From: Chloroflexota bacterium
Lineage (GTDB): Bacteria; Chloroflexota; UBA5177; JAJPKF01
Reading direction: 5' to 3'
Assembly (NCBI GenBank): GCA_035653255.1
Contig: DASRCF010000089.1
Coordinates: forward strand, 1,814-65,813
DNA length: 64,000 bases
Positions 1 to 64,000 of this stretch are shown here, piece after piece. Within the stretch, counting starts at the first letter, position 1; the number at the start of each line of letters is the position of its first letter. Below the pieces are notes generated by a model, which made no database searches, had not been told where the DNA came from, and saw nothing but the letters and a program-made list of their open reading frames with translations. A program made the position numbers and the translations under genes.

Positions 1-558
1 GTCGATGCCGCGGGAATCCCGTTCCCAGGTGAGACCATGCTGATTGCGGCAGCGGTATACGCCGGAAGCGGTGGCCTCCGGATCCCGTTCGTCATCCTTG
101 CCGCCGCCCTCGGCGCGTTCGCCGGCTTCTGCGTCAGCTACACCATCGGCCGGACTGGGGGCCGCGCGCTCGTGCTGCGCTACGGACACTTCGTGCGGCT
201 CGATCCGGCAAAGCTGGCCCGAGCCGAGACTTTCTTCCAGAAGTACGGCGATGCTACCGTCTTTCTTGGCCGGTTCGTGTCAGTAGGCCGTGCATTTGCC
301 GCGCTGCTGGCCGGCCTCAACCGCATGAACCTAGCCAAGTTCATGATCTTCAACGCGGCTGGGGCGGCAATCTGGGCCTGCCTATTCGGCGTCGCCGGCT
401 TCGAGCTGGGCCACGATCTGCCGCTTCTGCACCGACTGACACACGGCTTTGCCATCGGGGCCATCGTGATCGTGGTTGCTATCGTCGTAGGTGCTGTGCT
501 TTGGCACCTCATCCGACGCCGTCGAAGTCAGGAGAACGGCCCCGTTCGCGCGGAGTAA
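1..558 (+). CDS. DedA/SNARE-associated family membrane protein (5' partial; the ORF runs in from upstream of the window)
   Basis: The frame is open from base 1. The product shows multiple hydrophobic helices and the DedA-type motifs 'GETMLIAAAVYAGSGG...FLGRFVSVGRAFAALLAGL', with a C-terminal basic tail. Confidence 0.7.
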   Translation, partial: VDAAGIPFPGETMLIAAAVYAGSGGLRIPFVILAAALGAFAGFCVSYTIGRTGGRALVLRYGHFVRLDPAKLARAETFFQKYGDATVFLGRFVSVGRAFAALLAGLNRMNLAKFMIFNAAGAAIWACLFGVAGFELGHDLPLLHRLTHGFAIGAIVIVVAIVVGAVLWHLIRRRRSQENGPVRAE

Positions 559-652
559 TCACACCACTACCGGATCCAAAGGATTCTGGGCACGCTAATG
601 CGGCACCACATTCCTCCTCTGCGGTTTCGGTCTCCGGTGTTCTACTGATTGG

Positions 653-2056
653 TCAGAGAATGTTGGTGACGTCCAGCTCCGGGTACGTCGCCAGGTGGCG
701 CAGCATCAGGTCGCGGATCTCGTTCATTCGCGGCTCGGTCTTGGCCTCGAACCGCATGGTGAGGTTGGGCTCGGTATTGGATGCCCGAACGAGGCCCCAG
801 CCATCCCCGAAATCGACCCGGGCCCCGTCGAGGGTGATCACCTTGTGGTCGCGCTCAAAGTGAGCTCGGACGCTATCGACGACGCGGAACTTCTCGCTGT
901 CCGGACAGAAGAGGCGTTGCTCCGGCGTGGCGAAGTATCGAGGCGCCGAGGCCATGACGTGCGACAGGCTCTCCGGCTGCCGGCTCAGAAACTCAAGCAC
1001 GTTACAGGCGGTGAACGTTCCGTCGTCGAAATCTATGCGCGGGTCATCGAAAAACACGTGTCCACTAAATTCACCGGCCAGTGGTGCATGCTCCTGCTTC
1101 CGCTTCTCGGAGATGTTGGGATACCCCGTCTTCCACATCACCGGCACGCCCCCGTGGGCCTTGATATCCTCCTGCAACGCCAGGCTTGTCTTGACGTCGA
1201 AGACGATGGCGGACCCCGGGTCCTTGTGTAGTGCGCGGCGGGAGAGCGGAATGAGGTACTGATCGGGCCAGAGAATAGCGCCCGCGTCGTCGACGACGCC
1301 GCACCGGTCGCCGTCGCCGTCCAGCCCGATCCCGAGGTCGCACTTCTCTCGACGAACGGCGGCGATGAGGTCGACCAAATTCTCCTCCTTTAGAGGATTG
1401 GGAATGTGGTGCGGGAAGGTGGAGTCGGGCTCGATGTAGAGCGGCACGACTTCCATGCCCAGCTCTCGAAAGATGGTCAGACCCGTCGGCCCCGCGACTC
1501 CGTTGCCGGAGTCGAGAGCCACCTTTAACGGTCGTTCCACCACCACGCGACTCTTCACGTAGTCGATGTACTCGGGTAGGATGTCGTGCGTGTTGTAGCC
1601 GCCTTCCCCGCCTGCATAGTCGCCTGCATCGACGATGCGCCGCAGCTCCTGTACCTCGTCCGGATCCAGCGGAACGCTGGAGCCGCCTGAGCGCCAGCGC
1701 TGCTTCAGGCCGTTGAACTCAGGGGGATTGTGGCTGGCGGTAACTACCACCCCCCCGTCGCAGTCGAGGGCTCCGACGGAAAAGTAGAGGACGGGCGTCG
1801 GCACCTCGCCAACGTCGACCACCGTGTGACCGGTAGATCTGAGACCCCGGGTGAACGCTTCCGAAAAGTCTTTCGAGCTGGCTCGCACGTCTCTGCCGAT
1901 GACCACGCGTCCACACCGGCCGATCTTCCGTCGCAGGAGCGTGCCATAGGCCCGGCCCAAGAGCGTGAGAACGTCTGTGGTGAGGTCCTCGCCGACGATC
2001 CCACGGATGTCATACTCCCGAAAGATGGCCGGATTTACCTGCACTGAGGTTCCCAT
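653..2056 (-). CDS. phosphomannomutase/phosphoglucomutase (alpha-D-phosphohexomutase family)
   Basis: 467 aa. The N-terminus 'FREYDIRGIVGEDLT' and the catalytic phosphoserine loop 'VVVTASHNPPEFNGLK' are canonical PMM/PGM features. Confidence 0.85.
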   Translation of the reverse strand: MGTSVQVNPAIFREYDIRGIVGEDLTTDVLTLLGRAYGTLLRRKIGRCGRVVIGRDVRASSKDFSEAFTRGLRSTGHTVVDVGEVPTPVLYFSVGALDCDGGVVVTASHNPPEFNGLKQRWRSGGSSVPLDPDEVQELRRIVDAGDYAGGEGGYNTHDILPEYIDYVKSRVVVERPLKVALDSGNGVAGPTGLTIFRELGMEVVPLYIEPDSTFPHHIPNPLKEENLVDLIAAVRREKCDLGIGLDGDGDRCGVVDDAGAILWPDQYLIPLSRRALHKDPGSAIVFDVKTSLALQEDIKAHGGVPVMWKTGYPNISEKRKQEHAPLAGEFSGHVFFDDPRIDFDDGTFTACNVLEFLSRQPESLSHVMASAPRYFATPEQRLFCPDSEKFRVVDSVRAHFERDHKVITLDGARVDFGDGWGLVRASNTEPNLTMRFEAKTEPRMNEIRDLMLRHLATYPELDVTNIL

Positions 2057-2242
2057 GTCTCCCTCTCTGTCCTTTCTCGCATTCTCGCAGAAGGAGGCCC
2101 CGAGTCCCGACCCGAGGGAATCGGCCGAGTGAGGGTCTGAGGTCGAACGGCGAACGATGAGATGAAGGTCGAAAGCCTCCGCCCAACCAGGGACCTGAAG
2201 CCCGAAACCAACCTTGGGCCCGAAAGGTTGGGATCTTGCTTC

Positions 2243-3529
2243 TTAGATGCGGCCGGCGCGCCTCAGGGGGCCGGTGATATCGAACACGTAGCGGAGCATC
2301 TCGGTATGGACCTCCGTCCGCTCGACGTCTCGCCGGCTCATGGCGATCTGGGCAGTCTGCAGCATGCGCTCGAAATCGTACTCCTGGTAGGAGCCGTCGC
2401 CTCCCCAGACAAAGCACGGCACGACTTTCGGCAGCATGCCGCCACCAAAGAGATTGCACCCGGTCCCGATTGTGCTGCCGGAGTTCAGAAGGACGCCGAT
2501 ACCCAGCTTCACGTGGTCACCGACCAGAGCCCCGAGCTTCGTCAGCCCGGTGTCGAGCTGCCTGTCCTGCAGCTCGATCCGGATGGAACCGTAGGTATTT
2601 TTCAGATCGCTGGTGGTGGTCATGGCTCCGACGTTGACCCACTCGCCGAGATAGCTGTGCCCGACGAAGCCGTCATGGTACTTGTTCGTGTAGGCATGGA
2701 AGATTGAACACTCTACCTCGCCACCGACCCGGCAATACGGGCCTATGCTCGTGTCCTCCCGCACCTTGCCGCCGACGATGCGTACGTACCGTCCGATGTA
2801 GCATGGCCCTTGGACGAAGGAGAAGGGCTGAATGACGGCGCCCTCGTCTATGTAGATCGGTCCGTCCCTGGCGTCGAGCACGGCTCCCGCCATGATCTCG
2901 GCGCTCGGATCCACGAACACCCGGTCCCGGTTGTAAATTGCGGCGGCCGGATGTGGCTGGGCCTGTTCCGGGTCGAGCCGCTGCATATCGAAGTCAGCGA
3001 CGATCTCGCGTCCATTTCGGTGAATGAGATCCCAAGGATACGCGACCATCTCGACCTCCACCCGCTGGACGCGGACCTCCCTAGCGATGGTGGCCATGAC
3101 ACTCTCGGTGTCCTGCTCCGCCAGCCATTTCAGACCGATGGTCAACCGCGGACCCGACAATCGTGCGGCCACCAGGTCGTCTCCACAGACGTAGAGGGCG
3201 TCCTCGCCGTCCGGCGTGATTTCCAAGTCCAGGTCACGCCTGGCGAGCAGGCGTCCGTTCAGGAAGAGGATTTGCCCATACGACCGAAGCAGGTCGCGGG
3301 AGTTGCCGATGAGCGAGGGCTGATTTTGGGAATCCGCCACTCGAATCAGGTATGGCCTGCACAGCTGGCGGATGGTGCAACCGTTGTAGACCAGACTGAT
3401 CTTCTTGAACAGCGTACGCATGCCGCAACGGAGATCGAAGACGGGCCTTGTATACGCCAGGGGCAGAAAGTTCTCTGCCTTCTCGTCTTCGAACACGCAT
3501 ACCGTCGGGGCCGCCATGATCCGGGTCAC
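2243..3529 (-). CDS. NTP-transferase-like protein with C-terminal left-handed beta-helix (GlmU/GCD1-like), likely a sugar-phosphate nucleotidyltransferase or degenerate paralog
   Basis: 428 aa. The C-terminal half is built of hexapeptide repeats ('IGRYVRIVGGKV...IGPYCRVGGEV...VGHSYLGEWVNVGAMTT...LGIGVLLNSGSTIGTGCNLFGG'). The N-terminal half resembles a nucleotidyltransferase fold. It overlaps the upstream YvcK-like gene by 4 nt, so the two are in an operon. Confidence 0.6.
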   Translation of the reverse strand: MTRIMAAPTVCVFEDEKAENFLPLAYTRPVFDLRCGMRTLFKKISLVYNGCTIRQLCRPYLIRVADSQNQPSLIGNSRDLLRSYGQILFLNGRLLARRDLDLEITPDGEDALYVCGDDLVAARLSGPRLTIGLKWLAEQDTESVMATIAREVRVQRVEVEMVAYPWDLIHRNGREIVADFDMQRLDPEQAQPHPAAAIYNRDRVFVDPSAEIMAGAVLDARDGPIYIDEGAVIQPFSFVQGPCYIGRYVRIVGGKVREDTSIGPYCRVGGEVECSIFHAYTNKYHDGFVGHSYLGEWVNVGAMTTTSDLKNTYGSIRIELQDRQLDTGLTKLGALVGDHVKLGIGVLLNSGSTIGTGCNLFGGGMLPKVVPCFVWGGDGSYQEYDFERMLQTAQIAMSRRDVERTEVHTEMLRYVFDITGPLRRAGRI

Positions 3530-4761
3530 CCTGCCGCTGCGCGCGCCCGCGTTTGTGCGATGATCCCACGAAGCGCCCGTGCCAGCTTGGTGGAGTCGTG
3601 CCGGATCACCGTCACGGTTTGCTCACTGGCCGTGCCCAGCTCCGGATCCAGCGTCAGCCTGGTCTCATTGATGACGTCCATGATGTCCGCTTCGATGACC
3701 GTCGAGCCGGCAATGTTGAGCATCGTCGAGCCCGGGAAGCTTCCTCCCAGGACAACCTTGGAAGCGTCGATGTGCTCTTCGGGCGTCACCATGATCGGAA
3801 ATGAGCCCGTGACCTCGTAGCGGTTGAGGATGTGGGATCCCGGGTAGCTTCGGTTGACGATGGTGTATTGGGGCGCGAAGCCGGCAAAATCACGAAATCT
3901 GGAGATGAAATCGGTGACGGTCCAGCCATCAGTGCGACCGGGCTCGGTCATCACGTTGCATATGAAGATGGTTGCCGCTCGTGCGGCCGCGAGGCGCTCG
4001 CGCAGCTTCGGCACCAGAAGACAGGGCACGACGCTGGTGTAGAAAGACCCCGGCCCAAACACGATCAGGTCCGAAGACTTGATGGCGGTGTCCAACTCCT
4101 GAGGAACGGCCCACGAGGAGGTGTCGGCAGGTGTACGGCTATCGGAGGATAGGAAGAGCTCTTCGACCGGCTGGTGTAGATCACGCTCTATCTCCGCGGC
4201 GCCGGCCACCACCTGCCCATCGGTGAGCCGGGCACAAAGCTGGACATTTTCGGGCGTGGCGAACATTACACGGGCGTCGGGATGTGAGGTGCGCACAAGG
4301 CGTCCTATGGTGCGGTAGTCGCTGCCGACGGCCGGCACTGCTGCCACCCGCCCCACGCTGTCGCTCAGCGCATTCAAGACAATGAGCAGACCCATGTGGC
4401 CGCTGAATAGAGTGGCATCGGGCAGGCCCTGACGCGAAACCGCGCTCAGCACCATCGACTGCCCGGCCTGCTGCTCGACCAGAGATAGGGTGAGGCCAAA
4501 GCGCCCCCGGTGCAGTCGCCAGATTCCAACCAGGACAAGAAGCAGGCCGAGGCCGAAGATCGCGAGCCCCTGTACGATCTTGCCGGCAAAGCGCAGCGTG
4601 ATGTCGTCGACCGCGTTCGCCGGCAGGATATGTCGAAGCAGGTTTAGAACCACCTCGCCGAGGCCGGCTCCGAGCAGCATCACGCCGACGGCCAGCACCA
4701 CCAGCCAGAGGTTACCTGTGGCTCCAAATCCACGCCGTCGCATCAAGACCTCACACTCCAA
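3526..4761 (-). CDS. YvcK/UPF0052 (CofD-like, gluconeogenesis-factor family) paralog with an N-terminal two-helix membrane anchor and a degenerate glycine-rich loop
   Basis: The C-terminal family motifs are intact ('DLIVFGPGSFYTSVVPCLLVP', 'ICNVMTEPGRTDGWT'). The usual 'IGGGTG' loop reads 'FSGHMGL'. The first ~100 aa contain two strongly hydrophobic segments. Confidence 0.75.
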   Translation of the reverse strand: MECEVLMRRRGFGATGNLWLVVLAVGVMLLGAGLGEVVLNLLRHILPANAVDDITLRFAGKIVQGLAIFGLGLLLVLVGIWRLHRGRFGLTLSLVEQQAGQSMVLSAVSRQGLPDATLFSGHMGLLIVLNALSDSVGRVAAVPAVGSDYRTIGRLVRTSHPDARVMFATPENVQLCARLTDGQVVAGAAEIERDLHQPVEELFLSSDSRTPADTSSWAVPQELDTAIKSSDLIVFGPGSFYTSVVPCLLVPKLRERLAAARAATIFICNVMTEPGRTDGWTVTDFISRFRDFAGFAPQYTIVNRSYPGSHILNRYEVTGSFPIMVTPEEHIDASKVVLGGSFPGSTMLNIAGSTVIEADIMDVINETRLTLDPELGTASEQTVTVIRHDSTKLARALRGIIAQTRARAAAG

Positions 4762-4915
4762 GCCCAGGCGATTTCACAATGATGCGAGATCAGCGGCTGC
4801 ACCTCTCGGGCCGGTCTCCGGTGGTGGCGAGTCAGGCGGCGTTTCAGCCCGCTTCGGCCGGCTCTCAAGAGCCGGACAGGCCGCACTCGCGAAGTGCCCT
4901 ACCATCGATTAGCCT

Positions 4916-5950
4916 GTGGGAGTATATCAACCTTCGCCGCCGCCGTCAACAGTACCGAGAGCAGCACGTGTGCTGTTCATCGGCGGCGGCACTGGTGCGC
5001 CTGAGCTTCTCGTCGCCCTTCGCGACCGCCTCCCTGAGTCGGTGTGCTCCATTGTCGTGCCTGTGACCGATACCGGACGCAGCACTGGAGTAATCCGCCG
5101 CGTACTGGGCATTCCGGCTCCGGGGGACCTGCGTCACTGCCTCACCACCCTGGCCGGCTCCCGCTCGGAGTGGGGACGAACACTTGAGCGCCGGCTGCGC
5201 GCTCCCCCGGATGGCGGCTTTGACGGCATGGCGGTCGGCAACCTCGTGCTCGGGGCACTGACCCAGGAGACGGGCAACATCGGTCTGGCTGCCGGGCGAC
5301 TCTCCTCAATGCTCGGCGTGGCCGAGCAGGTGCTCCCGGTCAGCTTGGAAGACATCCACCTGTCAGCCGAGCTGGAGGACGGCACCAGGGTGCACGGCGA
5401 GTACGAGGTACGGCGCCCGGGCAAACAGGCCATCCGCTCGCTGTTCATTGAGGGTCAGCAAGAGGGAGCATGGGAGCCCGTTCGCACTGCCATCGAGGAG
5501 GCGACCCACTGCGTGCTGGGGCCCGGAAGCTTGTGGACGAGTCTTGGAGCGGTCCTGGAAGTCAGAGGCATTCGTGAAGCGCTGGCAACCTCGAGCGCTC
5601 GGATCCTATTCGTCTGCAACACCACCACCCAGCCCGGTCAGACCGATGGGCTCGACTTTCAAGGTCACATCGGGGTGGTGACCCGTCTCTCCGGTCGCGC
5701 GCCGGATGTCGTGCTTGCCAACACCGGCCAGCCCGAGCCGGACCTGGAAGAGGACCTGGCCCTCCATGATCTGCACATGGTGTACCCGCCGGCCATGGCC
5801 GGCCAGGATTCCGCCAGCGTCATCATCGGCAAGGACTTCCTGGCACGGTCGCGACCCGACAGGGACTGGCAGAAGCTGCACACTGCCTATCACGACATGA
5901 ACAAGGTGGCCGCCGCCCTGGTTCCGCTCATTCAGGAGGGCGCGGAGTGA
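4916..5950 (+). CDS. YvcK/UPF0052 family protein (canonical)
   Basis: The family motifs are all present: 'VLFIGGGTGAPELL', 'VTDTGRSTGVIRRVLGIPAPGDLRHCL', 'LGPGSLWTSL', 'FVCNTTTQPGQTDG'. The gene is divergent from the other YvcK paralog. Its start is either GTG 4916 or GTG 4970. Confidence 0.8.
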   Translation: MGVYQPSPPPSTVPRAARVLFIGGGTGAPELLVALRDRLPESVCSIVVPVTDTGRSTGVIRRVLGIPAPGDLRHCLTTLAGSRSEWGRTLERRLRAPPDGGFDGMAVGNLVLGALTQETGNIGLAAGRLSSMLGVAEQVLPVSLEDIHLSAELEDGTRVHGEYEVRRPGKQAIRSLFIEGQQEGAWEPVRTAIEEATHCVLGPGSLWTSLGAVLEVRGIREALATSSARILFVCNTTTQPGQTDGLDFQGHIGVVTRLSGRAPDVVLANTGQPEPDLEEDLALHDLHMVYPPAMAGQDSASVIIGKDFLARSRPDRDWQKLHTAYHDMNKVAAALVPLIQEGAE

Positions 5951-5980
5951 ACCCGGCCTTCAGAGTTTGTCTGCTGGGAT

Positions 5981-6003
5981 GGTTGCTGAATCCGGAAGCA
6001 ACC
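5981..6003 (+). terminator. stem-loop (7-bp stem GGTTGCT/AGCAACC, 9-nt loop) 31 nt after the YvcK2 stop, with no U-tract
   Basis: This is a perfect inverted repeat read directly from the sequence. It is not followed by a T-rich run, so a terminator role is uncertain. Confidence 0.25.
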
Positions 6004-6446
6004 TCCCGAACGCTTCCGCGGCGGTGACTCCCGGTGCACTCGTCCTCTGTACAAGCCAGAAAGGGCAGGCCGTAACACCGGCAGTATTCCCCTCCTCGAA
6101 CCCCAACCCGTGGGGAAGTTGGCGGGCCGACGCAAAAGTCTTCCCGCTCCCGCGTTCGGACCTCGTGACGTACCCCACACCCGACCAGGGCCCTTCGGCT
6201 GCTATTCGGCGTCGGCATTTTCTGCTGCCCCCGGCCGAATGCCGAGCCATGGTAGAGTGACACCTGCGCAGTCGCTTTGATGGGGCCAATCTTCCTACAG
6301 GCGACGAGTCCAGCGATGGGGGAGGTGTCTGCGAGCCAGGCTCACGGCGCCGGCGGCTCGTCCCCGCATCTCGCGCGCCCTATGCCATCTACCCCGTGGG
6401 GTGGAGACCGCGCGTCCTTCGACTCACCTCTAGGAGGATCATCGAA

Positions 6447-7664
6447 ATGGGACCTACGCGACTCATCCGGATCGCAGTCATGCCGCTCGCTCTGGCCCTC
6501 ACTCTGACTCTTCCCCTGCTCGGTTTCTCGCCGGCGGCCACGGGTGCTCCAGTGACACGGCACCTGGTATCCAGCGCCGTCAAAATAGAGATCCCCTTCG
6601 CTTTGTGGCCGTGTTCATGTGACAAGCGCAGCTTCGATCCCCAGCAGATTCGGAGCCAGAGCTCGAACCCCAACGCCGCCTACCACCGCGACCAGTACCA
6701 GAACGTGGATTCGGCATTGTTCCAGTACCGCGATGTCCCTCTAAACATCGGGAGTCAGACCATCCACCAGACCTGGCTCGCCACCCGTTACGCCGGCTCA
6801 GAAAACGCCTCAGACAGTCTCGACGACGCGACTTCGAACCTTGATGGACAGGGGAACTCGCAGCAGGGGTGCACGGATCAGAACAACCAGGCCGTGTCCA
6901 ACTGTGCCATTTATCTTCTGAGTCTGCGGGACGGGGACGGCAACCCCACGTCTTACGTTCTGTACGCCATATTCGCCATCGGCGCCACCGTCGGCGAGGT
7001 CAATCAGCACTACACGCTCGCCCAGTACGACGACAGCCACATTCAGGCAGCCCTGGACCGAGACTTCTTCCTGCTCCTCTCGGCGGCTTTGTCGGCGGTC
7101 CGCGCGGGTGGAAGTGGAATCAACCAGGGAGCTTGGCCCAGCCCGGAGTCCATGAACGCGCGCCTCTCGGCTGCCCAGGCTGACAGCGTCAAGATCAACC
7201 CGATTCCCTCACCCCTACGCAACCAGACCTACGCTAAGAGCGGGATGACAGCAGGTGTGCTGGAACGTGAGGTCTTGGCCGTTGGGCCGGGCAATCTCTA
7301 CAGTGGGATCTGGCTCGGATCGCTGTACTCATCTGCGGCCAAGGCAGCCGCAAGATACCAGAGGATCGAGACCTACCTAGGCAGCGGATCCTTCCGTGGA
7401 AGCTGTAGCAAGCCGAGCGGGAAGAGTGGTGCCACACCAAGCTGCGCCTTTTGGCAGCTCCCACCGGGCACACGAGGCATCTCCAATGGAGTCCTTTACG
7501 GTATTTTTGCCGTCGGCAACACCGTCGGTGAGGTCGCGGTGCTCGGAAGTCCGGCTGACTTCTCCAACAGCAGCCGCTTACAAATCCTCAAGAAAGCGTT
7601 TCGATCGCTGCTCACGGGCGGACTCGAAGCTGAGTACCAAGCCAACGGGCTCCAGGTGCCCTAA
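6447..7664 (+). CDS. secreted hypothetical protein made of two tandem copies of a Cys-pair / 'Y-x-F-A-[VI]-x-x-T-V-G-E-V' module
   Basis: SD 'TAGGAGGA' lies 8 nt before ATG 6447. The N-terminus is a signal peptide ('MGPTRLIRIAVMPLALALTLTLPLLGFSPAATGA'). The internal repeats are 'CTDQNNQAVSNC...YVLYAIFAIGATVGEV' and 'CSKPSGKSGATPSC...VLYGIFAVGNTVGEV'. The ORF track starts the frame at 6396. Confidence 0.6.
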   Translation: MGPTRLIRIAVMPLALALTLTLPLLGFSPAATGAPVTRHLVSSAVKIEIPFALWPCSCDKRSFDPQQIRSQSSNPNAAYHRDQYQNVDSALFQYRDVPLNIGSQTIHQTWLATRYAGSENASDSLDDATSNLDGQGNSQQGCTDQNNQAVSNCAIYLLSLRDGDGNPTSYVLYAIFAIGATVGEVNQHYTLAQYDDSHIQAALDRDFFLLLSAALSAVRAGGSGINQGAWPSPESMNARLSAAQADSVKINPIPSPLRNQTYAKSGMTAGVLEREVLAVGPGNLYSGIWLGSLYSSAAKAAARYQRIETYLGSGSFRGSCSKPSGKSGATPSCAFWQLPPGTRGISNGVLYGIFAVGNTVGEVAVLGSPADFSNSSRLQILKKAFRSLLTGGLEAEYQANGLQVP

Positions 7665-7720
7665 GGGCAGCAACCTCCCGTCGTCGCAGAATAGACTTTT
7701 GACCAGAGCCTGAACACGCT

Positions 7721-7749
7721 TTGCACAGCTTGAAGCCGGTCAGTACAAT
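7721..7749 (+). promoter_or_regulatory. sigma70-like promoter candidate (-35 TTGCAC, 17-nt spacer, -10 TACAAT) upstream of the S53 gene
   Basis: The hexamers are read directly from the sequence and sit about 45 nt upstream of ATG 7794. Confidence 0.3.
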
Positions 7750-7793
7750 GCACACGTTGCTGTGTGCACCATTGCAAATCTGCAGCAACCAGG

Positions 7794-10439
7794 ATGGATA
7801 GTTACGTGCGTGATACCCCTCTTAGAAGAGTCGTAAGCGTTCTCTCATCGCTCGCTCTGGCATCAAGCGCCGTTTTCGGGGCGGGTGCCGTTGCTTCACT
7901 GGCGGCGTCGCCATCACACGGGGCCACCCTCAGGGGCCAGGCTGTCATTCGCGGCGAGGTCGCACCACCGATCCTCAACCATGCGGCCAGGCTGATAGGC
8001 GCTCGCAACCCGGCGTCACGCATGGGAGTCTCGGTGGCCCTGCCGCTCCGTCATCCGGCCGAGCTGGACCGGCTGATCAATCGTATTGAGCTGGGCCAAG
8101 CCCGTCCCATCAGTCAAGCTCAGTTCGATGCCCGCTATGGGCAGCCGGCGGCCCGGGTCGTCGCCGTCACGCGCTGGGCCGCCTCGTATGGACTCCATGT
8201 CATCTATCACAGTCCGGACGGCCTTGACGTCAGCCTAGACGGAACTACTCAAGCCTTCGACCGAGCGCTCCGAATCCGCGTCAACGACTATCGCCTGGGA
8301 AGCCGGAGATTTTTCGCGGCAGCATCCAACCCGTGGGTGCCGGCGAAGCTTCACATCATGACCATCGTCGGTCTCAACAGCCTGATTCACGGCTACGCTC
8401 TCGGCCTGCATCGGCGAAGCTTTCCCGCCGGCGGTTACACTCCCAAGGAGCTTCGGGCCGCCTACGACGTGTCTCAGCACGCCGGCAGTGGCGCCGGCCA
8501 GACAATCGGCTTCACCCTTTGGGGCTCACCCACCCCCGCGGCCGACTTCAACAAGTTCTCCACCGTGACCGGCGATGCCCACATCACGCAATGCGCCGCC
8601 ACCACGACCGTCCCCACGCCCGCGGCCTGCCAGGGGACACACGCCGCCAACACCATCCAGTGGGTGCAGCTCGACGGCAAGAGCAACGACCTCCGCGGCA
8701 ATGACGAGACTGCGATGGATGTCGAGGAAGCGCACGGCATAGCGCCCAACAGTCACCTCAAGTACTTCCTGGGCGACGACGGCTCAGGCCAGGGTCTCGT
8801 CGATGTGATCGCGGCGGCGGCCAACGATACCGACAAGACCCTGCACGCAGTCAGCAACAGCTGGGGTGCCTGCGGTCCGGGACCCGGTGCCGGAGGCTGC
8901 ACCAGCCTGGTCAACGCGCAGACCAGCGAATTCAAACATGCCGTGGCTACCGGGAGAACCTTCTTCTTCTCCAGCGGCGACTCCGCCGCCTTTTCGGGCT
9001 GCCCGCGCCACGGCACCGAGCTACAGGTCACCTGCAACGGCACGCCCGAGCCGAGTTGGCCCGCCGACAGCCCGTTGGTGGTCGCCGTCGGAGGCACCAA
9101 CCTGCAGATGAACAGCAGCTTCACCGCCTATTCTTCTGAGAGCGTCTGGAGCAACCTCCAGTTCGGAAACTCCAGCGCCTACTCGGTCTCCGGGGGCGGC
9201 AGCGGTTGCGCCTCCTTCTTCGGCCGCCCACTGTTTCAGCAGGGCGTGGCCGGCGTGACCGCGAACGCTACGTGCGCGGGCCGTGCCGAGCCGGACGTCG
9301 CCGCCGATGCCGACGCCTCGAGCGGTGTGCTCGAGATCGCCACCTCGACCAACCAGAACAACCAGAATCCCAAGCAGGTCCAGTTCGTCGACGGCGGGAC
9401 GAGCCTGGCGGCACCACTCTGGACGGGAATGTCCGCCGACACCAACAATTTCCTGCTGGCACACCACAGGGCACTCCAAGGATTCTGGGCGCCGGAGATC
9501 TACAAGCTGGCGCAGACGGCCAGGTACGACAGCTACTTCCACGACGTGGTCTGCGGCTTCAACGGGTCTCCTGCCTCTCTCGGCTGGGACCAGGCGACCG
9601 GTTGGGGAAGCCCTGACTGGTTCAATCTGACCGAAGGCATCGCCGGCATAGCCGTGGGCGCCAAGCCGGCGCCTTCGAATTGCCAGATTCCGGCCTCAGA
9701 AGCGGTGGCGACGGCCGAGGCCAGCCTCAAGCTGCCCTTCAAGTTCTGGCCTCCAGGCACCGAAGCCAGCACCGAGCGGGTTCGCAGTGCGGGTGACAGC
9801 ATCTTCGACGATGCCACCTGCGATCAAACGAGTTGCAACAACTTCTTCCGCCAGTTCCATGGGCACAGCTACGCCAGCTTCGGCTTCAAGGGCGGAGCCG
9901 AGGAGCAGGCGGTGTTCACGATCGGGGGCGACTCAAGCAGCCCATTCGCCTTTTTCGCCGGCAGTTACTACCCCAACAGTCTCGACGCGCACAGGGTCAT
10001 CGAGGATGCGGTGGCGCACGCCAATAGCGCCTTTCACATAGGCAGCTTCGATTGCTCGGTCAACCTGGAGGGCGTCAGCACGCTGACGCCGGATTGCAAG
10101 GCGATGCAGTTCCAGTTCCCCGGCCCTCCGGTCGTCGACGCCACCATCTATCTCTTTGCAGTGAACAACACCGTCGGCGAGCTGATCGTTGAGGCCAACG
10201 ATAGCACAGTGAGCGCCAGCCAGAGCAATACCAACACCTATCTTGCTGATTCGGACCACTTAGCCGGGTTCGAGATTGCGCAGCTCTACGTGGCCTCGAA
10301 CGCTACCTCCGTGGTCTATCCGGCGCCGTCACTCCGACACCGGGCGTTAGGTCCGCTGAAATTCGATGCCGTGCCCAGCCTTCGCCTCTCAGAAGGGCCC
10401 GCACGAGATCTGCCTACCCCTTCCTCTATCAGTCGATAG
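7794..10439 (+). CDS. S53 family serine-carboxyl peptidase (sedolisin/kumamolisin-like) with a ~300-aa C-terminal extension
   Basis: It has a signal peptide, a pro-kumamolisin-type activation region, and a catalytic domain with 'GGTSLAAPLWTG' (the SGTSxAAP serine motif). The C-terminal extension carries 'CDQTSCNNF...DCKAMQFQFPGPPVVDATIYLFAVNNTVGEL', which is homologous to the repeats of the upstream ORF. An alternative start is GTG 7764. Confidence 0.85.
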   Translation: MDSYVRDTPLRRVVSVLSSLALASSAVFGAGAVASLAASPSHGATLRGQAVIRGEVAPPILNHAARLIGARNPASRMGVSVALPLRHPAELDRLINRIELGQARPISQAQFDARYGQPAARVVAVTRWAASYGLHVIYHSPDGLDVSLDGTTQAFDRALRIRVNDYRLGSRRFFAAASNPWVPAKLHIMTIVGLNSLIHGYALGLHRRSFPAGGYTPKELRAAYDVSQHAGSGAGQTIGFTLWGSPTPAADFNKFSTVTGDAHITQCAATTTVPTPAACQGTHAANTIQWVQLDGKSNDLRGNDETAMDVEEAHGIAPNSHLKYFLGDDGSGQGLVDVIAAAANDTDKTLHAVSNSWGACGPGPGAGGCTSLVNAQTSEFKHAVATGRTFFFSSGDSAAFSGCPRHGTELQVTCNGTPEPSWPADSPLVVAVGGTNLQMNSSFTAYSSESVWSNLQFGNSSAYSVSGGGSGCASFFGRPLFQQGVAGVTANATCAGRAEPDVAADADASSGVLEIATSTNQNNQNPKQVQFVDGGTSLAAPLWTGMSADTNNFLLAHHRALQGFWAPEIYKLAQTARYDSYFHDVVCGFNGSPASLGWDQATGWGSPDWFNLTEGIAGIAVGAKPAPSNCQIPASEAVATAEASLKLPFKFWPPGTEASTERVRSAGDSIFDDATCDQTSCNNFFRQFHGHSYASFGFKGGAEEQAVFTIGGDSSSPFAFFAGSYYPNSLDAHRVIEDAVAHANSAFHIGSFDCSVNLEGVSTLTPDCKAMQFQFPGPPVVDATIYLFAVNNTVGELIVEANDSTVSASQSNTNTYLADSDHLAGFEIAQLYVASNATSVVYPAPSLRHRALGPLKFDAVPSLRLSEGPARDLPTPSSISR

Positions 10440-10590
10440 CTTACAGCACAGCGAGAGGCCGGCCGCGCTCGAGGGAGCGTGGCCGGCCTATGTTTTTCAT
10501 TCAGTAAGCCCACACGGTCAAAGCCCCGCCGCCTGCTTCCATCCAACCCAGTAGCCGACGGCGCCTTCCGACCCGCTCGCGACAACAGAA

Positions 10591-10616
10591 AATCCCGGAG
10601 CATATGCTCCGGGATT
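10591..10616 (-). terminator. intrinsic terminator for the small minus-strand ORF (13-bp perfect stem AATCCCGGAGCAT/ATGCTCCGGGATT followed on the minus strand by TTTCTGTTG)
   Basis: It is a perfect palindrome. On the minus strand it runs straight into a T-rich tract, 28 nt after the ORF stop. Confidence 0.5.
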
Positions 10617-10643
10617 CTGTGCGACGAGTACTACTGAGGTGGT

Positions 10644-10802
10644 CTAGGAGCAGGGAATACTGCAGCCACTGGTGTGGGTGCTGTTGCAGCTGGTGACGGC
10701 GTGAACCTCCAGGCGGCCCCGATACACGATCGCCGGGGTCTCATACGGCTTGCGCTCCTGGGGGTTCGCCTTCTGCTCGGACGCCTTGGGATTCTCGCTC
10801 AC
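10644..10802 (-). CDS. 52-aa peptide with a Ser/Thr/Cys-rich C-terminus (MSENPKASEQKANPQERKPYETPAIVYRGRLEVHAVTSCNSTHTSGCSIPCS)
   Basis: A GTG start lies 5 nt after the SD GGGAGGAG. The ORF has its own terminator and is not in the ORF track because it is under 60 aa. Its organisation is leader-like N-terminal part plus a core-like C-terminal part. Confidence 0.45.
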   Translation of the reverse strand: MSENPKASEQKANPQERKPYETPAIVYRGRLEVHAVTSCNSTHTSGCSIPCS

Positions 10803-11161
10803 AGGTGCTCCTCCCTATCTCAACTGGTCATGTAACAGATTACAGCAGGTGACCAATTTCGCGCTATTCGTCGGTATCCCCTCCGGCACGATCGGTTCAA
10901 TTCCACTGTACCAAGGCATCTCTCCGATGTAAAGTGTCGGTCGCGGGCTCGCTCGCGAGCGGCCACCCTCAGACCCTCCTTGCCAGCCTCGAAGCAGACC
11001 GAAGTATCTTGGAAGAGCGCCTGAGCGCGGACGGAGGAGATGTCCGAGGGTGCTTCAGGGCGGGGTCTGCCGATCGAGGCTGCCGTACGGACGGTAACAC
11101 GAGCCTCCGTGTGGCCCCTACGCCACCCGAATGCCTGATGCCATTTTTTGAGAGGAATGAG

Positions 11162-12877
11162 ATGTTTGAAGAACTTCCCGAGAATGCCTCCGGAATCCTC
11201 ACCTGGACCTGGCCGGACTTCGAGCCGTACTTCCTGGAGCTGCTGGCGCTCGAGCTCACACCCCAGACACTGAACACGTACCTCCAAAGCTGGACACGGT
11301 TCGGGACCCTCATCGGAGAGGTCTATCAGCGTCTCTACGTCGCCAAGACGCGTAACACTGCGGACCCCGAGGTCGAGGATTGGTTCAACACGTATCTCGA
11401 GACGACGTACAGCATGGCCGAGGAGGCGGACCAACGCCTAAAGGAGAAGCTCCTCGACTCCGGTCTTGAACCCGAAGGCTTCGACATTCCACTCAAGAAG
11501 ATGCGGGCCGATGCCGAGCTGTTTCGCGACGAGAATCTCCCTCTGCAAACGGCGGAAGAGAAGATGGCATCCGAATACGATGAGATTGTCGGCCGGCAGA
11601 CGATCATCTGGAACGGGACCGAGCTGCCGCTCCCACAGGCTCGAGTGCTCCTACAGGATCCAGAGAGGATGGTCCGTGAGCAATCATGGACGTTGACCAT
11701 GGAGCGGCAGTTAGCCGATAGGGGCGCCATCAACGAGCTCTGGAAGCGCAAGCTGGACAATCGCCTACGCCAAGCCTCAAATGCCGGTTTCTCCGACTAT
11801 CGCTCATACATGTGGCTGCAGAAGCACCGCTTCGACTACGGGCCTGAGGAGTCAGTCGCGTTTCAGAACGGTGTCGCCGAGGTGGTCGTTCCCGCGGCCG
11901 AGCGGCTGAGGCATCGCCGGCGGGAGTCCTTGGGACTCGACCGCCTGAGACCTTGGGACCTCGACGTGGACGAAGACGGCAAGGATCGACTCCGCCCCTT
12001 CGAGACTGCGACAGAGCTGATTGAAGGTACCGGAAGAATGTTCAACCAGGTCGACCGGAGGCTGGGCGACTACTTCCAGATCATGGTGGACGGCTCTCTG
12101 CTGGACCTCGACAGTCGGAAGAACAAGGCTCCCGGCGGCTACTGCACCACGTTCGCGGCCGCTCAAAGGCCGTTCATCTTCATGAACGCTGCCGGCACGC
12201 ATCGCGATGTAGAAACGCTGCTGCATGAGGGCGGCCACGCGTTTCACAGCTTCCAGGTACGACATCTGCCCTATGCTCAGCAGCGGTCGGTTGGGCACGA
12301 GTTCGCCGAAGTGGCGTCAATGTCGATGGAGCTGCTCGCGGCGCCCTATCTCTCTCGACAGGAGGGTGGGTTCTACTCGCCCGCGGAAGCCGCTCGCGCG
12401 AGAAGGCAGCATCTCGAGCGAGTGATCACGTTGTTGACCTCGGTGGCCCTCGTCGACGGGTTCCAGCACTGGGTCTACTCCAACCCTGACCTGGCAGAGC
12501 AGCCCGATCGGTGCGACGAGCAATGGAGCCTGCTGTTTGAGCGCTACAACCCGGGGGTAGATTGGAGCGGCTACGAGGATGAGCTATCCACCGGTTGGCA
12601 TCGCATCCTCCACATCCATCAGGTCCCGCTTTACTACATCGAGTACGGAATCGCCCAGCTCGCGGCCATCAAGGTATGGGAGCAGGCGAGGGAGGATCAG
12701 GGGCGGGCGGTCGACCGTTACCTCTACGCCCTCTCATTGGGTGGGACGAGATCCCTGCCGGAGCTGTTCCAAGCCATCGGAGCGGACTTTGACTTCACGG
12801 CCCGTGCCTTCCGGCCAACCGTAGCCCTGTTGGAGCAGACAATCGAAGATCTGCGCCAGGTCGAGGCAGCTGCCTGA
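11162..12877 (+). CDS. pepF: oligoendopeptidase F (M3 family zinc metallopeptidase)
   Basis: The zinc motif 'HEGGHAFHSF' (HExxH) is present, along with PepF-like overall similarity. The internal ATG 11162, with SD 'GAGAGG', gives the typical ~570 aa. The ORF track opens the frame at 10934. Confidence 0.85.
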   Translation: MFEELPENASGILTWTWPDFEPYFLELLALELTPQTLNTYLQSWTRFGTLIGEVYQRLYVAKTRNTADPEVEDWFNTYLETTYSMAEEADQRLKEKLLDSGLEPEGFDIPLKKMRADAELFRDENLPLQTAEEKMASEYDEIVGRQTIIWNGTELPLPQARVLLQDPERMVREQSWTLTMERQLADRGAINELWKRKLDNRLRQASNAGFSDYRSYMWLQKHRFDYGPEESVAFQNGVAEVVVPAAERLRHRRRESLGLDRLRPWDLDVDEDGKDRLRPFETATELIEGTGRMFNQVDRRLGDYFQIMVDGSLLDLDSRKNKAPGGYCTTFAAAQRPFIFMNAAGTHRDVETLLHEGGHAFHSFQVRHLPYAQQRSVGHEFAEVASMSMELLAAPYLSRQEGGFYSPAEAARARRQHLERVITLLTSVALVDGFQHWVYSNPDLAEQPDRCDEQWSLLFERYNPGVDWSGYEDELSTGWHRILHIHQVPLYYIEYGIAQLAAIKVWEQAREDQGRAVDRYLYALSLGGTRSLPELFQAIGADFDFTARAFRPTVALLEQTIEDLRQVEAAA

Positions 12878-12885
12878 CCGATGGA

Positions 12886-12902
12886 GGCTGAAGCTTTCAG
12901 CC
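12886..12902. terminator. hairpin between the convergent pepF and MFS genes (GGCTGAA gct TTCAGCC)
   Basis: The inverted repeat overlaps the stop codon of the MFS gene. No clear U-tract follows. Confidence 0.25.
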
Positions 12903-14168
12903 TGCAGGCTCAAGGGTGCGTGAAGACCTGCGGCCTCTCATTCGCCAGATGTAGATGGCGATCGTGCATGCCAGGGTGATACCCGCGCCCAGGGCAAAGG
13001 CGGCAGGGCTCCCCGCAGTCTGTGCCACCGCTCCGGCGAGAAGACTGCCAATGGGCGTGACTCCGAGAAACATCAGCGAGTACACGCTCATCACCCGGCC
13101 CTGAAGGCTCACCGGGGTCAGCTCCAGCACCCGCGTGTTGGCGGTGGTGGTGAAGAGTGTAGCGGCCAGACCAGTCGGGAAGAGAATGAGCAGTGCGACG
13201 GGGTAGCTGCGCACGAAGGCGAAGATCAGCTCGAGGATGAGGAAGCCGAACGCGCCGCCATATATCAGCCGCCTCGAGAACTCGCGCGAGGTCCAGAAGG
13301 ACAAGAGAACAGCACCCGCGAGCGATCCGGCGCCCTGAAAGGCGAGGAGAACACCGAAGCCGCTTGACTGTTGATGGAGGATATACCGAGCGAAGACCGG
13401 CAGAAGCGTGGTGAAGTTGAGAGCGAAGAGGCTGGCGATGCCCACCAGAGCAAGAATGACCAGCACTCTGACGTCGCGGAAGATGTACCGTATTCCCTCA
13501 AACAGATCGGCTAAGTACGTGGCCGGCTCACGCGTCTCTACGGCGCCTTCTGCTTTCGGAGTCTTAATGAGCATCAGTCCGCCGATGACAGCCAGGTAGC
13601 TGGCGGCGTTCACATAGAAGGCCATCGCCGGGCCGACGGCCGCATACAGCAGGCCTCCTAAGGCGGGTCCGACCACTCGAGCAGCATTGAATATGGCCGA
13701 GTTGAGCGCCACGGCGTTCATCAGGTGCTGCCGCGGGACCAGCTGAGGAACGAACGACTGCCGAGTGGGGGTATAGAAGGCGTTCACCAGGCCAAGAGCT
13801 CCGGCCAAGAGAAGGATATGCCAGAAGCGCACCAGGTGAAACAGCGTGAGTGTTGCCAGAATGGTGGCCAGGACGAGCGAAGCGACCTGTGTCAGCAGTA
13901 GGAGAAATCGCTTATCAACGCGATCCGCTACCGGTCCGGTGAAGAGCACCAATACCAGCAGCGGCATGAACTGAACGGTGACCACCAGCCCAACCTGGAA
14001 GGCCGAATGCGTCAGCTGCAGCACCAGCCACTGCTGGGCAACGCTCTGCACCCAAGTACCGGTGAGTGAGATCGTCTGCCCAAACCAGAAGATCCGGAAG
14101 GGCCGGCTCTGAAGCGCGGGCAGGCGAATACGGGCGTCCGGCTCGTCCGCCTGGACGGGTTGAGTCAT
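12897..14168 (-). CDS. MFS transporter (EntS/MFS_3-like)
   Basis: The protein has 12 predicted TM segments and typical MFS N-terminal motifs ('FRIFWFGQTISLTGTW'). Confidence 0.8.
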   Translation of the reverse strand: MTQPVQADEPDARIRLPALQSRPFRIFWFGQTISLTGTWVQSVAQQWLVLQLTHSAFQVGLVVTVQFMPLLVLVLFTGPVADRVDKRFLLLLTQVASLVLATILATLTLFHLVRFWHILLLAGALGLVNAFYTPTRQSFVPQLVPRQHLMNAVALNSAIFNAARVVGPALGGLLYAAVGPAMAFYVNAASYLAVIGGLMLIKTPKAEGAVETREPATYLADLFEGIRYIFRDVRVLVILALVGIASLFALNFTTLLPVFARYILHQQSSGFGVLLAFQGAGSLAGAVLLSFWTSREFSRRLIYGGAFGFLILELIFAFVRSYPVALLILFPTGLAATLFTTTANTRVLELTPVSLQGRVMSVYSLMFLGVTPIGSLLAGAVAQTAGSPAAFALGAGITLACTIAIYIWRMRGRRSSRTLEPAG

Positions 14169-14255
14169 GAGCGACCTCGGCCGCGTACACGGGCATCACG
14201 CGGAGGGCTGCTTCAGTTTCTCACCAGCCTCGGGCGACTCTCGAGCCGCATTCGC

Positions 14256-15374
14256 CTACGCGAACGGCAGCACGAATATGAAACGCGAGCCGCGGCCCTC
14301 TTCGCTCACCACTCTTAGGTTGCTCCCATGAAGGCTCAGCAGATGGCGCGCGATGGCGAGCCCCAACCCGGTACCCTGATCGCGGCTCCGGCCCTCGTCG
14401 ACCTTGTAGAAGCGCTCGAAGATCCGGGCGGCCTGTCCTCTCGTCATACCGACGCCCGTGTCGACCACCTCGACATGTGCGCTGCGGCCGTCTCGACGGG
14501 CCCGTACGGTTGCCGAACCGCCCGCTGGTGTGAACTTGATGGCGTTATGAACGAGATTCATCAGGACCTGCTCGAGTGCGGAAGGATCAGCCAAAATCGG
14601 AGCCAATCCCGACTGCACGTCCGCAACCAGATGCACGCCCTTCTCCTCGGCGGCCATGGCCAGGCGGCTCATGACCTCATCCACAACATGACCAAGCTCG
14701 ACCGCTTCGAGCTGGAGGCTGAGCCTACCCGACTCGAGCCGCGACAGCTCTAGCAACTCCTCCACCAGCCGGTTCATGGAGTGTGTCTCCACCTGAATCC
14801 GATGGAGAAAGTGCGCCCGGGCATCCGGTTCCGCGTCGGCGCCACTGGCGAGGGTCTCGACCAGGAGATTGATCGATGCCAGTGGCGTCCTCAGCTCGTG
14901 CGACACGTTGGCGACGAAGTCGCGACGAACGGTTTCGAGGTGGCGCAGTCTGGTCACGTCCGTGACCGAAACGATGGCATAAAGGGCCTGCCCACCGGGG
15001 TCGAGGATGGGCACGATTTCGAACACGAGAATCCTGTCCGGATCGGGCAGGAAGGCTTCATGAGTAACCTTGCGCCGGTCATGAATGGCATCGCCGATGG
15101 CGAAGCCGGCGTTCACGTCACGGATGGCATCTCCCACCCGGCAGGGAACCTGTCCCTCGTACCCCAGCAGCATCCGGGCGGCTGGGTTCAGCTCCAACAC
15201 GCTGCGGCGGCTGTTGACAACCAGCAGGCCGCGAGCGTCCTGCTCCATGAACTGGCGGAATGCCTGCCCATAATCGGGCAGCTCCGGGTCGGAGGTCAGG
15301 TCGACGCTGCCCTGAACCTCCTGAGCTGAACTGTGTCCTGTCTTCTCGCCGCGCCTGGCTGCGGTCGTGCTCAC
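14256..15374 (-). CDS. phoR: sensor histidine kinase (PAS-HisKA-HATPase), PhoR/SenX3-like
   Basis: It carries an H-box 'HELRTPLASI' and a C-terminal HATPase_c domain with N/G1/G2 boxes. It is co-oriented with the response regulator and pstS. Confidence 0.8.
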   Translation of the reverse strand: MSTTAARRGEKTGHSSAQEVQGSVDLTSDPELPDYGQAFRQFMEQDARGLLVVNSRRSVLELNPAARMLLGYEGQVPCRVGDAIRDVNAGFAIGDAIHDRRKVTHEAFLPDPDRILVFEIVPILDPGGQALYAIVSVTDVTRLRHLETVRRDFVANVSHELRTPLASINLLVETLASGADAEPDARAHFLHRIQVETHSMNRLVEELLELSRLESGRLSLQLEAVELGHVVDEVMSRLAMAAEEKGVHLVADVQSGLAPILADPSALEQVLMNLVHNAIKFTPAGGSATVRARRDGRSAHVEVVDTGVGMTRGQAARIFERFYKVDEGRSRDQGTGLGLAIARHLLSLHGSNLRVVSEEGRGSRFIFVLPFA

Positions 15375-16072
15375 GATGAAGGTGAAGGCTTGGGCGCGAT
15401 CTCGAACACATAGCCGACGCCATGGACTGTCCGAATTGCCTGGCTGTGCCCGGTGCCCTCGAGCTTGGCCCGCACCCTCCGCACATGCACGTCGACCGTC
15501 CGTTCGCCAACGAATTCATGGCCCCAGACTGCAGAAAGCAGGCGACCTCGGCTCAGCACGGTGTCCGGATGGCGCACGAAGTAGGCCAGGAGATCGAACT
15601 CACGCGGCTGGAAGCTGATCTGAACGCCGTCAATCACCACCTTGCGGCCCCGAGGGTCCACAACCAGCCCGTCATGTTCAATCGGCGCCTCGTCCTCCAG
15701 GCCCCTGTCCATCGCGACCCGTCGTAGGTTGGCTTTGATACGCGCCAGCAGCTCACGGAGCGCGAACGGCTTGGTTACGTAATCGTCCGCCCCGATCTCG
15801 AGGCCGACGACGCGGTCGACATCCTCTACCCGCGCAGTCATGATGATGATGGGTGCAGTGCTGAATGCGCGGATGCTGCGGCAGACATCGAACCCGTTGC
15901 CTCTGGGAAGCATGAGATCGAGCAGGATGAGATCGGGGCTCTCCTGCCGCGCCAAGATCAGGGCACTCTCGGCGTCCTCGGCCGTGATCGGTGTGTAATC
16001 CTCCCGGCGGAGGTTGTATGTCAGCGCGTCGCGAAGACTGCGGTCGTCTTCGACGACAAGGATCTTGGTCAA
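15371..16072 (-). CDS. phoP: OmpR/PhoB-family response regulator, PhoP/RegX3-like
   Basis: A receiver domain ('ILVVEDD...LILLDLMLP') is followed by a winged-helix trans_reg_C domain. It overlaps the kinase gene by 4 nt. Confidence 0.85.
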   Translation of the reverse strand: MTKILVVEDDRSLRDALTYNLRREDYTPITAEDAESALILARQESPDLILLDLMLPRGNGFDVCRSIRAFSTAPIIIMTARVEDVDRVVGLEIGADDYVTKPFALRELLARIKANLRRVAMDRGLEDEAPIEHDGLVVDPRGRKVVIDGVQISFQPREFDLLAYFVRHPDTVLSRGRLLSAVWGHEFVGERTVDVHVRRVRAKLEGTGHSQAIRTVHGVGYVFEIAPKPSPSS

Positions 16073-16128
16073 GCTGCTAGTACCTGGCTCATCCTACTGG
16101 TTGGATTCCTCACGTGGCCGAATTGCAA

Positions 16129-16159
16129 AGAGGCCGGCCTCGATTTGAGGCCGGCCTCT
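16129..16159 (-). terminator. terminator after pstS (13-bp stem AGAGGCCGGCCTC / GAGGCCGGCCTCT, loop GATTT, then TTTGCAATT on the minus strand)
   Basis: The stem is perfect and GC-rich. It lies 19 nt after the pstS stop. Confidence 0.5.
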
Positions 16160-16177
16160 CTGCTGTTTCGTCGACAG

Positions 16178-17230
16178 CTAACCCTTGACCTGAGCAAGCT
16201 GCTTCGTGTCGTACTTCCTGATCGCCTTCGGAAGGGGCACGTAGTCATTTGGCTTGCTGTACTTCTGCCCCGTATTGACGAGCCAGCGGAACAGACCAAC
16301 GAGCGCGGTCCTCTTTGCCTTGTCCGGGTTGACCTTGTAGACTCCCACCCAGCTGTACCCGGAGATGGGGTAGCTGGCTTTGCCCTTGGCATTCACGATG
16401 CTGAAGTGCGTGGCGGAGATATTCGGAAGCTTGCGGGCATCGGTGAGCACACTCTGCAGCGTGGCGTGCACGAACTTGCCGGCACGATTCTCGATGGCCG
16501 CAGTGGCAATCTTGTTCTGCAGCGCATAGGCAAGCTCGACGTAGCCAATGCCACCCTCGGTGCTCTTAACCAGAGCCGACACCTGAGAGCTGCCCTTGCC
16601 GGCGGAGCCGGTGGGCCATGGCGGAGTCTTCGACGTGCCGACCGCCTTCTTCCAGGCTTTGCTCACGTTGCTGAGGTAGTCGGTAAAGATGTATGAGGTG
16701 CCACTGCTGTCGGAGCGATGAACCACGGCAATGGCCTCATTGGGCAGTTTCTTGCCCTTGTTGAGCTTCTTGATGGCCTTGTCGTTCCATTTGGTGATCT
16801 TGCCCATGTAGATGTTCGCGAGCACCGGTCCCGACAGCTTCAGGCCGCTGACGCCTTTGACGTGGTAGATGATCGACACACCGCCGAGGGTGACCGGGAA
16901 CTGGACGATGGGGCCCTTCGCCGCGTGAAGGTCGGCCTTCATCATTGGAACATCGAAGGCTCCGAAGTCGTCGAGCTTCGCTTCCAGATTCTTCTGTCCG
17001 GTCCCGCTGCCGACAGGATCATAGCTCACGGTTACGCCGTGGCCATAGTGAGGAAATGCGGCCGCGAACAGCGGCGCGTCGAACGTCGAGCCGGAGCCGT
17101 TCAGCCGGACGGTGGAACTCCGGGAATGCAACTCCGAGGGTCGCGAGGCCAACGCCGAGCTGATGGATATGCCGGCAACCGCAGCGAGAGCGCCGAGGGT
17201 AAGCAGGATCGATATGAGGCGTTTCGTCAC
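16178..17230 (-). CDS. pstS: phosphate ABC transporter substrate-binding protein
   Basis: It has a signal peptide and the PstS N-terminal signature 'GSGSTF...GSGTGQ'. Confidence 0.85.
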   Translation of the reverse strand: MTKRLISILLTLGALAAVAGISISSALASRPSELHSRSSTVRLNGSGSTFDAPLFAAAFPHYGHGVTVSYDPVGSGTGQKNLEAKLDDFGAFDVPMMKADLHAAKGPIVQFPVTLGGVSIIYHVKGVSGLKLSGPVLANIYMGKITKWNDKAIKKLNKGKKLPNEAIAVVHRSDSSGTSYIFTDYLSNVSKAWKKAVGTSKTPPWPTGSAGKGSSQVSALVKSTEGGIGYVELAYALQNKIATAAIENRAGKFVHATLQSVLTDARKLPNISATHFSIVNAKGKASYPISGYSWVGVYKVNPDKAKRTALVGLFRWLVNTGQKYSKPNDYVPLPKAIRKYDTKQLAQVKG

Positions 17231-17258
17231 GTGTCTATATCTCCTTTGTTTTTGCCTG

Positions 17259-17300
17259 ATTGCACCTCATTGTCAAGAGAAAGACATTTCGGAATTGTTA
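17259..17300 (-). promoter_or_regulatory. putative Pho-box-like repeats upstream of pstS (TAACAAT...GACAAT(10)GCAAT on the minus strand)
   Basis: This is an AT-rich patch with repeated (A/C)ACAAT units 30-70 bp upstream of pstS. The heptamer TAACAAT recurs upstream of pstC (19523-19533). Confidence 0.25.
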
Positions 17301-17386
17301 CCGAGGCTTTGCCGAAGAGTTTCAGCCTTCAGGATGTCCCGCACCATGTCGGAGAGCGAGACCCGCGACTTGTCATTCCCGGAGGT

Positions 17387-18343
17387 CTAGGAAAGGTCGA
17401 GATTGCGCGAGAGGGTCCGGGCTCGTGAGAGAAGCACCTGAACCTTTTCCGGACCGGCCCGCCCAAGATAGTGAGGCCAGGACAGAGTCACCGTCAGCAG
17501 CTCTGCTGAAGCTGCTCCGATGCGCAGTGCCTGGTCATCTATCGATCGGCCGTGTACCTCTACGACCTCCTCGACATACCAATCGAGAAGCGTCTGATCG
17601 TGGAACTGTGCACCGTCCGCTGTCGACCGAGTGAAGAATTGGGCGACATCCTCCGGACCACGAGCTCGCCGTACTTCCTGCCAGTCGATCCAAACAACGT
17701 CGCCGCCGTCGTCTCGAAGTAGGTTTCCAGCATGGAAGTCCCCGTGTCCGAGCGTCTCCGGCAGTATTTCGATCCGGTCGAGGAGAAGGGGAACCGACTC
17801 AAAAAGGCGCCCGAGAAAGTGGGATGCTTGCCTTTTGTCGACTGAGTTGGTTACCTCCGGTCTCTCAAGAACGTCTCGCCAGGCTGTCGCAGCACCTTGC
17901 GTGGCTTCCGCATCCGCAGTCCATGTCCATCTGCCGAGCCAGTCCCATGACTCAAGCTCTCGGGAATCTTCCCAGAACATCGCCTGGAGCCGGCCCAGAC
18001 CTCGGAATGCGTCCTCCAGGAGGCGGTACGGCCATCGGTCGACTGACTGCAGCGGATGATATGCCTTCAAGACAAGCCCGACCCAATCCGGTTCCACCCT
18101 GAGGTCCAGGACCTCCGGCACGCGAATGGGCACGATGGGCCCAAGCTCCGAATAGAACCGTGCCTCGCGCATCGATCTGTCACGGCTGGTGCTTCCGAGT
18201 AACGGCGTGAACTTGAGCACCGCCGCGGTGTCTGCCCTCCACACCGGCACCACGGAGGCACCGGACACTGCCGGACCTGAAAGCCCTAACTCGTCCTCAC
18301 GTAGACGGAGGCGCATTAGGTCGATTGCTTCTTCGAGGCTCAT
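17387..18343 (-). CDS. phosphotransferase-family protein (APH/ChoK-like kinase fold)
   Basis: It contains the Brenner motif 'HGDFHAGNLL' and 'VWIDWQ'. The start is set at the internal ATG 'MSLEEAIDL'. The ORF track extends the frame to 18415. Confidence 0.7.
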   Translation of the reverse strand: MSLEEAIDLMRLRLREDELGLSGPAVSGASVVPVWRADTAAVLKFTPLLGSTSRDRSMREARFYSELGPIVPIRVPEVLDLRVEPDWVGLVLKAYHPLQSVDRWPYRLLEDAFRGLGRLQAMFWEDSRELESWDWLGRWTWTADAEATQGAATAWRDVLERPEVTNSVDKRQASHFLGRLFESVPLLLDRIEILPETLGHGDFHAGNLLRDDGGDVVWIDWQEVRRARGPEDVAQFFTRSTADGAQFHDQTLLDWYVEEVVEVHGRSIDDQALRIGAASAELLTVTLSWPHYLGRAGPEKVQVLLSRARTLSRNLDLS

Positions 18344-18425
18344 GCTGCTCAGTATCGTCGGTTGCGGCCGCCCCCGATATCCGCACCGAGAAGATTGAAA
18401 CCGAACTGCAACCATCGCAACACAT

Positions 18426-19493
18426 ATGCAACCAGTTTTTGCCGCCGCCAGCGATATGCTTGACGTATCACGTGGCCAGAACGGGCTAGCCCAAGCGGGC
18501 CGGTGGCGGGCAGCCTCTCAATCTGGGAACCCTTTCCAAGTGCACCCGGGAGAACATTTGATGGAGAAACCGGGGGGAGACCGCATCGAACGCCGTCGAA
18601 ACCCCCGTCCTTCGCGGGACCGGCAGCATGATCCGGTTGTCTCGGCGTTCGTGGTGGCCGTACGTCTGATGGAGGCGGGGAGGGCCAGCCTGCTGGTCAA
18701 GCGGAACGGTGAGCCCATCCTCACGATTGAGGCGGCGGTCGGCATTCCCCCGGCGGAAGTGCCCGGCATCAGAGTCCCCATGGGGTACGGCATAGCGGGC
18801 TTTGTGGCCGAGCACGGCAAACCGCTGCTCGGAGCTCTGGCAAACGACACCTTCGTCAGCATTCCCGTGTTTACCACTCGGGGTGTCGAAGGCGTCCTGA
18901 ACATGACCGACCGTCTCGGCGGCAGACCGTACACTCGCGACGATATGGGCTCCAGCAAGGTGTTCGCCAAACACATTGGCGATGTGCTGGAGTACCGTCG
19001 GGAAAGCCACATTAACGTGATCTCGGGATTGCCGGACCGTGCGGCCTTCGAGGAGGCCCTGGAGCGAGAGCTCAACCGCGCCGAGCGCAGCGGCGCGGCC
19101 TTCACGCTGGTTTTTCTGGACATGGATGGGCTGAAGTGGGTCAACGATCATTACGGCCATGATCGGGGCGACGAGCTGATTCGGACGGTCGCCGAAACCA
19201 TAACCCAAGCGATACGGCCCTACGACTTCGCCGCTCACCTCAGCGGCGACGAATTCGCTCTCCTGCTGGCAGATACGCACGATGGCGAGATCAGTATCGT
19301 CGAGCGGCTCCAGCAGGCTCCTGTCGCGCTCGACGGACGCCTGGAGTTTTCGGTGAGCATCGGAACCGCTCGATATCCTGACGACGGTATGACCGCCGAT
19401 CAGCTTCTCAAGAGTGCGGATCAACGGATGTACGAGTACAAGCGGACCCATCCGAGTCCCTATCGACGGCCCGAGGAGGATCAGGACTCGTAA
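18426..19493 (+). CDS. GAF-GGDEF diguanylate cyclase (SGDEF variant with RxxD I-site)
   Basis: The N-terminal half is GAF-like. The GGDEF domain carries 'RPYDFAAHLSGDEFALLL'. An alternative start at ATG 18561 has a better SD. Confidence 0.75.
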   Translation: MQPVFAAASDMLDVSRGQNGLAQAGRWRAASQSGNPFQVHPGEHLMEKPGGDRIERRRNPRPSRDRQHDPVVSAFVVAVRLMEAGRASLLVKRNGEPILTIEAAVGIPPAEVPGIRVPMGYGIAGFVAEHGKPLLGALANDTFVSIPVFTTRGVEGVLNMTDRLGGRPYTRDDMGSSKVFAKHIGDVLEYRRESHINVISGLPDRAAFEEALERELNRAERSGAAFTLVFLDMDGLKWVNDHYGHDRGDELIRTVAETITQAIRPYDFAAHLSGDEFALLLADTHDGEISIVERLQQAPVALDGRLEFSVSIGTARYPDDGMTADQLLKSADQRMYEYKRTHPSPYRRPEEDQDS

Positions 19494-19533
19494 CAGGGAG
19501 GTCACAGCCCCGTAACAGTTTGTTAACAATCGC
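19491..19533 (+). promoter_or_regulatory. three direct TAACA(G/A) repeats at 22- and 11-bp spacing upstream of pstC (putative PHO boxes)
   Basis: The units are gTAACAGggag, cgTAACAGtttg and tTAACAATcgc. The 11-bp periodicity is typical of PhoP/PhoB-type direct-repeat operators. Confidence 0.25.
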
Positions 19534-19695
19534 CCGCGTACGCTCGGATGAGCGGCATGCGGGGCCGCCTGCAAAGGCGACAGCTGAAGCGGAGACGCTA
19601 CAGGAGTCGGGCGGATTGGGGTTTGTAAGTATCGTACGTCTGCGCCCAGCGGACCGTAGGAAGGTGGGAGGCGTCCCTCGCGGCGGCCGGCTTCG

Positions 19696-20715
19696 ATGAC
19701 GGCGCTGAGCTCGGGGGTGACCTCCCTGGCAAGCCGGCCGAATGACGGAACATCCGAGCCGCTGAAGCAACCATCACGCCGCCCTCACGAGCAGGCTTCG
19801 AGCAGGAATTTGGGCGACCGCATCTTCGGTGCCGTGACCGGCGTCTTCGCGGCAGCGATCATTGCCGTTGCCGCTCTTATCTTCATCGTTCTGCTGGTGG
19901 ATTCGCTTCAACCACTGTCTCGTTTTGGCCTCGGATTCCTCAGCGGGACCAGTTGGAACGTCGTCACCCTCCAGTTTGGACTGGCGCCGGCCCTGATCGG
20001 CACGCTGTATGTCTCCTTCCTGGCCCTATTGATCGCAGCTCCGGTTGGCTTGCTGATTGCAGTGTTTCTTTCGGAGACGGCGCCGCGCCAAATTCGGACG
20101 GTGCTCGGGTTTGTCATAGAGCTGCTGGCCGCGGTTCCCAGCATCGTCTACGGTTTGTGGGCGCTCCTCGTTCTGGTACCGCTGCTGGCGCGATTCGAGC
20201 CCACGATCTCGAGCCACTTTGGCGGCTTCTTCCTCTTCTCCGGCGCATCGCCGACGGGCCAGGGGATTCTGGCGGCGGTTCTCATCCTGTCCATCATGAT
20301 CCTGCCCACGATTGCCGCGATCAGCCGTGACGTTATGATAGCCGTTCCCAACGCCCAACGGGAGGCGATGCTGGCTCTCGGAGCAACCCGATGGGAGACG
20401 ACGTGGAAGGTTATAGTTCCGTACGCCCGGGCCGGAATCATCGGCGGCATCTTACTGGCTCTCGGTCGTGCCGTGGGCGAAACCATGGCGGTGCAAATGG
20501 TGATCGGCTCGTCCCAATCCCTCAATTTCTCGCTCTTGGGCCTCGGCACCACCATACCGGCAACTCTTGTCAATCAGTTCGCAGAGGCTACTCCCGGGAG
20601 CCTCTTCGCCAACGTTCTGATCGAGGCGGCACTTGTTCTGTTCATCCTCAGCGTCATCATCAACGCCTCCGCCAGACTTCTGGTTTGGCGGGTCAACCGG
20701 AAGTTCTCGGCATGA
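19696..20715 (+). CDS. pstC: phosphate ABC transporter permease
   Basis: It is a polytopic membrane protein with an ABC permease EAA-like loop, sitting in the pst operon. Confidence 0.85.
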   Translation: MTALSSGVTSLASRPNDGTSEPLKQPSRRPHEQASSRNLGDRIFGAVTGVFAAAIIAVAALIFIVLLVDSLQPLSRFGLGFLSGTSWNVVTLQFGLAPALIGTLYVSFLALLIAAPVGLLIAVFLSETAPRQIRTVLGFVIELLAAVPSIVYGLWALLVLVPLLARFEPTISSHFGGFFLFSGASPTGQGILAAVLILSIMILPTIAAISRDVMIAVPNAQREAMLALGATRWETTWKVIVPYARAGIIGGILLALGRAVGETMAVQMVIGSSQSLNFSLLGLGTTIPATLVNQFAEATPGSLFANVLIEAALVLFILSVIINASARLLVWRVNRKFSA

Positions 20716-21578
20716 TCTCAACCCTCCCGCCCAGGTTCCGCCGGCGAAAGGCGTTTGATGCCCTCGGCCGGACAGTGGCGGTCCTCGCCGTAATGCTCGC
20801 CCTCATCCCCCTCGGGGCGATGATCTTCTACGTGCTCCAGCAGGGTGCGGGAAGCCTCAACCTTAACTTCTTCACCGCCGACGCCTTGGGACTGGGGCAG
20901 CCGGGAGGCGGATACCACGCCATGATCATCGGTACGCTCCTGCTCATCGGCGTCAGCTCGGTCATCGGCATTCCCATCGGTCTGCTCAGCGGTATCCACC
21001 TGGCCGGGAGGGGCCAAACCCGGTTCGCTCAGACGGTACGATTCGTGACCGATGTGGTGGCCGGCACGCCCTCGATCATCGCAGGCATCCTCGCGTTCGC
21101 GCTCATCGTGGAGGCAACGGGAAGCTTCTCGGCTCTCGCCGGCGGCGTGGCTCTGGCTCTACTTATGTTTCCAACCGTCACTCGAGCAACAGAAGCGGCG
21201 ATCGCGGCAGTGCCGTCGGAGATTCGAGAGGCCTCACTTGCACTCGGCGCCTCCGAGTGGAAGACCATGCTGCGGGTCATTCTCCCAGCCGCTGCCAGCG
21301 GGGTTGTTACCGCAATCATACTCGGTGTGGCGCGAGTGGCAGGCGAGACCGCACCGCTGGTATTCACTGTCGGCTACAGTCAGTTCACATCGACCAACAT
21401 CTTCGGTCAGATCGGCACCATGCCCGTTCAGATCTGGGATCAGGCGCAGTCGGCGTACCCGAACGACATTCATCAGGCCTGGGCGGGCGCATTTGTGCTC
21501 TTCATGCTCATCCTCGTTCTCAATCTGCTGGCGCGTCTGCTCACCTACCGTCTGACGCGGCGAGTACAGAATGCATAA
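20712..21578 (+). CDS. pstA: phosphate ABC transporter permease
   Basis: ATG 20712 overlaps the pstC stop in an ATGA junction. The ORF track extends the frame upstream to 20391 inside pstC. Confidence 0.85.
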   Translation: MISTLPPRFRRRKAFDALGRTVAVLAVMLALIPLGAMIFYVLQQGAGSLNLNFFTADALGLGQPGGGYHAMIIGTLLLIGVSSVIGIPIGLLSGIHLAGRGQTRFAQTVRFVTDVVAGTPSIIAGILAFALIVEATGSFSALAGGVALALLMFPTVTRATEAAIAAVPSEIREASLALGASEWKTMLRVILPAAASGVVTAIILGVARVAGETAPLVFTVGYSQFTSTNIFGQIGTMPVQIWDQAQSAYPNDIHQAWAGAFVLFMLILVLNLLARLLTYRLTRRVQNA

Positions 21579-22554
21579 GAACGGAGCCCACGCTTTGGAG
21601 ATGACCACCACGATGGATCAAGAGCAAGAGGCAGGAAGCGCGAAGGCTCCCCACCTCACGACCGAGTTCGCAGATTCCCCGCAGGCGGTGGATTTCGGTT
21701 TCGACACCCTCGCTCCGCAATCGATGGCGGCGGATGACGGCGGGACGGCTACCAGGGCCGCTGACCTGCCCCAGCCGCGTGGCGAAGCGGTGCGGGCCGA
21801 GCAGGTGTCGGCTTGGTACGGCAAGAAGCTTGCTATCCGTGACATCACCATCACCATGGAGCCGTTGAAGGTGACCGCACTGATCGGACCCTCCGGCTGT
21901 GGGAAATCCACATTTCTTCGATCCATCAACCGGCTGCATGAGGTGATCCCCGGCGCGCGCGTCGCAGGAGACATCTGGGTGGGAGACGAAAACGTTTATG
22001 CCAAGGGCATGGACCCGGTACAGGTGCGGGCACACATCGGCATGGTGTTTCAGCGTCCGCACCCGTTCCCCACAATGTCCATCTATGACAACGTGGCCTC
22101 CGGTCCTCGATTGAGCGGGAAGGGCCGCCGGGGGCGGCAGCTTGATCAGCTGGTCGAGCAGAGTCTCCGACAGGCAGCGCTGTGGGATGAGGTAAAGGAC
22201 CGCCTCAAGGACCCGGCGACGGGGCTATCCGGAGGCCAGCAGCAGCGCCTCTGCATTGCCCGCGCGCTGGCGATGCGGCCGGGGGTGATCCTGCTGGACG
22301 AGCCGTCTTCGGCGCTGGATCCTATCGCGTCCTTCAAGATCGAGGAGCTCCTACTCCAGCTCAAGCAGAGCTACACCGTCGTGATCGTTACCCACAACAT
22401 GCAGCAGGCAGCGCGGATCGCGGATAACACCGCCTTCATGCTCTCAGGCTCCGACTACGTGGGTGAGCTGGTGGAATATGGTCCCACAACACGAATCTTC
22501 TCCAATCCCAGCGATCCTCGAACGCAAGACTACATCACCGGTCGGTTCGGATAG
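21571..22554 (+). CDS. pstB: phosphate ABC transporter ATP-binding protein with a ~65-aa acidic N-terminal extension
   Basis: Walker A 'GPSGCGKST', the signature 'LSGGQQQRL' and Walker B 'ILLDEP' are present. Its start overlaps the pstA stop. Confidence 0.9.
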   Translation: MHKNGAHALEMTTTMDQEQEAGSAKAPHLTTEFADSPQAVDFGFDTLAPQSMAADDGGTATRAADLPQPRGEAVRAEQVSAWYGKKLAIRDITITMEPLKVTALIGPSGCGKSTFLRSINRLHEVIPGARVAGDIWVGDENVYAKGMDPVQVRAHIGMVFQRPHPFPTMSIYDNVASGPRLSGKGRRGRQLDQLVEQSLRQAALWDEVKDRLKDPATGLSGGQQQRLCIARALAMRPGVILLDEPSSALDPIASFKIEELLLQLKQSYTVVIVTHNMQQAARIADNTAFMLSGSDYVGELVEYGPTTRIFSNPSDPRTQDYITGRFG

Positions 22555-22624
22555 AAATGTGGACCACCCGGCCTTCGGCTGAGGCGCATCCGGAAGTAGC
22601 CGGTCGTCGGGGCGCCGAGTCTCG

Positions 22625-23308
22625 ATGACCCGGGAACACTACCTGGAGCTGCTCGGTCAGCTGGATCATGCCATGCAGGAGTTGGGAGATCTGGTCGAGC
22701 ACACGATTGACGCTGCCATGCTGGCTCTGAACTCTGGCGACGTGGCATCGGCACAGAAGTTGATCGAGGGAGACAACGAGATCGACCGGCGGCGCCACGA
22801 GATCGACGAGCAGGCGTTCGCCATCATCGCCACCCAACAGCCAGTGGCCAGTGATCTGCGGCTCCTCACCAGTGCCTTCACCATCTCCGCCGAGCTCGAG
22901 CGCATTGGAGATTACGCCGCCGGGATCGCGAAGCTCACGCTTCAGATGGCGGCAGAGTCGCTACCGCGAAGGCTTGAGGACATCGAGAGTATGGCAATAA
23001 TTACAGGCGACCTCCTGCACCGAGCAATGCGCGCGTTCAAGGATCGAGATGTTGCCGCCGCGGCTGCCGTTTGGGGCCGAGACGACGAGGTCGACGAGCT
23101 TTACGAGTCTGTCTTCAAGCACGAGGTAAATGAAATGGCCCGCGACACAGCCTCGATTCGTCGAGGAACTTACCTCCTCTGGGTGGCGCACAACATCGAA
23201 CGCATGGCCGACCGGGTCACCAATATCGCCGAGAACGTCGCCTTTGTCGTCACCGGGGATGTTCCGACATTTCGTGAGGGGATCAGATCGGCTTCCCTCC
23301 CCGGCTGA
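22625..23308 (+). CDS. phoU: phosphate signalling complex protein PhoU
   Basis: It has two PhoU repeats ('...DNEIDRRRHEIDEQ...' and 'DDEVDELYESVF'). Confidence 0.9.
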   Translation: MTREHYLELLGQLDHAMQELGDLVEHTIDAAMLALNSGDVASAQKLIEGDNEIDRRRHEIDEQAFAIIATQQPVASDLRLLTSAFTISAELERIGDYAAGIAKLTLQMAAESLPRRLEDIESMAIITGDLLHRAMRAFKDRDVAAAAAVWGRDDEVDELYESVFKHEVNEMARDTASIRRGTYLLWVAHNIERMADRVTNIAENVAFVVTGDVPTFREGIRSASLPG

Positions 23309-23380
23309 CCGCCACGCAACACAGTACAGAGACTTCGCGGTCAAGGCTGATGCACGGCCGGCGGCTCTGGTGAAAGCCCG

Positions 23381-24334
23381 TTGACGCTTCTCCAGGCGAT
23401 CGTCATCAGCATACTCCAGGGCGTGTCCGAACTGTTTCCGGTCTCCAGCCTGGGCCACGCCGTCATTCTGCCCAAGCTGCTGCATTGGAATATCAACGAG
23501 TCGGGCAAGACCTGGCTGGCCTTTCTGGTTGCTCTGCATGTAGGAACGGCGACCGCCCTCCTGATCTACTTTTGGAGCGATTGGCGGGCTGTTCTTCTAG
23601 CCTTTGTCCGTAGCGTGCAGAAGGCTGAGATTGGGGCCGATCAGGATCAGCGTCTGGCGTGGATGGTGGTCCTTGGGACTGTACCGGCAGGCCTCGTCGG
23701 CTCGATTCTTCAGAAGCCGCTGCGGTCTCTATTCGCCTCTCCCTACATCGCGGCGGCGTTTCTCATCGTCAACGGCGCCATCATGTTCCTGGGAGAGTGG
23801 CTGCTTCAACGGCAGCTGGCAGCCTCGGCCGGCGCCGGCGCCACACAACCCGCTATAGCAATGGCGGGAGGCAGCGGCCAGGTGAGTCGGACTTCACCTC
23901 AGGCCGAGGTGGCCGACTCAGCCTTCGGTGGGGAGCGGTACAGAGACATTACCCAGCTGAGCTGGCGTGATGCCGCGGTAGTAGGATTCGCTCAGATAGG
24001 CGCCTTGATTCCGGGCATTTCCCGCTCCGGCATTACCATGGTGGCGGGATTGGCGGCGGGGTTGACCCACGAGGCAGCTGCCCGCTACGCATTCCTCTTG
24101 GCAACACCCATCATCGCAGCGGCCGGTCTTCTCGAGCTGCCCGATCTCTTCTCCAGTCACGCCCGTTCGATCCTTGGCTACGCCGTCATCGGCATGGTGC
24201 TGGCCGGCATCGCCGCGTATCTGTCCGTTCGCTACCTCATGCGCTACTTCGAGTTCGGGCGTCTCTACCCCTTCGCGTATTATTGCGTTGGGGCAGGAGC
24301 ATTGAGTCTAATCCTCCTCAGCGCCCACCTCTAA
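23381..24334 (+). CDS. uppP: undecaprenyl-diphosphatase (BacA/UppP), with a ~40-aa low-complexity insertion
   Basis: The family motifs 'SELFPVSSLGH' and 'SRSGITMVAGLAAGL' are present. Confidence 0.85.
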   Translation: MTLLQAIVISILQGVSELFPVSSLGHAVILPKLLHWNINESGKTWLAFLVALHVGTATALLIYFWSDWRAVLLAFVRSVQKAEIGADQDQRLAWMVVLGTVPAGLVGSILQKPLRSLFASPYIAAAFLIVNGAIMFLGEWLLQRQLAASAGAGATQPAIAMAGGSGQVSRTSPQAEVADSAFGGERYRDITQLSWRDAAVVGFAQIGALIPGISRSGITMVAGLAAGLTHEAAARYAFLLATPIIAAAGLLELPDLFSSHARSILGYAVIGMVLAGIAAYLSVRYLMRYFEFGRLYPFAYYCVGAGALSLILLSAHL

Positions 24335-24386
24335 CTGACTCCGCCCGCTGACAGCGCGTCTAACCCAATTTGCTTACGAGGAAGAA

Positions 24387-24602
24387 ATGAACCGAACTAC
24401 GCTTTTTGGCCTGGCCGTCATCGCCGGCATTGTCTTCATCGTGCTGGTGGTCCTGGCATGGACGGGAGCAGCTCCTTTCGGTCATCACAAGGACGGGCCA
24501 ATGGGGATACAGAACTTCAAGCACGGCATTCTCTTCGTGGTTCTGGCCATCGTCTGTTTCGTGTTCGCGGCCGCTACGCGGCCTACTAGCCGCGCGTCCT
24601 AA
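24387..24602 (+). CDS. small two-TM membrane protein (hypothetical)
   Basis: SD GAGGAAG lies 5 nt before ATG. The 71-aa product has two hydrophobic helices. Confidence 0.5.
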   Translation: MNRTTLFGLAVIAGIVFIVLVVLAWTGAAPFGHHKDGPMGIQNFKHGILFVVLAIVCFVFAAATRPTSRAS

Positions 24603-24694
24603 CAGCCTGACATCGGCCGCTCCCACTCTAGACCTCGACGCATTCATGGGTTTCGTGGTTACGGACCGGTGATACCTCCCGCGGCGGCCTACCA

Positions 24695-25681
24695 GTGGTC
24701 TGCGGCGGCGGCCGTCTCGACGAGCAAACCTGGTTGACCACCAACCAGGAGCCAGAGGTGCGACCGGGTCACTCACGCTCCGGCAGCGACAACCGGCCTC
24801 TGGCTGTCATCGACATCGGATCGAACACCGTACGACTGTTGGTGGCTCTTGCGGTTGATGGCAAACTTTTGACGCTGACGGATCAGAGCCGCTTTGTCCG
24901 GCTTGGCAGAGGTGTTGACGCGTCCGGGAATCTCAGTCCGGATCGGCAGCAGGCAGCGCTCGTCGCAGTCCGGGAGCTGGCGGCCGTGGCTCAAGGGTAC
25001 GGAGCCCGTAGCATGGTTGCGATCGCTACCAGCGCCGTGCGTGACGCTGCCAACGGTCCCGAGTTCGTGAGTAACCTCCGACGAGAAGCAGGCATCGCCG
25101 CTCGCATCCTCACAGGTGAGGAGGAAGCGAGGCTCACTTTTCTCGGAGCAAGCGCCGGGATTGAGATTCGCCAGGTCGCGCTCGTCTGCGACCTGGGTGG
25201 TGGCAGCACGGAGCTGGTGGCAGCCCGCGAGCAAGAGGTCCTTTGGGGTCGTTCACTTCAACTCGGCTCCGGCAGGCTGACGGAGCTGTTTGTCCATTCT
25301 GATCCGCCGGCCGAGAAGGAGCGACGCGCCATCAGAAGGCACGTTCTGGAGGCATTGCGTCAGCTCCCACGGGTGCGCCCCGAGATCCTCATCCTCACTG
25401 GAGGAACTGCCACCCATGCCGCCCTACTCTCAGGCCTGGAGTCGGGTGCGGGCGAGCTGCGGGCAGATGCTCTCCAGCAAGTAGAGGAGCGGCTCTACAC
25501 CACCCCCTCGTCGACCGTCGCCACCGAGGCGGGATTCGGACACGAGCGCGCGCAGGTGCTGCCCGCCGGAGTCACCGCGTTATGCACCATGCAGAATCAT
25601 TTCCAACCGTCATCGTCTGTAGTGACTCGCCGCGGTCTGCGGGAGGGAGCCATCCTCGATGAGCTAAGCCGGAGTGCGTGA
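24695..25681 (+). CDS. ppx: exopolyphosphatase / guanosine pentaphosphate phosphohydrolase (Ppx/GppA family)
   Basis: It has the ASKHA-type N-terminus 'LAVIDIGSNTVRLLVA' and '...LVCDLGGGSTELV'. Confidence 0.85.
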   Translation: MVCGGGRLDEQTWLTTNQEPEVRPGHSRSGSDNRPLAVIDIGSNTVRLLVALAVDGKLLTLTDQSRFVRLGRGVDASGNLSPDRQQAALVAVRELAAVAQGYGARSMVAIATSAVRDAANGPEFVSNLRREAGIAARILTGEEEARLTFLGASAGIEIRQVALVCDLGGGSTELVAAREQEVLWGRSLQLGSGRLTELFVHSDPPAEKERRAIRRHVLEALRQLPRVRPEILILTGGTATHAALLSGLESGAGELRADALQQVEERLYTTPSSTVATEAGFGHERAQVLPAGVTALCTMQNHFQPSSSVVTRRGLREGAILDELSRSA

Positions 25682-25922
25682 CCAACCGGCTGGGACCTGC
25701 AACTCGCGAACACGAAAACTGGACCACGGTGCGGGGGGCCATGGTCCAGTAAGGAGATGAAGCTGATGTCTGGGCGACCGTTGCGGCTGATTCCAATTGA
25801 CTCTATTGCCAGAGATGTTATCGAGTTGTTGCCGGGGCATTGCGGACCAGTTTCGGCTTCGAGGAAACACACCCCATACAGAGCATCAGAATTCCTCGGC
25901 TAAGCCCTCCCGAACGGCGCAC

Positions 25923-26119
25923 GTAGCCCGGCCCCTCTGTGGCCGGGCGTCGTCACGACTCGGCCTCGACCGGGCATCCGCAAAACCGGCGAGAACCGCC
26001 GAATGCCGGATTATGCCCAACTCGTGCAACGATCTCTCTTCCGGGTTGAGCATGCTTTCCTAACTCCCATACACCTGCGAACGGTCTCGCCACGCCCGGC
26101 CACAGAGGGGCCGGGCTAC
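25923..26119. repeat. 27-bp perfect inverted repeat pair (GTAGCCCGGCCCCTCTGTGGCCGGGCG at 25923-25949; its reverse complement at 26093-26119) flanking a 143-bp spacer
   Basis: The two arms are exact reverse complements, and imperfect complementarity extends a further ~10 bp on each side. The pair sits in the ~600-bp gap between the convergent ppx and ybeY genes. Confidence 0.7.
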
Positions 26120-26199
26120 GTTCGGAACCTAAAGCCGGATGTTCGGAACGGAAACCCGGATGTTCGGAACGGAGACCCAGACGTTCGGAAAGGGGAATC
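26116..26199. repeat. four tandem 21-bp direct repeats (iteron-like), core (g)ATGTTCGGAACGGA
   Basis: GTTCGGAA(C/A) starts at 26120, 26141, 26162 and 26183, an exact 21-bp period. The first unit overlaps the right arm of the inverted repeat. Confidence 0.7.
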
Positions 26200-26275
26200 G
26201 GAGCTCCCCCAGGTGTATCGGAATCGGACTTCGATCCTGCAGGTCAAGCGGATCGAGGCAGACTTCCGAGGAAGG

Positions 26276-26764
26276 TCACCCGAGCCTTGAATCGGTGAGC
26301 TGCACGGATTGCATGCCCAGATCCCGTAAGATGCGAGATTCCACCCGCGACATTTCCTTAGCCTCTTCGGGAGTATCGTGTCGGTATCCCAGGAGCTGGA
26401 GGGTTCCGTGCACGACCAGCCAAGCAACCTCTTCATCGACCGGGTGTCCCAGTTCTTGAGCCTGCGCCACTGCCCGGGGGTAGCTGATCACCACGTCGCC
26501 AAGCGGAGCCAGAGCCTCCAATGGGTCTCCTGTTGGAGACTCGGCGGGTTCGAAGAGGCCGAAGGACAGCACGTCGGTCGTCTGATCCAGGCCGCGGTAG
26601 CGAGCATTCAGGTCCTGCACCTCGGCATCGTCAGTGAGGACTATGGTCAACTCGTCCCTCCCGCCTCTCCCAGCTGCCTCCACGGCAGCCGAGGCCGCGC
26701 GCATCAGCCCTGCGCGGTCTATCTGAAGCACGACGTCCCGTCGAACGACCACCTCAGCGGCCAA
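26276..26764 (-). CDS. ybeY: endoribonuclease YbeY (rRNA maturation factor)
   Basis: The zinc motif 'HGTLQLLGYRH' is present and the size is typical. Confidence 0.85.
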   Translation of the reverse strand: MAAEVVVRRDVVLQIDRAGLMRAASAAVEAAGRGGRDELTIVLTDDAEVQDLNARYRGLDQTTDVLSFGLFEPAESPTGDPLEALAPLGDVVISYPRAVAQAQELGHPVDEEVAWLVVHGTLQLLGYRHDTPEEAKEMSRVESRILRDLGMQSVQLTDSRLG

Positions 26765-26765
26765 A

Positions 26766-28859
26766 TTAGGCGCCGACGGTGTCTCGCGGAATCGAGAGCG
26801 GCGCCGGGGCCGGGTACTCGATGCGCGGGTGATACATGCCGATCAAGGCGTCCACAAAGGATCGACGCACGGCGTCCAGATCCCGCAGGGTCAGCTGACA
26901 CTCGGCCAGCTGCCCTCCGGCGACGCGTTCGTCGATGATGCGGTTGACGATGTCTCGAATTGTCTCGGGAGTATGTATCACGCTGGCCCGCACCGCCGTC
27001 TCGCAGCCGTCGGCCAGCATGACCAGGCCGCACTCCTTGGTCTGAGGCTTCGGGCCGGGATAGGTGAAGAGGGCCGCGTCGACGTTCGGATCTTCTTGCA
27101 ATGCTCGATTGAGAAAGTAGGCCATGGTAGTGGTCCCGTGATGCTGCAGAATGGCGTCGCGAATTGATGCCGGGAGCCGGTGTTGACGGGCCAGATGTAC
27201 ACCATGGGTTACGTGCCCGCGTATGATCTCCGCGCTCTCCCGTGGCAGGAGATCGTCGTGAATATTTGCGGAACCCATCTGGTTCTCGATGAAGCACAGC
27301 GGATTGGCCATCTTCCCGATATCGTGGTAGAGCGCCATCACCCTGGCGAGAAGCGCGTTGGCGTCAATCTCTCTGGCCGCCGACTCGACCATCGATCCCA
27401 GGATCAGACTATGGTTGTAGGTACCGGGCGCCTCGGACATCAGCCGGCGCAGCAGCGGTTGGTCGGGATGTCCGAGCTCCAAGAGATGAAGGGTGGTGGT
27501 GACGCCAAAGGCATTGCCCAGCATGACGAAACCGGCGAATGCCAGGGCGCCGGAGAGAAGGCCGTTCAGTGCGGCAGCCGCAGCGTAGTTCCTGAGAGCT
27601 TGACCATCGTAACCGCCTGCCAGGAGCACGAATGCACCGAGGACGAGTGCGGCCGTGCCCCCAATGAAGGCTCCGGCCAGGATGAAATCATTCAGCTTGC
27701 GAAGGTGGCGGACGGCCAGTGCTCCGGCGACACCCGACAAGAGGTAGTAGCAGGTCAGCTCGAATGACCCGCCGATCACCCACCCGAGAATTAAGCCGAG
27801 CACCACGGCAAGACTGACGCCGGCCTCGGTCGGTAGAAGCAGCCCACAAAGCGCCGTTGCGCCCGCCACCGGAAAGAAATACGGCAGCAGAACATGCCCC
27901 GGGAGCGCGAACTTGCCCGCAACGGCCACCAGCAAGATCATGGCGTCCATGAGGAACATGAGCCGGACGTTCGCTGTGGCATCCGGGTTGAAGACGCGGA
28001 GATACCAGAGTAGCAGGACGACCACCACCCCGGTGAAGAGCACCGTACCGAGGCGCTGATTCCAGCTCGCGCCGACGCTCGGCAGTCCCACAGCCTGCAG
28101 CTCCTGCATGACCGCAGGCGTGACCTGCTGGCCGCGCCTCACCACGATCGTACCGGCGGGAACGGTTACCGTTATCGCTTTGACCCCGGCCGCTGCCTGC
28201 TGCTGTCGACGTCCCGTGGCGACGAGATTCGGAGTACGCGTGGGCACCAGGAATGACCGCACGAGAGTCGATACTGCCTGACGCGTCGACGGCCCCATCA
28301 GACGCGGCAAGCCGTTGAAGAGGAAGCGCTCGACGTTGAAAAGCTGGGAGGAGTCGAACGGCGGTAAGCTCAGACTCTCATCGAGGAGCCGGACGGTCCA
28401 ATGCTGGACGCGTCGCCAGTCAGAGGCCGGCAAAGTGGGGAAACGAGTCGCCGAGATGGATGCCGAGCGCAACAGCGCGGCGATAGCCACCTGCCTCTCA
28501 GCGCGGCTGTGGTGGGTATTCACCAACTCCCCATCAATATTCTGAAAGAGCAGGTCGGCCTGTTGGATGCTGTTCTCAGCTGCGGTCCTGTTGCTTTGGT
28601 AGACCGTGGGGACCGCCGCTTCGACCTGAGCCTTCAGCCGGTTCGTCGCCGCCACGTCGATATACGTCACGCGGCTTTGTGCCCTGACCGTGACCGGCGA
28701 CGGCCGGTCGAGGGCGGGCAGAGCGTTGGCCTGAAAGGGTGCGCTGACAAGCAGTGCCACTCCGCCGACGATGACCAGGCCGTGAAACACCAGCCACATC
28801 AGCTGACCGCGTTGTCCCCAGCGGCTATTCACCCGGCTGGTCCTCGTGCCCGGGCTCAC
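26766..28859 (-). CDS. 7TM receptor with intracellular HD hydrolase (PgpH/YqfF-like)
   Basis: A large extracytoplasmic N-domain and seven TM helices are followed by an HD domain '...LYHDIGKM...'. The gene is directly upstream of ybeY, matching the conserved synteny. Confidence 0.8.
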   Translation of the reverse strand: MSPGTRTSRVNSRWGQRGQLMWLVFHGLVIVGGVALLVSAPFQANALPALDRPSPVTVRAQSRVTYIDVAATNRLKAQVEAAVPTVYQSNRTAAENSIQQADLLFQNIDGELVNTHHSRAERQVAIAALLRSASISATRFPTLPASDWRRVQHWTVRLLDESLSLPPFDSSQLFNVERFLFNGLPRLMGPSTRQAVSTLVRSFLVPTRTPNLVATGRRQQQAAAGVKAITVTVPAGTIVVRRGQQVTPAVMQELQAVGLPSVGASWNQRLGTVLFTGVVVVLLLWYLRVFNPDATANVRLMFLMDAMILLVAVAGKFALPGHVLLPYFFPVAGATALCGLLLPTEAGVSLAVVLGLILGWVIGGSFELTCYYLLSGVAGALAVRHLRKLNDFILAGAFIGGTAALVLGAFVLLAGGYDGQALRNYAAAAALNGLLSGALAFAGFVMLGNAFGVTTTLHLLELGHPDQPLLRRLMSEAPGTYNHSLILGSMVESAAREIDANALLARVMALYHDIGKMANPLCFIENQMGSANIHDDLLPRESAEIIRGHVTHGVHLARQHRLPASIRDAILQHHGTTTMAYFLNRALQEDPNVDAALFTYPGPKPQTKECGLVMLADGCETAVRASVIHTPETIRDIVNRIIDERVAGGQLAECQLTLRDLDAVRRSFVDALIGMYHPRIEYPAPAPLSIPRDTVGA

Positions 28860-28974
28860 CTGACCGGCACATTGTGGAGCTGCTCCGTGCGCGCTCTCGG
28901 CTCGGGAATGGCCTCAAGCGAGAGCGATCCTCTACGTCGATCAACGGCATAACAAAGCCGAATGCGGACAGGAG

Positions 28975-29451
28975 CTACCTCCCTTCGGATAGAGCGGAAC
29001 GCGCCATTGCACTCACCGTGCCACCCTCCGCCCGGCCTCCCGTCTGCGCCATGACCTTCTTGATCAATGGACCAAGGGCAGCCCGCGGATTGTCGCGCTG
29101 CTCCGGTGTCAGCTCGGCGAGGGCCAAGTTGATCATTGTGCGGAGCTGGTCCTCGTCGAGCTCAGCAGGCAAATACCCGTTGAGCACGTCGAGTGCGGTC
29201 CGCTCTCTGGCGGCCAGGTCCTGACGTCCTCCGCGCTCGAACTCATCTCTCGATTCCCGCCGCACTTTGGCTTCTCTCCTGAGAACCGCCAGTGCCTCAT
29301 CCTCGGTTAGCGGCGCACGCTTTACGATCTCGGCATTTTGGATCGCTGCCTTGAGCATTCGCAGCGTGGAGACCGTATCGGAGTCACGCGCCTTGAGCGC
29401 AGCCTTGTAGTCTGCCTCAACACGGTCACGCATTCCGGTGTCGTCGGTCAT
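28975..29451 (-). CDS. yqeY: GatB/YqeY domain protein
   Basis: The N-terminus 'DYKAALKARD...TLRMLKAAIQNAEI' is YqeY-like, and the gene sits in the yqeY-7TMHD-ybeY synteny. Confidence 0.75.
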   Translation of the reverse strand: MTDDTGMRDRVEADYKAALKARDSDTVSTLRMLKAAIQNAEIVKRAPLTEDEALAVLRREAKVRRESRDEFERGGRQDLAARERTALDVLNGYLPAELDEDQLRTMINLALAELTPEQRDNPRAALGPLIKKVMAQTGGRAEGGTVSAMARSALSEGR

Positions 29452-29548
29452 GAGGAATCTCTGGAGCTCTGGGGACTCGTCGCCAGAGCCGCAATCACTT
29501 ATTGTAAATCCGCCATCGTCATCATTCCGTGTACGGGTAGATTTGGGT

Positions 29549-29779
29549 ATGCCTGAGGGCCTCGAGGAGCGTGTTCAGGTGGCGGTGGATCGGGCAGAGT
29601 GTATCGGCTCCGGACAGTGTGTCATCATCGCACCGCGGGCATTTCGGCTGGACGACGCCATGAAAGCCGAGATCGTCGACCCCGGCGGTGAGGAGCTGGA
29701 TGTCCTGTTGGAGGCTGCCTACGCCTGTCCAACTCAGGCAATCTATGTATCTCGGGCCGGGGCTTCGCTCTTTCCTTGA
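29549..29779 (+). CDS. ferredoxin (single [3Fe-4S]/[4Fe-4S], actinobacterial Fdx type)
   Basis: The cluster-binding motif is 'CIGSGQC...CP'. The start is uncertain. The ORF track opens the frame at 29438. Confidence 0.6.
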   Translation: MPEGLEERVQVAVDRAECIGSGQCVIIAPRAFRLDDAMKAEIVDPGGEELDVLLEAAYACPTQAIYVSRAGASLFP

Positions 29780-29870
29780 GGGTCCGTCCCTACAGCGACA
29801 ACACGGACATGGGGGGCAAAGGAGCCGGCATCAGAGCAAGCCGCTCGCCATCTTCGTCGAGACCCAAACG

Positions 29871-31169
29871 CTAGACCATGTCAGGCGCCTCCGGCTCCGC
29901 CTCAACGGCGACGGTGCCGGCAGGTGAGTTGCCTCCTGGCGCGTAACCATACTTCCTCACTGTGGGAGAGACCAGCGCCACGAGGCCGGTGATCAGGACC
30001 GTGGCGATACCGCCGGCCGCCACCGCTTCTCGGGTGCCGATTGCAGCCGCCAGCAACCCCGCCTCCACGTTCCCGAGCTGCGGTCCACCGGCCACAAACA
30101 TCGTGTTCACCGCCGTGACCCGGCCCCGGAGCCGGTCAGGCGTTGCCAGCTGAGAAATGGTGCCGCGCAGCGAGGCGCTCACGGCGTCGGCCGCACCCGA
30201 CAAGGCGAGAAAGCCGAGTCCAACATAGAACCAGGGTGCGAAGCCGAAGGCGGCGATGGCAAGACCGTACACGGCAACTGATGCCAGGACCACTGCGCCC
30301 TGGCGGCGTGCGCGACTGAAGGCCCCGAAAATCAGTGCGCCGGCGACCGCCCCTGCGGAGCCGGCGGCGTAGAGAAGTCCAAGGCCTTGAGGCCCGACAT
30401 GGTATATGGTGCGGGCGAACACCGGAAACAGCACCGCTGAGGCGGCGAAGAAGTTGGCCAGGAAATCGAGTCCCTGAACCGAAAGAATGATGCGGTTACG
30501 AAGAATGAACCTCCAGCCTTCCGTTAGGGCCGCAAGGTTTACCTGCCGGGTAGCGACATGCCCCACCCGCGTCCGCATCAGTAGGACGGCAGCCAGCACA
30601 AACCCATAGGAGACGGCGTCGAGGACATACACCGGCGTCACACCGGCCAGAGCAATGACCAGCCCTCCGATGGCCGGGCCCGTTACAGTCGCGAACTCGC
30701 GGATGGCAACATTTAGCGCCAAGGCGCTGGGGAGCGCCGGGCGAGAAACCAGGCTCGGAATCAACGCCGACCGTGACGGCTGATCCAGCCCCTGTGCAAT
30801 CGCGGCGAAACCGATGGTGAGGTATATTGCCGGGGCTGAGATCAGTCCGGCAAGCGTAAGCGCCGCGAGAAAAGCCGAGGTCGAAGCCAGGATGAGCTGA
30901 GTTGCGATGAGGGTTTTGCGACGGTCAAAAGCATCGGCGAGAACTCCCGATCCGAGGCTGGAGACGATCAGAGGTAAGCCTCGCGCGACGCCGATGAGGC
31001 CTAGAGCCAGCTTGGAATTCGTCAGCAGGTATATCTGCCAGGCCACCGCGACGACCTGCATTTGAGTACCAATGTTCGAGACCAGCTGACCGCCGGCGAG
31101 AAGGCGGAAGTCTGGGAATCTCAGCGCCTGGCCGACAAAGCGGCCGGAACCGCGGGACGACGATTGCAT
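29871..31169 (-). CDS. MFS transporter
   Basis: It has 12 predicted TM helices with an MFS_3-like N-terminus. Confidence 0.8.
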   Translation of the reverse strand: MQSSSRGSGRFVGQALRFPDFRLLAGGQLVSNIGTQMQVVAVAWQIYLLTNSKLALGLIGVARGLPLIVSSLGSGVLADAFDRRKTLIATQLILASTSAFLAALTLAGLISAPAIYLTIGFAAIAQGLDQPSRSALIPSLVSRPALPSALALNVAIREFATVTGPAIGGLVIALAGVTPVYVLDAVSYGFVLAAVLLMRTRVGHVATRQVNLAALTEGWRFILRNRIILSVQGLDFLANFFAASAVLFPVFARTIYHVGPQGLGLLYAAGSAGAVAGALIFGAFSRARRQGAVVLASVAVYGLAIAAFGFAPWFYVGLGFLALSGAADAVSASLRGTISQLATPDRLRGRVTAVNTMFVAGGPQLGNVEAGLLAAAIGTREAVAAGGIATVLITGLVALVSPTVRKYGYAPGGNSPAGTVAVEAEPEAPDMV

Positions 31170-31332
31170 ACTTCGCTTCCAGCGTATTCATCGAGGACTC
31201 TCGACTCATCGTCTCATCCGCATCCTGGTGTAGGGTGAAGTGGGCTAGGCAACGGCAGACGCCTTTGCCGGACGCCAAACGATTTCCCGCCTAAGCGGGT
31301 TCGGCGACTCATCCTTTGTTGATTCGTGGGGG

Positions 31333-32247
31333 ATGACTGTGACGACGATTACCCGCGACGAGAACACCTGGTTGGCGGAAGCCGACATCAAAGCCGTTAT
31401 CGCCGAGCTGGTGGGTACCTTCTTGTTCGTCTTCATCGGCGCCGGCGCAGTGGTGACCAGCAGCTTCATCCACGCGGCGGGAAATGGGCCTGGACTCCTG
31501 ATCGCCGCCTTCGCCAATGGCTTGGCGCTGGCGCTCGCCATCACCGCGGTGGGTCACGTGTCCGGCGGCCACCTCAACCCAGCCGTCACTATCGCGCTCT
31601 GGGTGAGTCAGCGTATCGCCTCGGTGCTCGCGGTTGCCTACATCGTAGCTCAGCTGGTGGGCGCAATTTTGGCTGGATTGGCTCTTCGGCTCATCTTCTC
31701 CAGCGCCATCTGGACTCCCGTGCACCTTGGTGCGCCGTCACTGGCGCCTCAGGTTTCATTCGGGACCGGTGTACTGATCGAAGCCATCATGACCTTCTTT
31801 CTGGTATTCGCCGTCTTCGGAACGGCCGTCGATCCACGGCACCCGCAGGTAGGCGGCTTCGGCATCGGCCTCGTTGTCTTTGTCGACGTTCTCGTCGCCG
31901 GACCGCTCACGGGCGCAGCCATGAACCCTGCAAGGGCTTTCGGGCCTTGGGTCGCCGGAGGATACTGGAGCTCAAATGACCTCGTCTACTGGATCGGTCC
32001 GATTCTGGGAGCGATCATCGCCAGCCTGATCTACGGCTACGTGCTCATGCCGCACGAGGACATCGATATCGGGTCGGCGCCTCAGGTGCCGGGGGATGAT
32101 ATCCTGCCCGTTCCGGCTCCCGAGACCAACCCCTACCTCGATGAGCTGGCCGAAGGCCAGCTGGAGGGTGGGGACACCGAGGTGATCGTCGAGGAATTCG
32201 ACGCCGCTGAAGGCCCGTCCGAACCTGGTCCACCGAGCACCGGCTGA
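31333..32247 (+). CDS. aquaporin/MIP family channel with an acidic ~65-aa C-terminal tail
   Basis: Two NPA boxes are present ('SGGHLNPAVT', 'GAAMNPARAFG'). The tail 'EGQLEGGDTEVIVEEFDAAEGPSEPG' follows TM6. Confidence 0.85.
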   Translation: MTVTTITRDENTWLAEADIKAVIAELVGTFLFVFIGAGAVVTSSFIHAAGNGPGLLIAAFANGLALALAITAVGHVSGGHLNPAVTIALWVSQRIASVLAVAYIVAQLVGAILAGLALRLIFSSAIWTPVHLGAPSLAPQVSFGTGVLIEAIMTFFLVFAVFGTAVDPRHPQVGGFGIGLVVFVDVLVAGPLTGAAMNPARAFGPWVAGGYWSSNDLVYWIGPILGAIIASLIYGYVLMPHEDIDIGSAPQVPGDDILPVPAPETNPYLDELAEGQLEGGDTEVIVEEFDAAEGPSEPGPPSTG

Positions 32248-32293
32248 GGCCGAGGGTTATCACTTTCGCCCTCAAGGCGAGTTGCGACCACCG

Positions 32294-33148
32294 CTATTGA
32301 CTGCGTTTCGCGGTGCTCCAGATCTTCATCAGCTCCGGCAAGCCGTTTACTGTTACGTTGGGGCGAATACGGCTGCTCGCGAGATCCTCTCTGGCCGTCA
32401 CTCCGGTGAGGACGAGGATCGACGTCATTTCCAGTCGTGCCGCGGCAGCGATATCGGTGTCGAGCCGGTCACCCAGCATGGCCGTGTTGTCGCGACTACC
32501 GCCGATCCGTTCCATGCCCAGCTCGAGCAGTAGCGGCTCAGGCTTTCCGATCACGAGGGGCTTCACCCCGGTAGTGGCAACGAGGGCCGCCTGAAGCGCA
32601 CCAGCTCCTGGAGCCTCGCCCTGCTCCACGGGAAGGCTGGCGTCGGCGTTGGTGGCGATGAATCTAGCGCCACGTTCCAGAGCGAAGGAGGCCATGCAGA
32701 GCTCTTCATAGGTGACGTGGCGGTCGAGTCCGGCAACCACCCAACTCACGCCCTCGGGATCGCGCACGACCTCCATCCCGGCGTTGGCAACCGCCTCTAC
32801 TAGGCCCTCCTCACCAATGACGAACGTCCGCTCGCCGCGCTCTGCATGGCGTTCCAGATACCGTCCCGTGGCCATTGCGCTCGTGAAGACGGCATCCAAG
32901 TCGACATGGATTCCCATGGCGGCCAGCAGGGCCGCGTTCTTCTCGGGGCTGGCCGTCGAGTTGTTGGTGATCAGCTGAAAGGCGATTCCATGATTCTGGA
33001 GCCAGGGTAGAAATCCACTTGCTCCGGGTAGAGCCGTGCCGCCCCGGAACAGGACTCCGTCCATATCGACGAGCAGATGGCTGACCCGGCCCAGCGTGGC
33101 GGCTGCCGTGTTCGAGCCGCGGTTGAAAGGCGTACCGAGAGACCTCAC
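32294..33148 (-). CDS. HAD-IIA family hydrolase (NagD-like sugar-phosphatase)
   Basis: It carries 'LLVDMDGVLF' (motif I), '...LITNNST...' and '...MLGDRLDTDI'. Confidence 0.75.
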   Translation of the reverse strand: MRSLGTPFNRGSNTAAATLGRVSHLLVDMDGVLFRGGTALPGASGFLPWLQNHGIAFQLITNNSTASPEKNAALLAAMGIHVDLDAVFTSAMATGRYLERHAERGERTFVIGEEGLVEAVANAGMEVVRDPEGVSWVVAGLDRHVTYEELCMASFALERGARFIATNADASLPVEQGEAPGAGALQAALVATTGVKPLVIGKPEPLLLELGMERIGGSRDNTAMLGDRLDTDIAAAARLEMTSILVLTGVTAREDLASSRIRPNVTVNGLPELMKIWSTAKRSQ

Positions 33149-33849
33149 GCGCCGGTGGCTGGAGTCGTCGGACTCGCCGGCGTATGCTCGTCATCGTCGG
33201 CATCGAGGAACTCCTCCAGAGGGATGCCGGCGATATCGCCGATCTTCGGCACCACCATGTCCGGTTTCGGGTTGGCTCGCAACCGAGCGTACTTACCCTG
33301 ACACACAAGGACGGCGATTACCCGTGGATAGCTGGTCTGGATATGGGCCAGGATGACGGCTTTGTCGTCGATGGCCACGTAGTGCCCGGCTGGGAATCGG
33401 TGGAATACCCGGGGGAGCTCGGTCTCCTTGTGAACCGTCAGCACCACGCGCCCGTGGACCCGCTCCCAGATACCGCTCCGCTCGATCTTCATCTTCTGGT
33501 ATACCGGATCTCCATCCGACACCACGATCGGAGTCCCGATTGAGGTCAGATGGTCGATCGCGGCCAGAGCCCCGGGATAGAGGTAGCCCGCGAACGGCAC
33601 GTCCATGACGAGGTCCCTCAAGCGTGCGTTCGACAGATCAGGGTGGTTTGTCTCGAATCGCGCGAGCGTGGCCGGATAGTCCACGACATCTTCGTCTTCT
33701 CGCACCGTTTCGTAGGTGCGCCAGAATTCCTCTGCCGCCTCCGCGCCCATCAAGACGTGGATCTGGCGATCGAGATCGGCCTTGAGCCGGTCGTTATCGA
33801 GCAGAGTGTTGTCGACGTCGAGCATGAAGACGGTCCGTGTCATACCCAT
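33145..33849 (-). CDS. HAD superfamily hydrolase
   Basis: Motif I 'MLDVDNTLLD' and 'VVSDGD' are present. It overlaps the downstream HAD gene by 4 nt. Confidence 0.65.
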   Translation of the reverse strand: MGMTRTVFMLDVDNTLLDNDRLKADLDRQIHVLMGAEAAEEFWRTYETVREDEDVVDYPATLARFETNHPDLSNARLRDLVMDVPFAGYLYPGALAAIDHLTSIGTPIVVSDGDPVYQKMKIERSGIWERVHGRVVLTVHKETELPRVFHRFPAGHYVAIDDKAVILAHIQTSYPRVIAVLVCQGKYARLRANPKPDMVVPKIGDIAGIPLEEFLDADDDEHTPASPTTPATGA

Positions 33850-33941
33850 TATTCGGGGAGGAGAGCCGGACCGGATAGAGGCGCCGATGGTGCCCGTGTC
33901 GGTGGTAGGGGAGAATTGAAAAAGGAGAGAGGAGACAGAAG

Positions 33942-34577
33942 ATGACCACCATCAGCGAATACGCCCAGGATCTCTACGGCACCACCGCGGACGAACTGCT
34001 GCGATCGCTTCCAGAGGAGGCGCAACGAGAGGGCTTGCCGGCCATTCATATTCCCGACGAGGTCGGCAGGCTGCTGCAGATTCTCATTCTCACGTCGGGA
34101 GTCAAGCGGATCCTCGAGCTGGGAACGCTTTTCGGCTACAGCTCCATCTGGATGGGACGGGTTCTGCCGGAGGACGGTCACATCGTGTCACTCGAGGCCG
34201 AGACGCGACACGTCGAAGTTTCGCGTCGGAACCATGCCCGCGCCGGCCTAGAGGGGAAGATCGAGGTGCGCACGGGAGCCGCACTCGACGTGCTGCCTCA
34301 ACTGGAGGGTCAAACCTTCGATCTCATCTTCATCGATGCCGATAAGGTCAACTACTCCAACTACCTCGATTGGTCGCTGAAACTCGCCCACAAGGGCACG
34401 CTCATCGTCGCCGACAACACCTGGCGGCATGGTGACGTTGCCGCGAGTGAGGCCGATGAGTCGGGCCGCGCCATGGCGGAGTTCAATCGCAAGCTGGCGG
34501 AGGATCGGCGACTGCTGTCTACGCTGATACCTACCCGTGACTGCGGCGACGCCGTTTCTGTGGCATACGTTCGCTAG
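33942..34577 (+). CDS. class I SAM-dependent O-methyltransferase (family 3, CCoAOMT-like)
   Basis: It has the SAM-binding motif 'ILELGTLFGYSSIW' and 'DLIFIDADKVNY'. Confidence 0.8.
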   Translation: MTTISEYAQDLYGTTADELLRSLPEEAQREGLPAIHIPDEVGRLLQILILTSGVKRILELGTLFGYSSIWMGRVLPEDGHIVSLEAETRHVEVSRRNHARAGLEGKIEVRTGAALDVLPQLEGQTFDLIFIDADKVNYSNYLDWSLKLAHKGTLIVADNTWRHGDVAASEADESGRAMAEFNRKLAEDRRLLSTLIPTRDCGDAVSVAYVR

Positions 34578-34606
34578 CGGAGTGCAGCTTCGAAAGGACT
34601 GCGCCG

Positions 34607-35218
34607 TTATGAGGCGCCGGCCGTCGCTTCCGGGGTTGGAGGAACATCTAGCGTCTTAGCCAGCTCGGGGAACTGCGCCTTCAAGGCGTTGATGATCTGC
34701 TCCAGCCGGGCGTCCTGAGCCGCCAAATGACTGTCCTGGACCAGCAGGTGGTCTTGGATCTGGTTGGCCTCGTGAAAGATCGCCTCGGCGTCGGCGTAGG
34801 TCTGCTCGGAGCGCTTATCGGACGCCTCACCCTGGATGTTCTGTCCGACGATGATCACCGGCAACAGGACCAGCTGGATGAAGGACTGGCTGATCCATGA
34901 AACGATGATGATCGGATTCTTTGTGGTGAATGAGGACGGCGCACTGACCAGAGAGATCAGGAGAAAGATGTACGCGCACCACATGGTCCCGACCACGCCG
35001 GTCACCAGAATCGCGATCTTCCCGTTGAGACCCACGTGCTCGTCTTTGACCTTCACCGGCTTCTCGTGGCGGTGGCGGAGGATATGGGGGTGAATCTCTC
35101 TGACGAAGTGGAACCGCTCGGAGAGGGACGTGCCGCTTGTCATCTCTTTTCTCCCTGGAAGGTTGCGTTCGACGGATGATAGCGCGTCCCTTTCCGTATC
35201 CGGGTACGGGGAACTCAT
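34607..35218 (-). CDS. DUF1003-like membrane protein (two TM helices plus a C-terminal coiled coil)
   Basis: A central pair of hydrophobic helices is followed by a polar helical tail. A likely alternative start is ATG 35143. Confidence 0.55.
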   Translation of the reverse strand: MSSPYPDTERDALSSVERNLPGRKEMTSGTSLSERFHFVREIHPHILRHRHEKPVKVKDEHVGLNGKIAILVTGVVGTMWCAYIFLLISLVSAPSSFTTKNPIIIVSWISQSFIQLVLLPVIIVGQNIQGEASDKRSEQTYADAEAIFHEANQIQDHLLVQDSHLAAQDARLEQIINALKAQFPELAKTLDVPPTPEATAGAS

Positions 35219-35379
35219 CGCAGCGGTAGAACCTGCGTTGTCCAGTGCGCGAGTTGTGCGGGTGAGGCCGGACTCCGATTCGAGGGAAGAGGGCCGAGCC
35301 CAGACATTGACGGCCGGCTCAACCTAGGGAAGATTCGGCGTCGGAGAGCCGGCTCTCCGACGCCGCTTCGTCACTCGCG

Positions 35380-35469
35380 TCAGCTGCTCTTGGTGGCGCA
35401 GCCGCAGCAGGTGCACGTGCCGTCATTCGGGCAAGTGCAGTCGCAGCACGTGCAGGCATTCTGTGCCAT
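35380..35469 (-). other. possible independently translated 29-aa metallothionein-like peptide (internal start inside the MerR frame)
   Basis: A perfect SD 'AAGGAGGT' sits 8 nt upstream of the in-frame ATG at 35469, inside the MerR coding sequence. Confidence 0.35.
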
Positions 35470-35898
35470 GAGCTCAACCTCCTTATGTGTCGGTAGCCAG
35501 CATTCACAGTCTCCGATTCGGCCGCAGCCCGGACCACCGGCGCTTCCGAGTCGAGCTTGAAGCGCTTCCAGCTCAACCCGCAGTGTCTCGAGCTCGTCGA
35601 TGCGGCGTTCTGTGTCGTGGAGTTTGTGTGCGATGGTATGACGCAGGCGCTGCCCGTCGGTGGCCGGGTCCGATGGCTCCTGCAGCAGCTGCTTGATCTC
35701 GCGAATCCCTAGACCCAGCGACTTCGCGCGCTGGATGAATCCAACCCGTCCCACGGCCGAACAGTCGTACAGCCTGTAGCCCGCGGCCGTGCGCCCCGAG
35801 GGAGCCAGAAGGCCCTCATCCTCGTAGTAGCGCAGGGCCGACCGGCTCACTCCGGTTTCCGCGCTGACATCCTTGATGGTCAGCTCGTCTGTTCTCAT
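35380..35898 (-). CDS. MerR-family metal-responsive regulator (CueR/ZntR-like) with a C-terminal metallothionein-like tail (11 Cys in 29 aa)
   Basis: It has the HTH 'LTIKDVSAETGVSRSALRYYEDEGLL', a dimerisation helix, a metal loop 'GCGRIGDCEC', then 'MAQNACTCCDCTCPNDGTCTCCGCATKSS'. The ORF track opens the frame at TTG 35973. Confidence 0.75.
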   Translation of the reverse strand: MRTDELTIKDVSAETGVSRSALRYYEDEGLLAPSGRTAAGYRLYDCSAVGRVGFIQRAKSLGLGIREIKQLLQEPSDPATDGQRLRHTIAHKLHDTERRIDELETLRVELEALQARLGSAGGPGCGRIGDCECWLPTHKEVELMAQNACTCCDCTCPNDGTCTCCGCATKSS

Positions 35899-36091
35899 AC
35901 TTCGACCGTATACCTTCAAGTGCGCTTGAAGGTCAAGTACCAGGTCTAGAGACTGGTAACGCCGGCTGCTCAATGCCCGCGCCGACGAGCTGGATCATCC
36001 GATAATCTGACAATGAGCTAATCGGCAACCGACTGACTGAAGCGGCCATGAACCGCGTACAAGTCCATTGCCAATAGTGCGGGGATAACCG

Positions 36092-36640
36092 ATGCCGGCA
36101 GGTCTGACCATCTTTGTGGCGACATATCTCGTGTTCATCGAGGCAGGGGTCGCCGTCTTAATTCTGGGCTGGCTTGCATACAACAAGCCGCGGGGCTGGC
36201 TTGTCCGCTGGGCCGTTGCCGCAATCTTGATCTTGGCGCTCAGCTACATCTTCGCCAAGATTGGAGGTGCGGTATACCGAGACCCAAGACCCTTTACCCA
36301 GGATCATGTCAAGCCGCTCATCTCGCACGCCCGCGACAACGGCTTCCCCTCCGACCACGCGTTGCTTGCGGCCGCTCTGGTGGCACTCCTCCTCTTTACC
36401 GGCGATTGGTGGTGGGCCGTGCCCTTAGCAGTTATGGCGGTGCTGGTCGATTGGGCCCGAGTCGGCAGCGGTCTTCACCATGTCGTCGATGTGGTCGGAA
36501 GCTCGCTGTTCGTGCTGGTCGCTATCCTCATCGCGGTGGCCGCCACACCATTCGTCGTCTCGCTGCTTTATCCGCATCTCCCCGCGGCGTTTCGGGAGGG
36601 CCTGAGCCCGCAAAGAGATACTTTGAAAAGTGGGACCTAG
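36092..36640 (+). CDS. PAP2-family membrane phosphatase (PgpB/undecaprenyl-diphosphatase-like)
   Basis: The motifs 'FPSDHA' and 'SGLHHVVDVVGS' are present (PAP2 boxes 2 and 3). Confidence 0.75.
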   Translation: MPAGLTIFVATYLVFIEAGVAVLILGWLAYNKPRGWLVRWAVAAILILALSYIFAKIGGAVYRDPRPFTQDHVKPLISHARDNGFPSDHALLAAALVALLLFTGDWWWAVPLAVMAVLVDWARVGSGLHHVVDVVGSSLFVLVAILIAVAATPFVVSLLYPHLPAAFREGLSPQRDTLKSGT

Positions 36641-36741
36641 ATGAGTGGTTGAGCCGGGACTCGGCGAGGGCGTACTGCCACGCGACACGGTGAGCCGGCA
36701 GTAGGGTTCGGCTGGCGGGGATCCGTGGACGGAGGATAAGA

Positions 36742-37662
36742 ATGGACGAAGCTTTAGATCGTTGGCCGGAGTTGCCGTTCGCCCGCTGGGAGGATACACA
36801 GGCCACGCTCCACATGTGGTGCCAGGTCGTCGGCAAGGTCAAGCTGAAGCTGACGCCGTTCCTGAACGAGTGGTGGAACGTCGCCTTCTTTGTGACCGCG
36901 CGGGGAATGACGACGGGGCTCATTCCCTACGGGCGGGGAGCCTTCCAGGTCGACTTCGACTTCATGAACCACTCGCTCGCGATACTGACGGATGCCGGAG
37001 TGAGCGAGGTCACGGCGCTGGGCCCACGCAGCGTAGCCGAGTTTTACCGCGACTTCATGGCGCGCTTGAAAGCCGCCGGGATCGATGTGGCCATTGATCC
37101 GGTACCGACGGAGGTACCGGCCCCGGTTCCATTTGACGTCGACCACACCCATGCTTCATATGACGCCGATTCCGTGAATCGCTTCTGGCGCATCCTCCTG
37201 CAGACGGACCTGGCCCTCCAGCGCTTCCGCTCCTCGTTCGTGGGCAAGAGCAGCCCCATCCACTTCTTCTGGGGCTCGTTTGACCTCGCCTACACGAGAT
37301 TCTCTGGACGTCCGGCACCGAAGCCCGAAGGCGCGCCGCACTTCTTCCAGCTGGCCGAGGACCAGGAGAACATCGCCTTCGGGTTCTGGCCAGGGAACGC
37401 AAACATGGCCGGGACACGGCTGGGAGAGCCGGCGTTCTACTCTTACATCTATCCGGCTCCGGGCGGGTATTCCAGAGCCACGGTCCACCCCGCAGGCGCC
37501 CATTTCAACGCCGCGCTGGGTGAGTTCATCCTGCCCTACGGCGACGTGAGGCAGGCTGCCTCTCCGAACGACCACCTGCTCACCTTCTTCCAGAGCGCCT
37601 ACCAAGTGGCCGCGGACCTCGCCGGCTGGGACCGACCGGCTCTCGAGCGTCAAGCCGGCTGA
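36742..37662 (+). CDS. conserved hypothetical protein (possibly DUF5996-like)
   Basis: It is a 306-aa soluble protein with no recognisable catalytic motif. The family assignment is tentative. Confidence 0.6.
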   Translation: MDEALDRWPELPFARWEDTQATLHMWCQVVGKVKLKLTPFLNEWWNVAFFVTARGMTTGLIPYGRGAFQVDFDFMNHSLAILTDAGVSEVTALGPRSVAEFYRDFMARLKAAGIDVAIDPVPTEVPAPVPFDVDHTHASYDADSVNRFWRILLQTDLALQRFRSSFVGKSSPIHFFWGSFDLAYTRFSGRPAPKPEGAPHFFQLAEDQENIAFGFWPGNANMAGTRLGEPAFYSYIYPAPGGYSRATVHPAGAHFNAALGEFILPYGDVRQAASPNDHLLTFFQSAYQVAADLAGWDRPALERQAG

Positions 37663-37677
37663 GCGACCCACTGGAGG

Positions 37678-38331
37678 TCAGCCAGGTGGGATCCCGCCGC
37701 TAGGATGAGCTTCGGAGGCCGTTGTCGATTCGGAGGTCAGCCGCGACTCAATCCTCCGATCGGGAATGAGCCAGAGAAGCGCCACGCCGACGTAGATGAC
37801 AACCGATCCCCAGGACGCGACGAATGCCAGCGGAGCGGCGACCAGATACGCAAGTGCCGATAACTTCCCCTTGAAGTCGCGACCCACCGCTCTGGCCAGA
37901 TCCGAGTCCGGTTGCTGTTGCCGAAGGATGACCCGCAGCAGGATGAAGTAGGCGATTGCCGCCATGAGCCCGACGAAACCGTACGCCGCCGTAGGAAGCG
38001 CCTCGAGGCCTTGCTCACCCAGCCATCGGGTCGCGAACGGAATGAGCGAGAGCCAGAACAGGAGATGGAGATTCGCCCACAGCACTCCTCCACTGATGCG
38101 TTCGACCATCGTGAACAGGTGATGGTGGTTGCTCCAGTAAATCCCCAGGAACACAAAGCTCAATAGATAGATCAGGACCAGTGGAAGCTCCCCACGGAGC
38201 GCCGTCCAACCCGCTCCTTTCGGAGTGGCCAGGGATAGCACCATGATGGTGATCAGAATGGCGATGACGCCGTCGCTGAATGTCTCCAGCCTGGCTGAGC
38301 TCAACTCACGATTCCCCGGCGAAGTTTCCAC
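37678..38331 (-). CDS. TMEM175/DUF1211-family membrane protein (putative K+ channel)
   Basis: TM1 carries the signature 'RLETFSDGVIAILITIMVL'. There are six predicted helices. Confidence 0.75.
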   Translation of the reverse strand: METSPGNRELSSARLETFSDGVIAILITIMVLSLATPKGAGWTALRGELPLVLIYLLSFVFLGIYWSNHHHLFTMVERISGGVLWANLHLLFWLSLIPFATRWLGEQGLEALPTAAYGFVGLMAAIAYFILLRVILRQQQPDSDLARAVGRDFKGKLSALAYLVAAPLAFVASWGSVVIYVGVALLWLIPDRRIESRLTSESTTASEAHPSGGIPPG

Positions 38332-38363
38332 TCAAGGCGGGGTTCTGTAGAAGCACCATCTAC

Positions 38364-39023
38364 TCAGACCGACGGCTGGGGGTCGAAGATTTGCTGTTCG
38401 GCCATGGCCTCCCAGGTCCGGCTGCAAAGCTCGATGGAGTCCGGGGTAGGAGCATCTGTTCGGCCCCGCAACAAGGAGTCAACAACACAGACGGGGAAGC
38501 CGACCACGTTGAGGTGGCAGCCCTCGACCGCCTTCACAAAGCTGCCGGCCAAACCCTGGATCGCATAGCCTCCGGCCTTGTCTAGGGGCTCGCCCGTGGC
38601 CACGTAGGCCATCAGCTCATCTTCGCGAATCGGCCGCATTGTGACCTCCGTCGTCATCGAAACTGCGACCGTCCGGCCATCCCGATGGACGGCCACGCCG
38701 GTGATGACTCGATGCGTACGCTCCGACAGCCGTCGCAACATCCGTGCGGCCCCTTCATCGTTGAGCGGCTTGCCCAGAGACTCCCCGTCCAGCTCGACCA
38801 CCGTATCGGCGGCGATGACGACGGAGTCCGGCCGCAAAGCCGCGACGGTCTCAGCCTTCGTTCTTGCCAGGGTCAAGGCCTGATCGACGGGCTCCAAGTG
38901 ATCGAAGCGTGATTCGTCGACATCACTTGCTACAGCCACAAAGGCTAGGCCTAACCAGGACATGATCGTTTGACGACGAGGTGACGTCGAGGCCAGGATA
39001 AGACTCCCGTGGTCACGCTTCAC
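38364..39023 (-). CDS. maf: Maf-like nucleoside triphosphate pyrophosphatase
   Basis: The Maf N-terminus 'LILASTSPRRQ' and 'KAGGYAIQG' are present. The start is set at GTG 39023 because the further N-terminal extension in the track (up to 39317) is Arg/Pro-rich non-coding-like sequence. Confidence 0.7.
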   Translation of the reverse strand: MKRDHGSLILASTSPRRQTIMSWLGLAFVAVASDVDESRFDHLEPVDQALTLARTKAETVAALRPDSVVIAADTVVELDGESLGKPLNDEGAARMLRRLSERTHRVITGVAVHRDGRTVAVSMTTEVTMRPIREDELMAYVATGEPLDKAGGYAIQGLAGSFVKAVEGCHLNVVGFPVCVVDSLLRGRTDAPTPDSIELCSRTWEAMAEQQIFDPQPSV

Positions 39024-39091
39024 CGTGCATCCTACCCCAAGCGACGGCGGCGGTCCATCCGATCGTCGGGGGCGGCAATCATAATCGATGT

Positions 39092-40426
39092 ATGGGTCTT
39101 CCGGTAACCTCTGTGCCGTCGCGGACGCAGCGACGGCAGCCCCGGCCGGCATCGCTCGAGGTGGGGGAGTTCGACGACCACGGCACGGCACGCGCGCAGC
39201 TCGAACATCGATCGGTCGAGGTCGAGCATGGTATCCCCGGCGAGACCGTGGCAGCGATGGTCTACGGGCGAAGACGGCAATGGGCGAAGATCCTGGAGAT
39301 CGAGGAGCGTTCCCCACATCGAGTCGAGGCTCCCTGCCCTCACTTTCATCAAGGTTGCGGAGGCTGCCAGTGGCAAATGCTCGACTATCGAAACCAGCTC
39401 GAACGCAAACTGCAGAGATCCAACGCGGAGCTGAGGCGTGCAGGCATTGGCCTTGACATCACCCGGCTGCACCCCATGGACCATCCGTGGCGATACCGTG
39501 TGACGGCCGGCATCTCACTCGGCCACGCTGCCGGCTTCCGGCGGCACGGCAGCCAGAGCATTGTGGGGCTGACCGACTGCCCCATCGCGCACCCACTCAT
39601 CGGCGACGTGGCGGCCCATATCAACCGTCAGCTCGAAGCCGGTGCCCTTCCCAACTTTCGAGGCGACATGGTGGTCGAGGTGCGTGTGCTCGAAGCCGGC
39701 TCGGCTGACAGTTTGCACCTGGCCATCGTTCCCAGCCCCGGATCCCAACATGCCTCCATCGACCAGGTTCTGCCACTGGCCAAATCCCTCGCGCGTCTTC
39801 CGGCTGTCGCGGGCATCGTGTACCGTCACCGTCAGGAGCTGCCGCAGCTCATCTTCGGTGAGCCGTATGGGACAACCGTTATCGAAGGCCGTCGATTCGC
39901 CGTCAGCGCCGCCACCTTCCTACAAACCAACACACGGATGCTGCCCGCCCTGCTCCGGTCAATGAGCGAGGCCCACCGATCGGTCTCCGGTGAGGTGGTC
40001 GTGGACGTCTACGGCGGCGTGGGGTTGTTCGGGCTGTTTCGGGCCCACGATGGGGCTAGGGTCATCGAGATCGAGCTCGACCCGGTCGGTATCGAGGCTG
40101 CCCAACTCTCGGCACAGTGGCAGAACCTCGACAGCGTCGAGTTCAGGGCGGGTACGGCGGAGACGGTGATGGGCCGGATTGAGCACGCGGACACGGTGAT
40201 CGTCGATCCTCCACGCTCGGGCTTGACGCCGAAGGTGGTGGATGCCATCGGCCGGCTTCGGCCTCACAGGATCCTGTACGTGTCATGCCTGGCCAGATCG
40301 CTGGCCCGAGATATCGTCGACCTGGCGCGCTTCGGCTACCGGCCCGGATGCGTCGAGGCCTTCGATTTCTACCCGCAGACCTACCATGTGGAGCTCTTTT
40401 CGCCGCTCGAGCTGGTTGATGGCTGA
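39092..40426 (+). CDS. rlmD: 23S rRNA (uracil-5-)-methyltransferase RlmD/RumA-like (TRAM + [4Fe-4S] + SAM-MTase)
   Basis: The Cys cluster 'CPHFHQGCGGCQWQ' and the MTase motif 'VDVYGGVGLFGL' are present. Confidence 0.8.
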   Translation: MGLPVTSVPSRTQRRQPRPASLEVGEFDDHGTARAQLEHRSVEVEHGIPGETVAAMVYGRRRQWAKILEIEERSPHRVEAPCPHFHQGCGGCQWQMLDYRNQLERKLQRSNAELRRAGIGLDITRLHPMDHPWRYRVTAGISLGHAAGFRRHGSQSIVGLTDCPIAHPLIGDVAAHINRQLEAGALPNFRGDMVVEVRVLEAGSADSLHLAIVPSPGSQHASIDQVLPLAKSLARLPAVAGIVYRHRQELPQLIFGEPYGTTVIEGRRFAVSAATFLQTNTRMLPALLRSMSEAHRSVSGEVVVDVYGGVGLFGLFRAHDGARVIEIELDPVGIEAAQLSAQWQNLDSVEFRAGTAETVMGRIEHADTVIVDPPRSGLTPKVVDAIGRLRPHRILYVSCLARSLARDIVDLARFGYRPGCVEAFDFYPQTYHVELFSPLELVDG

Positions 40427-41411
40427 GGCCTCGGAGCGGGCCGTGCCGGCGCCCAAGGCCACCCTCAGATCCAGCCTCCTGGCGCCACTCAAGAGTCCGG
40501 CCGTCCGCATCCTGCTCACGATTGCACTGGTCGCCGTCGTAATCTGGCGATCGGAGCCGCAGCGGCTTCTCGCTGACGCGCCAAGGTTCGGCATCGCAAC
40601 ATTGGCCGTGGGGCTATTGCTGACGGTGCCCTTCCTCTACCTCAAATCCTTGCGCTGGATGTACATGCTCCGCTACGCCGGTATTGAGGTCGGCTTTCGG
40701 GAAGCCAGCCTATCTCTGCTTGGCGGAATGGGACTGGCGCTGCTCACGCCGGCAAGGCTGGGTGAGGTCGCTCGGGTGGTCTACCTGCGCGACCCTCGGA
40801 AGCTGCGCCTGTCGGCGCTGGTGATGCTGGACAAGCTCTTCGACGTCCTGGTCCTGGTATTGCTCTCAATTGCCGGCGCCTGGCGAATCATAGGCTGGCC
40901 CGTGGGCGCGGTGTTTGCGCTGATAGGACTGACCGGGCTTGTCGCCGTGCTGTTTCCACGGACCCTCCACCGCCTGTTCGTCCCTGTCGAGGGGCGGTTC
41001 CCCTGGAATGGCCGCACGCGAGAGATCGTCGCCTCGCTCGAGAGCCTCTCCTTCGCGGCCTCGCTGCTCTACCTCTCACTCACCGTCGTCGCCTTCGCGG
41101 TCGTAATGCTGCAGTTCGGGATCATCATCCACGGCAGCGCGCACGTGAATCCGGGAGTCGGGCTGCTCACCTTTCCGCTGGTGATCCTCACCAACGTCAT
41201 TCCGCTGACCATCGCCGGCGTCGGCATTCGAGAGGGCGCCGCGGTCCTGCTTCTGGGTCAGTTCCACGTTGCCGCCGCCATCGCTGCCATCTCGGCATTT
41301 GCGATGTTCTTCCTGAACACGGCACTGCCGGGAATCGTCGGCGCGCTGCTGGCGCCCATCATGCTGCGCCGTCGCGTCGACCCGCTCCCGGATACGGCTC
41401 TGCCTCGATGA
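40419..41411 (+). CDS. UPF0104/lysylphosphatidylglycerol-synthase-TM-like (flippase-like) membrane protein
   Basis: ATG 40419 overlaps the rlmD stop. The polytopic protein has the family-typical 'LRWMYMLRYAGIEV...GEVARVVYL'. Confidence 0.65.
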   Translation: MAEASERAVPAPKATLRSSLLAPLKSPAVRILLTIALVAVVIWRSEPQRLLADAPRFGIATLAVGLLLTVPFLYLKSLRWMYMLRYAGIEVGFREASLSLLGGMGLALLTPARLGEVARVVYLRDPRKLRLSALVMLDKLFDVLVLVLLSIAGAWRIIGWPVGAVFALIGLTGLVAVLFPRTLHRLFVPVEGRFPWNGRTREIVASLESLSFAASLLYLSLTVVAFAVVMLQFGIIIHGSAHVNPGVGLLTFPLVILTNVIPLTIAGVGIREGAAVLLLGQFHVAAAIAAISAFAMFFLNTALPGIVGALLAPIMLRRRVDPLPDTALPR

Positions 41412-42205
41412 GGGTCACGCACGCGGCGATGACGTTCAACAGCGTCTGGCACAACCTGACTCAGGAGCCTGGCCTCTACGTCTGGAGAGTCGCCGGCTCT
41501 CTCATCATCGTGGCACTGAGCCTCTTTCTGGGCAGGATTGCCGAGGGTCGGGTGCGCCGGAGCAGCCATCTCACCACTCTCGGTCCGAATCCATCCGTCC
41601 TGCTGGCGCGCATGGTCCGGTTCACCATATGGCTCCTCGGGCTGCTCTGGATTCTAGCGATCTTCAGTGTTCCATTCACCGCCCTCGCCGCGGTGGTCGG
41701 CGTAGCAGCCCTGGCCCTTAGCCTTTCCCTGCAAGACCTGCTGAAGAACCTCATCGCGGGCATCTACATGCTGGCCGAGCGGCCGTTCCACATTGGCGAC
41801 GTCATCAGCGTTCAGGGCGTCACGGGGCTCATCGAAGACATCCAGATGCGGGTGACCTATCTCCGGACCGACCAGGGAGAACGCGTCGTCATCCCCAACC
41901 AGGTGGTGTTCACCCAGGTGGTCGTCAATACTACTCAGATGGGCAGTCAGGCCGCCTGCGTACAGGTGGAGGCGCCTCGGTCACTCAACGCTGATGATGT
42001 GAGCCGCCGCGTGCTCCAGGCGGTAGCCGGCGCTCCAGACGTGGTCAACGATCCCTCACCACGCCTCGAAACCACGTCCATAACGCCGGAAGCCGTGACG
42101 TGGGCCCTGCATGTCTGGCTCAAGCCGACCGGCAATGTTTCCGGTGTCGTCCTGGCGCTTGGACAGGCCATTCCCGAGGCCACGATCGGTCCTCCACCTG
42201 CGTGA
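41408..42205 (+). CDS. small-conductance mechanosensitive channel (MscS family)
   Basis: Its start overlaps the upstream stop. It carries the MscS core '...LQDLLKNLIAGIYMLAERPFHIGDVISV...'. Confidence 0.8.
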   Translation: MRVTHAAMTFNSVWHNLTQEPGLYVWRVAGSLIIVALSLFLGRIAEGRVRRSSHLTTLGPNPSVLLARMVRFTIWLLGLLWILAIFSVPFTALAAVVGVAALALSLSLQDLLKNLIAGIYMLAERPFHIGDVISVQGVTGLIEDIQMRVTYLRTDQGERVVIPNQVVFTQVVVNTTQMGSQAACVQVEAPRSLNADDVSRRVLQAVAGAPDVVNDPSPRLETTSITPEAVTWALHVWLKPTGNVSGVVLALGQAIPEATIGPPPA

Positions 42206-42254
42206 GCCAGGCAGCAATGGCCCTCACTGGTCGACAACCACCGGAGCCTCAGGG

Positions 42255-42896
42255 GTGTTGACCTTCGAGGTTGTGCCCGGGCGGCGGCGAGTTGGGGTCT
42301 TGGGCGGCACCTTCGACCCCATCCACACGGGTCATCTGGCGGCGGCCAACGAGGTTCGCCATCAGCTCGGCCTGGAGATTGTGCTCTTCATCCCCAACCG
42401 CATTCCGCCGCACAAGCTCGATCGCCCCGTTACCAGGGAGGAGGACCGAACAGCCATGGTGCGGCTGGCGGTGGCCTCGAACCCCACCTTCGACCTGGAC
42501 ACCGCCGAGCTCGACCGGGCGGGCCCTTCTTACTCACTCGAAACGCTCAGGGGGTTACGGCGCCGGTATGGAGAGGACGTGGATCTCGTCTTCATGGTCG
42601 GTATCGATGCTCTGCGTGAACTTCACACGTGGCACGAGCCTGACGCCATTCTGGCGGAGTTCGGCCTGGTGGTGATGGACCGGGCGGATGAGGGCAGAGA
42701 TGGGCAGGTCGACGCGTTCAACGAGGTGGCCGCTCACTTCTCCAACATCCGCGAGCAGACCCGGATCGTGCACGTCCCTCAGCTGGCGATCTCATCGGCC
42801 GAGATCCGGCGGCGAGTACGAGAGGGAGCGCCAATTCGCTACCTGGTTCCCCTGGAGGTCGAGGACTACATCGGCGAGCGCGGCCTCTACCGGTAA
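42255..42896 (+). CDS. nadD: nicotinate-nucleotide adenylyltransferase
   Basis: The motif 'VGVLGGTFDPIHTGHL' is present. The start is uncertain (GTG 42255 or GTG 42273). The ORF track begins at 42111 inside mscS. Confidence 0.8.
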   Translation: MLTFEVVPGRRRVGVLGGTFDPIHTGHLAAANEVRHQLGLEIVLFIPNRIPPHKLDRPVTREEDRTAMVRLAVASNPTFDLDTAELDRAGPSYSLETLRGLRRRYGEDVDLVFMVGIDALRELHTWHEPDAILAEFGLVVMDRADEGRDGQVDAFNEVAAHFSNIREQTRIVHVPQLAISSAEIRRRVREGAPIRYLVPLEVEDYIGERGLYR

Positions 42897-42935
42897 AGCC
42901 AGATCGAGTTTGAACCGGTGACGAGGACGGCCGCT

Positions 42936-44447
42936 CTATTTCTGTCGTCGAATCGGTATCTCGTACAGCTTGATGAGTCCGATGGTTTGGAAACGATCGG
43001 CCCGTGCGACCACCTTCTGAGTGGCTTTCGGCCATTTCCGTCGCGGCCAGGAGCCCGGCTCGACGATGAGGAAGACCGTTCCCGCCTTCGAGACCGGCGG
43101 ATGACCGAGCCGGCTCAGGACGTAGTGGTAGCCCGCCGGATAGTTGAGATATGACGCCATGCGCAGCTCGAAGGGGCGCCCCTTGGACCGGCTCACGATC
43201 TTCCGGTCGACTCGCAGCACGTGGCCGTAGGTATCGTCGGGCTGGAGATCGTTTCTGGTGATCGCGGCATCGGCCACGGTGGACTTGGGGGTGACGAAGC
43301 TGTAGGTCCAGGTCTGACGAGTGCCCACTACAACAAGGGCCGCCACAAGTATCACTCCAACCGCTTTGCCGGCACGGTACCGGCCGACCAGCCAGAGCAA
43401 CGCCCCCAAGAGCACAAACGGAATCACGAAAAGGCAGACCATGTACTGCTCGAACACCTGCTTGCGATAGATCTCAAAGCCCACGGCGGCGACGACCAGG
43501 AGCAGCATGGCCAGCCTCACTTCCCAGTTGGCCTCGCCGGACAACGACCGCAACCCACTGACGGCAAGCCCGGCAGCGCCAAGGCAGACCGTTAAGACCA
43601 CCGTCAAGGGTACATTCGGAACCGACAGCGCTCGGTAGAAGAGGTTGAAGAGCAGCTTGAGGCTGGAGGCGCCCCTGCTCGGCGCGTTGCTCTTTCCATG
43701 GATGAGCACCGCCAGCCAAGCCTTCAGATTCGCCAGGTTGTGGGTTCCGTCGTAGATGAGCAACGGCGAGGAGATCACGACGAAGATGATGACTGCACCA
43801 CAGAGAAGTGCGGCCGAGGGCCGTGGGGGTCGAGCCCAAAGAATGAAGACCAGAGCGACCGGAATCACGAAGAGGTTGACCGGCTGAAGCTGAACGAGAC
43901 AGGCGAGAGATGCGGCCACGACCAGAATCGATTCGGTTCGTCCTCGCTTCCACGAAACGAGCGCCCATAGGAGCGCCAGGGTGAAGAAGGGGGTGATGGT
44001 GGGGTTCCAGGGCCGTCTCGAATACTCGACCATGAGGAAGGAAGCCGCCATCACCAGGGCTGCTCCTCCGGCCGGCAGTGATCCCAGAGGTGCTTTCAGG
44101 TACAGAAAGAGCATGACCGTGGCGGCCACGCCGAAGATCCCCACCAAGATGGTTGGACCGACGGGCGAACCGTTCGACAGCCACATCGGTATCGCTTCCA
44201 GGTAGTAGAACAGCGGGCCTAGGTGCAGAGTATGGCCGATGGAAAGGCTGGGACCGAGCAGCGGCAGTTTCCCGTGGATGAGGCTCCATTCGGCGGCGCT
44301 CTCTCGCCCCTCATCGCCCATGAAGTGGAAGTCCGTGCCGATCATCCAGAACCGGAGGACCGAGCCGAGAGCCACCACCAGGACGAGGAGGGCATACCCG
44401 AGATCGAAGTTGCTTGCGGGTCGCCGGTCACTGAATCGGCGGATCAT
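42936..44447 (-). CDS. GT-C fold membrane glycosyltransferase (ArnT/PMT-like, GT39/GT83 family)
   Basis: There are 11-13 TM helices. The first periplasmic loop carries a 'DE' motif ('FHFMGDEGRE'). Confidence 0.7.
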   Translation of the reverse strand: MIRRFSDRRPASNFDLGYALLVLVVALGSVLRFWMIGTDFHFMGDEGRESAAEWSLIHGKLPLLGPSLSIGHTLHLGPLFYYLEAIPMWLSNGSPVGPTILVGIFGVAATVMLFLYLKAPLGSLPAGGAALVMAASFLMVEYSRRPWNPTITPFFTLALLWALVSWKRGRTESILVVAASLACLVQLQPVNLFVIPVALVFILWARPPRPSAALLCGAVIIFVVISSPLLIYDGTHNLANLKAWLAVLIHGKSNAPSRGASSLKLLFNLFYRALSVPNVPLTVVLTVCLGAAGLAVSGLRSLSGEANWEVRLAMLLLVVAAVGFEIYRKQVFEQYMVCLFVIPFVLLGALLWLVGRYRAGKAVGVILVAALVVVGTRQTWTYSFVTPKSTVADAAITRNDLQPDDTYGHVLRVDRKIVSRSKGRPFELRMASYLNYPAGYHYVLSRLGHPPVSKAGTVFLIVEPGSWPRRKWPKATQKVVARADRFQTIGLIKLYEIPIRRQK

Positions 44448-46291
44448 CGACGAATGTAGAGGGCGTCGCAGGATGCGACCTGACCGGGGGGACAGAAGTA
44501 GGCCTTGAGCAGCCGGTAGTGGGTGTGAACCCAGGTGGCGAATGGAGCCATCTCAACCGACCGGAACCGCGGCCACATGGCGACGACCGCCGGCCGGTAC
44601 CGGCGCACATCCGTGATTGCCTCGGTCGCGCTCAACTTACCAGTCGCCATCCGCACGTAGGAGGTGTCGACGAGGTCGGGAACGCAGAGTCGGTCTGCTT
44701 CGACGCAGATCAGAGGGTCGGCGGTTGCCACCATCTGGTCGGGCGCCGTTCGGCTTCGGATCACCGCCGCGGCCAGACTCCGGTCATCGATCCCCGGTTT
44801 CACCAGAAGGCCGCTGTAGGAGCTGACCAGCCGGGGTAGCAGCAGGAGGTAGACAACCGTCGCGCTCACCGCCAAGACCCGTAGGAGTCGGCCCGAGGCT
44901 AATGGAAGTGCCGGACGCCGTGATGCGTCCCCGGACGCCGGCTCGCCTTGAGGCGACTGAAAGGGCGAGACGGAGCGCCGATAGGCGTCCGGCGTGTGGA
45001 CGCTGCCCGTAGCCGGGTTGCCCAGCTGGCCAGGCAAGACGAACGCGACCGCGATGCCGGCGAGGACGGCCGCCGGGAGCAACACGATGGCCGGATGGTG
45101 GCCCATGAGCGGATGGTACGCCGCTAGGAGGATCAGCGTTCCCAGGGCCCACGTGTCGAGGATGAGTCCCATCCGCCAGTCCCACACCAGCAGCAGCAGT
45201 CCACCGGCCAGCGCGAGCACCACCAAACCGATATCGGGCGACAGGAAGCTGAGCACCATGTGCACGTTCGACGCCGACTGAAGCCCGGCCGACTGACTGC
45301 TGGCATGGAGGCGATCGGACACCATCTGGGACCACTCCTGGGGTCCGAACCATAGCAGCGATGCCACAAATGGAGCGGCCGCGACAATCACAAAGGCCAA
45401 CGCCGACGACAGCACGGGCATGACCGTATCACGCCGGTCCCGCGCATCCCACAGCACTATCAGGAGCGTCACGCCGAGCGGGGCCAGGAGCGCGAAGGCA
45501 AAGAACTTGGTGAGCACCGCGAGAGCGAAGAAGAGCCCGGATGCGGCTGACCAGCCCAGCTTGCGCTGCCTCAGCCAGAGCAGCAGGAAGGCCATGCTGA
45601 GGCCCGAGAGTGCCATCATCGGCACCTCCTCCTCGACGGCATGGCTATACACCAGAAACTCCGGCGAGACCGCCAGGACGAGGGCGGCCCCGCCGGCCGC
45701 GACCGTGCCTCTCGCGAGTCCTGCTATCCCGAACGCTCCCAGGAGCGCCAGCACCGCGAAGATCAGCACCGCCAGTCGCGCCTGCCAGATTCCCTCACCA
45801 AGGAGGCGGTAGGCTGCCAAGATAGCGGCGACGAAGAGCGGAGGCTGCGCATTGTAGATCTGGGTGTACAACCGGTACCCATGGGCCATGAGCGCTGCGG
45901 TGGCCATGTAGACGCCCTCGTCATAGTCGTTGACGGCGGCACTGCCGAACGTGAAGCCCGTCAGGTGAAGGCTCTCGTAGGCGACGACGATAGCGACGCC
46001 GGCCAGCAGCATCAGCAGCGGGAGCCAGATGAGGACCGGCCGCGCGAAGGACGGGAAGGCTTTGGCGGCGCGTTCAGACGGTGCCAGGATCACGCTTCTC
46101 GGCCATCCCTCCATCGAGGCGCCGAGACACCGCCGCCGCACCCCCTCCTGTGGCTCGCGCCGCGTCATTATAGGAACCCGAAGACACCTGGGAGGTTCCG
46201 AGCTCTCAAGAGTCTCAGCGACCGGTCGACGCACGAGTTCGGGACCGGAGATGCGTCGTCGTAGGGGAGGACGAACCGTAGCGGAAGGCAA
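44444..46291 (-). CDS. GT-C fold membrane glycosyltransferase (ArnT/PMT-like), second paralog
   Basis: Loop 1 carries 'NDYDEGVYMATA' (DE motif). It overlaps the downstream GT by 4 nt. The start is uncertain (possibly ATG 46114). Confidence 0.7.
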   Translation of the reverse strand: MPSATVRPPLRRRISGPELVRRPVAETLESSEPPRCLRVPIMTRREPQEGVRRRCLGASMEGWPRSVILAPSERAAKAFPSFARPVLIWLPLLMLLAGVAIVVAYESLHLTGFTFGSAAVNDYDEGVYMATAALMAHGYRLYTQIYNAQPPLFVAAILAAYRLLGEGIWQARLAVLIFAVLALLGAFGIAGLARGTVAAGGAALVLAVSPEFLVYSHAVEEEVPMMALSGLSMAFLLLWLRQRKLGWSAASGLFFALAVLTKFFAFALLAPLGVTLLIVLWDARDRRDTVMPVLSSALAFVIVAAAPFVASLLWFGPQEWSQMVSDRLHASSQSAGLQSASNVHMVLSFLSPDIGLVVLALAGGLLLLVWDWRMGLILDTWALGTLILLAAYHPLMGHHPAIVLLPAAVLAGIAVAFVLPGQLGNPATGSVHTPDAYRRSVSPFQSPQGEPASGDASRRPALPLASGRLLRVLAVSATVVYLLLLPRLVSSYSGLLVKPGIDDRSLAAAVIRSRTAPDQMVATADPLICVEADRLCVPDLVDTSYVRMATGKLSATEAITDVRRYRPAVVAMWPRFRSVEMAPFATWVHTHYRLLKAYFCPPGQVASCDALYIRR

Positions 46292-46386
46292 GCAGTGGCA
46301 GCCGGCTTGGGTATAAGTGGGGCAATGCTAACGAATGTGACGGCAGGCGGACCACCACCGACGTTCACGCATCCCCGAGGTGCCCT

Positions 46387-48066
46387 TTGAAGCGCTGGCT
46401 GGCCCTTCCGCCCGCCGTTTCGCTGACCTTGCTCTCGTTCGCGGTCTACATGCTGACCCTGCCGGCTGATCTTCGTAACAATGCCGATACCGTGGACCGC
46501 TTTTTCGTCACCCGTAGCCTCCTCCACGGTCACCTCAGCATTGTCTGCGGTCAGCTGAAGAACGCCGACACGCGACTTGCTTTCGGACGGCACCACTGTC
46601 TCTACGCCGTCTACGCTCCTGGCCAGTCGCTGCTGATGGCGCCGCTCTATGTCGCCGGCAAGATCGCTGCCCTCATCACCCAGGCTCCGTCGGCCTTCGC
46701 AGTCGCCATCTCGGTCAGATCTCTCGACGCCGTTCTGGCTGCCCTCTGCGTCGCCGTGTTCTTCTTCCTCTGTGTCGAGGCCGGCTACAGCCGTCGCACC
46801 GCCATCATCCTTGGATTGATCCTGGCCTTCGCCTCCACCCTCTGGCCGGATCAACAGAGCGGTCAGGAGCACACCCAGGTAACGCTTGCTCTTCTGGTCT
46901 CGGGATATGCCGCGCTGAAGTCAGTACGGCTGCCGCGCTCACGCCCCTCCGAGCGCGACGCACCGCCGTCTAGGTGGCGCACCTCGGAAGTCTGGACCTA
47001 TGGCTCGGGGGCCGCGGCTGGGTTCGGCCTGCTCACCCGCTACGACTTCGCGGTTTCCGCGGCCATCGTCTTCCTGTTCTTGGCCTGGGCTTCAAGTCGT
47101 GACTCGTGGCGAACCACGGCGGAGACCGGCGTCCGTTTCATGGTGGGAATGCTGCCATTCCTGGTGGCCGACGGGCTCTGGAATCTCGTTCGCTTCGGCT
47201 CTTTCTTCAGCACTGGACGTGCGCCCGCCGACCAGTTCGGCTTTCCCATCTGGCAGGGCATCGCCAACCTGCTGGCGAGCCCAGGCAAGGGGATCATCTG
47301 GTATGTCCCGCTGGTTTGGTTGCTACCGCTGGCCGCGGCGTCGTTCTTCCGGCGCTCGCGTCCACTGTTCTGGTTGTGCGCGGGTCTGGTCGCGAGCGCG
47401 GTGCTGTTCTATGCCAACGTCATCTACTGGCACGGAGATCCGGGATGGGGACCGCGGTACCTCTTTCCCGTCGTTCCATTTGTCGTCTTACCCCTCGGTG
47501 AGCTGCTGGAGCGCTGGAAGAAATATCGAGGTTGGCTCAGGGGCTCCATCATCGCTGTTGTGGGTCTGAGCCTGGTTCTCCAGCTGGCCGCCGTCTCGGT
47601 GGATCCCTGGCGGTTCTGGTATCACCTGATTCACCAGCGCCAGAGCCAGGGGCAGGTCTGGGTCTGGAGCCCGACGCACTACAGCTACTACTGGAATCTT
47701 GCCGACGCTCCCGAACTGTACCAGTTCGTCGCCGCCAAGGACGTGCTCGATATCGCGCTCGGCAACAAGCAGGCCTACATTAGGCCGGTGGCCGCCTGCT
47801 TCTCAGGCCGAAACACCGGCACGCTCGGCGGCGTCTCGTGCCGGCCGCTCGATACCATCAGTCCCATCTGGCTCAACGACCGTTACCAGTGGGTGACGCC
47901 GGGGCCGGTGGCGCTTTCCCTGCCCGAACGCGTCATCATCGTCGGCGTGCTGCTCCTCATTGCCGGATACGGAGGGCTAGCCCTTGGGCTGTACGGGCCG
48001 GCAAGGACCGAAGCGTCGAAGCTGAACCGTAGCTCAAGGGTATTGCAGCCCGGTCCACCGGCCTGA
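46387..48066 (+). CDS. polytopic membrane protein, GT-C-like (third putative glycosyltransferase)
   Basis: The 559-aa protein has more than 10 TM helices and a large C-terminal periplasmic-type domain. It is divergent from the two GT-C genes. Confidence 0.55.
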   Translation: MKRWLALPPAVSLTLLSFAVYMLTLPADLRNNADTVDRFFVTRSLLHGHLSIVCGQLKNADTRLAFGRHHCLYAVYAPGQSLLMAPLYVAGKIAALITQAPSAFAVAISVRSLDAVLAALCVAVFFFLCVEAGYSRRTAIILGLILAFASTLWPDQQSGQEHTQVTLALLVSGYAALKSVRLPRSRPSERDAPPSRWRTSEVWTYGSGAAAGFGLLTRYDFAVSAAIVFLFLAWASSRDSWRTTAETGVRFMVGMLPFLVADGLWNLVRFGSFFSTGRAPADQFGFPIWQGIANLLASPGKGIIWYVPLVWLLPLAAASFFRRSRPLFWLCAGLVASAVLFYANVIYWHGDPGWGPRYLFPVVPFVVLPLGELLERWKKYRGWLRGSIIAVVGLSLVLQLAAVSVDPWRFWYHLIHQRQSQGQVWVWSPTHYSYYWNLADAPELYQFVAAKDVLDIALGNKQAYIRPVAACFSGRNTGTLGGVSCRPLDTISPIWLNDRYQWVTPGPVALSLPERVIIVGVLLLIAGYGGLALGLYGPARTEASKLNRSSRVLQPGPPA

Positions 48067-48090
48067 TACTGTAAAGCGACCGGGAGGGCA

Positions 48091-49767
48091 GTGATGTCTG
48101 CGATTGTGATGCCGATACGTGTGCTGGTCGCCGCACTCGCGGCTTTTCTCGGGGCGACATTGCTCGTACAGTATGTTGCGCCATCTACCCGCGGCGCCGC
48201 TCCGGCTCGCTCGCGGCCGGCGCCCGGCTCGGCTGCCGGCCTGGTGCAGCACGGAACGGGAGTGCTGTCGGCCTATCGAGACCTCGGCTCCGTGACCAGA
48301 GGTCAGGTGTCACTGGTCTTGACCATGCGCACGCGACGATTCTCGAGCCGGTCGAAGGGGTCAATGCTCCACGTCGATCCCTTCCGTTCGCGGTACGCTC
48401 CCTCCGCCCATTCTTTGCGGCGCGTCGAGCGCTACCTCCGACTTCGTGGGCTCGGGGTTGCGCCGCAGCTCGACGGCGCGTGGCTCCTTGTTCGCGGGGC
48501 GGTGGACCGAGTGGACCGAATCTTCCACATCGACGTTCACCGCTATGGACGGAGACATCTGCCGGCGTTCGAGTCGAGCTCGCCCGGCACCGTGCCCACC
48601 GATATTCGAGGGATGGTCTCCGGGGCGGGCCGCATCTCGACGATGCCCATCCGGACCGACATCGTCCCGGCCGGCGGGTTCAGCCCCTCCGGAATCCAGG
48701 CGGCCTATGACATCACCCCGTTGATCAATCAGGGTATTGACGGCCGGGGCCAGACCGTCGTCTTCGTCGAGATCGACGGGCTCGACGGTGCGTCGCTCAA
48801 GGCCTACGCCGCTCGTTTCCACCTGCCACCCTTCCACATCACCGTTCACGGACCGGCCTTCCAGCCGGGAGATGAAGCCACCATGGATGTCGAGGTCGTT
48901 CATGCCATCGCGCCCATGGCCAAGCTTGTCGTGTACAACATCCCTGGAAATACCAGCAACGCGGAATGGGACAGCAGGACCGCCCAGATGATCTCCCACG
49001 TCTCCGGAGACGTCATCAGCGAGAGCGTCGGGCTCTGCGAATCCGACTGGAGCGCGGCGGATTTGCGGGCCCTTCAGCTCGCGTATGTCAAGGCTGACCT
49101 CAGTGGCGAGGCGCCGTTCGCTTCCACCGGAGACAATGGCGCCTTCGGCTGCATTCAAAACGGGCAGGTTCCGTCGACCTCCAATCTCGGCATCCAGGTT
49201 CCCGCCGGCTGTCCCGGCGTCACGGCCGTGGGCGGAACGCGTCTCAGCGTGACGTCAAGCGGCTCATGGTTTGATGAGACGGCGTGGGAGGATCCCATCG
49301 AAACGGGCGGAAGCGGCGGCGGGCCCAGCATCTTCTTCAAGCAGCCGGGCTGGCAGAAGGCGCCCGGCGTAGCCGCTCAGGACATCCTGAACAATCCGAG
49401 CCATGGACGCATGGTTCCGGATGTCTCCGCCGATGCCGACAACGCGAGCGGCATGGACATCAATCTCACCGGAGGGCGGAGCGAAGGCGGAGGCACCAGC
49501 CAGGCGGCGCCGATATGGGCGGCCATCACCGCCCTGGCCGACGAGTACCTCGGGAGCCATCACCACGCCCCGGTCGGCTGGATGAATCCGGCGCTCTACC
49601 ACTTGGCCTCGACGAAGCAACCCTTTCCGCCATTCCACGACGTCGTCACGGGGACCAACCTCAACTACCCCGCGGCGACGGGCTATGACATGGCCACCGG
49701 CCTCGGATCACCCGATGCCTACAACCTGGCCCGGGACCTACTTCATTACTCGCCGGCCCACCCGTGA
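48091..49767 (+). CDS. S53 family peptidase (sedolisin), second copy
   Basis: It has a signal/TM N-terminus, a pro-domain, the catalytic 'GGTSQAAPIWAA', and an Asp/Glu triad context ('EATMDVE'). Confidence 0.85.
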   Translation: MMSAIVMPIRVLVAALAAFLGATLLVQYVAPSTRGAAPARSRPAPGSAAGLVQHGTGVLSAYRDLGSVTRGQVSLVLTMRTRRFSSRSKGSMLHVDPFRSRYAPSAHSLRRVERYLRLRGLGVAPQLDGAWLLVRGAVDRVDRIFHIDVHRYGRRHLPAFESSSPGTVPTDIRGMVSGAGRISTMPIRTDIVPAGGFSPSGIQAAYDITPLINQGIDGRGQTVVFVEIDGLDGASLKAYAARFHLPPFHITVHGPAFQPGDEATMDVEVVHAIAPMAKLVVYNIPGNTSNAEWDSRTAQMISHVSGDVISESVGLCESDWSAADLRALQLAYVKADLSGEAPFASTGDNGAFGCIQNGQVPSTSNLGIQVPAGCPGVTAVGGTRLSVTSSGSWFDETAWEDPIETGGSGGGPSIFFKQPGWQKAPGVAAQDILNNPSHGRMVPDVSADADNASGMDINLTGGRSEGGGTSQAAPIWAAITALADEYLGSHHHAPVGWMNPALYHLASTKQPFPPFHDVVTGTNLNYPAATGYDMATGLGSPDAYNLARDLLHYSPAHP

Positions 49768-50912
49768 GCGAGCAGAGCCTCCCTCCCACCGAAAAGATCT
49801 GCCCCGTCTGTGGCCAGGACGTTCCCGCAGGCGAGTACTGCGGCGCCTGCGGAGCGTACCTGAGAACCGGTTCGGCGGCGCGTAGCCACGCTTTCGCCGC
49901 TCACCCCGAGGAGCACCTCTTCCATCCGGGAATCATCTCCACGCTCTTCCCGCATCTGCCCAGGCGGCATGCAGCCCCATTCCGGCTGGCACTGCTCGCC
50001 GGCGTCGTCGTTCTGGTGGTCTTCGGACTACTTGGTTTGACCGGTGCCGGGATCGCTACAGCGGCGCTCGTAGTGCCCTTGCTCTATCTCATCTACCTGT
50101 ACGAGGTGGACGTCTACGAGGACGAGCCGCTCATCGTCATCGGGTCAACTTTCATTTTGGGACTCCTGATCGGGATTCCCTGGGCTCTCTACACGGGGCA
50201 TTTCAGCACAGACACCCTGGTTGCCAACGCCACCTTCGGCGCTCCGCTCTGGAAGATCCTTGCCTACGGCCCCGGTCTTTCGCTGGCGGCTCAGGCCCTA
50301 ATGCTGGTCGGATGCCTGGTCATCTATGCCCGCAAGCGCTATGACGAGGTGCTGGACGGCTTTGTCTTCGGCGCCGCAGGAGCGCTCGGGTTCACGCTGG
50401 CGGTCACGGTGGTCGAGCTGTGGCCGCAGCTCAGCCAGGGAGTCAGGAGCGGGGCACCGACCGTCGACAACACCCTGGCGATCCTCGGCCGCGGCCTTCT
50501 CCTACCCTTCATTGCCGCCACCGCGACAGGGTTGATCGGCGGCGCCCTCTGGCTTCGCCGTGGCAAGACCAGGCCGGCAACGGCCTTTGGCTGGACGACA
50601 AGAATCGACTCCGTCGTGCTGCTGGTGATCTGCCTCTGGGTCGGCCTGGGCCTGGTCAATGTATTGGTGACCTCGATCGTGGTCACGGTGTGCATCTACG
50701 CGGCTGTCGCGATGGTGTTGTTGCTAGCGGCTCGGGTCGCGCTGCACCACATGCTGCTGGCCGAGGCCGTCGATACCAGGGTCGGGCCTGACACCGTCTG
50801 TTTTCACTGCCATCATTCCGTGCCACGAATGGCGTTCTGTCCCCATTGCGGCGTCGCTACCAGAGCCACGCCGAAGACCGGTCATGGCCGGCTGGAGAGG
50901 GCGTACCGATGA
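49764..50912 (+). CDS. membrane protein with N- and C-terminal zinc-ribbon motifs, possibly a PrsW-family intramembrane protease
   Basis: The N-terminus carries 'CPVCG...CGACG' and the C-terminus 'CFHCHH...CPHCG'. The 'DGFVFGAAGALGF...E' motif is PrsW-like. It overlaps the S53 stop by 4 nt. Confidence 0.5.
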   Translation: MSEQSLPPTEKICPVCGQDVPAGEYCGACGAYLRTGSAARSHAFAAHPEEHLFHPGIISTLFPHLPRRHAAPFRLALLAGVVVLVVFGLLGLTGAGIATAALVVPLLYLIYLYEVDVYEDEPLIVIGSTFILGLLIGIPWALYTGHFSTDTLVANATFGAPLWKILAYGPGLSLAAQALMLVGCLVIYARKRYDEVLDGFVFGAAGALGFTLAVTVVELWPQLSQGVRSGAPTVDNTLAILGRGLLLPFIAATATGLIGGALWLRRGKTRPATAFGWTTRIDSVVLLVICLWVGLGLVNVLVTSIVVTVCIYAAVAMVLLLAARVALHHMLLAEAVDTRVGPDTVCFHCHHSVPRMAFCPHCGVATRATPKTGHGRLERAYR

Positions 50913-50964
50913 GCGGTCGAGGGATGCTTGATGTGCGCGGTCCGATGATACCCGGAGCGAGCGC

Positions 50965-51654
50965 ATGAGTGTCGCCGCTGCCACCCTTCCTGTTCCGCAG
51001 AAGGCGCACCGCCATCATATTTGGCTGACTGCCGGTGGAGTACTGGTCGCATTCATCGTGTTGTTGAACATCCTCGCGGCTCTGGGTCAAAGCGCCAACA
51101 AATGCGTCCACTCGTGCCGCATCCCACCGCCGCCGGTCTCGTCTCCGGCAGCTGCGTCATCAAGATTCCACAGCTCGGGACTGGGCTTCACTCTCTCCTA
51201 TGACAAGAGCGTCACCGGCTCCCCCAGCAACCAGACCGGCAGCTCCGTGGCCTGGCAGTGGCCGCTAAAGAGTGGCGGCTATTTCGACGCGCAGTTTCAG
51301 GGCAGCCGTGCGCGGGGAACCTCGCCCCTTCAGCTCGTCAACGCCCTCCACGGCAGAAGCTTCTCGCAGTTCCAACCCATATATCCGGTGGCCGGAGCCG
51401 AGATCGGATACGTTCTTGGTGCCGGCGAGGTATACGAGGGCCAGTGGACACCGCTCCAGGGTCAGAGCCAGACTGAGCGCATGGTGATCATGGCCGCGAT
51501 CAAGGGCGGCGTCGGAGTGACCTTGGTGTGCGAGGGGCCAAAGACGGCCGATAACGGGTCGCATCCCAATCCGGCCCAGATCGGCGTCGGCGCCGACCAA
51601 TGGTGCGACCAGACGCTGAATACGGTCACGTGGCCGGGGGAAAAGCCTCTCTAG
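50965..51654 (+). CDS. hypothetical membrane-anchored protein
   Basis: A single N-terminal TM helix precedes an otherwise unrecognised domain. Confidence 0.5.
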   Translation: MSVAAATLPVPQKAHRHHIWLTAGGVLVAFIVLLNILAALGQSANKCVHSCRIPPPPVSSPAAASSRFHSSGLGFTLSYDKSVTGSPSNQTGSSVAWQWPLKSGGYFDAQFQGSRARGTSPLQLVNALHGRSFSQFQPIYPVAGAEIGYVLGAGEVYEGQWTPLQGQSQTERMVIMAAIKGGVGVTLVCEGPKTADNGSHPNPAQIGVGADQWCDQTLNTVTWPGEKPL

Positions 51655-51737
51655 CGCTTCTAGCTCCCACGCCCCACCGTTTAGCGCGCATCTTCGCTGA
51701 GCTCGCCAGCGGGCACGGTGGCCGGCTCAGCGGAGAG

Positions 51738-51812
51738 TGGAGGCGACGGCCGGAATCGAACCGGCGATAGAGGTTTTGCAGACCTCCGCCTTAACCACTT
51801 GGCCACGTCGCC
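51738..51812 (-). tRNA. tRNA-Cys (GCA)
   Basis: The cloverleaf was folded by hand. It has acceptor GGCGACG/CGTCGCC, anticodon loop CTGCAAA, T-loop TTCGATT and an encoded CCA. Confidence 0.85.
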
Positions 51813-51822
51813 GAAATAAAAA

Positions 51823-51897
51823 TGGAGCGGAAGACGAGGTTCGAACTCGCGACCTTCTCCTTGGCAAGGAGACGCGCTACCACTGCGCCACTTCCGC
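51823..51897 (-). tRNA. tRNA-Gly (GCC)
   Basis: It has acceptor GCGGAAG/CTTCCGC, anticodon loop TTGCCAA, T-loop TTCGAAC and an encoded CCA. Confidence 0.85.
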
Positions 51898-52148
51898 TCG
51901 CGGGCGCTCTCCGGCGCCGCTTCACCCTCTGTTGTACCATCGCCGACCGCCCCGGTCAAGCACCTGAACGCTTCCGACGTTGCCGAGGGCAGCGTCTTCG
52001 CTGTCGACTGGATCATGCCTCAGTCATACGACCGCAGATGAACTTCAGGCTGAAGGTGGTCATTAGGTAGGCAACGTAGAATGAGGACAGCACCGACCCG
52101 CAGAGGTCGTGGCCATGTCCTGAGCTTGGCCGCTCGAAAGGACATGAC

Positions 52149-53204
52149 ATGAGCTCGATTTTCTTCCGCCCTTCGAGCACCTTGCTTGAGACGCACGGCT
52201 GGGACGGCACCTCGGTCTTTGCCCTGCTGTCTCCGGGGCGCCTGGCTCGGCTGACCCAAACCACTCCAGATGCCCTTCCCAGCGAGTGTGGGCCTGGAGA
52301 GTGGCTGCCCTCGACAGAATGGCGGCGGGAAGACGCGGACTTTGCTGCCGTTTCCACGGACGAGCTGTTTGACTGCCTGCCGAGATGGGAGGCTGCCGTC
52401 CATCGGTGCGCTTTCGAAGGCCAACGAGGAAAGTATGGGCGCCCCGCGGCGGGTCGCCTCCGGCTGCTGAGTCGCGTGGAACGGTGGAGCCGTCGGGACC
52501 TGTGGCTATGGTGCTGGCAGCAGGTGCAGGCCTGTCTCGATCATCTCAACCCTCAACCGTCCGACGACGGCCGGTTGATCGCCGCGGTCGAGGCGGCCAG
52601 AGACCACCACGAGGGGAGGACCAGCCTCGACGCGCTGGCCGAGGCTCGGCGCCGGGCCAAGGAGTTCTACGCCGAGATCCCTCCGGAAGACTATTCAGAG
52701 CGGCGTTCATGGATCCCCATGCGCCGGGCGGCCTATGCTGCTCGTGCCTCCATCCTGATCGCCACGCCGAATCCAGGCCACTACCCGTCGGGCTACACGG
52801 CCATGGCCGCGGCCCAGATCGCCCACGACATGCACAACCAGCATCCAGAGGGGTATATCTCGACGAAATGGCTGGGTGTCAGCCGGATCGCCAGCTTCCT
52901 CGACTGGCTGGACGCCGGAGAGCTTTGGGAGCGCGACCTCATCAGGCACGACCTGTGGCCGGATGGCCAGGGTCGCCGGGCGCCCATCGACCTGCCTATT
53001 CTGCCGGGTGATCCGGCGATCCGCTCTTTCGACTGGGAAGCCGGGCACAGCGCGGTTCAACCGATTCGAACCGATCAGTACGAAGGCGTGCTGCAGCCGC
53101 GGTCTTGCATCGCCCCCGAGGGCAATTCCTATCTAGAACAGGATGGCGTGCCCGCCACCCGACGCTACCGACCCGGCCTCTTGGCGCTCGACCTACAGAG
53201 ATAG
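52149..53204 (+). CDS. hypothetical protein
   Basis: SD AAAGGA lies 7 nt before ATG. The 351-aa product has no recognisable family. It is adjacent to the tRNA pair. Confidence 0.55.
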   Translation: MSSIFFRPSSTLLETHGWDGTSVFALLSPGRLARLTQTTPDALPSECGPGEWLPSTEWRREDADFAAVSTDELFDCLPRWEAAVHRCAFEGQRGKYGRPAAGRLRLLSRVERWSRRDLWLWCWQQVQACLDHLNPQPSDDGRLIAAVEAARDHHEGRTSLDALAEARRRAKEFYAEIPPEDYSERRSWIPMRRAAYAARASILIATPNPGHYPSGYTAMAAAQIAHDMHNQHPEGYISTKWLGVSRIASFLDWLDAGELWERDLIRHDLWPDGQGRRAPIDLPILPGDPAIRSFDWEAGHSAVQPIRTDQYEGVLQPRSCIAPEGNSYLEQDGVPATRRYRPGLLALDLQR

Positions 53205-54593
53205 CGCGGTCAACGGGTGCAGGAAGTCGTAGATGGGAATGCCACATTCCAAACACCTGTCCTCAGCAGCCACAGCTGGCACTCCCACCTCCGACCCCAC
53301 TTCTGGACGAGGCCCAAATTACGCCACCCTGTCCAAGATGTAACTGCTTCCTTGGCGAACTCGCGAGATGCCATCCCGGGGCTGCTGACCAGGATTGGAC
53401 GTGGAAGAACTTCTCTATCGATTTGGTCTCGACTAAGAGTCTGCGTGACACTACAGCACGCTGCATCCGAGTCGTAGCGGCCTCCAAGCGGAATAAGGCT
53501 TCCGCACGGGGTCTCCGTCAGAAGCCGAACTCAGCGCCTGGATGCCTCGTCCGCCCAACTTTCGCTCCTCGAACGGGAGTTAGCCGTAGTAAGAAACGGG
53601 GAAAAGCCCGTATCATGACGCAAACGTCCAACCTGACCCGCTCGCCGAGGAAGTAGCAGAGCGTTTCAGCACGCGTTCGGAAGGGCACAAGAACCCAATG
53701 AAGACGCATATCGACAACGCCAAGTCGGCGCTTGACGCCTCGCTTCCCGAGCGGGTGCGGGAGCGAGCTGTCCTCGCGCTATCGAAGTAGTAGCGCCCCC
53801 CGTGAATCTCGGGCTGGCCGGGAAGACCTCCCGAAAGTAGCGTGAAGAAGAAGTTGACGAAGATGAACAGACCCAGACATATGGTTACGACACGAATCGG
53901 TCTCGGCAGCGCGCTGAGCAGCTGGATAGGAGACATCGCACGCGCCCTCCATCGCCCACCCTTCGTTCCGCTGGGACGGGACCGGCGCCACAGGAGCATT
54001 GCGAACCAGACCGGAAACAGCGCTGCGAACAGCGCTTCCTAAGTCCACGGTATGCAGCTGACGTCAACCGGCAGCCACGTAATCGCCGTCAACGCGGCGG
54101 CCGCGGCAAGCCCTATACCGCCGGCGGCCTGGAGCACCCAAAGCAGCACATCATCCCCTGTGGGCGGATCCTGTCTCTCTACTATCGATCAAGTCCAACC
54201 CTAAGCGGGTTACGTCCAGCCTGCCACAACACGCCACAAGGATTGTCTTGGGCTTTGTTGGATGGGGCATGCAGCCGAGATAATCCGTTAGACGGATGCC
54301 AGGTTGGCTTCGACGTTAGTTGAAAAGAGGCTTCCGGCACACTAGCGCAGCCTACCTAGGAGAAGACGCCCCACTCGGCCATGGGGTCTGTGTCAGGGCG
54401 GAATATCGCGACGGCGAGACCTGGGCTGAGCGTAACATCTACATGGCTCAGCTACGATTGGCTCGGCCCCCCTCTCTCGCTTCTTCCAAGGTCGATCGCC
54501 GGAAGCCGTTCTGGCACGGTAGTTGCGCACCATGATGCGAGCGCGAGTGCCTCATGAGTCCACTCGCCGAGGTCGGCAGCAAGGTGGCGAATC

Positions 54594-55070
54594 ATGACGT
54601 CGTGGTTTCGAGAGCACGTACACCCGGCGGCCTGGGGGGCAATCTTCGGGTTCGCGGCCACGATCCCTATGACCGGCTTCATGCTGCTGGCCCACAGGCT
54701 GCTGCCAAAGACGCAACAGTATGCCCTGCCACCCCAGCGGATCACCAACAGGCTGGCCGAACGAGCCGGCTTGCGAAAACACCTCGACCGCCGCCAGCTT
54801 CTGCTGGGCACGCTGGCATCGCATTTTGGATACGGAACGACCTGCGGCGCCGTCTACGGTCTGCTCCTGAGCAGGTTTGGGCGGTCCTGGCTCACTGCTC
54901 CGCTGTTCGGCCTGCTCGTTTGGGCCGTGAGCTATCTCGGCTGGCTGCCCGCCTTTCACATCCTGCCTCCGACGACCCAAGAGCCTCCGGGCCGTGGCCG
55001 GCTGATCGTCGGCGCCCACCTCGTGTGGGGCGGCTCGATGGGCGGCCTCTGGATGTTCAGGCGGTCTTGA
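54594..55070 (+). CDS. hypothetical small membrane protein
   Basis: SD AAGGTGG is followed by ATG. The 158-aa product has four predicted TM helices. Confidence 0.5.
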   Translation: MTSWFREHVHPAAWGAIFGFAATIPMTGFMLLAHRLLPKTQQYALPPQRITNRLAERAGLRKHLDRRQLLLGTLASHFGYGTTCGAVYGLLLSRFGRSWLTAPLFGLLVWAVSYLGWLPAFHILPPTTQEPPGRGRLIVGAHLVWGGSMGGLWMFRRS

Positions 55071-55311
55071 GCACCGGCTCCAGTTTCGTCAACGTGTCCT
55101 TGATAGCCGGAAATGCCGGCCGTCGGTACTCGATCCCTCTGCAACATTGTTAAAATTGCCCATTCCACGGGTCCCGAAGCCAAGGCCGAGGTGAGACCGC
55201 CCGGTCGAGGCGCAGCTAACGTTCGAAGCTCTCCTTTCGGTGACGCATATCGAGGGCAGCTTGAGCCTGACGGTGAGTCCATCCACGCCGCCGGCCGGCG
55301 TCCGTAACTGA

Positions 55312-55815
55312 AGCATTCAGACTCGGAGGACGCAACCCCCTATCGAACGAAACGTACGTCAACGTCGTCGGGCTGAGCTATCGCGTCACCTGCTCCGTGC
55401 ACGCGATTTCATCGATACGAACTACGACCGGGCGCTGTCGATACCAGCTATCGCCCGGGCAGCCCATCTGTCGTCAGCGCACTTTGCACGCCAGTTTCGG
55501 GCCGCGTTCGGCGAAACGCCCCATCAGTACCTCAGCAGCCGGCGACTGGAACGAGCCGCCTCCCTCCTCCGTAACACCGATTACTCGGTCGCGCGCGTTT
55601 GCATGTCCGTCGGCCTCACGAGCGTGGGCTCATTCGCCTCCGCCTTCGGACGGGCGTATGGGCTTGCACCGACCCGCTATCGGGCTCAGCACCTGCCGGC
55701 GCTGATGGCCCGGGTGATTCCCCCGTGTGTTCTGGAGGCGGTCGAGCGCCCGCAATTGAGCAGGATAGAAGAAGACAGAGCCACGGCCCGACGGATAGAA
55801 GTGGGTGTAGCTTAA
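55312..55815 (+). pseudogene. AraC/XylS-family HTH domain only, no canonical start codon (probable truncated regulator)
   Basis: The open frame from stop to stop translates to a complete AraC-type dual-HTH ('...FIDTNYDRALSIPAIARAAHLSSAHFARQFRAAFGETPHQYLSSRRLERAASLLRNTDYSVARVCMSVGLTSVGSFASAFGRAYGLAPTRYR'). There is no upstream ligand-binding domain and no ATG/GTG/TTG before the HTH. Confidence 0.45.
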
Positions 55816-55834
55816 TCCGTCAAAGGAGGCTGAG

Positions 55835-56251
55835 ATGACATTGCAGGTGAGTCACGCGACATTGTGGGTGCGCGACCAGAACGAGGCGCTGGAGTTCTTC
55901 AGGAAGCTGGGCTTTGAGGTCCGGGAAGATGTCACGAACGGCGACTTTCGGTGGCTCTCGGTCAGCTCGAAGGATCAGCCGGGCATTGCCGTCGTTCTTT
56001 CGAAGCCGGGGTTTCCGATGGATGAGGCGACGGCAGAGGACGTGGAGAACGCGGTAGCCAAGGGGATGCTGAGCTCCATAGTGTTCACGACCGACGACTG
56101 CTTTGCGTCCTATGAGGAACTGAAGGCGAAGGGCATCGAATTCACGCGGCCCGCGGAAGACCGCGGATACGGTATCGATGCCTCGTTTCGAGATCCGTCC
56201 GGGAACGAGTTCCGAATCCTGCAGCAGACGCGGCACCCGGCACAGGCATGA
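55835..56251 (+). CDS. VOC/glyoxalase-bleomycin-resistance family protein
   Basis: The 138-aa product has the VOC fold N-terminus 'HATLWVRDQNEALEFFRKLGFEV'. Confidence 0.75.
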   Translation: MTLQVSHATLWVRDQNEALEFFRKLGFEVREDVTNGDFRWLSVSSKDQPGIAVVLSKPGFPMDEATAEDVENAVAKGMLSSIVFTTDDCFASYEELKAKGIEFTRPAEDRGYGIDASFRDPSGNEFRILQQTRHPAQA

Positions 56252-56435
56252 CTACGTCCGATCCGATACTTTAGGAATAGATATTCGGGGTCACTCTCGA
56301 CGATTGACACCCGGAGGTACACCGGCGCTCCTGGACACGGGATTCCCAAGCTCTTCCCCGCGACGGCGCCAATACCGCTAACCGACGCGACCAAGGCGAA
56401 GATCTCCGCACCGGCGAGAAAAGCCGGGAACTGAG

Positions 56436-56469
56436 GTAGAAGAGCCGGCAAAATGGCCGGCTCTTCTAC
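56436..56469. terminator. strong 14-bp perfect hairpin (GTAGAAGAGCCGGC aaaatg GCCGGCTCTTCTAC) in a noncoding region
   Basis: It is read directly from the sequence. Its orientation and function are unclear, and no U-tract is immediately adjacent. Confidence 0.3.
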
Positions 56470-56600
56470 TACCAGCGTCGTTTTGCGAACCTCATTCGGG
56501 CGTCGGGCCAAACCTGCACTGGACGACGGGATCTAGGTGATGGGAGAAGGCGTCCTTGTCCCGAAGGACGGCGGAAGTACCCCTCTCACGACTCCGGCTC

Positions 56601-56628
56601 CAACTCCCAACTCCAAACTCGAAACTCG
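56601..56628. repeat. four tandem heptads (C/A)AACTC(C/G)
   Basis: The sequence is caactcc caactcc aaactcg aaactcg, lying in the 740-bp gap upstream of the ferric-reductase-like gene. Confidence 0.5.
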
Positions 56629-56987
56629 CCCTCCCTGTCATCAAACCATCATAAATCTCTCACCTGCCCGCCATGACCCGACTCGAAAATGAAGGTGTAG
56701 GGCGGGTCAGCCACCCACGTGTCTGCGAAGCTAGGGAGCTGGCCGCCGGCCCTAGCGCGCACTTCCTCCCATTCAGCGGCCGCGGGCCTTGGTGACCGGT
56801 CTGCGGCCGCCGCCACTCTCACCGTCGAATCCAACCCTGTGAGGCTGATATCGCCCGGCAGACGGCAGAACGTACCAACGCCCGCGGGACCCGGAAGCCG
56901 GTTCGCCAATCAAGCGGGACGCCCTATCGTCAGCGCCCCTCAGGCTCGTCAGTCCCGGCGCGGAACGAAGGCCGGCGCCTAGCTCGC

Positions 56988-58304
56988 TTGGGCGTGACCC
57001 GGCTGGTGCAGGGATTGCTCCTTGCCGGAGCGCTGGTCATCATAACGCTCTGGCTCCACGACGGCGGTATCTCGGGGGTCAACAGCGCCGCTACAGGGCT
57101 AAGCAGTGCCGGCCGCCTCACGGGCTTGCTGGCGGCTTATCTCCTTCCCGTTCAGGTGCTGATGCTCGCCAGGCTTCCTCTGCTCGAGTGGATTGCCGGT
57201 TTCGACCGTCTGACTCACTGGCACAAACTCAACGGCAAGATCGTTCTCTACCTGATCCTGGTGCACGTGGTCCTGATCACCGTCGGCTATGCCATGACGC
57301 GAAAGGTCTCGGTCCTCGCCGAATCCTCGATCCTGCTGTCGCAGTATTACGGGATCGTGGCCGCGCTGGTAGGAACGCTGCTAATCATCCTGGTGGTCGT
57401 GTCATCCCTCTTCATCGTGCGCCGCAGGCTGCGGTTCGAGACCTGGTACGCTGTCCACCTTGTGGCCTATGCCGGTGTCACCCTCACCTACTTCCATGAG
57501 ACCCGGACGGGCCTCGATTTCATAGCCAACCCACTGGCCGCCGCCTACTGGCTCGGGTTCTACCTCGTCACCCTACAGCTGGTCATCATCTTCCGGATCC
57601 TCCAGCCGGTCTTCCGTAACGGGTTTCATAAGCTTCGGGTGGGCCGGGTGGTGAAGGAGCCGGGACAGGCAACCTCGGTCTACGTCACCGGCAGGCACCT
57701 TGACTGGCTTAATGCCAAGGCGGGCCAGTTCTTCATATGGCGGTTCGCGACACCAGGACGGGTTTGGGAAGCGCACCCGTTCTCGCTCTCGGCTGCTCCC
57801 AACGGCCGTTGGCTGCGCTTGACGGCCAAGGCTGTCGGCGACTTCACCACCGGCCTCAACCGGCTGAAACCGGGTACGAGGGTCATCGTCGAAGGCCCGT
57901 TCGGCTCGATGACGGACGACATTCGGAGCCGGGACAAGGTTGCGCTGATCGCGGGGGGAATCGGCATCACTCCCCTACGCGCGCTTGCCGAAACCATGAC
58001 CGGCGACGTTGTGCTGATATACCGAGCCATGACCGATGCCGATATCGTGTTTCGCGAGGAGCTGGATGCTCTAGCCGAGAAGCGTCACTTCAGAGTCCAC
58101 TACATCGTCGGGGATCACCGCCTACCGGAGAATCGCGATCTGATGTCTCCGGCCCATCTGCGCCGTATCGTCCCCGATATCTCCGCTCGCGAGATCTACC
58201 TCTGCGGGCCGCCGGCGATGGTCGATGCCATCGAGGACGGCGTGCGGCACCTGGGGGTGCCGGACAAATGTATTCACGTCGAACGCTTTGCGTTCGCGAC
58301 CTAA
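56988..58304 (+). CDS. ferric-reductase-like transmembrane protein with FAD/NAD(P)-binding domain (NOX/FRE-like oxidoreductase)
   Basis: A 6-TM heme-type domain is followed by the FNR-like 'HPFSLSAAP' and '...GGIGITP...' NAD-binding motif. Confidence 0.75.
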   Translation: MGVTRLVQGLLLAGALVIITLWLHDGGISGVNSAATGLSSAGRLTGLLAAYLLPVQVLMLARLPLLEWIAGFDRLTHWHKLNGKIVLYLILVHVVLITVGYAMTRKVSVLAESSILLSQYYGIVAALVGTLLIILVVVSSLFIVRRRLRFETWYAVHLVAYAGVTLTYFHETRTGLDFIANPLAAAYWLGFYLVTLQLVIIFRILQPVFRNGFHKLRVGRVVKEPGQATSVYVTGRHLDWLNAKAGQFFIWRFATPGRVWEAHPFSLSAAPNGRWLRLTAKAVGDFTTGLNRLKPGTRVIVEGPFGSMTDDIRSRDKVALIAGGIGITPLRALAETMTGDVVLIYRAMTDADIVFREELDALAEKRHFRVHYIVGDHRLPENRDLMSPAHLRRIVPDISAREIYLCGPPAMVDAIEDGVRHLGVPDKCIHVERFAFAT

Positions 58305-58312
58305 AGGAGAAC

Positions 58313-58957
58313 ATGATGATTGCCAGAAAAGTAATCCCCGGGCTGCTCACGGCGGTGGGACTGGGGCTGCCCCTCGCCGTGACCGCCGAAGTGATCTCGC
58401 ATAACTCATTGGGTACCGTCGGAGGCGCCGCGCCTCCGAAGTCGACGCCGGCCACACAGACAGGCTCGGGCTCCGGCGCAGGATCGTCCGGAGCCTCAGG
58501 CTCGAACAGCTCGTCCGGATCGGGATCAAATTCGTCCGGGTCGGGATCAAGCTCGTCCGGCTCCGGATCAAGCTCGTCCGGATCCACGGGAAACTCAGGT
58601 ACATCTGGGAGTGGCCACAGCACGCATCATCAGACTCGACCGAGCGGTTCGACGCCAACCCCCCAACCCACCAAGGCGGGGAAGACGGGCACGTTTACCG
58701 GGCCTCCGGCGCAGGGCATGTTCGGGCCGGTACAGGCCAGGCTCATCGTCCGCAGCGGACGGATTACCGACGTCCAGATTTCGGCGCCGCAGGACAATCC
58801 CACCTCCGCCTATATCAATCAGCAGGCCGTCCCGCTGCTCCGCAGCGAGACACTTCAAGCCCAGAGCGCCAACATCAACGCCATATCCGGCGCGACCATC
58901 ACCAGCGACGCGTACTATCAGTCATTGGTCACGGCACTCAAAGAGGCAGGGATCTGA
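58313..58957 (+). CDS. secreted FMN-binding domain protein with a long Ser/Gly-rich linker
   Basis: SD AAGGAGA lies 4 nt before ATG. A signal peptide is followed by an (SGSGS)n linker and a C-terminal FMN_bind-type motif '...ISGATITSDAY'. The longer 57737 ORF in the track is an out-of-frame read-through over the upstream gene. Confidence 0.7.
   Translation: MMIARKVIPGLLTAVGLGLPLAVTAEVISHNSLGTVGGAAPPKSTPATQTGSGSGAGSSGASGSNSSSGSGSNSSGSGSSSSGSGSSSSGSTGNSGTSGSGHSTHHQTRPSGSTPTPQPTKAGKTGTFTGPPAQGMFGPVQARLIVRSGRITDVQISAPQDNPTSAYINQQAVPLLRSETLQAQSANINAISGATITSDAYYQSLVTALKEAGI
58508..58590 (+). repeat. coding tandem repeat (~24-bp units, agctcgtccgg(a/c)tc(g/c)ggatcaa) encoding the Ser/Gly linker
   Basis: Three to four near-identical DNA units are read directly from the sequence. 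This is a potential length-variable (VNTR-like) locus. Confidence 0.5.
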
Positions 58958-59001
58958 GCTTCGACACGTCCTACGTAGCAGCGTCCGACCGCTATGAGTC
59001 G

Positions 59002-59991
59002 ATGGACTACCGACGCAGTGGCAGCCGGGGGCTGAAGCTGCCGGCCGTCTCAATCGGGTTGTGGCAGAACTTCGGTGAAGCTCAGCCTCTCGAGACACAG
59101 CGGGCGGTGCTGCGACGGGCATTCGATCTGGGCGTCACCCACTTCGATCTCGCCAACAACTACGGCCCTCCCTATGGATCGGCCGAGGAGAACTTCGGCC
59201 GCCTGATGGCCAGTGACTTCCGTCCCTATAGAGACGAGCTGGTGATCTCAACCAAAGCGGGGTACGACATGTGGCCGGGCCCCTACGGTGAGTGGGGCTC
59301 TCGCAAGTACCTCCTATCTAGCCTCGATCAGTCGCTCAAGCGCATGGGCCTCGAGTACGTCGACATCTTCTACTCTCACCGCTTCGATCCGGAAACGGAC
59401 CTGGAGGAAACGATGGGTGCGCTCGACACGGCGGTGCGGTCCGGACGAGCACTCTATGCCGGCATCTCCTCGTACTCCGCCTCAAAGACCCGAGACGCAG
59501 CCCGGATCCTGGCATCCATGGGAACACCTCTGCTCATCCACCAACCCTCGTACTCGATGTTTAACCGGTGGATTGAGCCCCACCTGCTGGAGACACTGGG
59601 AGAGTTGGGTATAGGTTGTATCGTCTTCTCCCCACTGGCACAGGGATTGTTGACCGATAAGTACCTCAATGGAATCCCTGAGAACTCACGTGCCCGGGGA
59701 GGTGGCTCCCTTGCAGAGAGCATGCTGAGCGAGGAGAACCTCTCCCGGGTAAGGGCTCTCGACCAGATCGCGCGAGCGAGGAGTCAGTCGCTGGCACAAA
59801 TGGCCATTGCCTGGGCGCTGCGAGACAAGAGGGTAACGTCCGCGCTCATCGGGGCACGGAGCGTAAGACAGCTCGAGGATAGCCTGGGCGCTCTTCGCCG
59901 CCTGGATTTCTCGGACGAAGAGCTGCGGCAGATCGATCAGTATGCCGTCGAGGCGGGAATCAATCTCTGGGCCAGATCCAGCAGTGAATAG
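59002..59991 (+). CDS. aldo/keto reductase (YghZ/Tas-like)
   Basis: AKR signature regions are present: 'LGVTHFDLANNYG', '...ISTKAGY', 'IGCIVFSPLAQGLL'. Confidence 0.85.
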   Translation: MDYRRSGSRGLKLPAVSIGLWQNFGEAQPLETQRAVLRRAFDLGVTHFDLANNYGPPYGSAEENFGRLMASDFRPYRDELVISTKAGYDMWPGPYGEWGSRKYLLSSLDQSLKRMGLEYVDIFYSHRFDPETDLEETMGALDTAVRSGRALYAGISSYSASKTRDAARILASMGTPLLIHQPSYSMFNRWIEPHLLETLGELGIGCIVFSPLAQGLLTDKYLNGIPENSRARGGGSLAESMLSEENLSRVRALDQIARARSQSLAQMAIAWALRDKRVTSALIGARSVRQLEDSLGALRRLDFSDEELRQIDQYAVEAGINLWARSSSE

Positions 59992-61200
59992 CTAGATTGC
60001 CCCACGGCCGCCGAAGCGCTTCACCGACTGGCGATATTCCCACTCGATGGCGTCCTTCAGGGCATGGGCGAGGCGACCACCAATCGCAAAGCCGCGTATT
60101 TGAGCCACTCCGCTCCGGCCGACCGAAACCACGAACCCTCGGTCTCGGTAGCTGAACGGGCTGAGGGAACCTCCCTCGCTTTCCGCCTGCAGATTTTCTG
60201 CGACAGAATCTGCCTCCGCCAGTGCCACCTGTGCCAAGGGCGGTAGAGCCAGCCCGGTCTCCTCGTCGACCACTGAGGCAAGATCACCGACGACGTAGAT
60301 GTTGACATAGCCGAGAGCTCGCAGGTAAGGGTCGACTTTGATACGGCCGTTGTAGCCGACCTGGAGCCCGCAACCGGCGACGACGGGGTTGGCCTTCACG
60401 CCGCCCGCCCACACGTATGTGCCGGCCGAGACTAGCTCCCCACTCTTCAGTCGGAAGCCCTGAGGCAGGGCCTCGGCGATCACAGCATTGGTTCTCACCT
60501 GAACCTTCAGTTGCTGAAGGATCTGGCTGGCCTTGGCAATCAGCTCAGCTGAGGAGCCGCCAAGAATTGTGTGTCCGGCCTCGACGAGGACGACGCGGAC
60601 GAGAGCCGGATCAAGGCCGTGCTCGATCGCCAGCTGTGGCAGCTCCTCGGCAAACCCGCCGGCGATCTCTACCCCGCTTGCGCCTCCACCGCCGATTGCG
60701 ACCGTAAGCAGCCTTCGACGTTCCGCATCGTCGGGTGCCTGGGCCGCCGCGGACACGGCGTTGTTCACCGCCTCCCAGACTTCACGGGCGCCCTCCGGAG
60801 TGTAGGGATAAAGCACCTGCTCTGAGAGTCCGGCGATGTTGAAGTCATTCGGCCGGCTCCCGAGCGCCAGGACCAGCCGCTCATAGCCGATGCTTCCGGT
60901 CGTTGACTCCAGGCGGTTCTCGGCCGGACATATGGCGGTGATCTCGCTCTGCTTGAACTCGACCACAGTGCTCAGGACCTGCTCCAGATCGACCTGAACC
61001 TGTCCCACGGTTCGCTCGCCGCTGGTCACTCGCGGAAGCTCAGTGATGAGCTGGTGATAGGGATTCTGGTCCACCAGCATCAGCCGGATGTCGCTGTGCC
61101 GTCGAAGGAACGGCGCCATCCGCTGGGCCACGTGCAGACCGCCATAGCCGGCGCCGGCGATGACGATGGAGTGGTCTTGGTCCGAGTGAGTCTGGGTCAC
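59992..61200 (-). CDS. ndh: type II NADH dehydrogenase (NDH-2, FAD-dependent pyridine nucleotide-disulfide oxidoreductase)
   Basis: Two dinucleotide-binding motifs are present ('IVIAGAGYGG', 'VAIGGGGASGVE') with NDH-2-like overall similarity. It is convergent with the AKR gene and the two abut with zero gap. Confidence 0.8.
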   Translation of the reverse strand: MTQTHSDQDHSIVIAGAGYGGLHVAQRMAPFLRRHSDIRLMLVDQNPYHQLITELPRVTSGERTVGQVQVDLEQVLSTVVEFKQSEITAICPAENRLESTTGSIGYERLVLALGSRPNDFNIAGLSEQVLYPYTPEGAREVWEAVNNAVSAAAQAPDDAERRRLLTVAIGGGGASGVEIAGGFAEELPQLAIEHGLDPALVRVVLVEAGHTILGGSSAELIAKASQILQQLKVQVRTNAVIAEALPQGFRLKSGELVSAGTYVWAGGVKANPVVAGCGLQVGYNGRIKVDPYLRALGYVNIYVVGDLASVVDEETGLALPPLAQVALAEADSVAENLQAESEGGSLSPFSYRDRGFVVSVGRSGVAQIRGFAIGGRLAHALKDAIEWEYRQSVKRFGGRGAI

Positions 61201-61481
61201 GGGCCTCGCCGATGGCTTGATAGGCTACCGGATTGTAGGGCTGGGGCCAAGGGTTTGAGCCTCAGGGCGCTGTACAGGTTGCCGTGCCGCATCGCCTGTC
61301 GAACGCGGAGAATGCGGCATGAAAGTGCCGGAAATGGGCTGATCGTGGTAGAGTAAAGAGGCAAATCTAATACCGCATTCAAACGAGAAGTGGGATTGGT
61401 GCCCACTTCTTTTGCTATGCGGTGGATTGCCGTCCGGGCGCGGTCTTTCCGTCTCCGGAGGCTGGTAAGGAGACCACCAAG

Positions 61482-62561
61482 GTGGCGAACGAGCTGAGTA
61501 CGGCCATCCGCGCCATCACCGCGGAAAAGGACCTGCCCCGCGAGGTCGTGGTCGGAGCAGTCGAGGAGGCACTGGCGCAAACCTACAGGAAGCAGTACGG
61601 GACCGTTCCCGAGTCACGCGTGTCGATGGATGTCGAGACCGGACAATTTCGGGTGTTGGGCCAAAAGACCGTGGTGATCGACGTTCGCGATCCGCGAACC
61701 CAGATCACCTTGAAGGAAGCCCAGGCGCTCGAGGATCCGGGTGGCTTGGGTGACACGGTTGAGGTCGACATTACCCCTGGGGATTTCGGCCGGGTCGGAG
61801 CGCAATCCGCCCGTCAGGCGATCATTCAGCGCATCCATGAGGCTGAGCGAGACCTCTTGTACAACGAGTACGCGGGTAAGGAGGGTGAGCTGCTGACGGG
61901 AACGATCCAGCGGATCGACTCACGTGGGGTCATCCTTGACCTCGGCCGTGCCGAGGGGGTTCTCCCGCCCGCCGAGCAGGTTCCCCGCGAGCGCTACCGC
62001 ATCGGTCAGCGCCTCAAGGTCTATGTTGTCGAGGTGAGCAGAGGACCGCGAACGCCGGCCATTGTTCTGTCTCGGAGCCACAAGAACCTGGTGAAGCGGC
62101 TCTTCGAGCTCGAGGTTCCGGAGATATTTTCCGGCATTGTGGAGATCCGGTCCATTGCGCGCGAGCCCGGCAGTCGCTCCAAGATTGCGGTGGTCGCGCG
62201 TCAGCCGGGCGTCGACCCGGTCGGCGCCTGCGTCGGTCTTCGTGGCGCACGGATCCAGACCGTGGTTAACGAGTTGAGCAACGAGAAGATCGACGTGATC
62301 AACTACAGCGACGACCCGGCAACCTACGTGGCCAACGCCTTGAGCCCGGCCGAGATTACTCATGTAGGCATCGATCTGCCCAACAAGCGTGCCGAGGTGG
62401 TGGTGGCGGATTCCATGCTGTCCCTGGCCATCGGCAAGGAGGGCCAGAACGCCCGGCTGGCAGCCAAGCTTACCGGCTGGCGGGTTGACATCAAGGGTAA
62501 GGATGCACTGGAGCGAGCGGCACAGGGCGCGGGGATTACGGTGGAGGAGGCAGCGAGCTGA
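61482..62561 (+). CDS. nusA: transcription termination/antitermination factor NusA
   Basis: SD TAAGGAGA sits upstream of GTG 61482. It has the NusA N-terminal domain plus S1 and two KH domains ('...[12 protein letters not shown]...'). The ORF track starts at 61422. Confidence 0.85.
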
Positions 62562-62917
62562 AGCACGTTCCTCTTCGAACTTGCGTCGCGTGCCGGGAGA
62601 GCAAGCCCAAGCGTGAGCTGGTGCGCATCGTCCGCGTGACGCCTGACCTGGTTGAGGTCGACGTTACAGGACGCAAGAACGGACGCGGGGCCTATATCTG
62701 CCCGGCCCAGGAATGCTGGCATCTCGCCCAACGAAAGCGATCGTTGAACCGCGCACTGGAGATGAGCGTCCAGCCCGACAACTGGACCGAGCTATGGCAG
62801 TACGCCACCGGCCTGCCGGAGCACAAGGTTTTGACGCGGGCCCAGCGGGCAGAGTTGGAGACGGCGGGTGCCCCGGGCCCGGCCGGCACCCCCTTGATAG
62901 CAGAAGCGGCCGGCTGA
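62558..62917 (+). CDS. ylxR: YlxR/DUF448 family RNA-binding protein
   Basis: It carries the conserved '[22 protein letters not shown]' and sits between nusA and infB. The conserved Cys motif lies upstream of the GTG used by the ORF track (62621). The true start is non-canonical or uncertain. Confidence 0.55.
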
Positions 62918-62930
62918 AGAAGGAGAGTTT

Positions 62931-64000
62931 ATGACAAAGACATCGGTAGCGTCGCCGGCAGGCGGCGAGGGCACAGGACCCATAATCCTGCCGGGTGAGC
63001 TGACGGTTCGTGAGCTGGGAGAGGCTCTGCACGTCTCCCCAATTGAAATCATCAAGACCCTCATGAAAAACGGCATCATGGCCACCATCAACCAGCAGCT
63101 CGACTTCGACGCTGCCGCGGTAGTGGCTAATGACCTAGGTATCGACGTCCTCGAAGAGGGCGCGGTTGTGGAGCCGGAGCCCGAGCCTGAGCCTGAATTC
63201 GATCACTTGCGCGAGTTTGCGCTCGACCTTGAGGAGCCGCTTGACGAAGCTGTGCTGCCCGAGAGTGACGTCGAGCTGGATGAGGCGCCCAAGCGGCGGA
63301 AGCGGCGCCGGGCCGCGGAACCGGCGGAGAAGCCGGTCCCCGTGGTTGAGGTGGCGGAGCCCGCGACGGTTGTCGCGCAGGCGGAGATCGAGGAGCCGGA
63401 AGAGCCTCCGGATCCGGAGGAGAGTCTGGTCAAGCGTCCACCCGTGGTGACTGTGATGGGCCATGTCGACCACGGCAAGACGGCTTTGCTGGATCGTATC
63501 CGGTCGACCAACGTGGTGGCGGGCGAGGCCGGTGGGATCACCCAGCATATCGGCGCCTATCAGGTCGAGCACAACGGTGAGAAGATCACCTTTCTCGACA
63601 CTCCGGGGCACGCCGCGTTCACGGCCATGCGTGCCCGCGGCGCCAGGGTGACCGATATCGCCATCGTAGTGGTAGCGGCAAGTGAAGGCGTGATGCCGCA
63701 GACCCTGGAGGCCATCGACCATGCCAGGGCGGCTCAGGTTCCGATCATCGTGGCTCTGAACAAGATGGACCTCCCGGAAGCAAACCCCGACCGGGTCAAG
63801 GCGGAGCTTGCTGAGACCGGCCTCGGCTTGGTCGAATGGGGAGGCGACGTCGAGCTGAGGGCAGTATCGGCGAAGACGGGCGAGGGCATCGACGACCTCC
63901 TCGAAACCATCATCCTGACGGCCGAGCTGGCCGATGAGGGCAAGGGGCTGCGGGCGAATCCCAATCGCGACGCTTCCGGAACCGTAATCGAGGCCAGGAT
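62931..64000 (+). CDS. infB: translation initiation factor IF-2 (3' partial; runs off the window)
   Basis: SD GAAGGAGAG lies 6 nt before ATG. It has an IF2_N region, an acidic/Pro-rich linker, then the G-domain '[17 protein letters not shown]...DTPGHAAF...NKMD'. Confidence 0.85.

Follow-up and report, generated by a model that had tools for sequence, protein, structure and literature searches.

A head-to-head pair of GTAG-type REP sequences between ppx and ybeY of a Chloroflexota bacterium is probably an internally deleted REPtron

What kind of element occupies the gap between two convergent genes in the 64,000-nucleotide stretch of Chloroflexota DNA analysed here (the window)? The gap contains a pair of long inverted repeats followed directly by a short tandem array, for which the first-pass annotation had proposed a structured sRNA, a MITE-like element with the repeats as its ends, a partition or replication-like protein-binding site, or a regulatory platform. 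Pfam identifies the neighbours as Ppx/GppA (24695-25681, + strand) and YbeY (26276-26764, - strand), which bears out the long convergent intergenic region described earlier and sets its length at 594 bp. The neighbourhood also includes genes for a 7TM-HD protein, bacA, phoU and pst genes, and the GC content across the gap is 0.59-0.65, with no drop.

The 27-bp perfect inverted repeat is real. The sequence read, the repeat search and the pattern search all place the 27-mer at 25923-25949 and its exact reverse complement at 26093-26119; zero matches are expected in shuffled sequence, and the 64-kb window contains no further copy at up to three mismatches. The repeat search extends the perfect repeat to 30 nt (25921-25950 and 26092-26121), and to 33 nt with one mismatch. 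The spacer length of 143 bp given previously is right for 27-bp arms, and is 141 nt between the full 30-nt arms. The left arm, ACGTAGCCCGGCCCCTCTGTGGCCGGGCGT, lies on the + strand with its GTAG at 25923-25926; the right arm, its exact reverse complement, lies on the - strand, and in both arms the GTAG faces outward. Within the 30-nt conserved unit each arm forms a hairpin, GCCCGGCC-CCTCTGT-GGCCGGGC, with an 8-bp GC stem and a 7-nt loop (in the left arm, from the sequence read and folding, stem 25926-25933 / 25941-25948 and loop 25934-25940), and the last G of the GTAG is able to pair with the 3' end of the stem. The predicted free energy of an arm hairpin as RNA is -19 to -25 kcal/mol. For each strand of the region a very stable fold is predicted (z = -5.9 and -4.4), and as single-stranded DNA the doublet has a minimum free energy of -66 kcal/mol (z = -7.5), the arms pairing over 30-33 nt.

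The arm is not confined to this locus. At least 21 exact copies of the 30-mer were found on eight other JGI metagenome contigs (L011-L018), in both orientations, mostly clustered and with degenerate copies alongside, and these copies sit between long ORFs; the 64-kb window contains one REP cluster only. The copies were counted from the 23-nt arm core, and the unit that is kept throughout all of them is the 30-mer of the window. Both window copies, like all 21 exact copies elsewhere, have GTAG in front of the stem, and (C)GAAC usually stands just 5' of the 30-mer (13 of 23 flanks end in GAAC). The eight contigs have a GC content of 0.62-0.68, against 0.63 for the window, and their tetranucleotide usage correlates with that of the window at r = 0.90-0.98, against 0.71-0.91 for unrelated loci. 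Two of the REP contigs share a metagenome with L002, a contig that carries an identical copy of the window locus. No exact match to the REP core was found among the GTDB species genomes, which are representatives that do not include the window's species, and none was found in viral contigs. Of the candidates listed in the first-pass annotation, the MITE-like element with the arms as its ends is thus essentially the right one, the arm having proved to be multi-copy.

At several loci the REP units form tandem arrays with different periods: about 101/197 nt in L014 (12361-12736), 169 nt in L017 (1962-2640), 177 nt in L013 (574-1106) and 49 nt, head-to-tail, in L011 (3972-4100). This indicates that tandem amplification of a REP with its flanking DNA is common in this lineage. 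The REP clusters might be read as CRISPR-like, but they lack cas genes, their repeats stand at uneven distances (96-506 nt) and the intervening 'spacers' recur too, so this reading was rejected.

The identity of the repeat is shown by L014, in which an ORF of 150 aa (11887-12339) is an intact gene for a REP-associated tyrosine transposase (RAYT, or TnpA-REP) that lies between REP copies. REPs on the + strand start at 11742 and 11827 upstream of the gene, and REPs on the - strand at 12363, 12459, 12560 and 12658 downstream of it, with GTAG outward on both sides. The ORF scores 105 bits against the NCBIfam equivalog NF047646, 'REP-associated tyrosine transposase' (cutoff 80), matches Pfam Y1_Tnp, and aligns to the E. 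coli TnpA-REP structure 4ER8 (E = 1e-8) with the HUH and catalytic-Tyr (YxxxNP) motifs in register. The structure, deposited in the PDB, is reportedly that of Messing et al. 2012. Because copies identical to the window arms flank this intact RAYT in opposite orientation, the arms are, by sequence, GTAG-type REPs forming a head-to-head (HH) dimer and not a locus-specific structure. The 64-kb window has no RAYT gene. The REP contigs and the RAYT contig were assigned to the genome of the window by composition and shared samples, and the per-genome copy number and the proportion of doublets to singlets have the same basis; on this assignment, and as part of the whole reading given below, the cognate RAYT of the window doublet is very probably encoded elsewhere in the genome.

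Distant RAYT homologues on other contigs are likewise flanked by GTAG-tagged palindromes; several of them are named RayT by JGI, and some come from Chloroflexota MAGs. Further RAYT fragments were found in L011 and L016. In L011 (4102-4248) the 5' 149 nt of a RAYT gene, 84% identical to L014 and then frameshifted, lie behind the head-to-tail REP array with the 49-nt period. This is a second, independent RAYT fragment, and the RAYT unit therefore was once present at more than one locus. Proteobacterial RAYTs typically show a single-copy pattern, unlike the RAYT unit here. On a 159-kb contig (L142) a RAYT homologue at 1201-1437 is 52% identical to the L014 RAYT, and just upstream of it there is an inverted doublet, with 72-nt arms, of another GTAG palindrome (GTAGCGCAGCC...). 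This doublet looks like a classical REPIN next to its own RAYT.

The origin of the window doublet is suggested by its spacer (25951-26091), which is read on the minus strand. In a sensitive BLAST search the REP-masked spacer had two matches, the inter-REP unit of L013 and, on the opposite strand, the 3' end of the L014 RAYT. When the minus-strand spacer was aligned locally to the L014 leader, RAYT gene and 3' UTR, window positions 26054 down to 25951 aligned to L014 12258-12362, a stretch that takes in the final ~27 codons with the stop codon and then the 3' UTR. The alignment score is 30, against 12.2 +/- 1.8 in 1000 dinucleotide shuffles (maximum 20, with 0/1000 reaching the observed score; z ~10), and the match is strand-specific, the wrong strand scoring 16. 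In both sequences the homology stops exactly at the junction with a REP(-), which in the window is the left REP. By BLASTN the identity is 72% over 71 nt, and the homologous part makes up about 105 of the 141 nt. The translated spacer has LNPEER in one frame and IVAR in another, compared with LQNPERKGIVAR in the RAYT, and is thus frameshifted. The remainder of the spacer (26091 down to 26055) lies outside this alignment and is common to the paralogue in L013.

This paralogue (L013, 552-753) covers the entire doublet, at 76% identity over 210 nt and with a REP start-to-start distance of 166 nt, against 168 nt in the window. It has the same REP(+)-spacer-REP(-) order, after which come tandem copies, of ~177 nt, of the unit made up of spacer plus REP. 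Between the window and L013 the REPs are 100% identical and the spacers ~68% identical, and the two doublets are colinear from REP edge to REP edge. This suggests that a single deletion, followed by spread or amplification, lies behind both. Taken together with the REP ends, the homology to the RAYT 3' end indicates that the window doublet has the structure REP(+)-deltaRAYT-REP(-) on the minus strand, in other words that it is, as far as can be judged from sequence, an internally deleted REPtron with a remnant of the gene in its spacer. We therefore hold, with considerable confidence, that the locus contains a head-to-head GTAG-type REP doublet derived in this way, a non-autonomous MITE-like or REPIN-like element whose cognate RAYT is elsewhere. 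It would then be a known kind of selfish DNA, and what is new is a lineage-specific member in an under-sampled phylum.

The GTAG superfamily of REPs, which form HH dimers, has been described from several phyla, Chloroflexi among them (Di Nocera et al. 2013, PMC3733652), where Thermomicrobium roseum, a member of the Chloroflexi, has the GTAG-23 family. These REPs are extragenic, often lie between convergent genes, occur in clusters that are reiterated with flanking DNA and are associated with RAYTs (PMC3733652). The window doublet resembles them in its GTAG tag, perfect stem, HH dimer with outward GTAG, conserved spacer, convergent-gene site and RAYT association, and its arms are palindromic stem-loops within the short (20-40 bp) range of the GTAG type. 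It differs from them in its spacer of 141 nt, compared with the usual 20-100 bp in REP dimers (PMC3733652), in a lineage-specific stem and loop sequence and in a copy number that appears modest. The perfect palindrome of the stem is also a likeness to group 3 systems, those of S. maltophilia. A REPtron, as defined in E. coli, is tnpA-REP between REP/BIME arrays (Ton-Hoang et al. 2012, PMC3333891; Corneloup et al. 2021, PMC8266576), and L014 is like it in having a RAYT, with its HUH and catalytic-Tyr motifs, between arrays of the same REP in opposite orientation, with GTAG in the REP. The L014 RAYT is only distantly related to the E. coli enzyme, at the E value given above, and GTAG-dependent binding and C|T cleavage are putative here. 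In contrast to a REPtron, the window copy has lost nearly the whole gene, with ~105 nt of the 3' end left.

REPINs are REP doublets that form hairpins (Bertels and Rainey 2011, PMC3116915; PMC3337134), and in the typical pattern their arms are far better conserved than their spacers (PMC3116915). The window shares with them the two inverted REPs around a spacer, arms at 100% against a spacer at ~68%, a predicted long single-stranded DNA hairpin, at least one paralogous doublet and, presumably, a RAYT acting in trans. Its REPs start 168 nt apart, where those of P. fluorescens SBW25 are separated by 71 or 110 bp, and, unlike REPINs, it has a spacer that is not self-complementary and appears to be derived from RAYT coding sequence. 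The doublet may be the unit that moves; one paralogous doublet, that of L013, with near-identical spacing and a homologous spacer, was observed. Like IS-derived MITEs, the element is ~200 bp long and non-autonomous, has kept the terminal inverted repeats of its parent and has lost most of the transposase. In this case, however, the parent would be an HUH/Y1 single-strand unit without classical terminal inverted repeats or target-site duplications, and the 'TIRs' of the window doublet are sub-terminal hairpins.

The present structure may have arisen either by decay of a RAYT copy in place or by spread of a REP doublet as a unit. By analogy with the systems of E. coli, Stenotrophomonas and Marinomonas, from which the mechanism is taken, the RAYT, as an HUH/Y1 single-strand DNA transposase, would bind the folded REP hairpin and its GTAG on single-stranded DNA, cut near the REP and rejoin strands, so that REP units could be moved and amplified in tandem. 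RAYT-based models for the tandem amplification of REPs have been put forward by Ton-Hoang et al. (PMC3333891).

Two further assemblies include the same locus, L002 (JGI 3300027773) and L003 (Logan SRR5579884), and over the part that each covers they are identical to the window except for one mismatch at 25963. L002 runs from the right flank across the right REP and the entire spacer to the first base of the left REP, and its end falls at 25950 in the window, on the inner edge of that arm; L003 contains the right flank and the 21-bp array and stops at 26096, within the right arm. That contigs end in the arms was a first hint of a dispersed repeat, and in the organism of the window the 30-mer with its shared foot is a breakpoint for short-read assembly. 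The same breaks, and the dispersed nature of the arm, could be taken to mean that the assembler itself created the inverted repeat, by a chimeric or fold-back join at a repeat. This is extremely improbable: the name of the ENA contig that includes the window, k141_428991, points to an assembly k of 141, far above the 30-nt repeat, L002 reproduces the right flank, right REP and spacer, L003 the right flank and array, and L013 has the same REP(+)-spacer-REP(-) layout at another locus. A second reading of the breaks is that they reflect mixed orientations of an invertible segment, an inverton bounded by the arms that would switch a promoter or terminator, and perfect 30-nt inverted repeats around 141 bp have a suitable geometry. 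We nevertheless consider it very improbable, given that a dispersed repeat by itself accounts for the contig breaks, the spacer of L002 has the same orientation as that of the window, the genes called up to ~10 kb to either side include no recombinase, and the spacer is a gene remnant with no promoter-like site. By its YbeY homologues the window falls in an uncultured Chloroflexota lineage. The closest of them share only 52-54% identity with the window's YbeY and stand among other genes, so that a synteny comparison based on ybeY provided no orthologous gap; an exact search with Ppx gave the source contig alone.

The stable folds of both strands and the strong arm hairpins, at a site between convergent genes, would also fit a structured sRNA, or a bidirectional terminator or mRNA stabiliser selected by the host; passages in two sources state that enterobacterial REPs affect mRNA stability and termination (PMC3733652, PMC3479197). 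The fold energy, however, is explained by two opposite copies of a family-wide repeat and not by locus-specific covariation, and the arms are 100% identical to those of the paralogue at a spacer identity of ~68%. No Rfam family was found, the best match, VA RNA, being spurious (24.7 bits against a gathering threshold of 62, E = 0.17), and a permissive Rfam search over 25400-26600 gave only noise. There is no U-tract and no promoter, promoter/terminator and tRNA scans of the gap found nothing, and ppx and ybeY have hairpins of their own nearer their stop codons. A role of this kind as the reason for the element is thus unlikely, and the sRNA proposed in the first-pass annotation has no support from Rfam. 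As both flanking genes own terminal hairpins, a host function need not be assumed. The terminator or stabiliser role is compatible with REP identity and could be a secondary effect at most: hairpins between convergent genes may incidentally block read-through or 3' exonucleases.

The tandem array next to the right arm requires a separate explanation. As first described, there are four units with an exact 21-bp period, starting at 26120, 26141, 26162 and 26183. In the unit table each consists, on the + strand, of GTTCGGAA(C/A) plus 12 nt, and the four together span 26120-26203, with GTTCGGAAC at the first three starts and GTTCGGAAA at the last. TRF reports the array at 26120-26190, with 3.4 copies, 88% matches, no indels and a score of 93. 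Adjacent units are 86%, 86% and 71% identical, the sequence is the same in the three independent assemblies (window, L002 and L003), and a +-strand ORF reads the units as heptad repeats. The array adjoins the right REP with a 2-nt overlap, and the minus-strand end of every unit, ...TTCCGAAC(G/A)T, repeats the 5' foot of the REP (CGAAC before GTAG). The in-register identity of the units with the REP 5' flanks is reached by 0/2000 random controls; without the last 5 nt it is not significant (267/2000 controls). Against the outer flanks of other REPs, the array aligns locally no better than shuffled sequence does, and nothing like it was seen at any other REP locus. As part of the dispersed REP element the array was accordingly rejected. 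Since other REPs lack it and only the foot is shared, the array is local to the ppx-ybeY locus, and by analogy with the reiterated REP clusters described elsewhere it is most likely a local tandem amplification of the DNA adjoining the GTAG foot of the REP, which could have arisen through RAYT strand transfer or replication slippage.

An exact period of two helical turns is also what is expected of a protein-binding array, and this was the basis of the earlier proposal of iterons, a partition or replication-like site or a transcription-factor platform. The likeness to plasmid or phage iterons and centromere-like arrays lies in ~21-bp direct tandem repeats with a two-helical-turn period. The differences are that the locus lacks an initiator or partition gene, an AT-rich unwinding region (GC is 0.59-0.65) and DnaA boxes, and that the array is chromosomal, between housekeeping genes, with 3.4 copies (TRF) contiguous with a REP. 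Neither DnaA boxes nor a dif-like sequence are evident at the locus. The units are thus probably not replication or partition iterons, and the platform proposal is not supported, given the lack of a rep or par gene and of an AT-rich region and the absence of the array at other REPs.

A narrower version is that the units form a functional binding array, for a dimeric regulator or for the RAYT itself, presenting the palindrome GTTCnGAAC every two helical turns, and that the REP doublet landed beside it. The 21-bp period without indels and the constancy across three independent assemblies agree with this, as does the variation within the unit: GTTCnGAAC is invariant in three units and varies in 1/9 columns, compared with 8/12 elsewhere in the unit (P = 0.016, post hoc). 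Bertels and Rainey have also raised, as speculation, a regulatory role for RAYT binding to REP-associated DNA (PMC3337134). Nevertheless, the array is downstream of both convergent genes, with no obvious promoter and no sigma-70-like promoter found, none of its neighbours is a rep, par or regulator gene, the window has no excess of the 9-mer (21 matches at up to one mismatch, against 14.9 expected), and no other REP locus has such an array. The conserved block coincides with the REP foot, identity of up to 86% between adjacent units is what recent tandem duplication usually leaves, and REP clusters are described as reiterating the DNA that flanks REPs (PMC3733652). Arrays in other phyla share with the window only the 9-mer used in the search. 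We therefore regard a binding array as unlikely, and prefer local amplification next to the REP; there is room left for a sequence-specific role of the 9-bp palindrome.

The doublet and its L013 paralogues also allow a more specific and tentative reading, which we regard as possible but doubtful: that they are a preserved intermediate in the birth of a REPIN-like element, in which the RAYT was lost by one internal deletion, the product spread or was amplified in trans by a surviving RAYT, and the 21-bp array was made by the RAYT. The array might then be the result of repeated strand transfer at the CGAAC|RT foot or, alternatively, consist of the scars of hairpin excision from a head-to-tail array such as that of L011 with its 49-nt period, and the reiterated foot might act as a landing or cleavage pad. 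If true, this would be direct sequence evidence for an origin of REPINs that Bertels and Rainey proposed as a possibility only. On the preferred reading as a deleted REPtron, the RAYT coding remnant in the spacer fits the proposed, undemonstrated origin of REP doublets from the flanks of transposase units, and a spacer apparently derived from RAYT is a small, concrete data point for REP doublets as deletion derivatives of such units. That reading places an odd structure in a well-understood class and so guards against taking it for an origin, a partition site or a riboswitch-like RNA. To our knowledge, the Chloroflexota are barely covered by the REP literature, and our data point to a complete REP/RAYT system in an uncultured member of the phylum, made up of an intact REPtron, REP arrays of both head-to-tail and head-to-head type, and several RAYT fragments in decay.

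In a scan of GTDB genomes for GTTCGGAAC-N12-GTTCGGAAC, at least 119 loci in unrelated phyla were found, against ~17 expected, an expectation for random sequence only. As the searched 9-mer alone is common to these loci and the window, they were judged unrelated. Long arrays with a 21-nt period and GTTCGGAAC occur among them (contigs L019-L137) in Nostoc/Tolypothrix, Bacteroidota, Treponema, Planctomycetes and others, examples being L081 6006-6225, L022 3854-4200, L086 7104-7260 and L090 6286-6546, and about half of the listed 21-nt arrays lie outside long ORFs.

The gap itself has further features. Terminator-like hairpins without U-tracts, distinct from the REP doublet, are present just past ppx (25718-25750, + strand) and ybeY (26218-26269, - strand). 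That of ppx, with 12-bp arms and -21.5 kcal/mol, adjoins the Shine-Dalgarno sequence of a 45-aa ORF (25752-25903, + strand; ATG at 25766, stop at 25903) between ppx and the left REP. This Shine-Dalgarno sequence, AAGGAG, is strong and lies 8 nt upstream of the start, and the left REP hairpin begins ~20 nt past the stop. Pfam gave no match for five ORFs in or extending into the gap, including the 45-aa ORF region and the + strand heptad-reading ORF. The sole database match of the 45-aa ORF is P0241, a JGI gene call of the same length and sequence, for which a look-up yielded no further record; the ORF is absent from the ENA gene calls. Elsewhere in the window, and unconnected with the REP doublet, tRNA-Cys(GCA) and tRNA-Gly(GCC) are neighbours at 51738-51897 on the - strand.

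Follow-up and report, generated by a model that had tools for sequence, protein, structure and literature searches.

The gene analyzed here is a minus-strand open reading frame of 172 aa (35380..35898, with its ATG at 35898) in a window of 64 kb, the window being the whole stretch of DNA that was analyzed. The translation that had been quoted for this ORF in a first-pass annotation held exactly, and the product is identical to HZT96100.1, a database entry labeled only as a "MerR family transcriptional regulator". We determined that this MerR-family protein contains 13 Cys in total. A TTG upstream, at 35973, would extend the ORF to 197 aa, but it was rejected as the start codon because the conserved promoter described below falls inside that extension. 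Nested in the same frame is a second ORF of 29 aa (35380..35469, minus strand; from the ATG at 35469-35467 to the shared stop codon), which encodes the tail of the full-length protein and is also a candidate for a free metallothionein-like peptide. For comparative purposes a set of 30 distinct homologous DNA sequences (41-77% identity) was assembled from the Chloroflexota, including the cultured Nitrolancea hollandica, and the Dormibacterota; together they make up a small gene family of soil bacteria.

MerR-family domains and the metal-binding loop

The first-pass annotation had described a MerR helix-turn-helix, a coiled coil and a metal-binding loop, GCGRIGDCEC, and all of these held. The winged helix-turn-helix and the long dimerization helix occupy residues 7-113 (35560..35880, minus strand), as was apparent from both Pfam and AlphaFold. 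Two Pfam models, MerR_1 (PF13411; 3.4e-17, 62.7 bits versus a cutoff of 21.6) and MerR (PF00376; 9.5e-16, 57.8 bits versus a cutoff of 28.2), together span residues 7-74, and a third, MerR-DNA-bind (PF09278; 3.5e-14, 53.6 bits), covers residues 51-113. Consistent with these matches, AlphaFold predicted residues 7-113 with a pLDDT of ~90 or above and a helix at residues 78-119, and in a comparison with the PDB the nearest solved structure was E. coli CueR (E 3.5e-14). The metal-binding loop begins at C125 and has the form C125-x5-C131-x-C133-W-L-P (C125-GRIGD-C131-E-C133-WLP; 35491..35526, minus strand); eight of its residues, C125, G126, G129, C131, C133, W134, L135 and P136, are invariant across 27 family proteins. 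The assignment to the MerR family meets all of the criteria of a helix-turn-helix, a dimerization helix and an operator in an over-long spacer, with binding of the operator being inferred from its sequence.

In its winged helix-turn-helix, long antiparallel dimerization helix and loop Cys at the end of that helix, the protein is like CueR and ZntR, CadR/PbrR and MerR, and its C125/C133 share the C-x7-C spacing of C112/C120 in CueR. Opposite Ser77 of CueR in the alignment is G82, which differs among family members without ever being Cys, and a Cys equivalent to the divalent-sensor Cys79 is lacking (G82 here). However, the equivalog scores show that the window protein belongs to a separate subfamily from CueR, as it scored 76.3 bits against TIGR02044 (cutoff 147.4) and 53.7 against NF007590 (cutoff 244), and it did not exceed the cutoff of any MerR-type equivalog, being far below all of them. 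There are also structural differences. Unlike in E. coli CueR, the loop lies 8 residues further from the helix, there is a third invariant Cys (C131) and the WLP is invariant. The C-terminus of E. coli CueR is a short CCHH, whereas proteins of the present family carry a Cys-rich tail of 29-45 aa.

Promoter, operator and transcript

Directly 5' of the start codon are the elements of a MerR-type promoter, all on the minus strand. The -35 hexamer, TTGACC (35931..35936), was identified by direct reading and is conserved in the family, and the -10 hexamer, TACGGT (TAnnnT; 35905..35910), is 20 bp from the -35 and 6 nt from the ATG. A dyad search identified a perfect 9+9 inverted repeat in the 20-bp spacer, ACCTTCAAG-cgca-CTTGAAGGT (35912..35933), which we designate as the putative operator in the absence of any binding data. 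The region 35899-35990 had been suggested as the place to look for a MerR-type operator, and one was found there, the TTGACC, dyad, 20-bp spacer and TACGGT lying together at 35905-35936. As in CueR-type systems, the dyad has the outer half-site ACCTTC/GAAGGT in a 19-20-bp spacer; PcopA is the background example on which this half-site comparison is based. The dyad is the sole such site in the window (0 expected), and when up to 4 mismatches were allowed it was present once per locus in 27 family loci (~270 kb scanned), always just 5' of the family gene. No second operator was found in the 64-kb window or in the ~270 kb of family loci. TTGACN is at the equivalent position 5' of all full-length family genes (n = 23+), and TTGACN-N20-TAnnnT fits all full-length members of the family. 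A generic sigma-70 scan that considered spacers of 16-18 nt called no promoter at the window gene, which is explained by the over-long (20 bp) spacer of a MerR-type promoter. Based on the location of the site directly 5' of the start in all full-length members, we consider the gene to be under the control of its own activatable, MerR-type promoter, although the evidence for this is at the level of sequence only. A further candidate, an internal sigma-70-like promoter at TGGCTACCAAC, was rejected because inspection by eye revealed no -35 and -10 elements that were both acceptable and suitably spaced.

In ~22 of 26 genes of the family, the -10 hexamer is followed by the start codon after 5-9 nt, which implies that the mRNA is leaderless, and in the window gene there is no room for a Shine-Dalgarno (SD) sequence between the promoter and the ATG. 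It is likely that the window ORF is translated from a leaderless mRNA, an inference made without expression data for the transcription start. In high-GC bacteria, a TAnnnT near the start codon has been published as a mark of leaderless genes, which are a minority (4-6%) in the Chloroflexi (PMC3160421). Leaderless expression is not universal in the family, since a leader is present 5' of the main start in Nitrolancea (L008) and in two other loci (L004 and L006), that of L008 being ~21 nt in length and bearing an SD. At the other end of the gene, 16 nt past the stop codon, there is a perfect 28-nt palindrome, GGCGTCGGAGAGCC/GGCTCTCCGACGCC (35337..35364, minus strand), for which RNAfold gave a 13-bp GC-rich stem and which resembles a terminator hairpin without a U-tract. 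A simple terminator scan did not call this hairpin because it has no T-run; at most family loci, a comparable GC-rich hairpin lies 3' of the stop codon. The neighboring genes differ at every family locus, and neither a metal transporter nor any recurrent gene was found beside the family gene in the loci examined. Unlike CueR, whose target is an adjacent efflux ATPase, the predicted target of the window protein is its own leaderless, monocistronic gene.

The Cys-rich tail

The tail, MAQNACTCCDCTCPNDGTCTCCGCATKSS, has 9 Cys in 29 aa (31%) arranged as CxCCxCxC-x5-CxCCxC; an earlier count of 11 Cys in 29 aa was incorrect, and the CxC/CC pattern reported with it held. There are no aromatic residues in the tail (no F, Y or W) and also no H. 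The tail fits the operational metallothionein class (small, ~15-35% Cys, CxC/CC, no aromatics), in that the sequence criteria are all met, and the formation of metal-thiolate clusters is inferred. It is similar to SmtA/BmtA, MymT of mycobacteria and the short fungal Cu-metallothioneins in being small, with ~30% Cys in CxC/CC patterns and no aromatics, the likeness to MymT and the fungal proteins resting on general background. As for metallothioneins, the tail is predicted to be disordered without metal, and its expression is linked to a metal sensor. AlphaFold placed a short helix at residues 138-146 and predicted the protein past residue 146 with low confidence and no secondary structure. Unlike metallothioneins, the tail is encoded within the reading frame of a regulator and not as a separate gene, and its metal binding is inferred. 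Four of the family tails had no match in Pfam and NCBIfam, metallothionein families included, at E values of up to 10. In an exhaustive profile search covering 1.84 billion representatives, no stand-alone version of the C-terminal module was identified; the 11 sequences found were all either fused to this subfamily of MerR or cut off at contig ends. In addition, the literature searched contained no account of a metallothionein-like tail on a MerR regulator, or of a nested metallothionein.

The first-pass annotation would have been contradicted had orthologs ended before the Cys-rich segment, and this was not the case: the tail is in frame in all 27 database homologs and in all loci recovered. 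Family tails are always Cys-rich, their length and Cys pattern vary (29-45 aa) and the Met with which they begin is nearly invariant. As the fusion is never interrupted by a stop codon in the family, the full-length form must itself be under selection and could suffice as a sink. These data also bear on whether the fusion is an artefact, in which an error of assembly or sequencing merged merR with a small, adjacent Cys-rich gene, or the tail is a chance extension of low complexity. In support of an artefact, a sister lineage (L025) does hold two separate genes. However, the same in-frame junction recurs across independent assemblies, in 30 distinct sequences in all, one of them from the genome of the isolate Nitrolancea hollandica Lb (L008; family gene in NZ_CAGS01000067.1, at 4001-4525 of the locus), and the junction itself, CWLPTxxEVxxM, is the most conserved stretch of the C-terminus, and we regard this explanation as all but excluded. 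In L025, the merR gene is followed by a separate, out-of-frame Cys-rich ORF of 59 aa with its own SD, AAGGAGA, which indicates that in this lineage such a peptide is encoded for its own translation. Another locus of this sister lineage, L031, has merR and the Cys-rich part in one frame with the Met kept.

An alternative role for the Cys-rich region is that it is mainly a sensory cluster rather than a store, in which case a free peptide, if made, would tune the threshold of the sensor by competition. One form of such a cluster would be a switch based on polynuclear Cu(I)-thiolate, of the type found in yeast Ace1/Mac1 and Drosophila MTF-1; another would be a SoxR-like redox or Fe-S sensor. In support of the first version, Ace1/Amt1, Mac1 and Drosophila MTF-1 are, like the window protein, transcription factors with a metallothionein-like Cys cluster, and the cluster of dMTF-1, which can bind several Cu(I) ions, shows that a transcription factor can use clustered Cys residues to sense Cu, by way of a tetranuclear Cu(I) cluster (PMC2396432). 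However, those proteins have unrelated DNA-binding folds and no homology to the window protein, and in them the cluster is the sensor, whereas the window protein also has a CueR-type loop. In support of the second version, the alignment to the NCBIfam SoxR model extends as far as residue 140, and the operator half-site, CTTCAAG, is similar to the half-site of the SoxR box, which is generally known to be CCTCAAG; one family locus (L007) has CCCTCAAG. Against it, the SoxR motif CX2CXCX5C is missing (here, C-x5-C-x-C) and the score against TIGR01950 was 54 bits versus a cutoff of 116.9. Two further points weigh against a sensory cluster of either kind: the highly variable length and Cys pattern of the tail are better suited to a sink than to a precise switch, and a positively autoregulated gene without another target nearby needs its own product as the effector. 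We think it unlikely that the region is mainly sensory.

The internal start and its interpretation

Within codons K139-E140-V141 there is an internal SD, AAGGAGGT (35477..35484, minus strand), which was assigned on the basis of its conservation and is followed by the in-frame ATG at 35469-35467, the codon of M144. It had been placed exactly 8 nt upstream of this ATG, which is correct for the GGAGG core, the distance from AAGGAGGT being 7 nt. It had also been called the best SD of its neighborhood; in the context of a single genome, an internal SD and ATG are not beyond chance: AAGGAGGT is the sole copy of that 8-mer in the window, versus 1.23 expected, and the window holds 238 GGAGG sites, many of them with a start codon after. 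The weight of the internal SD and ATG derives instead from their conservation across homologs. That the organism uses SD-led initiation is evident from window genes at 36731, 6433, 48083 and 55825, which start 5-9 nt after a GGAGG.

It is possible, although less likely than the explanation preferred below, that only the full-length fusion matters, with the tail an attached buffering or sensing extension and no meaningful free peptide produced. The conservation of the SD and Met would then result from the need for the helix at residues 138-146 together with a preference for GAG, or from an internal SD-like site that slows elongation. Supporting this full-length-only explanation are the in-frame fusion in 30/30 sequences, the AlphaFold helix at residues 138-146, the presence of E-E-V (LEEV, IEEV) in sister-lineage MerR proteins without a Met after it, and the overall share of GAG among Glu codons, which is ~70% (68-72%). 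The sister-lineage E-E-V and the helix also count against a model with two products, since part of the conservation in the SD region may be structural.

Against the full-length-only explanation are several features of the nucleotide sequence. A GGAGG followed by 5 or 8 nt and an in-frame ATG is present at the same place in 29/30 distinct homologous sequences, with a spacing from GGAGG to ATG of exactly 8 nt in 26 of the 30, and AGGAGG is kept in 28; in the exception, L002, GGAGG is 11 nt, and GAGG 4 or 7 nt, ahead of two adjacent ATGs. The absence of an initiation signal at the internal ATG, which would have counted against the first-pass annotation, was thus not observed. In a protein-level exception (P0022; Thr, with the Met shifted by one codon), the codon upstream is ACG, which restores GGAGG-N5-ATG with the GGAGG kept. 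The residues that overlap the SD are K/E/Q (all xAG), then E (always GAG), then V/A/G/D (all Gxx), and the effect of these substitutions is to preserve AGGAGG; the K/E/Q swaps at the -4 codon include a charge reversal and, with V/A/G/D at the -2 codon, are unlike what would be expected from helix packing. Where these tripeptides occur in long ORFs at the family loci, just 37% (32/87) are encoded by AGGAGG. At the SD, GAG is used for Glu in 23/23 and 17/18 cases, versus 6/11 and 8/13 in the adjacent Glu columns, where GAA makes up ~40-45%. The region of the internal start is also unusually open and low in GC: GC is 0.53-0.58 at -25..+10 of the ATG versus ~0.65-0.75 in the rest of the gene, and the predicted opening energy is 12.6 versus 17.0 kcal/mol in control windows of the same genes (p = 4e-5). 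Lastly, at the sister locus L025 the Cys-rich part is an ORF of its own, led by an SD. It is important to note that the 30 sequences are phylogenetically related, and naive probabilities for the SD conservation would be overstated. Within that limit, the data indicate that the nucleotides of the internal SD and ATG are more conserved than the protein sequence would require. No conserved RNA structure was detected at the internal start with RNAalifold (-3.4 kcal/mol, no covariation), and a weak, invariant GCUACC/GGAGGU pairing there was rejected as evidence.

An arrangement of this kind is known for antibiotics. TipA is an autoregulated MerR-family gene with two start codons (PMC7762955), and AlbA/AlbAS of Klebsiella is likewise an autoregulated MerR-family gene with two in-frame starts. 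In both, the long form serves as sensor and activator, whereas the short form consists only of the C-terminal ligand-binding part, is predominant and is a neutralizing sink. The window gene is like TipAL/TipAS of Streptomyces and AlbA/AlbAS in being a single autoregulated gene with an internal SD and ATG before the C-terminal ligand-binding part, with use of that start here being inferred. The likeness to TipA is in logic only, as the TipAS domain (PF07739) is absent among the Pfam matches. Whereas TipA and AlbA recognize antibiotics, the ligand here is presumed to be a metal, and the short product would be a Cys-rich peptide of 29-45 aa in place of a folded domain of ~140 aa, the existence of two products being itself inferred.

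The explanation that we prefer, and that we judge to be as likely as not, is that this one gene is a self-activating metal sensor-plus-sink with two in-frame products in the manner of TipAL/TipAS. Shown in its support are the MerR domains, the conserved tail, the promoter and operator, the nucleotide conservation of the SD and ATG, the lack of conserved neighbors and the split sister lineage. In the proposed mechanism, a CueR-like MerR-family dimer would bind its own promoter at the dyad in the over-long 20-bp spacer, and the metal-loaded dimer would activate that promoter. The resulting monocistronic transcript would begin at or next to the ATG, and so probably be leaderless, and would end at the hairpin. 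From it, the 5'-terminal ATG would give the 172-aa sensor with its metallothionein-like tail, and AGGAGG-N8-ATG would give a free 29-aa peptide with 9 Cys, which would probably be the more abundant product. The inducing metal, for which Cu(I) or another soft metal is the most likely candidate, would be sequestered by the tail and free peptide, and the consequent fall in free metal would turn the positive loop off. Inferred in this scheme are the site at which transcription starts, initiation at the internal ATG, the relative amounts of the two products, the binding and identity of the metal, and the sequestration feedback, and a point against the two-product model is its complete lack of expression data, be it from TSS mapping, Ribo-seq, proteomics or metal assays. 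It is also possible that the 29-aa peptide is unstable. The first-pass reading of the locus as a tailed sensor, an internal-start metallothionein, or both, is nevertheless supported, with initiation at 35469, peptide stability and metal binding remaining inferences.

A bolder reading, toward which we are more reserved and lean slightly against, is that the nested ORF represents an undescribed family of metallothionein-like peptides that is translated independently inside the 3' end of the gene for its own MerR-type sensor, a smallest unit of metal resistance that arose from the fusion of a merR-metallothionein operon. Were it correct, one promoter and one leaderless mRNA would yield two products, a sensor and a sink. 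Bacterial metallothioneins are rare and easily missed, and this candidate family would have been overlooked by gene callers owing to its in-frame position within an annotated regulator. If the internal start is used, the TipA/AlbA principle would be extended from antibiotics to metals. The locus would also be a natural example of a gene fusion that retained the ribosome-binding site of the downstream gene, and a compact, portable part for metal sensing and metal sequestration in synthetic biology. The case would be directly testable in a cultured organism, Nitrolancea hollandica Lb.

A separate observation concerns codon usage in the WLP motif, whose Leu and Pro codons in the window gene are CTA CCG (35491..35496, minus strand). 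A role for CTA/CCA in keeping the ribosome-binding site unstructured was rejected, as swapping in CTG CCG changed the opening energy only from 12.6 to 12.9 kcal/mol (p = 0.70). With predicted RNA accessibility excluded as its cause, the bias is left without an explanation: among 23-25 genes, the Leu codon is CTA in 15-17 and the Pro codon is CCA in 17-20, whereas elsewhere in the same family genes CTA accounts for 3% of Leu codons and CCA for 12% of Pro codons.

The MerR part and its Cys-rich tail

The window gene (35898-35380, minus strand) encodes a MerR-family protein of 172 aa, in which residues 7-113 match the Pfam families MerR_1, MerR and MerR-DNA-bind and for which the closest solved structure is that of E. 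coli CueR (residues 7-116, gapless alignment, E 3.5e-14). At the sequence level, all three of the features that define the MerR family are satisfied. Every NCBIfam metal-sensor equivalog was matched, CueR best (76 bits versus a cutoff of 147), then ZntR, CadR, MerR and SoxR, but all scores were far under cutoff, and the protein is therefore a relative of the MerR-family metal sensors and the orthologue of no named one. It lies outside those five equivalogs and also outside the TipA class, having no TipAS domain.

The loop after the long helix reads C125-GRIGD-C131-E-C133-WLP, and the spacing of C125 and C133 is the C-x7-C spacing of the Cys ligands of CueR. In the AlphaFold model a short helix (HKEVELMAQ) is predicted downstream of the loop at residues 138-146, and the Cys-rich end is unstructured and of low confidence. 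The sequence quoted in the first-pass annotation was exact; the 11 Cys it claimed for the 29-aa tail were not confirmed, the count being 9. The tail satisfies the operational definition of a metallothionein at the sequence level, yet falls in no described metallothionein family, and metal binding by it is inferred. That the tail is chiefly a sensory cluster, like the Cu(I) clusters of Ace1 and dMTF-1 (PMC2396432) or that of SoxR, is unlikely, given that the SoxR motif is not present and that the length and pattern of the tail are too variable for a precise switch.

A database search identified a protein identical to that of the window (HZT96100.1, from a Chloroflexota MAG) and 26 more clusters at 46-75% identity, all of which share the consensus CGxxGDCxCWLPTxxEVxxM and, after it, a Cys-rich tail. 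The DNA of homologues came from genome and metagenome scans, which contributed MAGs of both Chloroflexota and Dormibacterota as well as a cultured organism, the nitrite oxidiser Nitrolancea hollandica Lb (L008). With 30 independent sequences, an isolate genome among them, the possibility that the fusion is an assembly artefact is all but excluded. When the C-terminal module was used as a profile to search 1.84 billion representative proteins exhaustively, only 11 matches were returned, each joined to the same MerR part or cut by contig ends; the family is therefore small, and the module has no other known occurrence.

Two sets of members are aberrant. In a diverged subgroup (loci L011, L052 and L053 (Dormibacterota), proteins P0126 and P0130), loop Cys133 is replaced by Tyr, most tail Cys are gone and a long non-Cys extension is present; in P0130, EEVIAM is followed by non-Cys sequence, and a frameshift is possible. 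In the member found at L059 (2140-3300) and L060 (1-447), the WLP..EEV..M segment is absent, so that the tail abuts the loop (..GDCAC directly before CGCTCASDD..), and the HTH region is absent or exchanged for unrelated upstream sequence. It has likely become a pseudogene by rearrangement, and no other member was found to lack the internal Shine-Dalgarno (SD) motif and ATG.

The internal start is conserved at the nucleotide level

The SD and in-frame ATG claimed within the merR coding sequence held: AAGGAGGT is at 35484-35477 and the ATG at 35469, with the claimed gap of 8 nt when counted from the GGAGG core and of 7 nt from AAGGAGGT. In this genome alone the pair is not beyond chance, as AAGGAGGT occurs once in the window versus 1.2 expected, and the window (63% GC) has 238 GGAGG sites, many with a start codon after them. 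The weight rests on the relatives. Ordinary window genes begin 5-9 nt after GGAGG, such as the DUF5996 gene at 36742, and SD-led initiation is therefore used by the organism.

GGAGG precedes an in-frame ATG in 29 of the 30 distinct DNA sequences (gap of 8 nt in 26 and 5 nt in 3), and in 28 of these the motif is AGGAGG. Codon -4 encodes K, E or Q (AAG, GAG, CAG), all residue changes keeping the SD; codon -3 is Glu, GAG in every case; and codon -2 encodes V, A, G or D with a first base of G throughout. The series GAG GAG GTG AAG ATC ATG is kept in the diverged Dormibacterota subgroup despite the loss of several Cys. Two seeming exceptions are still consistent, at the sequence level, with a conserved internal start: protein P0022 has Thr at -4 and Met one codon earlier (ACG GAG GTC GCC ATG, that is, GGAGG-N5-ATG), and locus L002 has GAA at -4 but has gained GGAGG 3 nt upstream, with two ATGs side by side.

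It remains possible that the fusion alone matters, and that the SD and Met are kept for protein structure or through codon bias. In favor of this are the unbroken reading frame in every member, the modelled helix and the presence of E-E-V in sister MerRs. Against it are the substitutions at the SD codons, the site-specific codon usage and the fixed SD-ATG spacing, whose exceptions are compensated. We argue that K/E exchange at -4 reverses charge, which helix packing would not predict. The Glu codon inside the SD is GAG in 23/23 genes and the preceding one in 17/18, compared with just 6/11 and 8/13 in neighbouring Glu columns, and where [KEQ]E[VAG] occurs in long ORFs from the family loci, AGGAGG encodes it in 32/87 cases.

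The GC minimum of the gene lies at -25..+10 around the internal ATG, where the predicted opening energy is 12.6 kcal/mol versus 17.0 in control windows of the same family genes (p = 4e-5); no conserved RNA structure was found in this region of the family. A naive probability of ~0.54 to the 30th power, which ignores kinship, is too extreme because the sequences are related. Allowing for just ten effective lineages still leaves the pattern unlikely, and the substitutions are qualitatively telling. Conservation of the internal start is thus shown; its use in translation is inferred.

A further codon bias sits 12-20 nt upstream of the SD. The Leu codon of the invariant C-x-C-W-L-P motif is CTA in 15-17 of 23-25 genes and its Pro codon CCA in 17-20 of 23-25, whereas elsewhere in the same genes CTA makes up 3% of Leu and CCA 12% of Pro codons (35491-35496 on the minus strand of the window; also L001-L010, L039-L057, L121, L123 and L124). 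Predicted accessibility of the ribosome-binding site does not account for it, since a CTG CCG swap left the prediction unchanged. An 85-aa ORF in another frame (35319-35576, minus strand) overlaps the tail region and looks spurious.

Promoter, neighbouring genes and a putative feedback circuit

Promoters activated by MerR proteins are recognised by a 19-20-bp spacer containing a dyad. Immediately upstream of every full-length family member, TTGACN and TAnnnT stand 20 bp apart, and the spacer between them contains the dyad ACCTTCAAG-N4-CTTGAAGGT. The MerR-type operator that the first-pass annotation had proposed looking for is therefore present, as a perfect dyad at 35933-35912. It occurs once in the 64-kb window (0 expected). 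Within ~270 kb of family loci, 27 loci contain a single copy each at <=4 mismatches, always before the family gene. A generic scan with 16-18-nt spacers gave no match at this promoter, as expected because its spacer is 20 bp. A TTG-extended ORF of 197 aa (TTG at 35973) looks spurious, as the extension would take in the conserved promoter.

An in-frame ATG or GTG follows the -10 element by 5-9 nt in ~22/26 genes (6 nt in the window), leaving no space for a leader or SD. In high-GC bacteria, TAnnnT near the start codon is the published signature of leaderless genes; such genes are a minority of 4-6% in Chloroflexi genomes (PMC3160421). Exceptions that have a leader are Nitrolancea (GGAGGT inside it), L004 and L006. 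Most loci have a GC-rich hairpin after the stop codon, in the window a perfect 28-nt palindrome without a U-tract (35364-35337). From these features, and with the transcription start itself inferred, we infer that the family gene forms a complete transcription unit whose product regulates its own promoter.

Flanking genes vary from locus to locus, with no metal transporter among them in any family locus examined. In the window they are a membrane protein that matches DUF1003 only weakly and below the cutoff (34607-35218, minus), a PAP2 phosphatase (36092-36640, plus), the DUF5996 protein (36742-37662, plus) and a TMEM175-like channel (37678-38331, minus); none is metal-related or recurs beside the gene in other loci.

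In the circuit we propose, the apo or low-metal regulator would occupy its own promoter, and metal at the CueR-type loop, possibly assisted by the tail, would switch transcription on. Some full-length sensor would be made from the 5' ATG of the leaderless mRNA, and the strong internal SD would yield free Cys-rich peptide, probably in larger amount. Metal bound by tail and peptide would lower free metal and turn the loop off. Where an activator is positively autoregulated and has no second target nearby, the arrangement is understandable only when the effector is its own product. AlbA/AlbAS is, beside TipA, a second case of such dual-product logic. Our best guess for the inducer, whose identity is inferred, is Cu(I) or another soft metal, because CueR is closest, G82 occupies the Cys79 position of divalent sensors and the outer half-site is ACCTTC; Hg, Cd or Zn would also be compatible with three loop Cys. 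The literature searched contained no description of a metallothionein-like tail on a MerR regulator or of a nested metallothionein. The parts (MerR metal sensor, TipA-style dual products, here inferred, and metallothionein-like peptide) are known; as far as that search extends, their combination had not been described.

Separate and fused states in a sister lineage

In a related Chloroflexota MerR group, locus L025 (3925-4751) has a leaderless-type merR behind the same type of promoter (TTGACC-N20-TATAGT). This merR terminates ...CACLPIPLEEVTRSV at its stop codon, and ~75 nt past it a separate ORF of 59 aa lies in a different frame; it has 10 Cys and its own SD (AAGGAGAcgacgATG), and a hairpin comes after it. 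In L031 (3968-4684) the same two parts share one frame with no stop between them and the Met kept; both two-gene and fused states therefore occur in nature. The small protein (GCGCGCDGSCGCG...CxCGC) gave no match in Pfam or NCBIfam; its single stand-alone database homologue, P0131, is annotated as hypothetical. It is likely, by inference from this lineage, that the window's family arose most simply by a fusion that retained the ribosome-binding site of the downstream gene.

Thermomicrobiales and Sphaerobacteraceae MerR loci have a second MerR-type promoter-like element (TTGACC, dyad, TAnnnT) at the merR 3' end, overlapping or directly after it in L021 (~780-830), L024/L030 and L028 (~4380-4430) and just past the stop in L016, L020 and L026. 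Several face a gene with an LmbE/PIG-L deacetylase motif (AHPDDES), and the merR coding end may, to judge by its appearance, double as a target promoter there.

More distant MerR homologues of 240-290 aa (P0030, P0035, P0059, P0078, P0091 and P0109, one from Acidimicrobiales) have precomputed Pfam domains of MerR families only. Besides a Cys of the Cys79 type and a CxxxCxC loop, they possess an additional C-terminal domain of ~110 aa, without assignment among those Pfam domains, in which the motifs IACTL and CC(A/S)FF(S/E)F are conserved.
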